From NCBI GenBank assembly GCA_036149055.1, contig JAYZQJ010000158.1:1-50457 (forward strand): a stretch of 50,457 nucleotides of DNA, read 5' to 3'. The translations under genes and the position numbers were made by a program. This DNA comes from Myxococcota bacterium. GTDB lineage: Bacteria > Myxococcota_A > Polyangia > Polyangiales > Sandaracinaceae. The first letter of the stretch is position 1; each line of letters starts with the position of its first letter. This document shows positions 1-50,457 of this stretch, piece by piece. The notes under the pieces were generated by a model that saw only the letters and a list, made by a program, of their open reading frames with translations, searched no databases and had not been told where the DNA came from.

Positions 1-47
1 GCAGCGGGCGGCCAGCGAGCGCGAAGCGCGAGCGCGAGCCGCAGGGC

Positions 48-211
48 CCCCAGCGCCCCGTCGCTGGGGTCGGGGCCGAGCGGAGCGAGGCCACGGAGTG
101 GGTGGGGGGGCCCCGCGGAGGAGGCGCAGCGATGTTTGCGGAGGGCGAAGCCCGGAGCGAACATCGTTGTGCCGCCGCAGCGGGGGGGCGGGGGCGGACC
201 CGCCCCTGCCC
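48..211 (+). repeat. Cluster of hairpins (REP/MITE-like structured element) at the 3' end of the IgGFc gene
   Basis: Stems 48-55/62-69, 123-139/157-173 (enclosing GGGC-GAA-GCCC) and 186-197/200-211. The element may extend beyond the window edge. Confidence 0.5.
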
Positions 212-217
212 AGAAAC

Positions 218-2326
218 TCAGTCGATGATCTCGAGGTTCAGACCGCCGGCGTAGGCGTAGCTGACGAAGGCGTCGAAGCCGTACACGACCATGCCGACGT
301 CCTCGGTGGCGCGCAGCGTGTGGTAGCCGTCGTTCTGCAGGCCGTCCTCGACCCGGCCCATCGCCTCCGGGGGGATGTCGGGGAACGAGAGCTGGCAGCG
401 GTAGACGACCCAGTCCGGCGGCGGGTCGCCGTCGCGGCGCACGATGCCGTCGGCCGGGGCCTCGTCGCACTCGAACTCCGCGAGCGGCGTCTCGTCGAGC
501 AGGATCTCCGCGCCGCGGGGCGCGACCACGGTGAGGAAGTCGAAGCCGTAGAGGCCCGGGGTCAGGAACACGTACTCGTTCCGGTACTGCTCGACCGGCG
601 GCACGGCGATGATCGCCGGGTCGCCGCCCGGGTACTCGCTCGGGATGCCGACCGCCTCCTGGCTCGCGAGCACCTGGAGCACCGCCACCGCCTGCGAGGT
701 GTTGATCTCCACGTCCTGGTTCGCGATCAGGATGACGCTCTGCCCCTGCTCGAGCGGGAAACGATCGTCCGGCGGCGGCAGGGTCGTCTCGACCATGGTG
801 GTGCCGGTCGCGACGGCGACCAGGCGCACGTACTCGGGCTCGTTGAACTCGCCGACGCTGTCCTGCGTCGGGTCGAGGAACGCGCGGTTGAGCGCGCTGC
901 TCCGCGGCGGCATGCGGCCGATGAAGAAGCGGCGCCCGAGCGTGTCGCGCGGGAAGAGCTGCTCCTCGAGGTGGTCGGCGCAGCACTGGCGGTTGGCCAG
1001 GATGTTGAACCGCGGCGCGTCGGAGGCCTCCGAGCCGATGAACACCGCCACCGGCTGATCCGCCTCGACGGTCGTGCCGGTGAAGTCGGCGTTGAAGCCG
1101 CTCGTCTCGAGGTTGATCACGTCGAAGGGCCCGACGTCGAACTCCCAGACGGTGCCCTCGATGCCGCGCTCGCCCTCCCCGCCCACCGGGATCACCGAGC
1201 GGACCGAGGGCCCGAGGGTGACGGTGACGTGGGTGCTCGCGCGCGAGCCGACGATGGTGAGGAACGCCCGGAGGTCCTCGTCGTCGCGGCTCGGGTCGAA
1301 GTCCTCGTTGGGGTTGGTGCTGTGCGCGATGGTCTGCGGCCAGCCGACCACCGTGTAGGTGCGGCCGATCGCCGACGTCGGGAGCAGCAGCGACGCGTCG
1401 TTCGAGAACACGCCGACGTTGTCGAGCGGGTTGAACTGGTAGGCGATGATCGGGAGCACCGAGGTGACGCGGTACGCGTTCGAGGTCAGCGCGGAGTGGG
1501 TCCCGTCGTTGAGCCCGTTGGTCATCGGCGCGTTGCGGCAGCGGCAGTCACGGTCGCCGCCCTCCTCCGCGCTCGTCCCGCCGGCGCACCAGCAGGTCTC
1601 CGCGCCGCCGCACTCGCTGCTCGCGCTGCACGGGATGAAGCTGCTCGAGCCGTCCACCTCGCGGCGCGGGAGGTTCAGGACCTCCAGGTCGCCCGGCAGC
1701 ACCGTCACGCGCTCGACCTCGGTGAGCGAGGGCTCGGCGCCCACCGGGGCGTCGTTCCGCTCCACCACCACCTCGGTGGGGAAGCCGCTCGGGTTCGAGA
1801 CGACGATGGAGTACTGCTGGCCGCTCGCGTCGAGGCCGCGCTCGATGGCCGCGTTGTCGAGGTCGACGCCGTAGAACTCGCAGCCCTGGTAGCTGCGATC
1901 CTCGACGGCGAGCTCGCAGAGGTTCCGGCAGCGCCCGAGGTCGCAGACGAAGCCCTCCTCGAGGTCGCACTCCTCCATCACCTCATACGCGCTGCCGTCC
2001 CCGTTGCAGACCACCACGTCGTTGCCGGCGCAGAAGATCTCCTCGGGGCGGCAGACCACGCAGCCGAGCGAGGGCACGCAGGTGTTGCGGTCGTCCGTGC
2101 GCGCGGCGCAGTCGTCCCGCACCGTGCTCAGGAACTCGCCGTCCCGGTTGCAGCTGAAGTGGACGTTGCCGATGCAGGCCACCGCGTCCGGCGTGACGCA
2201 GACGAAGCCACCGTCCTGGATGGGAGAGATCGAGCCGTCACCGGCCCCGGCGTCCTCGCCGCCCATACCGGTCGTGCACGCCGTCGCGGCGAGCGCGGCG
2301 GCGATCCAAAGCCAAGAAGATCGCAA
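218..2326 (-). CDS. Cys-rich lipoprotein with IgGFc-binding N-terminal-type domain
   Basis: Lipobox LAATA-C and Cys-rich N-terminus. Motifs GCEFYGVDLDN, AYQFNPL..FSNDASLLLP, DHLEEQL, GDPAIIAVPPVEQY..YVF and YGFD..VSYAYAGG are typical of this family. TTG start. Confidence 0.8.
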   Translation of the reverse strand: MRSSWLWIAAALAATACTTGMGGEDAGAGDGSISPIQDGGFVCVTPDAVACIGNVHFSCNRDGEFLSTVRDDCAARTDDRNTCVPSLGCVVCRPEEIFCAGNDVVVCNGDGSAYEVMEECDLEEGFVCDLGRCRNLCELAVEDRSYQGCEFYGVDLDNAAIERGLDASGQQYSIVVSNPSGFPTEVVVERNDAPVGAEPSLTEVERVTVLPGDLEVLNLPRREVDGSSSFIPCSASSECGGAETCWCAGGTSAEEGGDRDCRCRNAPMTNGLNDGTHSALTSNAYRVTSVLPIIAYQFNPLDNVGVFSNDASLLLPTSAIGRTYTVVGWPQTIAHSTNPNEDFDPSRDDEDLRAFLTIVGSRASTHVTVTLGPSVRSVIPVGGEGERGIEGTVWEFDVGPFDVINLETSGFNADFTGTTVEADQPVAVFIGSEASDAPRFNILANRQCCADHLEEQLFPRDTLGRRFFIGRMPPRSSALNRAFLDPTQDSVGEFNEPEYVRLVAVATGTTMVETTLPPPDDRFPLEQGQSVILIANQDVEINTSQAVAVLQVLASQEAVGIPSEYPGGDPAIIAVPPVEQYRNEYVFLTPGLYGFDFLTVVAPRGAEILLDETPLAEFECDEAPADGIVRRDGDPPPDWVVYRCQLSFPDIPPEAMGRVEDGLQNDGYHTLRATEDVGMVVYGFDAFVSYAYAGGLNLEIID

Positions 2327-2355
2327 GTGAGTCTCCCAATGGAGTGGGGCGCGCG

Positions 2356-4455
2356 TCAGCGCTGCGCCGTGAAGAAGTCGACCGCCCAGCGGCTCCAGTA
2401 CCGGTCCGAGAGGTATTCGTAGCGGAACTCGTCGAAGTCGAAGCCGGGGATCGAGACCGCGAACACACCCCAGGTCAGGAAGCCGGAGGGGATGTCGCTG
2501 ATCTCGGGGATGGTGGAGAGGTCCGGGATCGGCGCCTCGCGGACGTTGCCCGGGAGGAACATGCGCCAGGCCGGGTTCCCGTCCGCGCCGACCATCAGCA
2601 CGATGTGCAGGTCGGGATCGGGGCCGTCGGCGCTCCAGCGCACCACGCGGTCGGCCGGCAGGCGCTCGCCCGTCGCCGGCATGGTGGCCTGCGGGATGCC
2701 GAGGAAGTTCCCCATCGTCAGGGTGTTGTCGATCGAGGTCACGCCCTCTTCCACCACCACCGAGTACGGCTGGCTGTCGAAGTCGCCGGTGAACCAGCCG
2801 GCCTCCACCCGGAAGCGGCCGTCGGCGAGCGCGCCCTCGAGGCTGGGCTGAGCGACGAAGCGGAAGGCGCGGCCGGCGTCTCGGCGCCGGAGCACGTCGA
2901 CCTCCTCCGCGTTGACGATGCGGTTGATGACGCCCTCACCGCCCAGGTCGATGTTCGCCTGCATGCGGAAGCGGTCCGGGCCGCGCGGGGTCTCCATCGG
3001 GAGGCCGGTCAGCTCCACCTCGAGGTAGTGATCGAGGGGGATGTTCATCAGGATGTCGACGCCGGTGATCGTCTGGCCGGGGCCGGCGAGCACGTTGCGC
3101 GCGACGCCCATCACGTAGGGGATGAAGCGCCCGGTCGACGTCTCCTCGAGGCCGGCGAGCGCGTAGACCGCGAGGCCGGCGGGGCGCGCGAAGATCGAGT
3201 ACGGGTAGCCGAAGCGGCCGAGCGGGCTCTCGAGCACGCGCTGGGTGCTGCCGCCGGCCGCCGGGTCGGGGTTGTTGATGCCGAGCGCGCGCTCGGTCGT
3301 GTAGACGTAGGCGACCTTCACCCAGCCCTCGCGCGGCTCGGGCACGTTGAGCCAGGGGTTCGGCCCCATCTCGTTCGGGCCGAGGAAGACGAGCTCGCCC
3401 TCGATGAACGCGCCGTTCCGGCCGCGCCCGGGGGGCGGGGGCTCGCCGCCCATGCCGCACATCGGGTCCATCCACGGCACGAGGAAGACGGTCACGTCGC
3501 GCGCGTCGAAGGCGACCACGGAGGTCTTCTCGTAGCAGTGCTTGGCCACGTGCACGGTGGCCGGGGGCAGGATGTCGGGGCCGGAGAAGGTGATCTGCCC
3601 GAGGCTGTCGGTGAGCCCCTGGTGCTCGGTGCCGAGGTCCTCGCCGACGATGGCGAACGCGTCCGGCACCGGCGCGCCGGTCGTCGCGTCGACCACGGTG
3701 ACGTTGATCGCGCCCTCGATCGGCCCGCCGCCGAGCCCGCCGGAGCGGGGGTCGGAGCTGTCGTAGTAGCTGTAGGCGTCCTGCCCGATCGTCTCGGAGC
3801 CGTCCTCGGCGTCGGTCACGGTGACGTCGACCGTGCCGGCCGCCATCGGGGGCGTGCGGCAGGTGATGACGGTGGGCGAGACGACGTCGACGTCCTCGCA
3901 GGGGGTGCGCCCGAAGGTGACCTCGTCGCCGGCCTCGAAGCGGGTGCCGCTGCCGGTGATGGTCACGAAGGTGCCGCCGGCGACCGCGCCGGAGCTCGGC
4001 TCGACGTAGATCGCGTCGTAGGTGTAGCCGCCCTCGAGCACCGCGGTCTCGCCCGCGACCTCGATCTCGACGTCGACGGTGCCGACCTCACCCGCGGGCA
4101 CGACGACCGCGAGGCGGCGCGCGTCGATCAGGCGGTGGTCGGCCGGCTGGACGTCGCGGCCGCCGAAGCGCGCCTGCGACAGCTCGTCGAAGCCGTTGCC
4201 GCGGAGAATGACCGTGTTGCCGCCGATGAACGGCCCGTGGTCGGGCACGACGCGATCCAGGGACAGATCGGTCTGCCCGATGCCGCCGCCGTCGTCGAAG
4301 GTCGGGCGCGCGTCGGGCGGAGGCCCGGCGTCCGGGAGGGTGATCCCGCCCTCGCCGTCGATGCGCGGGGGATCCCCGCAGCCCCCCAGCGCCAGCGCGA
4401 CCCCCAGGGCGAGCGCCACCCGGGTCTGAAGACGAGTCATCCAAGCATGCGACAT
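2356..4455 (-). CDS. IPT/TIG domain-containing lipoprotein
   Basis: ATG 4455 has a GGGAG RBS. Lipobox LGG-C. Two IPT/TIG repeats (VVPDHGPFIGGNTVILRGNGF; VEPSSGAVAGGTFVTITGSG) followed by a carboxypeptidase-regulatory-like beta-sandwich (VVDATTGAPVPDAF). Confidence 0.8.
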   Translation of the reverse strand: MSHAWMTRLQTRVALALGVALALGGCGDPPRIDGEGGITLPDAGPPPDARPTFDDGGGIGQTDLSLDRVVPDHGPFIGGNTVILRGNGFDELSQARFGGRDVQPADHRLIDARRLAVVVPAGEVGTVDVEIEVAGETAVLEGGYTYDAIYVEPSSGAVAGGTFVTITGSGTRFEAGDEVTFGRTPCEDVDVVSPTVITCRTPPMAAGTVDVTVTDAEDGSETIGQDAYSYYDSSDPRSGGLGGGPIEGAINVTVVDATTGAPVPDAFAIVGEDLGTEHQGLTDSLGQITFSGPDILPPATVHVAKHCYEKTSVVAFDARDVTVFLVPWMDPMCGMGGEPPPPGRGRNGAFIEGELVFLGPNEMGPNPWLNVPEPREGWVKVAYVYTTERALGINNPDPAAGGSTQRVLESPLGRFGYPYSIFARPAGLAVYALAGLEETSTGRFIPYVMGVARNVLAGPGQTITGVDILMNIPLDHYLEVELTGLPMETPRGPDRFRMQANIDLGGEGVINRIVNAEEVDVLRRRDAGRAFRFVAQPSLEGALADGRFRVEAGWFTGDFDSQPYSVVVEEGVTSIDNTLTMGNFLGIPQATMPATGERLPADRVVRWSADGPDPDLHIVLMVGADGNPAWRMFLPGNVREAPIPDLSTIPEISDIPSGFLTWGVFAVSIPGFDFDEFRYEYLSDRYWSRWAVDFFTAQR

Positions 4456-4628
4456 CGGAGCGATCTCCCTGCGTCGACTCGACGGTGTCGGATCGACGCG
4501 GACGGGCGGAGCCCATCCATGAGCCTTGCGATACGAATTGTGTGCGGGCCTCTCGGTCCCGTTGCACGGCGCGTCGCGGCCCCCCGCACGTCTCCGCACG
4601 GCCTGACGGCCGGGGGAGCCACCCGGCC

Positions 4629-4656
4629 AGTATCGGGGCAAACCGAAACGAGTCAA
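4629..4656 (-). promoter_or_regulatory. Candidate sigma70-type promoter for the IPT/IgGFc lipoprotein genes
   Basis: Minus strand TTGACT-N16-GATACT in the divergent intergenic region. Confidence 0.35.
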
Positions 4657-4742
4657 GCCAGGCCTTAACTCCCTGTGGGCGTCTCGGATGACGAAGGATG
4701 CTCGCCCTTCGGGTCGGCCGCGTTACCCTTCGCGCTCGAAGC

Positions 4743-5846
4743 ATGAAGCTCACTCGACTCGTGCTCAGCGATCTGCACCTCGGGGTCGGCAGCCGACCCG
4801 GAGAGCTCAACGTCTTCGAGGACTTCCACTTCGACGACGACTTCGCCGAGCTGCTCGCGCACTACGACCGCGAGGCCGGAGAGGACGGCGAGGTCGAGCT
4901 GATCCTCAACGGGGACGTCTTCGACCTGCTCAAGGTGAAGATCGGAGGCATCTGGCCGACCGAGATCACCGACGACATCGCGACCGAGAAGGTGCGGCAG
5001 TGCCTCGACGGCCACCCGCGGTTCGTCAACGGGCTCAAGCGCTTCCTCTCCAAGGAGCGGCGGCGCCTGGTCTTCCTGCCGGGCAACCACGACCTCGACA
5101 TGTGGTTCCCGGGCCCGCAGGAGCTGTTCAAGCGCTACGTCGCCCCCGGCCCCGCCGCCGATCGGGTGCACTTCGTCACCTCGAGCGACACCTACTACCT
5201 GCCCGAAGGCATCCAGATCCGGCACGGGCATCAGCTCGAGCGCATCCACCGCGTCGACTACGCCAACATGACCAAGAAGCGCCGCGACGGGACCGAGATC
5301 CTCGATCTCCCGTGGGGCAGCCTCTGGATCCTGGAGGTCATGAACCCGGCCAAGGCGATGCGGAGCTACGTCGATCGCATCCAGCCGCTCGGGCGCTTCC
5401 TGGTGGCGGCGCTCCTCTTCGACACCCGGTTCGTGGCGCGCTTCATGTACCACACGAGCGTCTACTGGCTGCGCCGGCGGGTCTTCAACCTCGAGGCGTG
5501 GCGGGAGCGCATCCGCTGGCTGCCCAAGGCGCTGCGCGAGGAGATCATCGCGCTCGGCGGCTTCGACGAGGCGGCGGTGCGCGCCCTCAAGAAGATGCGC
5601 GGCGTCCAGTACCTCATCGTGGGTCACAGCCACGGTCCGCGCTTCCAGCAGCTGCCGGACGGGAAGATCCTGGTCAACACCGGGACGTGGATGCGCATGA
5701 TCAACCTCGACATCCGGCACCTCGGCCAGGACAGCGGGCTGACCTACTGCCGGATCGAGTACAGCGAGGACGGGCGACCGACCGTGAACCTCATGCGGTG
5801 GCTCGGAAGCCGGCGCCCTTACCAGGTCATTCCGTACGCCGATTGA
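4743..5846 (+). CDS. Calcineurin-like metallophosphoesterase
   Basis: Ordered motifs SDLHLG, NGDVFD, GNHD, HGH and GHSH; ATG 4743. Confidence 0.85.
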   Translation: MKLTRLVLSDLHLGVGSRPGELNVFEDFHFDDDFAELLAHYDREAGEDGEVELILNGDVFDLLKVKIGGIWPTEITDDIATEKVRQCLDGHPRFVNGLKRFLSKERRRLVFLPGNHDLDMWFPGPQELFKRYVAPGPAADRVHFVTSSDTYYLPEGIQIRHGHQLERIHRVDYANMTKKRRDGTEILDLPWGSLWILEVMNPAKAMRSYVDRIQPLGRFLVAALLFDTRFVARFMYHTSVYWLRRRVFNLEAWRERIRWLPKALREEIIALGGFDEAAVRALKKMRGVQYLIVGHSHGPRFQQLPDGKILVNTGTWMRMINLDIRHLGQDSGLTYCRIEYSEDGRPTVNLMRWLGSRRPYQVIPYAD

Positions 5847-5884
5847 CGGAATGCGAAGCCGACTCATCCTGGTTGGCGAGACGG

Positions 5885-6451
5885 ATGCGGGGAGTCACGT
5901 TCGCGATCTGGCTGGCGCTGGTGGGGACCGCGTACGCGGAGCCCGACGAGGCCAGCGACGAGACCGCCGAGGCGCCGGAGGCGCCGGCGGAGACCGCCGA
6001 TGAGCGCGCCGCGCGTCAGCTGGCCGCGCGCCGCGCCGCCGGGGGTCACGAAGGGATCTGGGCGATCTCGGCCCGCATCGCCCGCGAGGCCGACGAGGCC
6101 GCCCGCGCGATGTCGGTGCCGCTGCCCGAGGTCACCACGTGGTACCGGCCCCCCGGCCACTGTGACGGCTGCAGCCAGGCCCACGCCCAGGGAGGGATCA
6201 GCCTCTCGCTCGAGGGGGTGGATCGCGAGGCCAAGCTCGCCTTCGCCCGGGAGCTCAGCCGCCGCCTCGGGCGCCACCACCGGGTCTCGGTGATCGAGGT
6301 GGACGGCCCGCGCGAGCTCCACACGGCGTTCCGCTCGGGGCGCCCCGACGGGCGGCCGTTCCACCTCCGCCGGATCGCGCGCGAGGACGAGATCCTGGTC
6401 CGCCCGGACCCGGCCCTCCCCCCGCCGGCGGCGCTGGTGTTCGGGGACTGA
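5885..6451 (+). CDS. Hypothetical secreted protein
   Basis: 3' part of ORF 4688..6451. Signal peptide MRGVTFAIWLALVGTAYA and a CxxC (HCDGC); fills the gap between real genes. Confidence 0.6.
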   Translation: MRGVTFAIWLALVGTAYAEPDEASDETAEAPEAPAETADERAARQLAARRAAGGHEGIWAISARIAREADEAARAMSVPLPEVTTWYRPPGHCDGCSQAHAQGGISLSLEGVDREAKLAFARELSRRLGRHHRVSVIEVDGPRELHTAFRSGRPDGRPFHLRRIAREDEILVRPDPALPPPAALVFGD

Positions 6452-6472
6452 CGCAGACCGAGACACTCCGGC

Positions 6473-7660
6473 TTGAGCTACGGCCCGACCCATGCCAGGG
6501 TGCGGTCCCCCGTCGCCCCAACCCCACGGGCAGTCGTGCCGTTGCGCCAGCTTCCATCCACCCACACGGCCCTCACCGGCAGTGCGTCGTTTGCACCTCC
6601 GCACGTCGTGACGAACGAGCAGCTGTGTGCCGCCTACAACACCTGGGCTCGCGCCGAGAACGCGCGGCGGGAGGGCACGGACCTCCCTCCGCTCGACGAG
6701 TCGACGCCCGAGTTCATCGATCGAGCGTCCGGCATCCTCCGGCGTCACTACTGGGACGCCGAGGGCATCCTCGATCCCAACCGGCTCTGCCCGCGCATCC
6801 CGGATCGCGCGGACGACGCTCTCTCGGTCCAGGCTGAGATGGCGGTGCGCGCGGCCCGCGGCGCGCTCGAGTCGGCCGGCCGCGCGGCCGACGAGATCGA
6901 CCTCGTCATCGTCGGCTCGTCCGCGCTCCAGCGCCCCTACCCCGCCCTCGCGATCGAGGTGCAGGCGGAGCTCGGCGCGAGCGGGCACGCGTTCGACATC
7001 TCGGTCGGCTGCAGCTCCGGCACCTACGGCGTCCAGCTCGCGGTCGACGCGGTCCGCGGCGGCACCGCGCGCCGGGCCCTCGTGTGCACGCCCGAGCTCC
7101 CGAGCGCCTACTGCAACTTCCGCGACCGCGACAGCCACTTCATCCTCGGCGACGCGTCGGCGGCGGTGGTGATCGAGCCGCTCGAGGACGCGAAGGGCGG
7201 CTTCGAGATCCTCGCGAGCCGCGCGGTCTCCCAGATGAGCAGCGCGGTCCGGAACAACGGCGGCTTCCTCAACCGCGGCGACGAGGCGCGGCGCGACGAC
7301 GCGGACAAGCTGTTCTACCAGCAGGGCCGCCGCGTCTTCCGCGACATCGTGCACCTCGTCCCGACCCTGGTGCGCACCCAGCTCGACGCCCTCGGGCTCG
7401 CGCCGACCGACATCGCGCGGTACTGGCTGCACCAGGCGAACGCGCGCATGAACACCGCGGTGCTCGAGCGGATCCTCGGCCAGTCCCCGACCGAAGGGCA
7501 GGCGCCGTCGGTCCTCTCGGAATACGCCAACACCGCCGCGGCCGGCTGCCTGATCGCGCTCGACGCCTACCGCGACGACCTCGAGCCCGGCGACCTCGGT
7601 GTGCTCTGCGCGTTCGGCGCCGGCTACACGGTCGGCTCTCAGATCCTGCGCAAGCTCTGA
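6473..7660 (+). CDS. fabH: Beta-ketoacyl-ACP synthase III (long FabH subtype)
   Basis: Catalytic Cys (VGCSSG), His (WLHQAN) and Asn (YANTAAAG); FRDRDSHFILGD; C-terminal FGAGYTVGS. True start may be GTG 6536. Confidence 0.9.
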   Translation: MSYGPTHARVRSPVAPTPRAVVPLRQLPSTHTALTGSASFAPPHVVTNEQLCAAYNTWARAENARREGTDLPPLDESTPEFIDRASGILRRHYWDAEGILDPNRLCPRIPDRADDALSVQAEMAVRAARGALESAGRAADEIDLVIVGSSALQRPYPALAIEVQAELGASGHAFDISVGCSSGTYGVQLAVDAVRGGTARRALVCTPELPSAYCNFRDRDSHFILGDASAAVVIEPLEDAKGGFEILASRAVSQMSSAVRNNGGFLNRGDEARRDDADKLFYQQGRRVFRDIVHLVPTLVRTQLDALGLAPTDIARYWLHQANARMNTAVLERILGQSPTEGQAPSVLSEYANTAAAGCLIALDAYRDDLEPGDLGVLCAFGAGYTVGSQILRKL

Positions 7661-7671
7661 GGGTGCCCCTT

Positions 7672-7695
7672 CGAAGCCCGCGCAGCCGGGCTTCG
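7672..7695 (+). terminator. Hairpin downstream of fabH
   Basis: CGAAGCCCG-N6-CGGGCTTCG perfect 9-bp stem; no U-tract. Confidence 0.4.
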
Positions 7696-7998
7696 TGCTC
7701 GCGCCCGCGCCCGCGCCCGCGCCCGCGCTCGTACTCGTGCTCGTACTCGTAGACGTGCACGTACACGTGCCCGTGCTCGAAGGACCTGCACGAGGACGTG
7801 CCACGAGGACGTGCACGTGCACGAGGACGTGCCACGAGGACGCGCACGAGGACGGGGAAGTGCACGAGGACGGGAACGTGCACGTGGACGTGGACGTGCA
7901 CGTACACGTGCCCGTTCTCGAAGGACCTGCACGAGGACGTGCACGAGGACGTGGACGAGGACGGGGACGTGCGCGAGGACGGGGATGTCACGTGCCCC
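7695..7998. repeat. Hexamer-phased (GnnnnC) palindromic repeat array
   Basis: Runs of GTGCAC/GAGGAC/GTACAC/GCGCCC. The 35 bp at 7746-7780 are identical to 20037-20071. Confidence 0.85.
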
Positions 7999-8070
7999 TG
8001 CCGGCAGCGGCCGGGGCTGGGTCGTGTCGGCGGATCCACGCGGGCGACCGGATCTGTCATGCTGGGGGCC

Positions 8071-9528
8071 ATGAGGCGCCTTCTCTTGCTCTTCTGCGTG
8101 GCGCTCGCCGCGGGCTGCGACGACGATCCGCCGGCGCCGCCGCCGCCCCCGCCGCCGGACACCGGGCCCCCGCGCGACACCGGCCCGCTCCCCGACACCG
8201 GGCCTCGGCCCGACGCGGGGCCGCGCCGACCGACGGTCGACGGGCTGGTGAGCGACCGGGAGTGGCGCGGGGCCGCCGAGGCGGAGAGCGAAGAGCCCAC
8301 CGATCGGAGCGGCTCCGAGCTGCGCCGGCTGCGCGCGACGATCCACGACGACCAGCTCTTCTTCGCGATCGAGGGCTCGATCGCCGAGGGCGACAGCCTG
8401 GTGCTCTTCGTGGACCGCGCGATGGGCGTGGACGAGGGCGTCGCCGACCTCGAGCGCCTCGACGACGAGCGCACCGCCCTCGCCGCGGCGCTGTCGCGGG
8501 AGGCCATCGCGACGCCGGCCGACTTCGCCGCCGACTTCGGCTGGGCGACCACCCTCTTCCCCCACGCGGCGGTCGGGCTCGACGACGCCCAGGGCTGGCG
8601 GGACCTCACCGAGGATCCCACCGACCTGGTGCCGATCGACAGCGAGACCGCGCCGTCGATCTGCGGGGCCGAGGCCTGCGAGGGCGCGATCCCGCTCGAG
8701 ACGCTCGGCGGCGCCGCGCCGAGGCGCATCGGCCTGTTCGCGCGCATCCTCCGCGCCGACACCGGGCTGGTGAACCAGACCCTGCCGATGGACGATCCCG
8801 ACGCGCCGGACGTCGTGACCCAGGTGCTGACGGTGGTCGACGGCGAGCCGCCGATGGACGGCGGCGTGGACATGGACGCGGGCCTCGACGCGGGGCCGCG
8901 CGGCGTCGTGGTCGACGGCGTGCTCTCGGCCGGCGAGTGGGACGCGGCGTCGCGCTACGCGGACACCGGCCCCGCGCCCTTCGGCTCCTTCGCCGGCAAC
9001 GACCTTCGCACCCTCTATGCGCTCCGCACGGCCGACCGGCTCTACGTGGCCATCGAGGGTGACCTCACCGCGGGCAACGCCTTCGTGATGTACGTGGACC
9101 GCGAGGTCGGCGGCGCGGAGGGCGCGACGAGCCCCACCCCCTTCGCCGACTTCTCGGGCGACCTCGACCGCGCGCTCTCGAAGACGCTCTTCCCGCCCGC
9201 CGAATTCAGGATCGACGTGGCCTGGGGCACCCTCGACCTGCGCCGCGCCGGGACGGCGACCGACGCTCGCATGGGCTGGCGCGAGGTGGGCACGAACCCG
9301 TCGGTCTTCGTGCCGATCGGCGGGGCGGGCGCGCCGACCGTCTGCTCGGCGAACGTGTGCGAGACGTCGATCGCGCTGACCGACCTCGGCACCCCGGCGG
9401 GCGGAGACATCGGGCTGTTCGTGCGGCTGGTCGCGGCGACCTCGGACGGCGTCTCCAACCAGACGCTGCCGACCGACGATCCCTCCGCGCCCGAGCTCAT
9501 CAGCCTCTGGGCGGTGCTCCCTCCCTGA
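8071..9528 (+). CDS. Lipoprotein with two tandem DOMON/CBM9-like domains
   Basis: Lipobox LAAG-C and Pro-rich linker. Two homologous halves (VDG..S..EW ... LY/FFAIEG ... C....CE..I ... IGLF.R ... NQTLP.DDP). Confidence 0.75.
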   Translation: MRRLLLLFCVALAAGCDDDPPAPPPPPPPDTGPPRDTGPLPDTGPRPDAGPRRPTVDGLVSDREWRGAAEAESEEPTDRSGSELRRLRATIHDDQLFFAIEGSIAEGDSLVLFVDRAMGVDEGVADLERLDDERTALAAALSREAIATPADFAADFGWATTLFPHAAVGLDDAQGWRDLTEDPTDLVPIDSETAPSICGAEACEGAIPLETLGGAAPRRIGLFARILRADTGLVNQTLPMDDPDAPDVVTQVLTVVDGEPPMDGGVDMDAGLDAGPRGVVVDGVLSAGEWDAASRYADTGPAPFGSFAGNDLRTLYALRTADRLYVAIEGDLTAGNAFVMYVDREVGGAEGATSPTPFADFSGDLDRALSKTLFPPAEFRIDVAWGTLDLRRAGTATDARMGWREVGTNPSVFVPIGGAGAPTVCSANVCETSIALTDLGTPAGGDIGLFVRLVAATSDGVSNQTLPTDDPSAPELISLWAVLPP

Positions 9529-9532
9529 GCGA

Positions 9533-10840
9533 ATGCGCGCCCTCCTCATCGTCGTCACGTGGCTCGCGGCCACCTCGACCGCGGCCGCGCAGCTGGAGGT
9601 GGAGCTCGCCGATCCCGGCGCGCTGACGGTCGGCGATCGGGCCGAGGTCATCGCCTCGGTGCGCGGCGCGGCGAGCCACCCGCTGCTGTTGACCCCGCGC
9701 GCCGAGGGCACCGCGCTCGAGGTGGTGCGCGGCCGGCTGCTCCGGGCCGACGCGCGCGACCCCGACGCGTCGGTGCTCGAGCTGCGCATCCCGGTGGTCG
9801 CCCGGCGGGCGGGGACCTCGGTGCTCCGGGTGAGCGTCTCCGGCTACGCCTGCGAGGCGCGCTGCCGGCGGGTGGAGGCCACCGCCTCGCTCGTGGTGCG
9901 GGTGCGGCCGCAGGCGAGCCAGAAGCGCGCGAAGCAGGCCCGCTCCTCGTCGCTCGGGTGGGTGCGCCTGCCCGGCGCGGAGAGCTGCCTCGGGGCCGCC
10001 GCCCTCGCCCGGCGCGTCGAGGCGCGGCTGGGGCGCGACGTCTTCGTCTCCGCCGCCGACGCGGGGGTCAGCGTCGAGGGGCGGGCCGAGCGGACCGAAG
10101 GCGAGTGGCGCGCAGTGATCGCGGTGGAGGGCGACGGCGGCGAGGCGCTCGGCGAGCGCGCGCTGTCGAGCCGGGCGGAGTCCTGCGACGAGCTCGGCGA
10201 GATGGTGGTGACGGCGGTCGCGCTGACCATCGACCCGTTGACCGCGCCGGCGGAGCCCGCGCCGCCGCCCCGCGAGGTGGTGCGCACCGAGCGCGTCGAG
10301 GTCCCGGTGGAGGTCCCGGTCGAGGTGGAGGCCCCGCGCTGGCGGGTCGAGATCGACGCCAGCGGGGTCGGCGCGCTCGGGCTGACGCCGGGCCCCACGC
10401 TCGGCGGGCTGACCGCGGTCATCGTCGAGCCGCCGGGCTTCGTCCCGCTCGTGCTCGAGGGGGCGCTGCTCCCCTTCACCCGCGCCTCCGACGGCGCCCG
10501 CCACGCCGACTTCCTGCACGCCCACGCCGGCCTGCAGATCTGCCCGCTGGCGCTCCGGGACGAGGGGCTCGCGCTCCACGGCTGCGTCGGCGCCGACGCC
10601 GGCGCGGTCTTCGTCGTCGGCGGCGACGCGAACGTGACCGAGCGAGAGCGGGTGACCGGCTTCGGCCACGCCGCCCTCCGCGGGCACTGGGACGTGGTCG
10701 GCCCGCTCACCGTGCGCCTCGGCCTCCACCTGCTCGTGCCCTTCCGGCACGATCCGTTCGTGGCCGACGGCGTCGCCTTCTACCGACCGGACCCGATCGC
10801 GGGCTTCTTCGACCTCGGCGTCGGCGTGCATCTCGAGTGA
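9533..10840 (+). CDS. Secreted multi-domain protein with probable C-terminal outer-membrane beta-barrel, ECF-associated
   Basis: Signal peptide, Ig-like N-domain, SSLGWVRLPGAESC module and amphipathic beta-strand C-terminus ending GVGVHLE; directly upstream of the ECF sigma gene. Confidence 0.65.
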   Translation: MRALLIVVTWLAATSTAAAQLEVELADPGALTVGDRAEVIASVRGAASHPLLLTPRAEGTALEVVRGRLLRADARDPDASVLELRIPVVARRAGTSVLRVSVSGYACEARCRRVEATASLVVRVRPQASQKRAKQARSSSLGWVRLPGAESCLGAAALARRVEARLGRDVFVSAADAGVSVEGRAERTEGEWRAVIAVEGDGGEALGERALSSRAESCDELGEMVVTAVALTIDPLTAPAEPAPPPREVVRTERVEVPVEVPVEVEAPRWRVEIDASGVGALGLTPGPTLGGLTAVIVEPPGFVPLVLEGALLPFTRASDGARHADFLHAHAGLQICPLALRDEGLALHGCVGADAGAVFVVGGDANVTERERVTGFGHAALRGHWDVVGPLTVRLGLHLLVPFRHDPFVADGVAFYRPDPIAGFFDLGVGVHLE

Positions 10841-10875
10841 CGATCAGAACGAGCGGGCCCCACCTCCACACACCC
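10841..10875 (+). promoter_or_regulatory. Candidate ECF-sigma autoregulated promoter
   Basis: CGATCAGAACG...CCTCCACACACCC; 30/35 ungapped identity to 14433-14467. Confidence 0.65.
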
Positions 10876-10879
10876 CACG

Positions 10880-11404
10880 ATGCCGGCCGCCGCCCCCCGC
10901 GAGAGCTTCGCCGAGATCTTCCACGCCCACGCGCCCCGGGTGTGGCGGGCGCTGCGCCGGCTCGGCGTGCGCGAGGCCGACGTCGAGGATCTCTGCCAGG
11001 AGGTCTTCGTGGTGGTGCACCGCAAGCTCCCGACCTTCGAGGGCCGCTCCGCGCTCAGCACCTGGATCTACGGCATCTGCGTCCGCGTCGCCTCGGACCA
11101 CCGCAAGCGCGCCCACGTGCGGCGCGAGCGCCCCACCGACGAGGTCCCCGACGAGCGCCAGAGCGCGCCGCAGCTGAAGGAGCTCGAGCGCGTGCAGCTC
11201 CGCGCCCTGCTCGACGAGGCGCTCGAGCAACTCGACGACGACAAGCGCGCGGTCTTCGTGCTCTACGAGCTCGAGCAGCTCGAGATGCCGGAGATCGCGA
11301 CCGCCCTCGGCTGCCCGCTCCAGACCGCGTACTCCCGGCTCTACGCCGGCCGGAAGATCGTGCGCGCCCACGTGCTCGCCCAGACCGAAGGAGGCGCCCG
11401 ATGA
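10880..11404 (+). CDS. ECF-family RNA polymerase sigma factor
   Basis: Region 2 (DVEDLCQEVF...FEGRSALSTWIYGI) and region 4 (RAVFVLYELEQLEMPEIATALGCPLQTAYSRL). Confidence 0.92.
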   Translation: MPAAAPRESFAEIFHAHAPRVWRALRRLGVREADVEDLCQEVFVVVHRKLPTFEGRSALSTWIYGICVRVASDHRKRAHVRRERPTDEVPDERQSAPQLKELERVQLRALLDEALEQLDDDKRAVFVLYELEQLEMPEIATALGCPLQTAYSRLYAGRKIVRAHVLAQTEGGAR

Positions 11405-12306
11405 GCGACGCCCGCTGGCTCGACGATCCCGAGACCCCCGAGGCCCTCCGCGCCGCGCTCGAGGCCGGGCGCGCGGAGGCGCCGTCGGACGCGGAGCTCG
11501 CGCGCGTGGCGGCGAAGCTGGGGCCGCTGATGGGGCCCGGCGGCGGCGGCGGGGGTGCGGGCGGCGGGGGTGCGGGCGGCGGCATGGCCGCGGGGGGAGC
11601 GGCGAAGTTGATCGGCGCGGCGATGGCGGCGGCGGTGGCGATGGGAGGAGCCTGGTGGCTCGCCCAGCCCTCGCGCGAGGACGCGCCTTCCGTCGCCGCG
11701 TCCGAGTCCGAGTCCGAGTCCGAGTCCAAAGCCGAGCCCGGGCCCGAGCCCGAGTCCGAGCCCGAGCCCGAGTCCGAGTCCGAGTCCGAGTCCGAGTCCG
11801 AGTCCGAGTCCGAGTCCGAGTCCGAAGCCGAGTCCGAGCCCGAGCCCGAATCCGAAGCCGAGGCCGAAGCCGAGCCCGGACCCGCTGCCGCTCCCGCTCC
11901 CGGACCCGCTGCCGCTGCCGGACCCGCTGCCGCTCCCGCTCCCGCTGCCGCTGCCGCTGCCGCCGCCGCTCCCGCTGCCGCTCCCGGCCCCGCCGCCGCC
12001 GCCGCCGCAGCAGCCGCCCCCGACCCCGCCGCCGAGCTCCTCCTCATCCGCCGCGGCCAACGCGCCCTCCAAACCAACCCCGCCGCCGCCCTCTCCGCCG
12101 CCACCGAGCACGCCGCGCGCTTCGACGACACCCACGCCGTCTTCGCCCAGGAGCGCGAAGTGCTCGCCATCGACGCCCTCTCCCGCCTCGGCCGCGCCGA
12201 CGAGGCCGCCCGCCGCGCCGACCGGTTCCGGGCCCGGTGGCCGCGCTCGGCGCATCGACGGCGGGTCGACGTGATCGCGCCGCCGGACGAGCTCAGGGCG
12301 CCGTGA
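11401..12306 (+). CDS. Putative membrane anti-sigma factor
   Basis: ATGA overlap with the sigma gene. Short cytoplasmic helix domain, Gly linker, one TM ([16 protein letters not shown]), ES and PA repeats, and a C-terminal helical TPR-like domain ([12 protein letters not shown]...[13 protein letters not shown]...FRARWPRS). Confidence 0.75.
11701..12030 (+). repeat. Coding hexamer microsatellites (TCCGAG/CCCGAG, then CCCGCT/GCCGCT)
   Basis: Visible tandem 6-bp units encoding (ES/EP)n and (PA/AA)n. Confidence 0.85.
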
Positions 12307-13828
12307 CCGCCTCGTAGACCGAAGCGCGCGGCACGCCGGCCGCCACGCGGGCGCGCGCCTCGGCGAGCTCCGTGTCGACGCGCTGGGTGAACGCGGTGAG
12401 CGGCTGCGCGCCGGTGAGCACGTGGCCGTTGATGAAGAAGCTCGGGGTGCCGCGGGCGCCGAGCTGGGCCGCGAGCGCCTGATCCCGCGCGATCACGTCG
12501 CGGTGCCCCTCCGCGGCCAGCGCGGCGCGCACCCGGGCCCGGCTCGCGCCCACCTGCGCCGCGTACCGGACCAGATCCTCGTCCTCCAGGCTCCGCTGGT
12601 TCTCGAACAGCAGATCGTGCATCTGGAAGAACGCCGCGTCGCCCCGCTCCCGGTGCACCTCGATCGCCGCCCGTGCCGCCGGGGCCGCGCGCTGATGGAA
12701 CGGCAACGGGTTGTGCTTGAACACGATCCGGAGATCCGCACCGTAACGCTGGCGGAGCTGGGTCAGCGTCGGCACCACGCGCGAGCAGAACGGGCACTGG
12801 AAGTCGCTGAACACGACCACCGTGACCAGCGCGTCGTCGGGGCCGAGCCGCGGGCTGTCGAGCACCGGGACGCGATGGACCCCCTCGGGATCCGGACGGC
12901 TCGGGCGGGTCGGGGCCGCCGCCGGCTCGGGCGCGGGGCTCGTCCGGCCGTGCTCGACGATCCGGTCGTAGACCGCGGTCGGCGCCACCCCGGCGTCGCG
13001 CACCGACTGCGCGTAGGTCAGCTCCTCCCGCACGATCTCTCGGAAGCGCTCGATCGGCTGCGCGCCGCTCAGGAGGCGCCCGTTGATGAAGAAGGTCGGC
13101 GTGCCGCGCGCCCCGAGCTGACTCGCGAGCGCCTGGTCGGCGGAGATCGTCGCGTCGTGCGTCCGGCTGGCCGCCGCCCGATCCCAGGCCGCCGTGTCGA
13201 GCCCGGCCTGGACCGCGACGCTGCGCAGGGTCGTCGGCGCGCTCAGGTTGGACTGGTTGGCGAAGAGCGCGTCGTGCGTCCGCCAGAACGAGGCGTCCCC
13301 GCCCTGCGCGTAGGCCTCCGCCGCCAGCACCGCCGCGTCGCGCGCCTGCGCGTGCATCGGCAGCGGGTTGTGACGCCAGGCCACGCGGATGGTGCCGGGG
13401 TACTCGCTCTGCAGCTGGGTCAGCGTGCCGGCCGCGCGCGCGCAGTAGGGGCACTGGAACTCCCCGATCTCGACGATGGTCACCAGCGCGTCGGCGGGGC
13501 CCCGCGCCGGCGTCGTCGGCAGCACCGGCACCCGGAACCGCTCCCCCGCGTGCGGGTCCACCGGCATCGCGACCGGCGGCGGCGCCAGCTCCTCGAACGC
13601 CACCGGCGGAGGCGCGTCCTCCTCGAGGCCCACCATCCAGTACGCGCCGAGCGCCGCCGCCACGAACATCAGCAGCAGGCCGAAGCCGCCGCAGCCGAGG
13701 CCGAGCACCAGCCCCAGGCTCGGGCCCGACGTCTTCGGCGGCGCGGCCTGCGGCGCGGGCCACTGCTGCTGCGGCGCGTGAGAGTGCATCGCGATCGTCT
13801 GCGGCACCGGCCGCGGTCCCTGGTCCAT
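12293..13828 (-). CDS. Membrane-anchored tandem DsbA/thioredoxin-domain protein
   Basis: N-terminal TM. Two domains with FQCPYC and FQCPFC, each with GTP(T/S)FFING and GAQP. Confidence 0.88.
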   Translation of the reverse strand: MDQGPRPVPQTIAMHSHAPQQQWPAPQAAPPKTSGPSLGLVLGLGCGGFGLLLMFVAAALGAYWMVGLEEDAPPPVAFEELAPPPVAMPVDPHAGERFRVPVLPTTPARGPADALVTIVEIGEFQCPYCARAAGTLTQLQSEYPGTIRVAWRHNPLPMHAQARDAAVLAAEAYAQGGDASFWRTHDALFANQSNLSAPTTLRSVAVQAGLDTAAWDRAAASRTHDATISADQALASQLGARGTPTFFINGRLLSGAQPIERFREIVREELTYAQSVRDAGVAPTAVYDRIVEHGRTSPAPEPAAAPTRPSRPDPEGVHRVPVLDSPRLGPDDALVTVVVFSDFQCPFCSRVVPTLTQLRQRYGADLRIVFKHNPLPFHQRAAPAARAAIEVHRERGDAAFFQMHDLLFENQRSLEDEDLVRYAAQVGASRARVRAALAAEGHRDVIARDQALAAQLGARGTPSFFINGHVLTGAQPLTAFTQRVDTELAEARARVAAGVPRASVYEAVTAP

Positions 13829-13837
13829 CTCCCCCCC

Positions 13838-14374
13838 TTACGCGCCGCCCCCGCGCAGCTTCCTCAGCGCCTCGAGCGACATGCCGCGCAGCCGCTCCAC
13901 GTTGCGCCGCCAGATCGCGTCCGGATCCGGGTGCGCCGTCACCGCCTCCTCCACGCTCACCTCGCGCAGCAGGTGGAGCGTAGGGTACGGCGAGCGGTTG
14001 CTGAAGTTGGCGAGGTCACCCGGCGGCTCCCCGGCGAACCGGTAGTCGGGGTGGAAGCTCGCGACCTGCAGCGTGCCCTCGAGCCCGTGCGCGGCCACCA
14101 GCGCGTCGGCCACGCCGAGGAACGCGTTGAAGACGTCGAAGTCGGAGAGGCACGCGGTGCAGACCAGCAGCGTCGTCTCGCGCGTCTCGCGCGGGGCGGC
14201 CATCAGCGCGACGATCTCCGCGTCGAGCGCGGCCGCGACTCCGTCCTCGTCCGCCGCGTCGCAGCGCGCGAGGTGCACCACCCCGGCCTGCCAGGGCGTG
14301 CGCGCGAACGGGCAGAGCGCGAGGCCGAGCACCGCCTCTTCGATCCAGCGCGCGGTCTCCGCCAGCGGCTCCAT
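13838..14374 (-). CDS. DUF1415 family protein
   Basis: W.E..V.GL.LCPFA, ETTLLV, GTLQVASFHPDY.F and NRSPYPTLHLLRE.S; ATG 14374. Confidence 0.85.
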   Translation of the reverse strand: MEPLAETARWIEEAVLGLALCPFARTPWQAGVVHLARCDAADEDGVAAALDAEIVALMAAPRETRETTLLVCTACLSDFDVFNAFLGVADALVAAHGLEGTLQVASFHPDYRFAGEPPGDLANFSNRSPYPTLHLLREVSVEEAVTAHPDPDAIWRRNVERLRGMSLEALRKLRGGGA

Positions 14375-14432
14375 GCTCGGAACTCTGCGACGGTCGCGAT
14401 CCGTTCGCACGCGCGAGAAAAAAGTGCCGGGC

Positions 14433-14467
14433 CGATCAGAACGCGCGGCCGCCGCCTCCACGCACCC
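14433..14467 (+). promoter_or_regulatory. Candidate ECF target promoter
   Basis: Near copy of the motif upstream of the ECF gene, with an A-tract (GAGAAAAAAG) just upstream. Confidence 0.65.
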
Positions 14468-14470
14468 GGC

Positions 14471-15055
14471 ATGAGACATCCGCTCGCCTTCGCCGCCGCC
14501 CTGCTCGCTCTCTCCGCCGCGCCCGCCGCGGCCCAGGACGAGGGCTCTCCGTTCGACCGCGAATTCGCCGTCGCCGCGTACGCCACCGGGCACACCGGCA
14601 GCTATCACGCCGGCGGCGTCGGGGGGCGGCTCCGCTGGGAGCCCTTCGACTTCCTCGGGGTCGAGGCCTACCTCGAGGCCACCCTCGTCGACTGGCCGGG
14701 CGGGGGCCTCCGGCACGACTACCCGAACGGCTTCAACGTCTACGTCCCCATCCGCTTCGGGGACTTCCGGCTGCGGCCGTTCTTCGGCTTCTGCGACATC
14801 CTCAGCTTCGTCGAGCCGGAGCAGGAGGGCGCGCCGCGCGCCGACGACGTGCTCTTCGGCCTGCACGGCGGGATCGGCGCGGAGCTCGCGGTGCACCCGA
14901 TGTGGAGCGTCTTCGCCGACGCCCAGATCAACGCCTACTTCGGGCACGACCGCGCGGCGGAGGGCTGGACCGGCGGCGTCGACGAGGAGCTGTCGTTCTT
15001 CTGGAACGCGCAGCTGAACCTCGGCGTGCAGCTGCACTTCGGCGGCGTGCGGTGA
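14471..15055 (+). CDS. Small outer-membrane beta-barrel-like protein
   Basis: Signal peptide MRHPLAFAAALLALSAAPAAA, alternating aromatic beta-strands and C-terminal LNLGVQLHF. Confidence 0.65.
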   Translation: MRHPLAFAAALLALSAAPAAAQDEGSPFDREFAVAAYATGHTGSYHAGGVGGRLRWEPFDFLGVEAYLEATLVDWPGGGLRHDYPNGFNVYVPIRFGDFRLRPFFGFCDILSFVEPEQEGAPRADDVLFGLHGGIGAELAVHPMWSVFADAQINAYFGHDRAAEGWTGGVDEELSFFWNAQLNLGVQLHFGGVR

Positions 15056-16098
15056 GGGCGCTGCTGCTCCTCGCGCTCGTCGGATGCGCCCGCCCGGCCG
15101 GGCCGCCCCCCGAGACCCACGCCTCGGCGAGCTGCGCGAGCTGTCACGCCGATCACGGCGACGATCACGCGGCCTCGCCGCACGCGCGGGCCGCCGCCTC
15201 GCCCCTGCTCGCCGCGATGCTGCCGGAGGTCGAAGAGGCCTGGGGCTCGTTCGCGCGCGAGCGCTGCGAGGGCTGCCACTCGCCGGGCCACGGGCCGGAC
15301 GACGGCGTCGGGTGCGTGAGCTGCCACGCCGCGGTCGGCAACCACGGCACCTCCGACGGTCGGCTCGCGATCGATCTCGAGGCGCCGGTCGGCGGCCCGG
15401 GGGAGAGCCCGCACGCGCCCCACCCGGTCGCGGCGCGCGGCTTCCTGCGCGCGCCCGAGCTCTGCGGCACCTGCCACGAGCTGACCGGGCCGCGGCTCGC
15501 GGTGGAGCCGACGTTCACCGAGTTCCTCGCCTCGCCCCAGGCGGCCGAGGGCGCCACCTGCGCGAGCTGCCACATGCCCGCGCGCGAGGGCCGGCGCGAC
15601 CATCGCTTCGTCGGCTTCGATCCGCCCTGGGGCGCCGGGCCCGAGGAGGCGGCGCGGTCCGCGGACGACACGTTGGCGCTGCTGCAGGCGGCGCTCCGCC
15701 TCGACGTGCGCCGGGACGGAGACGCCCTCGAGATCGCGGTCACCAACGTCGGCGCCGGCCACGCGGTGCCGACCGGGGCGGCGTTCCTCCGCGATCTGTG
15801 GGTCGACGTGGAGGTCGGCGCGGAGGGCGGCGGCGGCGTCGTCGCTTCGCGCGTGATCACGCTCGGCGATCAGCCGATGCGCGGCGACCGACCGGTCCCG
15901 CTGCTCACCCGCGCCGACCGGGTGGAGCCGGGCTCGCTCCCGGCCGGAGCGACGCGCCGCGCGCGGATCGCGTGGCCTCGGCCGGAGCCCGCGTCCGTGG
16001 TCCTGCGCGGCCGCGCCGTCCGCCTCCCCGTGCTCGACGCGCTCGGGCTCCGGCGCCTCGAGCCCGAGCTGCCGGTGCACGAGATCGCCCGCCGGTAA
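15052..16098 (+). CDS. Multiheme (5 x CxxCH) cytochrome c lipoprotein
   Basis: GTG start overlapping the previous TGA. Lipobox LVG-C. CASCH, CEGCH, CVSCH, CGTCH and CASCHMP; NVGAGHAVPTG motif. Confidence 0.85.
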   Translation: MRALLLLALVGCARPAGPPPETHASASCASCHADHGDDHAASPHARAAASPLLAAMLPEVEEAWGSFARERCEGCHSPGHGPDDGVGCVSCHAAVGNHGTSDGRLAIDLEAPVGGPGESPHAPHPVAARGFLRAPELCGTCHELTGPRLAVEPTFTEFLASPQAAEGATCASCHMPAREGRRDHRFVGFDPPWGAGPEEAARSADDTLALLQAALRLDVRRDGDALEIAVTNVGAGHAVPTGAAFLRDLWVDVEVGAEGGGGVVASRVITLGDQPMRGDRPVPLLTRADRVEPGSLPAGATRRARIAWPRPEPASVVLRGRAVRLPVLDALGLRRLEPELPVHEIARR

Positions 16099-16130
16099 CC
16101 AGCGGGCGCCCCGGCGGCTACGTTTCGGGC

Positions 16131-16491
16131 GTGGAGGAACCGGAAGACCTCGAGCTCTACGTCATGGAGGGCTGCGGCTGGTGCCAGGACGTGCGGGACG
16201 CGGCCGCGCGCCTCGACGTGCAGCTCGCCGAGCGCGACGTGCGACGCGATCCGGAGGCGCTCGCCGCGCTCCGCGAGGCCCGCGGGCGATCGACCGTGCC
16301 CGTGCTGCGCATCGCGCGCGGCGACGGCGTCGAGTGGATGCCATCACGCGCATATTCGCCGCGCGCTGCTCGAGGTCGCCGACATCCCGTGGTGGTGGGC
16401 CGCGTTCGCGATCGCCGCGGCGCTGGCCGGCCAGGCGCTGCGTCGACGGTTCTCGGCCCCCGGAGGGAAGCCCGAGCGCCCGCGACCGTAG
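16131..16491 (+). pseudogene. Glutaredoxin-like protein with C-terminal TM, frameshifted near 16341-16350
   Basis: LELYVMEGCGWC...GRSTVPVLRI...WMP in one frame. The continuation HIRRALLEVADIPWWWAAFAIAAALAGQALRRR...TAG lies in the +1 frame. The original frame has no stop until 18656. Confidence 0.65.
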
Positions 16492-16533
16492 TAACCGCCA
16501 CGCCCGCCGGAGCGGGTGACTGGAGGACCCCGA

Positions 16534-18123
16534 GTGAGCGCGATCGCAGCCGCCCTGAAGATGCCCGACTACCAGAACCCGCAGGCCCTCGCGGCCCTGG
16601 AGGCCCTCCCGTCCGACTGTGTCGGGGAGCTGACCGAGCGCCTGGAGAGCTGCGCCGCCGGCATGAGCGAGGACCGGGCGAAGGGCAACAGCGGGCCGGA
16701 CGCGCGGGCGCGACGCCAACAGCTCCCGCGTCTCGTCGTGGGGCTCGGGCGACACCTGGCCCGCGCCGGGGAGGCGTTGCCGGAGCGTCTCGACACGGCG
16801 GTCGAGCACCTCGCGTGGACTCACGTCGAGCACCTGCAGTCGCCCGAGGCGGTCGCGGAGGCGATGACCGCGGTCCCCACCGCGCGGCTCGAGGCGATCC
16901 TGCTCGGCGAGCGGTTCGGGCGCCCGCCGACGTCGTTCTGGCAGCTCCTGCCGAGCTGCCCGACGCCGGCGGTGATCCAGCGCGCGATCGGCGTCGTGCT
17001 GGGATGGGAGAAAGGCAAGCTGTCCACCAGCCGAGCCCCGGCGATCGCGGCCGCGGCCCTCACCGCCGCCGGCGCGCCCGCCGAGCCGCTCCTGAACGAC
17101 GCGATCCGCGGCATGAAGAAGGAGCCGTACCGCGACGCGCTCGTCTCCGCCCTCGCCGGCCTCCCGTCCGGCGGGACCGACGCCCTGATCCACGCCCTCG
17201 GCGACTCGAGCAAGGCGGTCGTCTCGGCGGCCCGCGCGGGGCTGCTCGCCCGCAAGCCCGAGTGCATCCCCTCGGTCGACGCCGCCCTCGCCGCCGCCAA
17301 GAAGAAGGCGCTGAAGACCCGGCTGCACGAGCTGCGCGCCGAGCTCGGCCCGGTGGACGTCGAGACCGGGAAGACCGCGGCGACGACGCCGCTCGAGGAG
17401 GCGCGCCAGCGCGTCGACCCCGCCGAGGTCGAGGGCATGCTCGACGCCCTCCGCGGGGCGACGACGCAGAAGGGGGTGAGCGCGACGCTGGACGGCTTCA
17501 TGGACCGCCCCGACGCGCTGATGCTGGCGCTCGTCGACGCGGCGCGGGGCAAGGCCAGTCGCACGATGCAGCTCGCCTTCGATCCCGTCTACGAGCTCTG
17601 CTACGAGCGGCTGCCGAGACTCGCGGAGCGCCCGCTCGCGCCCTGGGCGGTCGCGGACGCCCTCACCTCCCGCCGGAAGGAGATCGCCGGCAAGGCGCCG
17701 GCGCGCGCCCAGCTCGCCCAGGCCGCGGAGACCCTCGGGGACGCGCTCCGGGCCCCGCTCGTCGCCGCCCTCCGCCTGGACAACAAGGACATCGCCTACC
17801 CCGAGCTCTACTGGGGCTGGCTGACCGAGGCGCCCACGCCGGACACCATCCCGCTGCTGCTCGACGGCCTGGGCGGCTCGAAGAAGCTGCGCGAGCTCTG
17901 CCAGGCCGCGCTGGTCCGCCTGGGCGCGGAGGGCGCGGAGGCCGCGGCGAGCGTGCTCGACGGCAAGAAGGCCACCCGCGAGGCCGCGGTCGAGGTGCTC
18001 GTCCAGGTGCCGACGCCCTCGGTCAGCGACGCGATCCGAGCGCGGCTCGCGAAGGAGAAGGACGGCGCGATCAAGGCCCGGCTCGACGCCGCCCTCGGCG
18101 CCGCCGCCGCCGACCTGATCTGA
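16534..18123 (+). CDS. HEAT-repeat-like alpha-helical protein
   Basis: GGAGGA RBS before GTG 16534. HEAT-like motifs (LIHALGDSSKAVVSAARAGL; LLLDGLGGSKKLRELCQAAL; AREAAVEVL-like). Confidence 0.65.
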   Translation: MSAIAAALKMPDYQNPQALAALEALPSDCVGELTERLESCAAGMSEDRAKGNSGPDARARRQQLPRLVVGLGRHLARAGEALPERLDTAVEHLAWTHVEHLQSPEAVAEAMTAVPTARLEAILLGERFGRPPTSFWQLLPSCPTPAVIQRAIGVVLGWEKGKLSTSRAPAIAAAALTAAGAPAEPLLNDAIRGMKKEPYRDALVSALAGLPSGGTDALIHALGDSSKAVVSAARAGLLARKPECIPSVDAALAAAKKKALKTRLHELRAELGPVDVETGKTAATTPLEEARQRVDPAEVEGMLDALRGATTQKGVSATLDGFMDRPDALMLALVDAARGKASRTMQLAFDPVYELCYERLPRLAERPLAPWAVADALTSRRKEIAGKAPARAQLAQAAETLGDALRAPLVAALRLDNKDIAYPELYWGWLTEAPTPDTIPLLLDGLGGSKKLRELCQAALVRLGAEGAEAAASVLDGKKATREAAVEVLVQVPTPSVSDAIRARLAKEKDGAIKARLDAALGAAAADLI

Positions 18124-18124
18124 G

Positions 18125-19042
18125 GTGCCGCTCTCGGACGAAGAGCTCGACGCCTACCTCGCGTCGCGCCCGGTCGGGCCGGCGCCGCCCTGGCTGCCGG
18201 GAGGCTTCTCCCCGCGGTGGCGAGGCGGCGCCGCGCTCTCACCGGAGGCGGCGCGCTGGCTCCTCGGGCGGCTGCTCGCGCAGAACGAGCGCGCCGAGGA
18301 GCGAGAGGTGGAGCGGCTGCGAGCCCGCCTCGACGCCGAGAGCGCGGCGCCCTGGATGGACGCGCTGTGCGAGGCCGGGGGCGCCGCGCCGGCGCGGTTC
18401 GGCGAGGTCGCGTGGCTCTTCGCGAGCCTGGGGAGCGAGCCGCACCTCACCGCCCTCGGCGCCGAGATCGACGCCCTCTGGCGCCACCACCGCGCCCTGC
18501 CGCTCGAGGTGCTCCGCCGGAACGGGAGCGACGCGGCGCTGCGCCGGCTCGGGCGGATCGTCGACCGCGCCTGGCACCGGAAGCTCGGCCGCGCGGCGCT
18601 CGAGCGCGTCTCCTCCGTCGCCGCGGCGCGGGGCGTCGAGCCCTGGGCGTTGCTGAGCGAGGTGGAGGATCGGCACGAGGTCCCGACCGCGGGGCTGGTG
18701 CTGCCGCTGTCGCTCGACGATCCGTTCTCGGCCGCGCTCGGCGCGGCGCCGGTCCCGAGCCGCCTCTTCGGCGAGCGCCTCGCCGCGCTGGACTACCGGC
18801 CGATGGAGGTCGAGGACGCGGGCATGGTCTACCACCACGCGCGGCGGCTCGGCGGACACCTCATCCACCTCGATCACTCGGGCGTGTCCGCCAGCGGCCA
18901 GGGCCTGCTGCGACCGGTCCGGATCGCGCAGGTCTCGGCCTCGCGGCTGCCCGAGCAGAACGGGCTGAGCTGGCGGGAGGCGCCCCCCGCGCTCACGAGC
19001 CAGGCGCTGCAGGACGTACGCCGACTTCTCCGCCCCGCCTGA
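18125..19042 (+). CDS. DUF4132-family-related protein apparently lacking the central domain
   Basis: Resembles the flanks of DUF4132 proteins (LEVLRRNGSDAAL..L..I....L...A......AAARG; EDAG; PPALTSQALQDV). Confidence 0.5.
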   Translation: MPLSDEELDAYLASRPVGPAPPWLPGGFSPRWRGGAALSPEAARWLLGRLLAQNERAEEREVERLRARLDAESAAPWMDALCEAGGAAPARFGEVAWLFASLGSEPHLTALGAEIDALWRHHRALPLEVLRRNGSDAALRRLGRIVDRAWHRKLGRAALERVSSVAAARGVEPWALLSEVEDRHEVPTAGLVLPLSLDDPFSAALGAAPVPSRLFGERLAALDYRPMEVEDAGMVYHHARRLGGHLIHLDHSGVSASGQGLLRPVRIAQVSASRLPEQNGLSWREAPPALTSQALQDVRRLLRPA

Positions 19043-19086
19043 CCCGCATCCGCCCCACCGGTTGCGTCGAACTTCCGGAGTGACCC

Positions 19087-19191
19087 GCCCCCTCATTTCG
19101 GGGACGCGCCCCCTCATTCCGGAGATGCGCCCCCTCATTCCGGAGACCCGCCCCCTGATTCCCGAGACGCGCCCCCTCATTCCGGAGACGC
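19087..19191 (+). repeat. Five tandem 21-bp repeats GCCCCCTCATTCCGGAGACGC
   Basis: Units start at 19087, 19108, 19129, 19150 and 19171. Degenerate inverted copies follow at about 19215-19299. Confidence 0.9.
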
Positions 19192-19328
19192 GCCCCCACG
19201 AGGGGCGCACCGAGTGATGGAGGGGGCGCTCGTCTCGAATCGGGGGGCGGGCAGCTCGCGACCGGGGGGCGCACCCGCGGAATCGGGGGGCGCACCCGCT
19301 CGACCACGCCACCGCCGCGATCCCAGTA

Positions 19329-20172
19329 CTCCGCACCGGTTCGGAGCATCGACCCGCGCTCGTAACGCCGAGCCCGGTCGCTCTTCCCTGCGCGCCCCGC
19401 CACCGAGGACGAGGACGCTTACGTGCACGAGGACGAGGACGTGCACGAGGACGAGTACGAGGACGAGTACGAGGACGTGCACGAAGACGTGCACGAGGAC
19501 GTGCACGAGGACGAGGACGTGCATGCGGTGGGCAACGTCCCTTTTCGCAGCCCAGCGAACTTCAGCATTTCGGGCTCCTGCGCGTCCCCGTCCTCGTAGA
19601 CGTGCTCGTCCTCGTAGACGTACACGTGGTCGTGCCCGTCCTCGTAGACGTGCACGTACACGTGACCGTGCTCGACGCGCTCCGCACCACTCGGAGCATC
19701 GACCCGCGCGGGCACGCGTAAGCCCGGGCGCGGTCGCTCTTCCCTGCGCGCCCCCTACCGAGGACGTGTACGTGGAACGTGGACGCCCACGTGCACGAGG
19801 ACGTGCACGGGGCGGGCAACGTCGCGCCATTCGCAGCCCAGCGACTTCAGCATTTCGCAGGATCGTCGCCGGGCCCGGGCTCGCCGACGTCGACTCCTCG
19901 AGCCCCGTCACCTCGGGCCGGCCGTGCTCGCGAATCCGGAGCCGGGCTCCTGCGCGTCCCCGTCCTCGTAGACGTGCTCGTCCTCGTAGACGTGCACGTA
20001 CACGTGCTCGTGCCCGTCCTCGTAGACGTGCCCGTCCTCGTAGACGTGCACGTACACGTGCCCGTGCTCGACGCGCTCCGCACCACTCGGAGCATCGCCC
20101 CGCGCGGGCACGCGTGAGCCCGAGTCCGGTCGCTCTTCCCTGCGCGCCCCCGCCACCGCGGACGAGGACGCT
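19329..20172. repeat. Composite tandem repeat: three ~90-bp cores separated by inverted hexamer arrays
   Basis: Core CTCCGCACC..TCGGAGCATCG...CGGTCGCTCTTCCCTGCGCGCCCC at about 19329, 19680 and 20076. Confidence 0.85.
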
Positions 20173-20189
20173 CCGAGAACCGCCGCGCC

Positions 20190-21389
20190 TCAACCGTCGC
20201 AGTGACCGGGGCCCGTCCGACCTTCGTTGTAGGCGGTGAGCGCGTCGTTGAGCTCGGCCGCCCGTCTCCCGGCCGCGGTGGCCGGTGAGATGCCCAGGGG
20301 GAGGCGCTGCGTGGGCCCGAACAGACGCAGCCACTCCTGCGCGCTCGCGATCGCGGGCGACGGGCTGGCCCCCGCGGCGACGTTCAGCTCGGCCGCGATG
20401 AGCTGATGGGCGAGGGCGAGACTGACGTCCCCACGCACCGGGGTCCGGAGGAGCGCGAGCAGCTCCGCCTGGCCGTAGCGATGGGCTCCCAGCGCGAGGC
20501 TCCGCACCGGCCAGTCCTCCGGGTGGTTCTTCCAGTAGCCCTGGGTGAGCGTGCAGCCGCGGGGGTGCTCGGGGCAGCACCACGGGCGCACATCCGCCCA
20601 TCCTCCTGGGCCTCGGTCCCGCGCGCCGAGCGCCGACGCGAGCAGGAGGCCACGGCCTCCCGCCTCCCGCACGTTGGCTTGCACGACGAGCTCGATCGGC
20701 GCCCCGCAGGCGACGGGGGCGTCGACGGGGTGGTGGAGCACCACGCGGCGAAGCCAACCGCTCGACCAAGGCGTGGGGTTCTCCACGACCCAGGCTGGCT
20801 CCGCGCCGGCCACCCCGACCCCGAGGTAGGCGTCGCCCAGCTCCCAGCCGGCCCACGTCGTGATCATCGCGAGGACGTAGCCGTCCGCCATCGCGAAGCT
20901 CACGCCTCCGATCTGGACGTGCGAGTCGACGAGCTCGAGCGGCGCGACCCACTGCGGCTGACAGTCGCCGACGTGCTCCCCGTCTCCGAGCGGCTCCGAG
21001 CCGTCGCCGTTCGGCAGGGGAAGCTCGAGATCGGGCAGCTCGCCGAACCGAGCGGGCTCTCCCATCGGCACGTCCTCTCCGAGGTCTCGAACGAGCGGGA
21101 CGCCGCCCCTCGCACTCGGCTCTTCGCTCGCGCCCGGGCCCTCACCGGTCTCCTGGCCAGGGAGATCGAAGGGGCCGCTCCACCCGCGCTCCCCGAAGCC
21201 CTCGGGCACGCCTCCCCCTCGCGGGAGACCTCGCGCGCCCGGCCCGTCGGGGTCGAGCGGGGCGAGCACCCCGTCGTCGTGAATTCCAGCGCTCGGGTCC
21301 GCCAGCTGGGTCCCCGGGTCCTCCGCGTCCGCGCACCCGACCAAGCCGAGCGTCAGCGCCGCGACCGCCATCCAGATTGCTCTCCTCAT
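20190..21389 (-). CDS. Lipoprotein with C-terminal GCTLTQGYWKNH-type domain
   Basis: ATG 21389 and lipobox LVG-C. C-terminal GCTLTQGYWKNH..WPV.SL.LG...LAHQLIAA.LN motif, as seen in secreted proteins. Confidence 0.7.
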   Translation of the reverse strand: MRRAIWMAVAALTLGLVGCADAEDPGTQLADPSAGIHDDGVLAPLDPDGPGARGLPRGGGVPEGFGERGWSGPFDLPGQETGEGPGASEEPSARGGVPLVRDLGEDVPMGEPARFGELPDLELPLPNGDGSEPLGDGEHVGDCQPQWVAPLELVDSHVQIGGVSFAMADGYVLAMITTWAGWELGDAYLGVGVAGAEPAWVVENPTPWSSGWLRRVVLHHPVDAPVACGAPIELVVQANVREAGGRGLLLASALGARDRGPGGWADVRPWCCPEHPRGCTLTQGYWKNHPEDWPVRSLALGAHRYGQAELLALLRTPVRGDVSLALAHQLIAAELNVAAGASPSPAIASAQEWLRLFGPTQRLPLGISPATAAGRRAAELNDALTAYNEGRTGPGHCDG

Positions 21390-21417
21390 GCCTCGCCCCC
21401 CTTCGCCCCGCTCGTAC

Positions 21418-21434
21418 AGCACGTCGAGTGCCAG
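21418..21434 (-). promoter_or_regulatory. Sigma54 -24/-12 promoter
   Basis: Minus strand CTGGCACTCGACGTGCT, GG-N10-GC, about 30 nt before the ATG at 21389. Confidence 0.65.
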
Positions 21435-21625
21435 CGAGCTCTCTTCCTCGGAGCGGACGGCTCGAGACGAGCGAGACAGTGCGCAGAGTTCGTTCGCCCC
21501 GAGGTTGGCGTCCCCGAACGCGCCGCCAAACTTGCGAGGCGGCGTGAGAACTGCGCGATCCCGGAGCGAGGCGGGCGTCGAGCCAGACACTGTACACCCG
21601 AGCAGCACCATGCCATGCTGGGTGC

Positions 21626-22654
21626 ATGGCCCGCCCGGTGAAGGTCCAGAACCCGCCGAACCCGTTCGAGAGCGCGCACGTGGAGTGGGAGGGGCCTCCG
21701 CCGGACGCGGCGCTCGAGGTCTTCGAGGAGCGGGCGAAGTCGATCGTCAGCGAGAACTCCAGCCCGGACGTGGGGTTCCGCTACAGCGTCAACCCGTACC
21801 GGGGCTGCTTCCACGGCTGCCTGTACTGCTACGCGCGACCGAGTCACCAGTACCTCGACTTCGGCGCGGGCACGGACTTCGACCGCAAGATCGTGGTGAA
21901 GGTCAACGCGCCGGAGCTGCTCGACCGGCGCATCCGGCGGCCGAGCTGGACCTTCGAGCCGATCGCGTTCAGCGGGAACACCGACTGCTACCAGCCGCTC
22001 GAGGCGAGCTACGGGCTCACCCGCCGCTGCCTCGAGGTCTGCCTCGCGCACGGCACGCCGGTCGGGGTCATCACCAAGGGCACGATGATCCGGCGCGACG
22101 TCGCGCTCCTCGCCGAGCTCCACCGTCGCGCCGGCGCGCGGGTGTCGATCAGCCAGGCGTTCGCCCGCGACGAGGATCGCCGGGTCTTCGATCCGTGGGC
22201 GCCCCCGGTCGAGGCGCGGTTCGAGACCATGCGCCAGCTGGCCGACGCGGGCATCCCGGTCGGGGTGGCGGTCTCGCCGATCATCCCCGGGGTCAACGAC
22301 AGCCAGATCCCCGAGGTCCTCGCGCGGGCCAAGGAGGCCGGGGCGCGGCACGCCTTCATGACCCTGCTGCGCCTCCCTCGGGAGGTGAAGCCGTGGTTCG
22401 AGGTCCGGGTCGAGGCCCTGGTGCCCGGCCGCGCCAAGAAGGTGAAGAACGGGATCCGCGAGCTGCGGGGCGGAGCCGACGCGAACGACGCGCGCTTCCA
22501 TCACCGCATGAGAGGCCAGGGCGCGCGCTGGGACGCCATCACCCAGCTCTTCGAGATGCACTTACGGAAGCTCGGCCTGAACACCGAAGACGTCGTCGCC
22601 GATCTCGGCCCGCCCCCCGAGCGCCGGCGCCGCGGTCAGCTCGACCTGTTCTGA
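21626..22654 (+). CDS. Radical SAM protein, PA0069/Rv2578c (SplB-like) family
   Basis: NPYRGCFHGCLYCYARPSHQYL..G.G.DF..KI.VK.NAPELL; NTDCYQPLE; C-terminal QLDLF. Confidence 0.9.
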   Translation: MARPVKVQNPPNPFESAHVEWEGPPPDAALEVFEERAKSIVSENSSPDVGFRYSVNPYRGCFHGCLYCYARPSHQYLDFGAGTDFDRKIVVKVNAPELLDRRIRRPSWTFEPIAFSGNTDCYQPLEASYGLTRRCLEVCLAHGTPVGVITKGTMIRRDVALLAELHRRAGARVSISQAFARDEDRRVFDPWAPPVEARFETMRQLADAGIPVGVAVSPIIPGVNDSQIPEVLARAKEAGARHAFMTLLRLPREVKPWFEVRVEALVPGRAKKVKNGIRELRGGADANDARFHHRMRGQGARWDAITQLFEMHLRKLGLNTEDVVADLGPPPERRRRGQLDLF

Positions 22655-22657
22655 TCC

Positions 22658-22837
22658 TCAGACGATGACCGGCCCCGGGTCGGTCACCTCCCCGGGCTCG
22701 CGCGGCCGGATCTCCGACCAGCCGTCGTGCCGCCCCTGCGAGGCCGGCGGCTCGATCACCGGGTCCTCGGTCAGCCCACGGTCCTCTCGCCGTCGCTCGA
22801 ACCACCGGACCAGCTTCTCTCTGAGACGCCCGAACAT
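22658..22837 (-). CDS. 59-aa small protein of unknown function
   Basis: AAGGAGG RBS before ATG 22837 and a sigma54 motif directly upstream. Sequence MFGRLREKLVRWFERRREDRGLTEDPVIEPPASQGRHDGWSEIRPREPGEVTDPGPVIV. Confidence 0.65.
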   Translation of the reverse strand: MFGRLREKLVRWFERRREDRGLTEDPVIEPPASQGRHDGWSEIRPREPGEVTDPGPVIV

Positions 22838-22863
22838 GCGTGCCTCCTTCACCGAAGAGGCAA

Positions 22864-22880
22864 TGCAGCGGCCGTTCCGA
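22864..22880 (-). promoter_or_regulatory. Sigma54 -24/-12 promoter for the small protein
   Basis: Minus strand TCGGAACGGCCGCTGCA (GG-N10-GC); closely resembles the T2SS promoter TAGGCACGGCCGTTGCT. Confidence 0.6.
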
Positions 22881-23011
22881 AGCCTCGATCCTGCACACCC
22901 GCGCGGTGTCGGCCTGCCGACATGCCCCGGACGTGGCGTCGGGCCCCGAGTCAGGCTCCGATCATCATTGCGCTTTTCCACTTTCTTCGGATGCCGGGAA
23001 TGACGCGACCA

Positions 23012-23067
23012 GGACAATGTGTCATCGCTGCTGACACGATGTCTTCGAGTGACATGATGTCTTCGAG
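23012..23067. promoter_or_regulatory. Three GACA-N3-TGTC palindromic boxes (candidate activator binding sites)
   Basis: GACAATGTGTC 23013-23023, GACACGATGTC 23033-23043 and GACATGATGTC 23051-23061. The last two form an 18-bp direct repeat. Confidence 0.7.
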
Positions 23068-23080
23068 AGGAGAGCGACCG

Positions 23081-24418
23081 ATGACCGAGCCCAGCGCGAC
23101 CACCGTGCTCGTGGTGGACGACGAGCCCAGCAACCTCCAGTCGCTGGAGCGCATCTTCGGCAAGGAGGACATGCGGGTGCTGACCGCCGGGAGCGGCCGG
23201 GAGGCGCTCGACGTCTGCCGCAACCACCGCGTCGACGTGGTCCTGACCGACCTGATGATGCCGGGCATGAGCGGCATCGACCTCATCAAGGCGCTGAAGA
23301 CGGTCGCGCCGGACGCCGAGGTGGTGGTGATGACCGCCTACGGCACGATCGAGACCGCCGTCGAGTCGATGCGGGAGGGCGCCTACGACTTCGTCGAGAA
23401 GCCGCTCAAGCGCATGCAGATCGTCAAGACGGTCAAGAAGGCCGCCGAGCGGCACGCGCTGGTGGCCGAGAACCGCACCCTCAAGGAGGAGCTCAGCGCG
23501 CTCAAGAACCGGCCGATCGTCGGCAGCTCCGGGACCCTCCGGCAGGCGCTCGAGACCGCGCAGCAGGCGGCGCCCTCGAGCGCGAACGTGCTGATCCTCG
23601 GCGAGAGCGGCACCGGCAAGGAGCTGCTCGCGCGCTTCATCCACGAGCGCAGCCAGCGGGACGGGACGTTCGTGGGCGTGAACCTGGCCGCCCTCCCGGA
23701 GACCATCGTGGAGTCGGAGCTCTTCGGGCACGAGAAGGGGGCGTTCACCGGCGCGACGAGCCGGCGCGAGGGGCGCATCGCCCAGGCCGACGGGGGCACC
23801 CTCTTCCTCGACGAGATCGGCGAGCTGACGCCGGCGGTGCAGGTGAAGCTCCTCCGGGTCCTCCAGGAGGGCGAGTTCGAGCCGGTCGGCGGCACGACCC
23901 AGCGGGCCACCTTCCGGCTGATCGCGGCCACCAACCGCAACCTGGAGAAGGCGGTCGAGGCGGGCAGCTTCCGGGAGGATCTCTACTACCGGCTCAACGT
24001 CATCGCGATCACCAGCCCCCGGCTCGCCGATCGCTCGGGGGACGTGCCGCTCCTCGTCGACCACTTCCTCGAGCTCTACTGCCGCAAGAACGGCAAGCCG
24101 CGCATGACGGTCACCCGCGAGGCGCTCGACGCCCTCACCGGCTACGCCTGGCCCGGCAACGTGCGCGAGCTCGAGAACGTGATCGAGCGGGCGGTGGTGC
24201 TCAGCAAGGACGACCAGCTGACCCCCGAGGACCTGCCGGGCCAGATCATCCGGGCCGAGCGCCACGCCGGGGACCTGACCTTCTCGATCGGCACCCCGCT
24301 CGAGGAGATCGAGCGCCGGGTGATCCGCGCCACCCTCGAGCACACCCGGGGCGACAAGCAGCTCGCCGCCCAGCTCCTCGGCATCTCCGCCCGGACCATC
24401 TACCGAAAGGTCGAGTAA
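23081..24418 (+). CDS. Sigma54-dependent response regulator (NtrC family: REC-AAA+-Fis HTH)
   Basis: VLVVDDE/DLMMPG receiver, GESGTGKE, ESELFGHEKGAFTGA, LFLDEIGE, WPGNVRELEN and C-terminal HTH. GAGGAG RBS. Confidence 0.95.
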   Translation: MTEPSATTVLVVDDEPSNLQSLERIFGKEDMRVLTAGSGREALDVCRNHRVDVVLTDLMMPGMSGIDLIKALKTVAPDAEVVVMTAYGTIETAVESMREGAYDFVEKPLKRMQIVKTVKKAAERHALVAENRTLKEELSALKNRPIVGSSGTLRQALETAQQAAPSSANVLILGESGTGKELLARFIHERSQRDGTFVGVNLAALPETIVESELFGHEKGAFTGATSRREGRIAQADGGTLFLDEIGELTPAVQVKLLRVLQEGEFEPVGGTTQRATFRLIAATNRNLEKAVEAGSFREDLYYRLNVIAITSPRLADRSGDVPLLVDHFLELYCRKNGKPRMTVTREALDALTGYAWPGNVRELENVIERAVVLSKDDQLTPEDLPGQIIRAERHAGDLTFSIGTPLEEIERRVIRATLEHTRGDKQLAAQLLGISARTIYRKVE

Positions 24419-24427
24419 CGGGGCGGA

Positions 24428-24481
24428 TGACAGAATGTCAGCGGATCGGTCGAGGGGGCCCCGACGGTTGCCATCCTGTCG
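24428..24481. promoter_or_regulatory. Upstream activator boxes for the gsp promoter
   Basis: Perfect TGACA-GAA-TGTCA at 24428-24440 and degenerate TGCCA-TCC-TGTCG at 24469-24481. Confidence 0.65.
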
Positions 24482-24557
24482 ATCGGGGGAGGTGTCACGA
24501 GTGCGGCTTTCGCCTGTTAATTCGGCCTTTTTGCTGGCATCGCCGCAGGCTCTGAGC

Positions 24558-24574
24558 TAGGCACGGCCGTTGCT
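24558..24574 (+). promoter_or_regulatory. Sigma54 -24/-12 promoter of the T2SS operon
   Basis: TAGGCACGGCCGTTGCT (GG-N10-GC with TTGC), 63 nt before gspC, with an AT-rich patch at 24516-24532 between boxes and promoter. Confidence 0.75.
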
Positions 24575-24637
24575 GTTCCATGGGCCGGGCCTCCCTCTCG
24601 AAAGCGCGCGCGGCCCGACTCCGGAGAACCCTCGAAC

Positions 24638-25621
24638 GTGGCATCCAGCAGCCGACAGCGACGCATCGTCGCCGCCATCCTGCTCTCGACCCTCGGCATC
24701 ACGGGGGTCCTCGTGGCGCAAGGCGGGACGCAGCTCATCGCGGCCGCCGCGTTGCCGCTCGATCCGTCCGCGGTGGCGCCCGCCCCGCTCGGGGACGTCC
24801 GGCCCGCGCCGCCGGACGAGGTCGACGCCACGCCCATCCTCCGCCGCAACATCTTCGACTCCGAGACCGGGCCGCTCGAGCGGAACCCGCCGGTGGCGGT
24901 GGTCGACGAGCCGGTCGAAGAAGGCGAGCCGGAGGAGATCGACCCGAACGCCCCGCCGCCCCGCTGCGACGGGAGCATGCGCCTGGTCGGGGCCTTCGTC
25001 CGGATGCGGAGCCCCGACGACTCCTTCGCCGCGATCACGAGCGCGACCGGCGAGGCGCTCCTCTACCAGACCGGCATGCAGGTCGACAGCCGCGAGGTCG
25101 TCGCCATCCAGCACAACCGGGTCATCCTCCGGCCGAGCGGCGGCAACCTCTGCTCGCTCACCATGTTCGCCGAGGACGAGGGCGAGCGCGTGGCCACCGC
25201 CCCGACCCCCGCGCGCCCCACCCCGAGGCCGCGCCGCGCGGCGGGCTCGCCCGAGGGGCTCGACCCGGCGTCGCTCGAGGCCGGCATCGACCAGATCAGC
25301 GAGCGCGAGTACGCCATCGACCGCGGCCTCGTGAACCAGCTCCTCGCCAACCAGGCCGCGCTGATGCGCACCGCGCGCGTCATCCCCCACGAAGAGGGCG
25401 GGCAGGTCGTCGGCGTGAAGCTCTACGGCATCCGGCGCAGCAGCCTGCTCGGCCGACTGGGCATCCAGAACGGCGACATGCTGCGCACCATCAACGGCTA
25501 CGACATGACCGCGCCCGACAGCGCCCTCGAGGCGTACGCGCGGCTGCGCAACGCCGACCGCATCACGATCAACCTGAACCGCCGCGGTTCGGACCAGACG
25601 ATCGACTACCAGATCCGCTAG
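24638..25621 (+). CDS. gspC: T2SS protein GspC with PDZ domain
   Basis: N-terminal TM, RRNIFDS motif and C-terminal PDZ (GVKLYGIRRSSLLGRLGIQNGD); first gene of the cluster. Confidence 0.85.
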   Translation: MASSSRQRRIVAAILLSTLGITGVLVAQGGTQLIAAAALPLDPSAVAPAPLGDVRPAPPDEVDATPILRRNIFDSETGPLERNPPVAVVDEPVEEGEPEEIDPNAPPPRCDGSMRLVGAFVRMRSPDDSFAAITSATGEALLYQTGMQVDSREVVAIQHNRVILRPSGGNLCSLTMFAEDEGERVATAPTPARPTPRPRRAAGSPEGLDPASLEAGIDQISEREYAIDRGLVNQLLANQAALMRTARVIPHEEGGQVVGVKLYGIRRSSLLGRLGIQNGDMLRTINGYDMTAPDSALEAYARLRNADRITINLNRRGSDQTIDYQIR

Positions 25622-25644
25622 CGACTTCCTTACGGAGCAAGCGA

Positions 25645-28206
25645 GTGAAGCTACGTTTCGCCATTCCGATCCTGCTGACGAGCGCGTCGGTGATGTTCTG
25701 CGCGCTCGGCCTCGCCGCGGCCCAGCCGCAGCGGCCGCAGGTGCGCATCCCGCGCCCCGGTCAGGTGCCGCAGGTGCAGGAGCAGGGAGACGACGAGGCG
25801 CCCCGCCCCGCCGGCAAGCTGCGCCCCTTCCGCACCGGGCTCGAGGATCGGCCGAGCAGCCGCGTCCCCCCGGGCGCCCGCGTCGACTTCACCCTCGAGG
25901 ACGCCGACCTGCCGGACCTCGTGCGCATGATCAGCCGCATCACCGGGAAGCGCTTCATCCTCCCGGGCAAGGCGCGCTCCATCAAGGCGACCGTCGCGAG
26001 CGAGGCTCCCGTCACCGCGGCCGAGGCCTACCGGGCCTTCCTCTCCATCCTCGAGCTCAACGGCATGACGATCGTGCCGTCCGGCCGCTACCTGAAGATC
26101 GTCGAGACCTCGGGCGCCGAGAGCCAGCCGCTGCCGCTCTACACGGACGGCGAGGCCACGCCACGGGACGATCGGTACGTGACCCGGATGCACCGCGTGC
26201 AGAACGTCTCGGCGGAGGACGTCGCGACGCTGCTCGGGCGCTTCAAATCGCGGGAAGGCAACATCACCGCGTACGCCCCGACCAACACGATCATCATGAC
26301 GGACACGGGGACGAACATCCGGCGGATGCTGCGCATCCTGCAGGAGATCGACGTCCCACGGACCGGCGAGCAGATATGGATCGAGCCGATCCACTACGCG
26401 AACGCGGCGGAGATGGCCGCGCGATTACAAGAGATCTTCCCGAGCGCGGGCGGGGGTAGCGGGGGCGGCACCGCCTCCAAGGCGACCCCGACGCCCAGAC
26501 GCGCGACCCCACGAAGACCAGGCCAACCGGCGCAGGCGGCGGCGGCCGCGGGCCCGACCACCGTCGGCTCGCGGAGCGGCGAGAGCCGGATCACCAACAT
26601 CATCCCGGACGAGCGGACCAACTCGCTCATCATCCTCGCGACCGAGCGCGCCTACCTGCGCATCCTCGAGGTGATCCGGGCGCTCGACATCCCCGTCGAG
26701 GGTGAGGGCTCGATCCACGTCCACCAGCTGCAGTACGCCGACTCCGAGCAGATGGCGACGACGCTCCAGAGCCTGGTCGGCGGGGGCGGCGGCGCGAGCG
26801 CGAGCAAGCGGGCCACCAAGCAGGGCGGGGCCACCGCGGCCGCGGGCGGCACCGGCGGCCCGTCGTTCGAGGGCGACATCGCGGTGCAGGCGCACAAGGC
26901 GACCAACTCGCTGCTGATCACCTCGTCGCTGCACGACTACGTCGCGCTCCGGCGCGTGATCCAGCGGCTCGACGTCTCGCCGCGGCAGGTCTTCATCGAG
27001 GCCGTGATCATGGAGCTCAGCGTGCAGCGCTCGAGCAGCCTCGGCCTCTCCTTCCACGGCGGCGTGCCGGACGCCCCCGAGGAGGGCGCCCTGAGCCTCT
27101 TCGGCTTCGAGGCGCAGACGAGCGCGCTCGATCCGAGCAGCCTGCTCACCGGCCTCGCGGTCGGCATCCGCGGGCCCGAGGTGCCGCAGTCGGCGCAGCT
27201 GCTCGGCGTCTCGATCCCGTCGTTCGGCGTGGTGCTCAACGCCATCGCGAACTCGGGCGACGTCAACGTCCTCTCCACGCCGCACATCATCGCCATGGAC
27301 AACATCCAGGCGGAGATCACCGTCGGCGCCAACGTCCCGCTCCAGACCTCCGGCCTGCTCGGGCTCGGCGGGGCGGGCGGCGGCCTCGGCGCGCTCGCGG
27401 GCGCGGCCGGGCAGCAGGGCGGCGCGGCGGGTCTCGCCGGTCTGGCGGGCCTCGGCGCCCTCGGCGGCGGCCTCGGCGGCCTCGGCGGCGGCGTCCAGCG
27501 TCAGAACGTCGGCACCACCATCCGCATCACGCCCCACATCAACGACGCGGGCGAGATCCGGATGGAGATCGAGGAGGAGATCTCCGAGGCCGGCGAGGCG
27601 CAGGGCACGCTCGGCGTGGTCCCGATCAACCAGCGCATCGCCAAGACGCAGGTGGTCGTGCGCGACCAGGAGACCATCGTCATCGGCGGCCTGATGCGCG
27701 ACCGCGTGTCGACCAGCGAGGACAAGATCCCGATCCTGGGCGACATCCCGCTCCTCGGCGTGCTCTTCCGGCGTCAGTCGACGACCACGCAGAAGACCAA
27801 CCTCCTGCTCTTCCTGACCCCGTACATCATCCGCTCGCCGGCGGACCTGCGCGCCATCTTCGAGCGCAAGATGCGGGAGCGGCAGGAGTTCATCGACCGC
27901 TACTTCGTGTTCAGCGACTCCGGCTACACGCCGGCCACCGACTACTCGCGCACCCGCGGGCTCGTCGGCGAGATCCTCAACACGATCGAGGCCGAGGCCG
28001 AGCGGCAACGCCTGATGCAAGAGATGGAGTCACGCCCGCCGCCGGAGCACGTGCCGCGGCCGCCGATCGGTTCGGCGCCCTTCGACTCGACCGAAGGCGA
28101 AGAGGGCGGCGTGCTGGTCATCGGCCCCGACGGCGACGAAGGGGTGGAGACGCCGGAGGGCGTGATCGAGTCCAACGTCGAGGTCGAAGAGACCAGCGAA
28201 GAGTGA
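25645..28206 (+). CDS. gspD: T2SS secretin GspD
   Basis: GTG 25645 with GGAG RBS. N-domains (DERTNSLII) and secretin domain (QVFIEAVIME, LSTPHI, DKIPILGDIPLLGVLFR, NLLLFLTPYII). Confidence 0.95.
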   Translation: MKLRFAIPILLTSASVMFCALGLAAAQPQRPQVRIPRPGQVPQVQEQGDDEAPRPAGKLRPFRTGLEDRPSSRVPPGARVDFTLEDADLPDLVRMISRITGKRFILPGKARSIKATVASEAPVTAAEAYRAFLSILELNGMTIVPSGRYLKIVETSGAESQPLPLYTDGEATPRDDRYVTRMHRVQNVSAEDVATLLGRFKSREGNITAYAPTNTIIMTDTGTNIRRMLRILQEIDVPRTGEQIWIEPIHYANAAEMAARLQEIFPSAGGGSGGGTASKATPTPRRATPRRPGQPAQAAAAAGPTTVGSRSGESRITNIIPDERTNSLIILATERAYLRILEVIRALDIPVEGEGSIHVHQLQYADSEQMATTLQSLVGGGGGASASKRATKQGGATAAAGGTGGPSFEGDIAVQAHKATNSLLITSSLHDYVALRRVIQRLDVSPRQVFIEAVIMELSVQRSSSLGLSFHGGVPDAPEEGALSLFGFEAQTSALDPSSLLTGLAVGIRGPEVPQSAQLLGVSIPSFGVVLNAIANSGDVNVLSTPHIIAMDNIQAEITVGANVPLQTSGLLGLGGAGGGLGALAGAAGQQGGAAGLAGLAGLGALGGGLGGLGGGVQRQNVGTTIRITPHINDAGEIRMEIEEEISEAGEAQGTLGVVPINQRIAKTQVVVRDQETIVIGGLMRDRVSTSEDKIPILGDIPLLGVLFRRQSTTTQKTNLLLFLTPYIIRSPADLRAIFERKMRERQEFIDRYFVFSDSGYTPATDYSRTRGLVGEILNTIEAEAERQRLMQEMESRPPPEHVPRPPIGSAPFDSTEGEEGGVLVIGPDGDEGVETPEGVIESNVEVEETSEE

Positions 28207-28216
28207 GAAACCAGTC

Positions 28217-28248
28217 ACGCGCGGAAGGAAAGACGTCCTTCCGCGCGT
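28217..28248 (+). other. Perfect 13-bp intercistronic hairpin between gspD and gspE
   Basis: ACGCGCGGAAGGA-AAGACG-TCCTTCCGCGCGT. Confidence 0.75.
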
Positions 28249-28260
28249 CGGGAGAGACGA

Positions 28261-30207
<1,947 letters not shown>

Positions 30208-30210
30208 CCC

Positions 30211-31437
30211 GTGGCGGTGTACGAGTGGCGCGGCATCACGACCGCCGGCAAGGAGGTCAAGGGGACCCGCGACGCGGACAACCCCCGCTCGCTCCGCACG
30301 CTGCTCCGCAAGGACGGGATCCTCGTCACGGAGGTGCTCGAGGAGTCGGAGGCCCGCGTCAAGAAGGCGCGCGAGGTCGACTTCGGCCGCTACTTCCGGC
30401 GCGTCAGCGCGCTCGACCTCGCGCTGGCCACCCGGCAGCTCGCCACGCTGCTGCGCAGCGGCGTCCCGCTGGTCGAGTCGCTCAGCGCGCTGACCGAGCA
30501 GCTCGAGAAGCCGGAGCTCAAGAGCGCCTTCACGGTGACGCGCGACCGCGTCAACGAGGGCTCCAGCTTCGCCGACGCGCTCGGTCAGCACCCCAAGATC
30601 TTCAAGCCGCTCTTCGTGCACATGGTCGGCGCGGGTGAGGCCTCGGGCACGCTCGAGGTGGTGCTCGCGCGCCTCGCCGACTTCCTCGAGAACCAGGCGA
30701 AGCTCCAGAACACGGTCGTCGGCGCCCTCGTCTACCCGGTGATCATGCTCGGCATGACCCTGCTGACGGTGGCGATCATGATGATCGTCGTCGTGCCGAA
30801 GGTCACCGCGATCTTCGAGGACTTCGAGCAGGCCCTCCCCTGGTACACGCTGGCGCTGATCGGCGTCTCGGACTTCCTCAGCGGCTACTGGTGGTTCCTC
30901 GCCATCCTCGCGGTCGGCGGCGGCTACGGCTTCCAGCGCTGGCGCTCCACCGACAAGGGCAAGGCCAAGTGGCACGCCTTCATCCTCGACGTGCCGCTCT
31001 TCGGCAAGCTCAACCTCATGGCGTCGGTGGCGCGCTTCTCCCGGACGCTCGCCACCCTGCTCTCGAGCGGCGTGCCGCTGCTGCGCGCGATGGAGATCAC
31101 CCGGAACGTGCTCGGCAACGTCGCGCTCGAGAAGGTGATCGAGGACGCGCGCAACTCCATCCGCGAGGGTGAGAGCATCGCCCAGCCGCTCAAGCGGTCC
31201 GGTCGGCTCCCGCCGATCGTCACCCACATGATCGCGGTCGGTGAGCGCTCCGGTCAGCTCGAGGAGATGCTCGAGAACGTGGCCGACAGCTACGAGCAGC
31301 AGGTCGAGTCGCGGGTCACGGTCATGACCTCGCTGCTCAACCCGCTGCTCATCCTCGTCCTCGGCGGCATGGTCGTCTGCGTGGTCTTCCCGATCCTGAT
31401 CCCGCTGATGAGCATCAACGAGTTCGTGGCGGGGTGA
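30211..31437 (+). CDS. gspF: T2SS inner membrane protein GspF
   Basis: TRQLATLLRSGVPL, GEASGTL, ALVYP and GERSGQLEEML; two GspF domains. Confidence 0.95.
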   Translation: MAVYEWRGITTAGKEVKGTRDADNPRSLRTLLRKDGILVTEVLEESEARVKKAREVDFGRYFRRVSALDLALATRQLATLLRSGVPLVESLSALTEQLEKPELKSAFTVTRDRVNEGSSFADALGQHPKIFKPLFVHMVGAGEASGTLEVVLARLADFLENQAKLQNTVVGALVYPVIMLGMTLLTVAIMMIVVVPKVTAIFEDFEQALPWYTLALIGVSDFLSGYWWFLAILAVGGGYGFQRWRSTDKGKAKWHAFILDVPLFGKLNLMASVARFSRTLATLLSSGVPLLRAMEITRNVLGNVALEKVIEDARNSIREGESIAQPLKRSGRLPPIVTHMIAVGERSGQLEEMLENVADSYEQQVESRVTVMTSLLNPLLILVLGGMVVCVVFPILIPLMSINEFVAG

Positions 31438-31440
31438 TGG

Positions 31441-31878
31441 GTGGCGCTCATGGCTCGACGGCGACGCGCTCCACGGTCCATCTCGCTCCCCTGGGAGCGC
31501 AGGGGGGCGTGGATCCGCGAGCTGCTCGCCGGCCGCCGCTGGAAGGTGCTGCTGGCGGCCCTGCTGGGACTCGCCATCCTGTACGGAGTGGGCCGCGCGG
31601 CGGAGCAGCGCCAGCGGGAGCGCGAGACGCGGGCCGCCATCGCGGAGATCAAGCGGGGGCTGGCCGCGTTCCGCGCGGATCTGGGCCGCTGCCCGCACTC
31701 CCTGCACGAGCTGATGCACCCGCCGCGCAGCGGCCGACGCTATCTCCGGCGGGTGCCGGTGGACGGTTGGGGCAACGCCTTCTTCGTGAGCTGCCCCGGA
31801 CGCTACGACCCGGAGGGCGCGGACGTCGCCAGCGCCGGGCCGAGCGGAAACTTCTTGATCGACGACAACATTCAGTGA
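31441..31878 (+). CDS. GspG-like (T2SSG domain) protein without prepilin cleavage motif
   Basis: TM followed by VPVDGWGN..PG...DVASAGPSG...DDNIQ; no G-(F/M)TLxE. Start may be ATG 31450. Confidence 0.7.
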   Translation: MALMARRRRAPRSISLPWERRGAWIRELLAGRRWKVLLAALLGLAILYGVGRAAEQRQRERETRAAIAEIKRGLAAFRADLGRCPHSLHELMHPPRSGRRYLRRVPVDGWGNAFFVSCPGRYDPEGADVASAGPSGNFLIDDNIQ

Positions 31879-31886
31879 GGAACCCC

Positions 31887-32288
31887 ATGAACGTTCGAAA
31901 CGCACGCGTCCGCGCGATGATCCGTCGAGGCGCTCGCCGCCGCGAGGGCATGACCCTCGTGGAGATCATGATCGTCGTCATCATCATGGCGCTCATCGCG
32001 ACCGCGGTCGGCGTCGCGGTGCTGCCGCGCCTCGAGCAGGCGAAGATCGAGGACACCCGGGCGGGCGCGCAGTCGATGCGCAGCGCCGCGGTGATGTACG
32101 TCGCCGAGAACTCGGGCTCGGACTGCCCCGCGGTCGAGGACCTCACCGAGGGCGGCTACCTCGACTCCGGGCGCCGCACGACCGACGCCTGGGACAACGA
32201 CTTCGCCATCGAGTGCGAGGGCGGCGACGTGATCGTGATCAGCGCCGGGCCCGACGCGCAGATGGGCACCGAGGACGACATCCAGTAG
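31887..32288 (+). CDS. gspG: Major pseudopilin GspG
   Basis: REG-MTLVEIMIVV; DAWDN...SAGPDAQMGTEDDIQ; GAGGA RBS. Confidence 0.85.
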   Translation: MNVRNARVRAMIRRGARRREGMTLVEIMIVVIIMALIATAVGVAVLPRLEQAKIEDTRAGAQSMRSAAVMYVAENSGSDCPAVEDLTEGGYLDSGRRTTDAWDNDFAIECEGGDVIVISAGPDAQMGTEDDIQ

Positions 32289-32294
32289 GGCGCC

Positions 32295-33056
32295 ATGGCG
32301 GCTTCGTGGACGGCAGAGGGCTCGCTCGTCTCGCTTCGGCGGGGCGGCGGAGCCGTCCGTCGTTCGCGGGTGACGCGGCGGCGCGGCATGACCCTGATCG
32401 AGGTGATCGTCGTCGTGATCATCGGGGCCCTCGCGGTCACCGGCGTCACCTACGGGATCAGCTCGATCACCCGCGCCAACCTGCGCTCCGGCGCCATGAC
32501 CTTCGCCGCCGCCTCGCGCTTCGCCTACGGGCGGGCCATCTCCCAGAACGCGACCGTCCGGCTCAAGCTCGACTTCGAGTCGAGCCAGATGAGCTTCGAG
32601 GAGGCCCACGGCAACGTCACCCTCGCGCGGGTCGGCGACGCCACGCGGGAGGACCTCGAGGAGCAGGACGGCGAAGACGGCGCGGCCGTCGATCCGTGGG
32701 AGGCGGCGCGGGCGCGGCTCGAGGACACCCTCAACCCGTCGTTCGGCGCCTCGCCGTTCAGCGCCATCCCCGGCCGACGCTACGAGGCCCGCCCGCTCGC
32801 CGACGGCGTGCGCATCGTGCGCCTCTTCGTCCCGCACGAGCCCGAGCCGCGCGAGACCGGGACCGGCGCCGTCTACTTCTTCCCGGGCGGCCAGACCGAG
32901 CACGCGGTGCTCTGGCTCGGCGACTCGGACGACCGGATCTACTCCGTCGAGATCCACCCGCTGACGGGGCGCGCCCAGGTCTACGACTACGCGTACGAGC
33001 CGGAGGAGCTGCTCGACGACGGCCAGGGGCGGACGCGCTCGGAGGTGCGGGACTGA
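32295..33056 (+). CDS. gspH: Minor pseudopilin GspH
   Basis: RRG-MTLIEVIVV and YFFPGG motif. True start may be GTG 32370. Confidence 0.75.
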   Translation: MAASWTAEGSLVSLRRGGGAVRRSRVTRRRGMTLIEVIVVVIIGALAVTGVTYGISSITRANLRSGAMTFAAASRFAYGRAISQNATVRLKLDFESSQMSFEEAHGNVTLARVGDATREDLEEQDGEDGAAVDPWEAARARLEDTLNPSFGASPFSAIPGRRYEARPLADGVRIVRLFVPHEPEPRETGTGAVYFFPGGQTEHAVLWLGDSDDRIYSVEIHPLTGRAQVYDYAYEPEELLDDGQGRTRSEVRD

Positions 33057-33742
33057 TGCGCAGGAAGATCCTCGGCGCCTTCACCCTCCTCGAGGTCATG
33101 GTCGCGGTCGCGATCCTCGGCATCGCGCTCACCGCCATCTTCTCGAGCGAGGCCGGCGCGGTGCGGGCCGGCGTGCGCTCGCGCCAGATGTCGGTCGCGA
33201 CGCTCCTCGCCCGCTGCAAGATGGGCGAGATCGAGGAGCAGATCCTCCGCGAGGGCATGCCGGCGGTGAGCGACGACGGCCGGGACGAGTGCTGCGAGGG
33301 CGGTGAGCAGCCCGGCTTCCGCTGCGAGTGGTCGGTCGAGCGGATCGAGCTCCCGGAGGCGCTCGACATGGGCGCCGACGACCCGACCAGCGCGCTCGGC
33401 AGCCTCACCGGCGACCACGAGGGCGACAGCGCGAACCCGGCCGACATGCAGAACGCGCTGGCCGGCGCCGCGGGCGGCGACGCGCTCGGCTCGTTCGCGA
33501 TCCAGTTCGCCTTCCCGGTCCTGCGCCCCGCCATCGAGGAGCAGGTGCGGCGCGCCACGGTCACGGTCTTCTGGGCCGAGGGTCAGGAGGAGCGCTCCTT
33601 CGACGTCGTCCAGTACCTCGTCGCCGACCAGGGCTCGATGACCGCCGCCGACGATCCCTCCGGCGCCACCCCGGCCGGCCAGACCGGCACCCCCGGCACG
33701 CCGTCCATCCCCAGCATCCCCCTGCCCGGAGCCCAGCGATGA
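33056..33742 (+). CDS. gspI: Minor pseudopilin GspI
   Basis: TGATG coupling; ILGA-FTLLEVMVAVAIL; VRRATVTVFW. Confidence 0.75.
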   Translation: MRRKILGAFTLLEVMVAVAILGIALTAIFSSEAGAVRAGVRSRQMSVATLLARCKMGEIEEQILREGMPAVSDDGRDECCEGGEQPGFRCEWSVERIELPEALDMGADDPTSALGSLTGDHEGDSANPADMQNALAGAAGGDALGSFAIQFAFPVLRPAIEEQVRRATVTVFWAEGQEERSFDVVQYLVADQGSMTAADDPSGATPAGQTGTPGTPSIPSIPLPGAQR

Positions 33743-34431
33743 GAGACGGGCGGAAGGGCATGACGCTCATCGAGATCATGGTCGCGATCACGATCCTCGC
33801 GATCGTCTCGACCGTGATCTTCGGCGGCTTCTCCACGACGATGCGCAACAAGACGCGCCTCGAGGAGATGGCCGACCGCAGCCACGTGATCCGCGTGGCC
33901 ATGGAGCGCATGGTCGCCGAGCTCGCGCAGGCCTACGTGTCGATCCAGGTCAACCCGAACCCCGCGCTCCAGACGATGAACACCTGCTTCATCGGCGGCC
34001 GGAGCGGGCGCGGTCACCGCATCGACTTCACGAGCTTCAGCCACCGCCGCCTCTACCGCGACGCGCACGAGTCGGATCAGAACGAGCTGAGCTACTTCGT
34101 CACCGAGCACCCCGACGGCGACGGCTACGTGCTCGCGCGCCGCGAGGACAACCGGCCCGACGAGGACCCGCAGAGCGGCGGCACGACGATGATCCTGGTC
34201 GAGGACGTGCTCGACTTCGAGGTGGAGTACTTCGACCTCGCGACCGGCGAGTGGACCGACACCTGGGACACTCGCGAGATCACGGCGCAGCCCAACCGCC
34301 TCCCGCTCCAGGTGAAGATCGCGCTGACCGTCGAGGACGAGCGCGCCCCGAGCGACCGCCGCACGTACATGACCCGCGCCGAGCCCCGGAACACCTGGGC
34401 CCTCAACCACGCCATCTACATCGCCCGATGA
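33739..34431 (+). CDS. gspJ: Minor pseudopilin GspJ
   Basis: ATGA overlap; RKG-MTLIEIMVA; C-terminal W.DTWD....LPLQVKIAL. Confidence 0.8.
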   Translation: MRDGRKGMTLIEIMVAITILAIVSTVIFGGFSTTMRNKTRLEEMADRSHVIRVAMERMVAELAQAYVSIQVNPNPALQTMNTCFIGGRSGRGHRIDFTSFSHRRLYRDAHESDQNELSYFVTEHPDGDGYVLARREDNRPDEDPQSGGTTMILVEDVLDFEVEYFDLATGEWTDTWDTREITAQPNRLPLQVKIALTVEDERAPSDRRTYMTRAEPRNTWALNHAIYIAR

Positions 34432-35888
34432 CCCCTCAGCTCCAGAGCTCGTCGATCCTGGGCCTCGGGGGCTCGATGGACTCGCGCGCGCGCGACCTCC
34501 GGGCGCCCCACCCCGGCGCGGTGCGACGCGGCGCGGGCGCGCGCGAGAAGGGCATCGCGCTCATCCTCGCGGTCATCGCGATCATGATCCTCGCGGTGGT
34601 GCTCTCGGACATGCACGAGAACAGCGCGACCAGCTACGCGCTCGCCACCACCCAGCGCGACCGGCTGCAGGCCGAGTACATGGCCAAGAGCGGGCTCAAC
34701 CTGACGCGCATGCTCATCGGCAACGAGCAGCCGATCCGTCAGGCGGTCGCGCCGTTCTACCAGGCAGTGCTCCAGCGGCCGCCGCCCCAGCTGCCCATCT
34801 GGAGCTACGCGAACGACATCCTCGCGCCCTTCTGCAACTACGAGGCGGCGCAGGGCAACATCGACATGACCGGCGTCGACTTCAGCGCGGCGACCGGGCT
34901 GGGCGACACCCGCGGCAGCTGCGAGATCATCGCGTTCGCGGAGAACAGCAAGCTCAACCTGAACAACCCGCTGCACATGGGCGGCGACCGGGGCCGGCTG
35001 AACGTCGCGCAGCAGGTCTTCGCGATGACCGGCGGCTACCAGGCGTCCAGCCCCTACGACCCGCTCTTCGAGCGACGCGACGCGGACAACCAGATCACCA
35101 CCCGGCTCGACATCGTCAGCGCGCTGATCGACTGGTGGGACTACGACACCCAGCGCACCGTCTTCGACCCGGGCGCGAACAGCGTCGACAGCAACTCCGG
35201 CGCCGAGGACGACGTCTACGCGCGCTTCCGCGACCCGTACGACGTGAAGAACGCGCCCTTCGACACCCTCGAGGAGCTCCGCTACATCCGCGGCGTCGGG
35301 GACGACTTCTGGGCGACCTTCGTCGAGCCGGACCCCGAGGATCCGCGCAGCCGCCGGATCACCGTCTACGGCTCGGGCAAGGTGCACATCAACGAGGCCG
35401 AGCCGGCGGTGCTGCTCGCCCGCACGTGCGCCATCCTCGTGGACCAGCCCCTCTGCACCAACCCGGCCGAGGCCGCCAAGTTCATCCAGATCATCGGCAC
35501 CGCGCGCTCGCTCGCGCCGATCCCCTGGTTCGGGAACATCCCGGACTACATCCAGTTCCTCCGGGGCCAGGGCGACCGCGGCGAGCTCCGCCCGATGCTC
35601 GAGTCGGTGCTCGGCAGCGACAACGCGCTGCTCCCCGCCCCGGTGACCGTCTCGCCCGAGGCCGAGCGCATGTTCCATCAGGGCTTCGTCACCGGCGCGG
35701 GCATCATCTTCATCCAGTCGACGGGCCGCGTGGGCAACTGCGACGAGATGAACGAGGACGCCGTCGGCCGCTGCACCTCCATCCGCTTCCGGTCGGTCGT
35801 CAACTTCGACCCGCCCTGGACTCCACCGCCGCCGAACGCGGGCTCGATGCCGCGCATGGGCGTCTACCACCACTTCAGGATCGACTGA
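34428..35888 (+). CDS. gspK: Minor pseudopilin GspK
   Basis: EKG-IALILAV (no E+5), ENSKLNLN, ALIDW.D.D, KNAPFDTLEELRYIRG and HINEA. Confidence 0.85.
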   Translation: MTPQLQSSSILGLGGSMDSRARDLRAPHPGAVRRGAGAREKGIALILAVIAIMILAVVLSDMHENSATSYALATTQRDRLQAEYMAKSGLNLTRMLIGNEQPIRQAVAPFYQAVLQRPPPQLPIWSYANDILAPFCNYEAAQGNIDMTGVDFSAATGLGDTRGSCEIIAFAENSKLNLNNPLHMGGDRGRLNVAQQVFAMTGGYQASSPYDPLFERRDADNQITTRLDIVSALIDWWDYDTQRTVFDPGANSVDSNSGAEDDVYARFRDPYDVKNAPFDTLEELRYIRGVGDDFWATFVEPDPEDPRSRRITVYGSGKVHINEAEPAVLLARTCAILVDQPLCTNPAEAAKFIQIIGTARSLAPIPWFGNIPDYIQFLRGQGDRGELRPMLESVLGSDNALLPAPVTVSPEAERMFHQGFVTGAGIIFIQSTGRVGNCDEMNEDAVGRCTSIRFRSVVNFDPPWTPPPPNAGSMPRMGVYHHFRID

Positions 35889-37477
35889 TGGCCACCATTC
35901 TCGGTCTCGACATCGACCCCCAGACCGTGCGCGCGGTCGCGGTCCGCACCGCGCTGCGCAAGACGGAGATCGTCGGCTACTACCAGCAGCCCATCGAGCC
36001 GCTGCCGCCCCCCGAGGAGGGCGAGGGCGGCATCGCGATGACCGACGCCGAGCCGGAGGACGCGCAGCTCGCGGCCGTGCGCCGCGCCATCCGCGGCGTG
36101 CTCGGCAGCCTCGCGCAGCCGCCGGACAAGGTGATCACCGAGCTGAGCGGCGACGAGGTCTCGATCCGCAAGGCGTCGCTCCCCGCGAAGGCGGCCAAGA
36201 AGCTCGACGAGCTCCTCCCCTTCGAGCTCGAGGGCAAGGTGCCCTTCGACATCACCGAGTCGATCGTCGACCACCAGCCGATCGAGACGGTCGACGGCGA
36301 GCTCCGGATGCACGCCGCGGTCGTGCCGAGGGAGCGGATCGCGGCGCACCTCGGCGAGATGCGCATGCTCGGCCTCGAGCCGCGACACGTCGCGGTGGGC
36401 GCGGTGGCGCTCGACGGGCTGGTCCCGCTCGTGCCGCAGCTGACCACGCCCGGGCCTCACGCCCTGATCGACATCCACCCCGAGGGCACCGACGTCTGCA
36501 TCCTGATGAACGGCGTCTGCCACTTCGCGCGGACGCTCTCGGTGACCATCGCCGACCTCGACGCGGGGCGCCAGTCGGTCCTCGAGCGCGAGCTGCGCCA
36601 GACCATGGCCGCCTGGCGCATGGAGGGCGGCTCGAGCCCGAGCACCTTCTTCGTCTGCGGGCAGATGGCGATCCGCCCCGGCACCGACGCCTGGCTCGGC
36701 CAGATCGTCGGCGCGCCGGTCGAGACCCTGCAGCTGCCGCAGGCGCCGGGCGCGGACGAGGCGGTCCGGCCGGCCTTCGCGCGGGCGGCCGCCCTCTCCG
36801 GGCGCGCGCTCGCTCGCGGCAAGCACCTCGACGCGCGGCAGGGCCCCTTCGCGACCAAGCAGGCGGCCACCGCGCTGCGTCAGCACCTGCCGCTCATCGC
36901 CAGCTGCGCGGCCGCGATCGTCGCGTCCTTCATCTTCTCGAGCTACGCGCGCTACTCGGTGCTCGAGGCCCGACACCAGCAGCTCGAGGATCAGCTCGCC
37001 GAGGTCACCCAGGAGTACTTCGGGGTGGAGGCCCGCAGCCCCGAGACGGCGCTCCTGCAGCTCTCGCGCGGCGCGCGCGGCGACGACCCGATGCCCGAGT
37101 TCGACGCCTACGACGCGCTCGAGGCGCTGAGCGCGGCGATCCCGACCGAGGTCACCCACGACGTGCGTCAGCTCCAGATCGACCTGGGCGACGGCGACGA
37201 GACCGGGCGCTTCTCGCTCCGCGGCAGCGTCGACAGCGTCAGCGACACCGAGCTGGTCGTGCAGTCGCTCCGCAACCACCGCGTGATCCGCACCGAGGGC
37301 GACACCGAGACCCGGCTGCAGTGCTTCCACGAGCTCGACCTCGGCAACACCACGGCCACCGCCGAGGAGCGCCGGAGCTACCGCCTGGAGGGGCAGATTC
37401 GGTGCGTGCCCGAGGGCCAGGAGCTCGATGAAGAAGAGGGCAGCCGGCGGGGCCGCCGCGGCCGGAGGAACGACTGA
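35888..37477 (+). CDS. gspL: T2SS GspL (PilM-like cytoplasmic domain plus TM)
   Basis: ILGLDI N-terminus, LPFELEGKVPF and a single TM; operon position. Confidence 0.8.
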   Translation: MATILGLDIDPQTVRAVAVRTALRKTEIVGYYQQPIEPLPPPEEGEGGIAMTDAEPEDAQLAAVRRAIRGVLGSLAQPPDKVITELSGDEVSIRKASLPAKAAKKLDELLPFELEGKVPFDITESIVDHQPIETVDGELRMHAAVVPRERIAAHLGEMRMLGLEPRHVAVGAVALDGLVPLVPQLTTPGPHALIDIHPEGTDVCILMNGVCHFARTLSVTIADLDAGRQSVLERELRQTMAAWRMEGGSSPSTFFVCGQMAIRPGTDAWLGQIVGAPVETLQLPQAPGADEAVRPAFARAAALSGRALARGKHLDARQGPFATKQAATALRQHLPLIASCAAAIVASFIFSSYARYSVLEARHQQLEDQLAEVTQEYFGVEARSPETALLQLSRGARGDDPMPEFDAYDALEALSAAIPTEVTHDVRQLQIDLGDGDETGRFSLRGSVDSVSDTELVVQSLRNHRVIRTEGDTETRLQCFHELDLGNTTATAEERRSYRLEGQIRCVPEGQELDEEEGSRRGRRGRRND

Positions 37478-38106
37478 TGGAACGCTTCAGCGGCATGTTC
37501 GCCGGTCTCCGGAACTACTGGGAGAACCTCTCCGAGCGCGAGCGCATGCTCGTCGGCCTCCTCGGCGGCGTGGCGGCGCTCCTCTTCATCCTCCTGCCGG
37601 TCTATCTGCTGAGCACCAGCATCAGCGACCTGGAGGAGGACAACCAGCGCATCACCGCCGCGCTGCGCCGCATCTCCCACTCGCGCGGTCGCCTCGCGGC
37701 CCAGCAGGCGGAGCGCGCCGCGGCCGAGATGCGCTACGGCCGACAGGCGCCGTCGCTCGGCTCGTTCCTCGAGGCGAAGGCGGGCGAGCGCGAGGGCGTG
37801 AGCATCAGCGACGTGCAGCACGAGCCCGAGCGCGAGGAGGGGCGCTTCCGCATCCGCCACAGCCGCGCGCGCTTCCAGGGCGTCGACCTCCGCAACGCGG
37901 TGCTGCTGATGGAGTCGATCGAGAACAGCCGCTACCCGGTGGCCATCGAGCGCATCCACATCGATCACCACCAGTCGGGCGACCGCTACAACATGCAGGT
38001 GGGCGTGCTCGCCTACGACCGCGAGGGCGGCGGCGCCGACGCGGGGGTCCCCGCCGCAGCCGCAGCCGAAGACCGAGGCGGCCGCGCCGGCCCGCCCGCA
38101 CCCTGA
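37477..38106 (+). CDS. gspM: T2SS GspM
   Basis: WENLSERERML plus TM; operon position. Confidence 0.8.
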   Translation: MERFSGMFAGLRNYWENLSERERMLVGLLGGVAALLFILLPVYLLSTSISDLEEDNQRITAALRRISHSRGRLAAQQAERAAAEMRYGRQAPSLGSFLEAKAGEREGVSISDVQHEPEREEGRFRIRHSRARFQGVDLRNAVLLMESIENSRYPVAIERIHIDHHQSGDRYNMQVGVLAYDREGGGADAGVPAAAAAEDRGGRAGPPAP

Positions 38107-38115
38107 GAGCCGACG

Positions 38116-39090
38116 ATGAGCGACCGACTCAAGAAGATCCTCTTCTACGCGGTGGCGTGTCCACTGTTCTTCCTGTTCTCCCTCGTGGTCGGGGCCTACC
38201 TCACGTTCCCCTACGACCACGTGCGCGACTTCATCGTGCAGGAGGCGGAGCGCGGCGGCTCGATGCAGCTCGAGATCGTCAGCCTCGAGCCCGACTGGGT
38301 GACCGGCGTCGAGGCCCAGGGCGTCCGGGTGGCCACCGTGCCCGACGACCCGAGCGCCGAGGCCCCCGAGCTGCTCATCCGCGAGGCCCACGCGCGCGTC
38401 GGGCTCTTCTCGCTCCTGGGCGGCGACACCGACGTCGACTACGCGCTCGAGCTCGACGGCGGCGGCACCATCGAGGGCAACTACGCCCAGACCGAGGAGA
38501 GCCTGCACGTCTCGGCCGACATCCAGCGCGTGGACCTCCGCCGCGTGGGCCTGATTCGCGACGCGGTCGGGCTCCCGATGACCGGGCAGCTCCAGGGCAA
38601 CCTCGACGTCACCATCGGCGCCGAGGCGGCCAACACCGAGGGCTCGGCGGACCTGACCATTCGCGCCCTCTCCGTCGCCGACGGCGAGACCGCCCTCCAG
38701 ATCGACGGCCTCGGCTCGTCCGGCCTGACGCTCGAGCAGATGAACCTCGGGACCCTGCGCCTCCGGGCGGAGGTCGAGCGCGGCGCGGCCCGCATCGAGG
38801 AGCTGCACGCCGACGGCGAGCACGCCGAGATCTGGGGCACGGGCAGCGTGCGCCTCGTGCAGCCGCTCCAGCTGAGCAGCGTCGACATGCTCTTCCGGAT
38901 CGACTTCAAGGAGCCCTACCGCACCTCGAGCCCCCGCATGGAGGGCCTCTTCGCCCTCCTCGAGGTCAACCCGCAGATCCGCCCCGCCCGCACCCCGAAC
39001 GGCGCCTTCCAGTGGCGCATCCAGGGCAGCTTCGGCGGCCGCATGCGCATGGTCCCCTCCGGCCGCGCCCCGATGCCCGAAGCCGAGTAG
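38116..39090 (+). CDS. gspN: T2SS GspN
   Basis: TM, YLTFPYD and a beta-rich periplasmic domain; last gene of the operon. Confidence 0.75.
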   Translation: MSDRLKKILFYAVACPLFFLFSLVVGAYLTFPYDHVRDFIVQEAERGGSMQLEIVSLEPDWVTGVEAQGVRVATVPDDPSAEAPELLIREAHARVGLFSLLGGDTDVDYALELDGGGTIEGNYAQTEESLHVSADIQRVDLRRVGLIRDAVGLPMTGQLQGNLDVTIGAEAANTEGSADLTIRALSVADGETALQIDGLGSSGLTLEQMNLGTLRLRAEVERGAARIEELHADGEHAEIWGTGSVRLVQPLQLSSVDMLFRIDFKEPYRTSSPRMEGLFALLEVNPQIRPARTPNGAFQWRIQGSFGGRMRMVPSGRAPMPEAE

Positions 39091-39426
39091 GGAAGCCAGG
39101 AAAGCCTCGCTTCCTCGCCTCCTCGCTTCCTCGCTTCGTCGCGCACTCGCCTCCTCCCGCACCCTCCCCTCGCGCGCTCGCCCCCGCGCACTCGCACACG
39201 CGCACTCGCACACGCGCACTCGCAGGAAGCGAGGAAGGTGGGAAGCGAGGAGGAAAGAGGAAGAAGAGAGGGGACGGGGCGGCCGAGCGCAGCGCAGGTG
39301 GGGGGCCGCCGCCCAGCTGCCGGGACCTGGCCCTTCTCGGGCGCGCAGCGCCAGCGCCTCGGTTCCTACCTTCCTCGTTTCCTCGGAGTGGGGCGGCCGA
39401 GCCCACTCGCAGGAACCGAGGAGGGG
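39091..39426. repeat. Intergenic inverted 8-bp-period repeats (CCTCGCTT / AAGCGAGG) with a 6-bp GCACTC/GCACAC run
   Basis: Left arm about 39105-39137, complementary arm about 39224-39253, further arms about 39357-39384 and 39409-39423. Confidence 0.7.
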
Positions 39427-39428
39427 GA

Positions 39429-41327
39429 TCAGCGGGGGAGGAAGAAGGCCTCGACCCCGGACTCGAAGTTCACGCGGTCGACGGCGGGCGGGGTGAAGGT
39501 GAAGCCGCCGAGGGTGATGGCGCCCCAGCCGGGGATGCCGGTGGTGGTGTGGAAGATGCGCTCGCTCTGCAGGGTGAGCGAGGCGCCGGGGAGCGCCATC
39601 GCGGCGCCGGTTCCGTCGACGGTGCCGCTGAAGACGTCGATCGCGCGGTTGCCGGTCCAGTTCGCGTTGGCGGCGCCGCCGCTGACCGCGACGCGGCGGC
39701 TGGTCGGCGAGCCGCGGAACTCGAACATCTCGGTGACCGCGCCGAAGGCGTGGGGCCGCACCTGGGTGGGCGCGGTGAGGCCGCGCTCGATGGACACGGT
39801 GAACGAGCGGGTCGCCGGCGGCGACGGCACGTTGCAGAACTCGGTGTCGAGGCCGTCGGCGGCGAACACCGGCGCCATCATGCCCGGCTCGCACTGGGCG
39901 CCATACCAGCCGACCACCAGCGCGCGCTGACCGCTGTCGATGGTGGTGACCATCGGGCGGTGCAGGCTGAACTCGGGGTGCTGCTGCTCCTCGGTCGGGC
40001 TCCCGCTGGGGAACGATCCCGCCATCGACGCGGGCTGGGTGGAGCCGTTCGGGTCGTCTCCGCCGGACCAGATCTCGGCGAGCTCGTCGTTGCTCTGGGC
40101 GAGGCGACCGCCGAAGATCCAGACGGTCCCGCCGAAGCCGACCGCGCTCGGGAACGGCCGCGGGAAGCTCAGGTCGCCGCCGTCCCGGTAGAAGCCGTAG
40201 CCGCCGGGCTTGCGCGCGTCGAACACCTCGTAGGTCGCGGCGCTGCGCTCGCCGCCCTGCCCGCCCGCGATCAGCACCCGGTCGGCGCGGTTCGGGGTCG
40301 CCGCCGCCGCGTGCATGAAGCGGGGCTGGTTCATCGCGCCCGGGTTGGTCGTGCCCGCGGTCCCGAGGAAGCCGCCGCGGCCGAGGTCGCCGTCCCGATC
40401 CGGATCGTCCTCCTCGCCGTTGAGGAAGGCGTCGAAGATCTCGTAGCTCGCGTGCGCGCCCTCGGCGCCGTCCGCGTCGAGCGGCACGATGTCGAAGCGG
40501 TAGCCCGACGGCGCGGCCACGCCGCCCTGGGGGATCATCGCCATGAGCGCGCCCGGGGCGCCGCCCGCGAGCAGCACGCGGCCGTCGGGGAGCGCGGTGG
40601 CCGTGTGGCCCGCCCGCGCGGCGAGCATCGGCGAGCGGATGGCGTCGACCTCACCGGTCGTGGGATCGAAGGCCAGCGCCTGGCGGGTGGCGGTCAGCCG
40701 GAAGCACGAGGTGCCCTCCGGGAGCATGCGCTCCTCGGGGCAGACCACCGCCTGCTCGACCTGGTCGAAGCCGCCGGCCACCAGGATGCGACCGTCCGGG
40801 AGCCGGGTCGCGGTGTGGAGGAACCGGGAGACGTCCGCGCCCGGCACCGTGACCGACTGGCCGACCGGGTACATCTGCAGCTCGACGAAGCGGCGCTCGC
40901 CCTCGCCGAGCACGAAGGGCCCGGCGTACCCCGCGTAGAGCGCGGTGGAGTCGCCGCTGCCGGGCGTCGCGACGAGCTCGAAGCGCACCCGGGCGCCCGC
41001 CGGCAGGCCCTTGCGCACGAGGACCGGGGCGTCGCCGTAGATCTCGGTCCCCTCCGCCGTCCGGCAGCCCTCGGGCTGCATGCGGTCGGGCGGGAGGTTC
41101 AGGGTCAGCGCGTCGACGCTGCACGAGAAGGACTCGCACTGCTCCTCCTCGCCGTCGAGCTGGGTGCAGGTGTCGATGTCGATCGCGCCGACCTCCTCGG
41201 GCAAGGCGGAGGCGCCGGTCAGGCCCCAACGGACCGAGACGGACAGCGGATCCTCGCTCGGCGCGGGCGCGGCGCAGGCGGCCAGGGAGAGGGCGATCGA
41301 AAGGCAGGAAAAGGCGCGAATCGGCAC
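39429..41327 (-). CDS. Kelch-repeat lipoprotein
   Basis: Lipobox LAA-C. Repeats RFLHTATRLPDGRILVAGG, ARAGHTATALPDGRVLLAGG and PRFMHAAA...VLIAGG. Confidence 0.85.
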   Translation of the reverse strand: MPIRAFSCLSIALSLAACAAPAPSEDPLSVSVRWGLTGASALPEEVGAIDIDTCTQLDGEEEQCESFSCSVDALTLNLPPDRMQPEGCRTAEGTEIYGDAPVLVRKGLPAGARVRFELVATPGSGDSTALYAGYAGPFVLGEGERRFVELQMYPVGQSVTVPGADVSRFLHTATRLPDGRILVAGGFDQVEQAVVCPEERMLPEGTSCFRLTATRQALAFDPTTGEVDAIRSPMLAARAGHTATALPDGRVLLAGGAPGALMAMIPQGGVAAPSGYRFDIVPLDADGAEGAHASYEIFDAFLNGEEDDPDRDGDLGRGGFLGTAGTTNPGAMNQPRFMHAAAATPNRADRVLIAGGQGGERSAATYEVFDARKPGGYGFYRDGGDLSFPRPFPSAVGFGGTVWIFGGRLAQSNDELAEIWSGGDDPNGSTQPASMAGSFPSGSPTEEQQHPEFSLHRPMVTTIDSGQRALVVGWYGAQCEPGMMAPVFAADGLDTEFCNVPSPPATRSFTVSIERGLTAPTQVRPHAFGAVTEMFEFRGSPTSRRVAVSGGAANANWTGNRAIDVFSGTVDGTGAAMALPGASLTLQSERIFHTTTGIPGWGAITLGGFTFTPPAVDRVNFESGVEAFFLPR

Positions 41328-41377
41328 GGGCGTAGGCTATCAGCCTTCGAGCCGGAGGCGCTAGCCAGGACCCGCGG

Positions 41378-42217
41378 CTAGGACCCGCGCGCTTCGAGCA
41401 CGATCGCGTAGGCGTCGCCGGCCGTGAGCCCGAGCGCCTCGGCCAGCTTCCGGGCCGCCGCCTTGGTGCGGAGCCCCTCGTCGAGCAGCGCGCGGGCCTG
41501 CTCGATCGCGGCCTCGCGGTCCACCGGCTCCGGGGCGGCGTCGTCCGGGCGCCCCTCGATGACGAGGGTGACCTCGCCGCGCGCGCCCTCCGCGAAGCGC
41601 TCCGCCAGCTCCCCGAGCGTGCCGCGGGCGATCTCCTCGTGCAGCTTGGTCAGCTCGCGGCAGACCGCGGCCGGGCGATCCGCGCCCACCACCTCGGCGA
41701 GCTCCCGCAGCGTCTTGGCGAGGCGGTTGGCGGCCTCGAAGAGCACCGTCGCCTCGGCCGCGTCGCGCGCCGCGCCCAGCGCTCGCTTCCGCCGCCCCCC
41801 CGACCGCGGGAGGAACCCGTCGAAGCGGAAGGCGCCCACCCGGAGGCCGGACGCGCTCAGCGCGGCCAGCGGCGCGCTCGGGCCGGGGATCGGCTCGATC
41901 TTGACCCCGAGCGAAGCCGCCGCGCTCACCAGCCGGGCCCCCGGGTCGCTCACCAGCGGCGTGCCGGCGTCGGTCACGAGCGCGAAGTGCGCGCCCTCGG
42001 CCAGCTCCCGGGCGAGCGCGTCGACCTTCTCGTCCGGGCTGTGGGCGTGGAAGGCGCGCAGCGGGGTCGAGACGCCGTGGTGGGTGCAGAGCACGCGGGT
42101 GCGCCGGGTGTCCTCGGCGAGGATCGCGTCGGCCTCGCGCAGCGTCGCGAGCGCGCGGAGGGTGACGTCGTCGAGGTTTCCGATGGGCGTGGCGACGACC
42201 GAGAGGCGGCCGCTCAC
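41378..42217 (-). CDS. rsmI: 16S rRNA (cytidine1402-2'-O)-methyltransferase
   Basis: VATPIGNLDD, AEDTR, DAGTPLVSDPG, IPGPSA, RELTKLHEE and RGEVTLVI. Confidence 0.95.
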   Translation of the reverse strand: MSGRLSVVATPIGNLDDVTLRALATLREADAILAEDTRRTRVLCTHHGVSTPLRAFHAHSPDEKVDALARELAEGAHFALVTDAGTPLVSDPGARLVSAAASLGVKIEPIPGPSAPLAALSASGLRVGAFRFDGFLPRSGGRRKRALGAARDAAEATVLFEAANRLAKTLRELAEVVGADRPAAVCRELTKLHEEIARGTLGELAERFAEGARGEVTLVIEGRPDDAAPEPVDREAAIEQARALLDEGLRTKAAARKLAEALGLTAGDAYAIVLEARGS

Positions 42218-42218
42218 G

Positions 42219-43247
42219 TCACCCGATCACCTGCTCCCCGAGCTCTTTCTCGAGGAACTTCTTGAGCTTGCCCTGAAGGCGCTTCTCGATCTGCCGCACC
42301 CGCTCGCGGGAGACGCCGAACTGGTCCCCCAGGTCCTGCAGCGTGCGCGGATCCTCGGCGACGAGCCGGTCGGTGAAGATGACCGCCTCCTTGCCCTCGA
42401 GGGTCGCGCCGTACTCGTGGATCTTCTCGGTCAGCATGCGGCTGACCTCCTCGTCCGCGAGCACGTCGTCCACCCGCCGCGAGGGCGAGGCCATCAGCTC
42501 GACCCGGGCGGTCGGCCGGCCCTCGGCGCCCTGGCTCACCGGCGCGTCGAGCGACATCTCTCCGCCGGAGAGGCGCCGCTCCATGTTCGTGACTTCCTTC
42601 TTCGGGACGTCGAGGCGCTTGGCGATCACCTCGGCCGTGGGCTCGATGCCCATCGCGGAGAGCTTCGCCTTCTCCTTCTTGAGGTTGAAGAAGAGCTTCC
42701 GCTGCGCCTGCGTGGTCCCCAGCTTCACCAGCCGGTGGTTGTTGAGGATGAAGCGCAGGATGTAGGCGCGGATCCACCAGGCGGCGTAGCTCGAGAGCTT
42801 CACGCCCTTGTACGGGTCGTACTTCTTCACCGCCTGCATGAGGCCGATGTTCCCCTCCTGGACGAGGTCGAGGAGGTTCTTGTACGCGCGTCGATAATCG
42901 TACGCGATCTTGACGACCAGCCGGAGGTTGGCGGTGACGAGCCGGGCCGCCGCCTCGACGTCTCCGTCCTCGTGGTACTTCACCGCGAGCTCGTGCTCGT
43001 CCTCGCGGCTGAGCAGCGGATAGCGCTGCACGTCCCGCATGTAGGCCTGGAGCGGATCGCGTCGGGCGATCGAGCCGCCCCCTCGGCCCCCCTTCGACGT
43101 CTTCGTCGGGACGGGGAGCGCGGAGGCCGCCTCGTCGTCGTCGACGACCTCTCCCTCGACGGCGTCCGCGTCGGGATCCTCGAGGTCGTCGTCGTCGTCG
43201 ACCTCCTCTTCGAGGTCGTCGGGCTCGTCGTGCTCGCTGACTGCCAT
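42219..43247 (-). CDS. RNA polymerase sigma-32 (RpoH)-family factor
   Basis: [27 protein letters not shown], RpoH box [12 protein letters not shown] and [11 protein letters not shown]; acidic N-terminus. Confidence 0.9.
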
Positions 43248-43307
43248 GATCTGCGTGTAGGGGCCGGTAGCATGCCGCGGCGGGCGCCGCAGGTAAAGCC
43301 GGGGTTT

Positions 43308-43979
43308 CTACACCCGACGCAGCGACCGGATTCCCGGCCGGAGCGCCGCCGGCCGCAGCACCGCGACGAGCTCCTCGTACTCCTGGAACACGACCATCTC
43401 GATGCCCACGCGCCCGTCCGGCAGCCGGCGACTCCAGGCGTGGGTGGGGTCCACCTCGGCGAGGTCCTTCCGGTGCGCGGGCACGCGCCAGCTCGGGCCG
43501 ATGTGCTGCACGTGCTCGAGCATCGCGTCGAGGCCGGCCTCGTCGACCAGCTCGCTGGCCACCGTGACCTGGGCCTGCTCGAGGGCGTTGAGCGCGTCGA
43601 GCGCCTCGTCGTCCGCCGACTGCTCGAGCGCGTAGCGCATCTGTCCCAGCATGGGGCCGAGGCGCGCCGCCTCGTCGACCTCGAGCACGGTGGCCCGGCC
43701 GTCTCGCTCGATCACGCCGAGCACGAGCGCGCCGGTCCGCAGCACGTCCGAGAGCGCGGCCTCGTCCGCCCTCGCGAAGACGTCGACGAGCCCGAGCCCG
43801 ACGTCGTCCGGGACGACGAGGTAGGCGTCGTCGTCCGAGACGTGGAACGGCGGGGTCAAGGGAACGCGCGCCCCCGGCTGGAGCGCGGCGAGGTCCGCGC
43901 GGCGCGCATAGACGATCGAGAGGGGAAGCGCGCCGAAGACCTCCGCGAGGGTCGGCTCCGTGTCCTGGATCGCGTGCAT
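43308..43979 (-). CDS. Hypothetical protein
   Basis: Protein-like composition, GGAG RBS, fills the gap between real genes. Confidence 0.6.
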   Translation of the reverse strand: MHAIQDTEPTLAEVFGALPLSIVYARRADLAALQPGARVPLTPPFHVSDDDAYLVVPDDVGLGLVDVFARADEAALSDVLRTGALVLGVIERDGRATVLEVDEAARLGPMLGQMRYALEQSADDEALDALNALEQAQVTVASELVDEAGLDAMLEHVQHIGPSWRVPAHRKDLAEVDPTHAWSRRLPDGRVGIEMVVFQEYEELVAVLRPAALRPGIRSLRRV

Positions 43980-44041
43980 GACTCCGAAACGGTACGAGGC
44001 GCCGACGGGGCGTTCGAAGTTTGCTGCTATCTTGTCCCACG

Positions 44042-45373
44042 ATGCGCCGTCTGCTCGTGCTCCTGTTGTGGTCGATCCCGGCGAGCGCGTCGGCGAACGG
44101 CGCGTACACGCACGTGCACATGTCGCAGCTCGCCCTGGACATGCTCTCGCCCGGGGAGCTGCGCGAGGTCCTCGACGCCGAGCGACGCGCGCTCGAGGCG
44201 GGCTCGATGTTCCCCGACTCCGGCTACGCGGTCAGCGACGCCTACGGGGAGCTCGCCCACTGGGAGCGCTTCCTCGACGCCTACGTCCGCTACCTCCGCG
44301 CGACGTACGACGGCGACTACACCTCCCCCGAGGCGCGCGCGCACGTCGCCTTCCTCCTCGGCGTGGCGTCGCACGGCATGGCCGACCAGAGCTACGACAC
44401 GACGCTGCTCGCGCGCAGCTACGAGGTCGACGGCCCCGAGGATCCCGACGCGCCGGTCGATCAGTACGCCGACTACTTCCTGGTCGTGGACGAGGGCGTG
44501 GTCTTCGAGGTCCCGGCGTTCGCGCCCTACGAGGATCTGCCGGCGGTGATCCGCGACGCGTCCGGCGGGCACGAGGTCAGCCCGTCGACGCTGATGGACG
44601 CGATGCGACGCATGGAGACGGTCGCAGACCTGCAAACCAACGAGCGCATCGCGAGCCGCCTCTACTGGGACGCGTGGGCGAGCTACCCGTTCCTCGGGAC
44701 GCACGTCTACAACCCGCGCGCGGTCGGCTCGGTGACCTGGACGGCGGCGCTGATCGCCGAGTACTGGCGCGTGATCTGGGCGCGGCTGAACGCCGCGGAC
44801 GATCCCGACGCGGACCTCGTGATCCGGACGGTGCCCGAGGACGGCGCCGAGAACTGGCCGGTGGACCGGAGCGAGAGCGAGGCGTGGGGTCGCGTCGCGA
44901 TCTGGTTCGGCTACGGCGTCGACCGCGATCAGATCTCGCCCCGCGTGACGCTCACCGACCCCGGAGGGGCGGCCGTGCCGGTTCGGTTCGAGACGGCCTA
45001 CGGCGGCCGGGAGCGCAACCTGCTCTTCGTGGTGCCGGAGGAGACGCTCGCGCACGACACGGTCTACACCGTCGAGGTCGGCGCGGGGGTGGAGACGATC
45101 AGCGGCGCGACGACGACCGCGCCCTCGCTCTTCTCGTTCCGGACCCGCTGCGCGGACGACCGCCTCGCCGACTGCCCTCCGCTCGAGCCGCCGCTCGAGA
45201 CCGGCCCGATCCCGGAGCGCCCGATCCCCACGCGCGACGCCGGCGCCCCGACGGGCGACGCCGGCGCGCCCGCCGAGCCCTCGGGCGGATGCGCGGCGTC
45301 GCCGGGCCACGGGGGCGCCGTGTGGTGGCTCGCCCTCTTCGGGCTCCTGCTCCTTCGCGCGCGGCGGGTGTAA
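44042..45373 (+). CDS. Zinc-dependent phospholipase C-like protein with Ig-like domain and MYXO-CTERM tail
   Basis: Signal peptide then NGAYTH, GSMFPD.GY, HW and SHGMAD. Ig-like VIRTVPEDGA...YTV. C-terminal GGCAASPG..WWLALFGLLLLRARR. Confidence 0.75.
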   Translation: MRRLLVLLLWSIPASASANGAYTHVHMSQLALDMLSPGELREVLDAERRALEAGSMFPDSGYAVSDAYGELAHWERFLDAYVRYLRATYDGDYTSPEARAHVAFLLGVASHGMADQSYDTTLLARSYEVDGPEDPDAPVDQYADYFLVVDEGVVFEVPAFAPYEDLPAVIRDASGGHEVSPSTLMDAMRRMETVADLQTNERIASRLYWDAWASYPFLGTHVYNPRAVGSVTWTAALIAEYWRVIWARLNAADDPDADLVIRTVPEDGAENWPVDRSESEAWGRVAIWFGYGVDRDQISPRVTLTDPGGAAVPVRFETAYGGRERNLLFVVPEETLAHDTVYTVEVGAGVETISGATTTAPSLFSFRTRCADDRLADCPPLEPPLETGPIPERPIPTRDAGAPTGDAGAPAEPSGGCAASPGHGGAVWWLALFGLLLLRARRV

Positions 45374-45402
45374 GCGCCGCCCGGCCGCCGCGTTCGGTGG
45401 CC

Positions 45403-46002
45403 ATGCGCGCCTGTCTGCTCGGCCTCGGTCTCCTCCTCGCCCTCCCCTCCGCCGCCCTCGCCGACGACGGCGACGAGGCGCGGCGCGCGTGGGGCGCCTT
45501 CTTCGCCCAGACCGGCTTCGGTGTCGGCGGCCTCGCCGGCGCGGGCTTCCTCGCGCTCGAGGGCGGCGACGCGACGCCGGCCTTCGTGCTCCTCACCGGC
45601 ACCTTCACCGGCGGCGGCGCGGCGCTGGGCGAGGTCGCGCGCGAGGAGGGCTGGTCCCCGGCGCTCGGCTGGGCGCTCTCCGGCCTCTACCCCGGCGGCG
45701 CGCTCGGGCTGGCCGCCGGCGGGTGGGCCGGCCTCGACCCCGGGGTCGATCGCGATCTCGCCCTCGGCCTGGGCGTCGGCGTGGGCGCCGCGCTCGGCGC
45801 GATCGGCCTGCTCCTCGACCACCTGCTCGGCGGCAGCCCCGGCGGGACCCTGCTCGGCGTCTGGTCGGGCTTCACCGTCGGCGGCCTCGCCGGCCTCGGC
45901 TTCATGCTGACCGGCGAGCACCCATCGAGCCTGGTCGCGGTCTGCTCCGGCGCGCTGGTCGGAGCGCTGCTCGGCGGGCTGCTGGGCGAGCTCCTCCGGT
46001 GA
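45403..46002 (+). CDS. Gly-rich membrane protein
   Basis: Signal peptide plus several GxxxG hydrophobic helices. Confidence 0.65.
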   Translation: MRACLLGLGLLLALPSAALADDGDEARRAWGAFFAQTGFGVGGLAGAGFLALEGGDATPAFVLLTGTFTGGGAALGEVAREEGWSPALGWALSGLYPGGALGLAAGGWAGLDPGVDRDLALGLGVGVGAALGAIGLLLDHLLGGSPGGTLLGVWSGFTVGGLAGLGFMLTGEHPSSLVAVCSGALVGALLGGLLGELLR

Positions 46003-46020
46003 GCGAGCAGCCGCGCCGTG

Positions 46021-46450
46021 AACCAGCCGACCGAGCACCGGCGAGCCTCCACCCCGCTGCCCGCCACGCCTCTGCGACTCTGCGACTCTGCGAGAGCCAA
46101 TTCGAACCCCGGAGCAGATTCACCGAGAACCAGCCGACCGAGCGCCGGCGAGCCTCCACCCCGCTGCCCGCCACGCCCCTTGGCGGCTTTGCGCCTTTGC
46201 GAGAGCCAATTACGAGCTCGAGGCAGAGCGGCCGAAGAGGCAGCCGACCGAGCGCTGGCGAGCCTCCATCCCGCTGCCACGTCTCTGCGCCTCTGCGACT
46301 CTGCGAGAGCCAACTTCGAACCCCACAGCAGATTCACCGAAGAACCAACGGACCGAGCGCTGGCGAGCCTCCATCCCGCTGCCCGCCACGCCCCTTGGCG
46401 GCTTTGCGCCTTTGCGAGAGCCAATTGCGAGCTCGACGCAGATTCCGCGG
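46021..46450 (+). repeat. Four ~107-bp tandem units in A-B-A-B order
   Basis: Units start at about 46021, 46128, 46238 and 46343. Shared GACCGAGC..GGCGAGCCTCCA.CCCGCTGCC and TGCGAGAGCCAA. Confidence 0.9.
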
Positions 46451-46468
46451 CACGGGCACGGGCACGGG

Positions 46469-46485
46469 GCCGGCCTTTGGCCGGC
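46469..46485. terminator. Short hairpin at convergent gene ends
   Basis: GCCGGCC-TTT-GGCCGGC; no U-tract. Confidence 0.35.
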
Positions 46486-47891
46486 TAGAACATACCGGTG
46501 ACGTTGACCTGAAGCTGCAGGCGGACCTGCTCGTCGACGCGGAAGTTCTGCCCGGGAAGATCGATCGCCGGCCGGTGGTGCGGGTTGATGACGCCGCGAC
46601 GGCAGGTCCCGACCCGGGGATCGTTCGGATCCTGCGCCTCGAAGTTCGGGTTGCAGGCGTCCGCGTAGGTGATGACGTAGGGCGCGACGTACCAGAGGTC
46701 CGCCTCGAGCTGGAAGCGCACGAAGCGCGCGGCCCGCATCTCGATGCCCAGGTGCGCGCCCAGCTCGGCGTGGGGCGCCATGTCGGTGAGACCGAAGAAC
46801 GGCACCTGCCGGAGGTCGGCGCCGCCGCCCGCCTCGCCCTCGAGGTTGGGCTCGCGCAGGTAGGGGCTGTTCGAGGTGCCGAAGGCGTCGAAGAGCGGCG
46901 AGTAGCCGTGCCCCTCGGACACGTACTTGCCCATCACCCGCACGTCGATCGCGAAGCGCTGGAACTGGGCCCGGTTCTCCCAGGGGATGATCGCCATGCC
47001 GCCGGTGAACTGGCCGATCATCGGCGGGCGCTCGTTGACGATGCCGTTGAGGCTGCCCGCCGGCAGGAAGAAGCGCTCCGCGTTGGCCGGCCACTCCACC
47101 TGGAAGAGGAGCCCGGCGAACGGCTCGACGTAGCGGGTGCGCCAGCTCGAGCGGGTCTCGATGCGCAGCGCGTTGGTGCCGCGGGTCTCCCCCGCGTCGG
47201 TGCCGGTGCCCGGGGTCCAGTCGCCGCCGCTCTCCGTCCACACCCGGCACTGGGCGCCGCCGTTGACCTGGCAGGCGGTGAGCGGGTCGCCGAGGTTGAA
47301 GCGGCCCTCGATCATCAGGATCCAGGTGGGCAGCTCGCGCTCGCGGTGGTGGTTGAAGATGGACCAGGCGAGGCCCGCGCCGACGTAGTCCAGGCCCGAG
47401 CGGGTCGGGGACTGGAAGGGCACGCTGAAGAGCGGGTCCGCCGGCATGTCCAGGTAGGACGCGCTGAGGAACTGGTCGTTGCCGTGCGAAGCCAGCCGGC
47501 GGTCGTCGCTGAGGATGAGCGGCAGGCGCCCGTACACCGCGAGGTCCCGGAAGATGCCGATGTCCAGGCCGAGATCGAGGATGTTCCGGGTGTGGGTGTG
47601 GTGAGCGACGTCCACCCAGTTCTGGCTCGCGCGGTTCGGGTCGCGGCCCGCCATGCCGGCGGCGGCGTTGCCCTCGCGCTGGATGTTCCCGTACGTGTAC
47701 TCGTGCCGGTATCCGACGGTGACGTTGATGTCGAACGGGTCCTCGTCGTCGAACGCGTCCACCACGTCGGTGTACGAGTGCGGCTCGTTCATCAGGCGCA
47801 GATCGCCGTCTTCCTGCGCGGCCACGTGACGCGGCGCGCCGAAACAGAGCAAGCAGACGAAGCCCGCGAGGGCGAAGGAGACCCTGCGCAT
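46485..47891 (-). CDS. Probable outer-membrane beta-barrel protein
   Basis: Signal peptide, DVVDAFDDEDPFD motif, amphipathic strands and C-terminal Phe (VNVTGMF). Confidence 0.7.
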   Translation of the reverse strand: MRRVSFALAGFVCLLCFGAPRHVAAQEDGDLRLMNEPHSYTDVVDAFDDEDPFDINVTVGYRHEYTYGNIQREGNAAAGMAGRDPNRASQNWVDVAHHTHTRNILDLGLDIGIFRDLAVYGRLPLILSDDRRLASHGNDQFLSASYLDMPADPLFSVPFQSPTRSGLDYVGAGLAWSIFNHHRERELPTWILMIEGRFNLGDPLTACQVNGGAQCRVWTESGGDWTPGTGTDAGETRGTNALRIETRSSWRTRYVEPFAGLLFQVEWPANAERFFLPAGSLNGIVNERPPMIGQFTGGMAIIPWENRAQFQRFAIDVRVMGKYVSEGHGYSPLFDAFGTSNSPYLREPNLEGEAGGGADLRQVPFFGLTDMAPHAELGAHLGIEMRAARFVRFQLEADLWYVAPYVITYADACNPNFEAQDPNDPRVGTCRRGVINPHHRPAIDLPGQNFRVDEQVRLQLQVNVTGMF

Positions 47892-47898
47892 CGGCGCG

Positions 47899-47928
47899 AG
47901 AATACGCGTCGCCCGAATTGCCGGTCAA
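47899..47928 (-). promoter_or_regulatory. Sigma70-type promoter, leaderless
   Basis: TTGACC-N18-TATTCT, 7 nt before ATG 47891. Confidence 0.6.
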
Positions 47929-47929
47929 G

Positions 47930-48946
47930 CTAAGGACCGAGCAGACCGACCACGCGATCGCGCCGCTCGTCGATCGGATCCTCGGCCGGCGCGTTCCCGG
48001 TGGCCACTAGCCGGAGGTGCAGCGCCCGGGTGCGCTCCCACCGGGCGGTCGCGAGCCGCCGCAGCCGATAGAGGGCCCGGGAGTGCTCGACCAGCTCGCG
48101 CTGCAGGCGGCGCCCCTCGTCGACGTTCTTCTGCCGCACCGCCTCGCGGTGGGTCGTGGTCAGCTCGCGCCCCCGCCGGGTCTCGGTCTCGAGCCAGCGG
48201 AGGGCCTGATCGAGCCGATCCACCTCGTTCGACAGATCGCGGGTGAGGCGATCGCGGGCCGGGGGCTCGGGATCGCCCGAGGCCAGGGTCCGCGCCGCCT
48301 CCCGCGCCGCCGTCAGCCGGCCGGGGCCCTCGGTCGGCTCGGCGAGCCTCCCGGTCACCGCCACCGCGTGCCCGCCGCCGAGCTCCAGGGCCCGCAGCCG
48401 CCGCCGGTTGTCGGCCTCGCCGACGCTGATCGCCGCCATGCCCCCGAGCACCGACACCCAGGCGGCGCCGCTCGGGAACAGCGCGAGGTAGACCTCGCCC
48501 GCGCCCCCGATCTCGATGGTGGTCGCCGCGCTCGCGATCCGGAGCGGAGGCCGGGGCGCGTTGCCGCTCGGCGGCTGGACGGCGAAGAGCGCGCCCTGGA
48601 GGAGCAGGAGCTGGGCGCCGCCGTCGTCGGTCACCCGGGCGAGCGAGCCGCCGTCGAGCTCCACCCGGCCGCCGTCCCGGAGCTGGAGCACCGCGCGGCC
48701 GCCCTCGGGCACCTCGATCGGCTGCTCGGGCTCCACGTCCATCTCCCCGCGGGTGGCCGCGCCGCCGATCGTCACCCCGCCCTCGGTGCGAAGGAGCCGG
48801 GCCGGGGCCGGATCGCCGTGCCCCTCCCCGTGCCCGTCGACGTCGTGCGCGTGACGGCGCGGCGGCGGCGTGGGGTCCACGGACGCGACCTCGCCGTCGT
48901 CCCCGCAGGCCGCGAGCAGCAACGCGAGCGCCAGGGCGGCCCGCAT
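47930..48946 (-). CDS. Lipoprotein with FecR-like beta domain and C-terminal coiled coil
   Basis: Lipobox LAA-C, His-rich patch, VPEGGRAVLQLRDGGRVELDGGS (FecR-like) and helical C-terminus. Confidence 0.65.
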   Translation of the reverse strand: MRAALALALLLAACGDDGEVASVDPTPPPRRHAHDVDGHGEGHGDPAPARLLRTEGGVTIGGAATRGEMDVEPEQPIEVPEGGRAVLQLRDGGRVELDGGSLARVTDDGGAQLLLLQGALFAVQPPSGNAPRPPLRIASAATTIEIGGAGEVYLALFPSGAAWVSVLGGMAAISVGEADNRRRLRALELGGGHAVAVTGRLAEPTEGPGRLTAAREAARTLASGDPEPPARDRLTRDLSNEVDRLDQALRWLETETRRGRELTTTHREAVRQKNVDEGRRLQRELVEHSRALYRLRRLATARWERTRALHLRLVATGNAPAEDPIDERRDRVVGLLGP

Positions 48947-48949
48947 GGG

Positions 48950-50251
48950 CTACCCGTCGGCGAGGAGCGCGTTGGTGAGATCCTCGCCCTTCTTCTCGGT
49001 CGCCTCGCCGAGCCGCGCGTTGGTGGTGCGCAGCCGCTCGGTCAGCACGCCGAGGAAGCTCCAGAGGAGCTTGACGGCGATCGCGTGGTCCTTGCGGATG
49101 ATGTCGAAGAACTCGCGGCGCCGGATGACGAGCATCTTGGTCTTCTCGTCGGCGCTGACGCTCGCGCTCCGCGGCGCCTTGTCGACCAGCGCCATCTCGC
49201 CGAGGTGCTGGCCCGGGCCGAGCCGGACGAGCACCGCCTCGCCGGAGTGCACGCGCACCTGGCCGGTGAGCACGATGAAGAGCTCGTCGCCCTCGTCGCC
49301 CTCCTCGACGATCACCTGGTCCGGGTCGTAGGTGCGGACCTCGGTGATGTTCAGCACCCGCACCAGCTCCTGGTAGGTCAGGTGCCGGAACAGCGGCATC
49401 TTGTGGAGGACCTCGAGCTTGAGGTTCACCTCCCGCGCCAGCCGGTCCACGCCGCTCTCGGCGTCCGGGACCTTGATGACGATCGCGGTGATGTTGTCCT
49501 TGCCGCCGCGCTCGTTCGCCAGGTCGATGAAGCGCTGGGAGAGCGTCTCCTCGGGCGTCTCGGCGAAGAGCCGCGAGAGCTCCGCCTCCTCGAGGTACCC
49601 GGTCAGCCCGTCGGACGCGAGCAGGAAGCGGTCGCCCTTGAGCACGTCGAAGTCGAGGGTGTCGACCTCCACCGACTCGTAGACGCCCACCGCGCGGGTC
49701 ACGGCGTTCTTGTACTGGAGCTTCTCGATCTGCTCGCGGCTCAGCCGGCCGCGCTTGAGCAGCTCGTTGATCAGCGAGTGGTCCTCGGTGAGCTGGTGCA
49801 CCGCGCTCTGGCGGTAGAGGTAGACCCGCGAGTCGCCGACGTGGGCGATGAAGCCGCGGCTCCCGATGAGGAGGAGCGCGTCGATGGTCGTGCCCATGCC
49901 GCGCTTCGACTCGTCCTTCTGGCCCTCCTCGAAGACGGCGGAGCAGGCCTGCTGCACCGCGGACTCGAGGAGCCGGAGGATGTCGTGCCGGCCGATGCCG
50001 CCGTGCCCCGCCTCGAACTCGTGGAGCATGTCGCGGCTCTGCGCGAGCACGTCCCGCACGGTCCGCGCGGCCACCTGGCTGGCGACCTCGCCCGCCGCGT
50101 GGCCGCCCATTCCGTCGGCGACGATGAAGAGATTCAGCTTCTTGTCGACCAGGAAGCTGTCCTCGTTGTGGTCGCGCACCCGGCCCACGTCGGTGAGCGG
50201 CCAGAAGGCGATCCGCTCCGCCGGCTCGGCGGCGCTCTCGGCCTGAGACAT
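48950..50251 (-). CDS. PP2C Ser/Thr phosphatase fused to a cyclic-nucleotide-binding domain
   Basis: TDVGRVRDHNED, VADGMGGHAAGEVAS, HVGDSR, SDGL and GGKDNIT; then cNMP GEMALVDKAPRSASV. Confidence 0.92.
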   Translation of the reverse strand: MSQAESAAEPAERIAFWPLTDVGRVRDHNEDSFLVDKKLNLFIVADGMGGHAAGEVASQVAARTVRDVLAQSRDMLHEFEAGHGGIGRHDILRLLESAVQQACSAVFEEGQKDESKRGMGTTIDALLLIGSRGFIAHVGDSRVYLYRQSAVHQLTEDHSLINELLKRGRLSREQIEKLQYKNAVTRAVGVYESVEVDTLDFDVLKGDRFLLASDGLTGYLEEAELSRLFAETPEETLSQRFIDLANERGGKDNITAIVIKVPDAESGVDRLAREVNLKLEVLHKMPLFRHLTYQELVRVLNITEVRTYDPDQVIVEEGDEGDELFIVLTGQVRVHSGEAVLVRLGPGQHLGEMALVDKAPRSASVSADEKTKMLVIRRREFFDIIRKDHAIAVKLLWSFLGVLTERLRTTNARLGEATEKKGEDLTNALLADG

Positions 50252-50320
50252 GGGGGAGAAATATCCTGCGGCGACGCGCCCCGTCAACGCGCCCGCGCCC
50301 ATTGAACCCCCAGGGCGCCT

Positions 50321-50437
50321 TCCAGCAGCGCGCGGCGAAAATGACTGCGCGCGCCTCGCCGGCGGGACGCCGCGCCCAGCGCGCCAGTCGCTCCTCCGAA
50401 ATGCTGAAGCATTTCGTCGTCGGCCCGCCGCGCTGGA
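50321..50437. repeat. Small MITE-like palindromic element
   Basis: Imperfect terminal inverted repeat TCCAGC(AGC)GCGCGGCG / CGCCGCGCTGGA with an internal palindrome CGAAATGCT-GA-AGCATTTCG (50397-50416). Confidence 0.4.
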
Positions 50438-50457
50438 CGCGACGTCGCGCTCGCCGA

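Follow-up and report, generated by a model that had tools for sequence, protein, structure and literature searches.

A likely shared promoter linking an ECF sigma factor to a barrel-pentaheme cytochrome operon in a Sandaracinaceae bacterium

In a 50,457-nt stretch of DNA (hereafter, the window; contig JAYZQJ010000158.1 of assembly GCA_036149055.1, from a Sandaracinaceae member of the Myxococcota with a 9.89-Mb genome), the segments at 10841-10875 and 14433-14467 align gap-free with identity at 30 of 35 positions, the first preceding the gene for an ECF sigma factor and the second that for an outer-membrane barrel. Does this likeness mark a common promoter, through which the sigma factor controls both its own operon and a barrel-cytochrome operon across two intervening genes on the opposite strand, as a preliminary description of the locus had proposed? 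The sequence particulars of that description were borne out, i.e., the match itself, the ATGs at 10880 (sigma) and 14471 (barrel), located 39 and 38 nt past the respective repeat starts, and the absence of a Shine-Dalgarno (SD) sequence at both. Its promoter reading held with respect to the presence of two boxes, but not with respect to CTCCAC as the -10 element; the conserved -10 box lies one base downstream and is longer (CCACNCA).

Two boxes upstream of the sigma factor and barrel genes

The conserved elements are TCAGAA and CCACNCA, separated by 16 nt. Promoter copy 1 (10844..10872, + strand) comprises TCAGAA at 10844-10849 and CCACACA at 10866-10872, with transcription predicted to start at approximately 10877-10880; copy 2 (14436..14464, + strand) comprises TCAGAA at 14436-14441 and CCACGCA at 14458-14464, with the ATG 6 nt further on, and is predicted to be leaderless. 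Across the 8,092 gene-upstream regions of the genome, copy 1 scores first and copy 2 second, while exact matches to a 30-position consensus occur at these two sites only in the 9.89 Mb, the runners-up carrying 8 mismatches. Elsewhere in the genome, two stretches that we take to be cobalamin-riboswitch-like score approximately 17 bits with the motif matrix; we read these as a chance match of spacing.

Could the likeness instead stem from a local duplication or a dispersed repeat with no regulatory role? None of 20 sequences simulated from the window with a third-order Markov model contained a pair matching at 30/35 or more. The real window contains 86 such pairs, one being the sigma/barrel promoter pair; most of these fall within low-complexity arrays (at 7.5 kb, 11.5 kb, 19-20 kb and 46 kb), and three are intragenic (8.5/9 kb, 12/13 kb and 33 kb). 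A duplication would account for the spacer, which is identical at 12 of 16 positions here, the highest value among 24 genomes with both promoters; over the full 35 nt, the 30/35 identity is likewise the highest (others, 15-28), and the spacer likeness in this genome is therefore not a conserved feature. Against a duplication or repeat, only two copies are present in 9.9 Mb, no Rfam match was obtained anywhere in the window, and it is the boxes, not the spacers, that are kept across many genera, invariably on the strand of the gene and at start-codon distance. The dispersed-repeat alternative, which the preliminary description had itself raised, is thus largely refuted and has only the slightest chance of being correct.

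Within a single genome, identity between the sigma and barrel promoters is 0.88 in the boxes and 0.48 in the spacer. Cross-validation was carried out with the genome under study excluded from the training sets (its own site serving as search seed only); a hit had to score above the 99th percentile of scores from 3,000 random segments. The barrel-trained matrix recovered 26 of 28 orthologous sigma upstream regions; the reciprocal sigma-trained matrix recovered 27 of 31 barrel upstream regions. These relatives are kin, and the counts are not independent. Both sigma misses (G012 and G030) display the gene order barrel-cytochrome-upstream gene-sigma, the sigma gene having relocated into the barrel operon, where a single barrel promoter covers all genes. 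Conversely, where sigma and barrel genes are divergent (G007 and G028), each has a separate motif copy on its own strand, placed back-to-back. Scanning 433,706 bases of relative loci gave 52 sites scoring more than 14 bits, all before a sigma or barrel gene; as the matrix was trained on those same sites, it is their absence elsewhere that is informative.

Leader lengths in the relatives are bimodal, with start codons either 5-10 nt past the -10 box in the absence of an SD sequence, or farther away in its presence. For barrel genes, 8 of 27 leaders measure 5-6 nt without an SD sequence and 18 of 27 measure 17-36 nt with one; for sigma genes, 18 of 26 measure 5-10 nt without. This pattern supports the earlier suggestion of a near-leaderless promoter. 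RNA contigs (2 runs from 1 seawater study) also cover intergenic DNA, and neither a start site nor expression can therefore be read from them.

No motif was found in two genomes that encode the barrel with no close sigma (G043 and G047), nor at 11 further, distant loci where the barrel gene likewise has no sigma of this kind in its neighbourhood (best score, 13.7 bits).

The sigma factor, its putative anti-sigma and other readers of the motif

The sigma factor (10880..11404, + strand; 174 aa) matches TIGR02937 at 89 bits against a cutoff of 42.9, along with PF04542 and PF08281. It has the hallmarks of an ECF sigma, being a short protein with regions 2 and 4 only, followed at +1 by a single-pass anti-sigma candidate and preceded by a bipartite motif. 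Its best NCBIfam match, NF009171, reaches 105 bits against a cutoff of 208. Several described groups were considered and set aside: (i) ECF25, with a GGAAC / GTC promoter and a zinc-finger, DUF4384 or DUF4349 anti-sigma, as the -10 box here is CCACNCA and none of those domains was found; (ii) ECF32 (HrpL), with no autoregulation or anti-sigma and an hrp/T3SS context, as the locus here encodes a putative anti-sigma and carries an autoregulatory motif, the -10 box alone being common to both; and (iii) ECF54 (GTATCAG / CTCC), from Actinobacteria, with CHAT/subtilase context and no anti-sigma, for which the boxes are partly alike but taxon and context differ. ECF210 remains a candidate on taxonomy alone, homologs being labelled Sandaracinaceae; according to Casas-Pastor et al. 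2021 (PMC7826278), promoters of this group, from Sorangium, Sandaracinus and Chondromyces, were non-conserved, with too few genomes.

Is it this sigma that reads the motif? In one sigma clade with an altered region-2 loop, the -10 box is CCACTG[TC] at both promoters in 4 of 6 genomes; in another, with a Gln-to-Met change in the region-4 helix, the -35 boxes are of the CAAA type; and in one paralog the region-4 helix and the -35 box are retained while the -10 box differs. The -10 and -35 boxes vary together with regions 2 and 4 of the sigma, each covariation counting as a single event on the tree. An alternative is that the promoter is real yet read mainly by paralogous sigmas, or by several sigmas of the group, with the adjacent sigma a target rather than the master. 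The genome does encode at least five similar sigmas, several with look-alike -35 boxes upstream; nonetheless, five of these paralogs (C81, C175, C224, C116 and C182) have motif scores of at most 8.1, with differing -10 boxes or spacing, and the box changes follow the region 2 and 4 changes of this very sigma. Two sister sigmas also carry the motif in genomes with no barrel (G013, 16.0; G037, 14.2), and related sigmas may therefore read the same motif; a third sister (G057) scores -3.2. All three were excluded as non-orthologs before counting; the tree does not separate orthologs from these sisters. Finally, a barrel motif is present with no close sigma ortholog detected in G018 (82% complete) and G023 (unpublished; 1,290 contigs), though both assemblies are fragmented. 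Taken together, we consider control chiefly by other sigmas improbable.

The gene overlapping the sigma stop codon (11401..12306, + strand) encodes a putative single-pass anti-sigma, a role suggested by position and topology. Its layout, consisting of an N-terminal helical domain, a Gly-rich stretch, one hydrophobic segment, a Pro/Glu linker and a C-terminal TPR-like domain, is retained across 21 aligned orthologs, with weak Pfam matches to TPR_14 and TPR_16 in 3 of 19 members each. Directly upstream of copy 1, and hence not driven by it here, lies the gene for an exported protein (9533..10840, + strand) with a signal peptide, Cys-containing periplasmic domain(s), a Pro linker and a C-terminal beta-rich domain whose end resembles that of an outer-membrane barrel. 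Pfam and PDB searches with this protein gave no informative match. Its family has 19 members in 19 loci (window included), usually directly 5' of the sigma gene. Of the 5 closest sigma paralogs in the genome, 4 are preceded by a gene that, to judge by its layout and the ends of its sequence, is similar. This protein is a candidate signal input for the anti-sigma. The two opposite-strand genes between the operons encode a two-domain DsbA-like thioredoxin protein (12293..13828, - strand; PF01323, PF13462) and a DUF1415 protein (13838..14374, - strand; PF07209); as these occur at 1 of 30 and 2 of 30 relative loci, respectively, they are lineage-specific insertions outside of the module.

Control of the barrel-cytochrome operon across these genes, as originally proposed, thus gains support from footprinting, cross-validation, rearrangements and covariation. 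Sequence comparison establishes two boxes with constant spacing and orientation, linked to these gene starts throughout the family, as well as a third target in many relatives. On this basis, we consider it likely that TCAGAA-N16-CCACNCA is a promoter read by the adjacent ECF sigma, driving its own and the barrel-cytochrome operons from near-leaderless starts. The single-pass anti-sigma would hold the sigma, with the upstream exported protein relaying a surface cue to the TPR-like domain; the sigma would switch on the sigma/anti-sigma and barrel-cytochrome operons. This regulatory logic is textbook ECF.

The output operon and further targets

The barrel (14471..15055, + strand; 194 aa) is an 8-stranded outer-membrane beta-barrel of the OmpA/OmpW/NspA fold. 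Its match to OMP_b-brl (PF13505; E 2e-5) falls under the gathering score, while its AlphaFold2 model (pLDDT 92.8) superposes on this fold with Z 17-18.4 and rmsd 2.1-2.9 A. The family is small (95 representatives among 1.84 billion). In a 107-sequence alignment plus distant representatives, Cys108, Asp83, Arg81 and many Gly residues are invariant, with His132 and His82 near-invariant; judging from strand register, Cys108 and His132 are predicted to face the lumen as neighbours.

Overlapping the barrel gene by 4 nt (GTGA), indicative of translational coupling, is the gene for a pentaheme c-type cytochrome lipoprotein (15052..16098, + strand) with five CxxCH motifs and a C-terminal Ig-like domain. 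Five CxxCH motifs occur in 100 of 101 homologs, and the combination of five hemes and an Ig-like domain places the protein in the pentaheme (PHC) family. Its fold is that of MccSep/ExtKL/T. tepidum c552, with a whole-length match to 5ZE8 (Z 25.0, rmsd 3.2 A, 303 residues) and a GHxxPxG-bearing profile match to MccSep/ExtKL (E 4e-10). Four conserved His residues (44, 124, 184 and 237) are candidate distal ligands. Glu152 (codon 15505-15507) is present in all 101 close homologs and in all 6 distant ones; by register (C-x-T versus E-x-T), it would replace the heme-2 Cys, the HMMER alignment to MccSep being gapped around this position. The Cys of the 5ZE8 L-C-Q-T motif, which we take to be a heme ligand, likewise aligns with Glu152. 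At the position of MccSep Sec325, Ala (54), Val (41), Ile (3) and Met (2) occur among the 101 homologs, with neither Sec nor Cys, and the stretch separating heme motifs 4 and 5 in the cytochrome of the window is free of Cys. Membership in the MccSep family was accordingly rejected, as neither the strictly conserved C239 (His/Cys heme 2) nor Sec/Cys at 325 has a counterpart.

One reading of this pairing is a porin-cytochrome conduit for extracellular electron transfer, akin to MtrAB, the proposed PtdAB or ExtI/ExtKL. MtrB-type conduits have approximately 26 strands and enclose their cytochrome; at 8 strands, the barrel here lacks such a large, cytochrome-enclosing structure and is likely too narrow for an Mtr-type conduit. 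Barrel and cytochrome genes are indeed adjacent at 30 of 30 close loci, and related pentaheme proteins adjoin porin genes according to two reports (bioRxiv 10.1101/2023.11.21.568154, PMC11976967); however, 6 of 12 distant genomes encode the barrel with no cytochrome, and we hold a conduit to be improbable. A cytochrome-barrel complex prediction scored 0.00 and was counted neither for nor against binding.

Further targets bear on a second reading, which leaves the regulon unchanged and takes its output to be uptake of a metal or small hydrophobic ligand, with the cytochrome an accessory reductase mobilising the ligand. The OmpW/AlkL-type fold matches of the barrel and its conserved Cys, His and Asp residues would fit, as would the third motif target in many relatives, a disulfide-rich lipocalin-like lipoprotein; yet its structural matches to lipocalins are weak (TM 0.45-0.53) and under the naming bar. 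A ZinT-like gene in the genome (C69) has a 15.8-bit site, but it lacks an ortholog in 60 relatives and was not accepted as a target; it is transcribed divergently from a gene whose sequence suggests a probable AraC-type regulator. Among the locus gene families inspected, TonB and ABC uptake genes are not recurrent. Uptake thus seems to us an unlikely, if reasonable, account. Also rejected as a target was a REC-GGDEF gene (C262; 19.4 bits), its site being kept in G001 with C at the invariant A and absent in the 4 other orthologs. Distant homologs, in the same genome, of the lipocalin-like target (C217 and C133) and of a RoxA-like target (C4) lack the motif.

We tentatively favour, at somewhat less than even confidence, an output centred on a reductase cytochrome with a Glu-capped catalytic heme 2 and a barrel that admits substrate or metal. 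The membrane-anchored cytochrome would serve as a small-molecule reductase, four bis-His hemes storing electrons and heme 2, Glu-capped instead of Cys-capped, acting as the catalytic site for an oxidant, with peroxide and NO as examples; the barrel, Gly-lined and bearing a luminal Cys/His pair, would capture or admit a substrate or metal. The cytochrome may thereby function in oxidant detoxification, and the system as the "envelope or redox response" first suggested for it. More speculatively, and with rather low confidence, the exported barrel-domain protein, TPR anti-sigma and ECF sigma could form a widespread trans-envelope cassette of myxobacteria that signals from the surface independently of TonB, the -10 boxes insulating the paralogs from one another. 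The member described here would control a new kind of outer-membrane redox enzyme, in which a pentaheme of the MccSep fold, its catalytic heme capped by Glu, is served by the 8-stranded barrel, and the luminal Cys-His pair of the latter would itself be catalytic or bind a metal or heme.

Relation to known systems

Literature searches, in which subscription papers were thinly covered, did not return this promoter, regulon or cytochrome variant, and TCAGAA has 0 matches in the examined part of the Casas-Pastor et al. 2021 supplement, though a motif may be listed in its Table S2. In common with canonical autoregulated ECF regulons, as treated in that study (PMC7826278), the sigma gene is followed at +1 by a gene for a putative single-pass anti-sigma, has a bipartite promoter in front of it and lies near its targets. 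The -10 box also occurs in the HrpL (ECF32) promoter, GGAAC-N16-17-CCACNNA, whose -35 region resembles the one here in containing AAC, whereas the -35 core here is TCAGAA; HrpL has no anti-sigma of this kind, is described as not autoregulated and as controlled via sigma54 and two-component systems, and drives type III secretion (PMC4149516).

On the output side, the barrel shares its fold with the 8-stranded OmpA/OmpW/NspA/PagL proteins (Z 14.6-18.4) but forms its own small family, with a near-invariant Cys and no sequence match of its profile in the PDB. With the MccSep/ExtKL polysulfide reductase of Geobacter, the cytochrome shares five CxxCH motifs, an N-terminal heme cap, a C-terminal Ig-like stem and a GHxxPxG loop; it differs in having Glu152 instead of the C239-region Cys, Ala/Val at Sec325, and a lipoprotein anchor where MccSep is soluble and periplasmic (PMC13510729). 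By our alignment reading, equivalents of R83 and K372 are not conserved here. T. tepidum c552, PtdA and the cable-bacteria PHC family have no reported ECF control in the portions of their literature consulted.

Polyangia-type myxobacteria encode dozens of ECF sigmas, and according to the current classification, the group that fits best by taxon was not analysable for lack of genomes; for one such sigma, a promoter and a regulon can now be defined, along with a candidate code for promoter recognition. A second outcome is a pentaheme-fold variant with a predicted Glu cap; within this fold, MccSep, the sole enzymatically defined member in the literature examined, uses Cys/Sec chemistry; the cytochrome should therefore catalyse another reaction, probably under aerobic conditions. 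The regulatory principle is ordinary.

Probable promoter copies at the sigma and barrel genes

The ECF sigma gene (10880-11404, ATG 10880) follows a gene for an exported protein of no known family (9533-10840) and overlaps a gene for a single-pass, anti-sigma-like protein whose C-terminus is TPR-like (11401-12306), while an outer-membrane barrel gene (14471-15055, ATG 14471), coupled to a pentaheme lipoprotein cytochrome (15052-16098), lies beyond a DsbA-like and a DUF1415 gene on the opposite strand. One copy of the putative promoter sits between the exported-protein and sigma genes; the other precedes the barrel, after the two opposite-strand genes. As the preliminary description held, the two stretches are identical at 30 of 35 positions and begin 39 and 38 nt before the sigma and barrel ATGs, neither of which has an SD. 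Their consensus has exactly two exact matches genome-wide (9.89 Mb, 73% GC), the next best carrying 8 mismatches, and no pair this similar arose in 20 Markov-simulated windows. By matrix score, the sigma and barrel sites are the two best among 8,092 gene upstreams in the window's genome, G000 (28.7 and 27.2 bits, in that order; next, 19.4). Two further G000 stretches (C14:98153, minus strand; C186:44455, plus strand) reach ~17 bits; both resemble cobalamin riboswitches, and we read their scores as a spacing coincidence that could mislead anyone scanning genomes for the motif.

Matrices were trained separately on barrel and sigma upstreams, with G000 kept out of the training sets and its site used only to seed the motif search; both converged on TCAGAA (-35)-N16-CCACNCA (-10), with an uninformative spacer. 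Against a null of 3,000 random 200-base segments (barrel segments being 260 bases), the cross-trained matrices recovered 26/28 sigma and 27/31 barrel upstreams, after removal of three sigma matches judged non-orthologous (G013 and G037, which also score well, and G057, which does not). In both sigma misses (G012, G030), the sigma has relocated to the last place in the barrel operon and no longer has a motif copy to itself; of the other misses, one is truncated where its contig stops, the boxes still being recognisable (G020), one has a 22.5-bit site just outside the scanned segment (G054), and two come from genomes with no close sigma (G043, G047; best, 48% identity). In two genomes (G007, G028), sigma and barrel are divergent, with back-to-back motif copies. 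Sites scoring above 14 bits number 52 across the 433,706 bases of relative loci, and each one lies ahead of a sigma or a barrel; from these sequence comparisons, we read the motif as a promoter footprint. The unpublished genome G023 contributes one of the 27 recovered barrel upstreams with its motif site, a lipoprotein locus that lacks the motif, and two of the paralogs in the sigma tree; no conclusion needs it.

Barrel leaders are 5-6 nt without an SD in 8/27 cases, 17-36 nt with an SD in 18/27, and 15 nt without an SD in G023, with sigma leaders being 5-10 nt without an SD in 18/26. This pattern is as expected if transcription starts ~5-7 nt past the -10 box, and thus supports the near-leaderless starts suggested earlier.

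Sigma specificity and extent of the proposed regulon

The barrel was found in 32/61 genomes searched, including 25 of the 31 others of the family; the sigma is found at E <= 1e-45 in 34/61, a count that takes in paralogs. Among 28 genomes having both a close sigma and the barrel, 22 have the two genes no more than 10 kb apart on a single contig. The cytochrome directly follows the barrel in 30/30 loci, with the intervening DsbA-like and DUF1415 genes in only 1 and 2 of 30 relative loci, respectively. Barrel and cytochrome homologs carry the NCBI label Sandaracinaceae.

Changes in the sigma accompany changes in the boxes. In one clade (G007/G016/G021/G031/G025/G028), the region-2 loop is rewritten, and the -10 box reads CCACTG[TC] at both promoters in 4/6 genomes; in another (G006/G015/G020/G024/G027/G029), the region-4 helix has Gln replaced by Met and the -35 boxes are CAAA-type. 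A G000 paralog on C81 retains the region-4 helix and a TCAAAA box, but its -10 is GAACGAA. As single evolutionary events, these changes constitute consistent evidence and yield no statistic. In the sigma tree, the orthologs fall in an open node together with some sister sigmas. The published HrpL promoter shares the -10 box as CCACNNA, which shows this element to be readable by an ECF (PMC4149516). Within the window, the linker of the putative anti-sigma (11690-12030) consists of an extended array of hexanucleotide-type repeats (ES/EP and Ala-rich), far exceeding the length in most orthologs. Elsewhere in G000, four paralogous cassettes (C175, C224, C116, C182; L111-L114) have an identical layout of exported barrel-like gene, ECF sigma, and TPR-tailed anti-sigma, each with its own candidate promoter within a short spacer, suggesting a family of trans-envelope signalling modules that are insulated from one another.

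Extra sites were sought by exact motif pattern over the 61 genomes. Of the 20 retrieved, five lie ahead of homologs of a single lipoprotein that has eight conserved Cys. Two precede a second lipoprotein family, another two precede other Cys-rich lipoproteins, and one each precedes a RoxA-like diheme cytochrome (PF21419) and a barrel-like gene; the remainder look like chance. The eight-Cys lipoprotein, with a weakly lipocalin-like predicted fold, occurs in 24/61 genomes. At 19 further loci with upstream sequence (600-base window vs 300-base null), eight exceed the 99th-percentile null (one of these eight is borderline), three show a variant -35 (TCGTGAC) with unchanged spacing, and eight have no site. 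The lipoprotein was not found in G000 at E <= 1e-20, and the supported regulon there is thus two operons. The regulon of the preliminary description has good support and extends slightly further than suggested there, with probable lipoprotein targets among relatives.

Two weaker G000 sites were also seen. One (C262:24629, minus strand, L116; -10 CCCCTCA) precedes the gene for a REC-GGDEF diguanylate cyclase; only the G001 ortholog retains its boxes, around an altered spacer. The words TATCAGA or GTCAGA ... TCAAG, variably spaced, occur at three further orthologs and may mark the site of another regulator. The other (15.8 bits) precedes a ZinT-like lipoprotein (C69:70312-70896, L110; PF09223, E 0.007) with an 18-nt leader and an SD, for which no ortholog was found among 60 relatives.

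The barrel and its pentaheme cytochrome

The barrel, modelled as an 8-stranded OmpA/OmpW-type fold, belongs to a small family (95 representatives). Across 68 distant representatives, Cys108 is kept in 65, Asp83 in 61, Asp126 in 59, and His132 in 49; from strand register, Cys108 and His132 would be adjacent and face a Gly-lined lumen. Across the phylum, 13/251 genomes have the barrel. At 12 distant loci, a Glu-type cytochrome is retained in six and missing in six, and none has a motif above 14 bits or a window-type sigma nearby; the barrel-cytochrome pair is thus probably older than its capture by the sigma.

Several neighbouring features merit record. Directly 3' of the cytochrome, a glutaredoxin-like gene (16132-16491; CGWC) looks internally deleted and frameshifted relative to the intact 190-aa glutaredoxin-membrane fusion of G001. 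The radical SAM gene at window 21626-22654 belongs to a family that is found close to the cytochrome in 12 relative loci; in five loci of one genus it follows directly, 8-131 nt away on the same strand, and may be co-transcribed there. Low-complexity repeats common to 7680-7990 and 19400-20150 (translations reading HVHVHV/TCTCTS) account for many long repeat pairs of the window. A second pentaheme relative in G000 (C272:28611-30764, minus strand; 717 aa) has no adjacent barrel of this family.

The regulatory logic is that of a standard ECF circuit; literature searches found no description of the promoter, the regulon, or the predicted Glu-capped pentaheme and Cys-barrel output. Compared with the T. 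tepidum pentaheme c552, the cytochrome model (pLDDT 94.4) scores Z 25, and the cytochrome profile matches that structure (5ZE8) and MccSep, the Geobacter pentaheme polysulfide reductase, at about 1e-10. MccSep has four bis-His hemes and a His/Cys239 heme 2 with Sec325 beside it (PMC13510729). In the cytochrome here, four candidate distal His are conserved and Glu152 is invariant in C-x-T register (101/101 homologs, 6/6 distant); the stretch separating heme motifs 4 and 5 has no Cys, and Ala/Val occupies the Sec position. The protein thus belongs to the fold family but lies outside the MccSep enzyme family. Bacterial diheme peroxidases pair an open-site heme c with a distal Glu, and by this likeness oxidant reduction would be the favoured function, albeit at modest odds.
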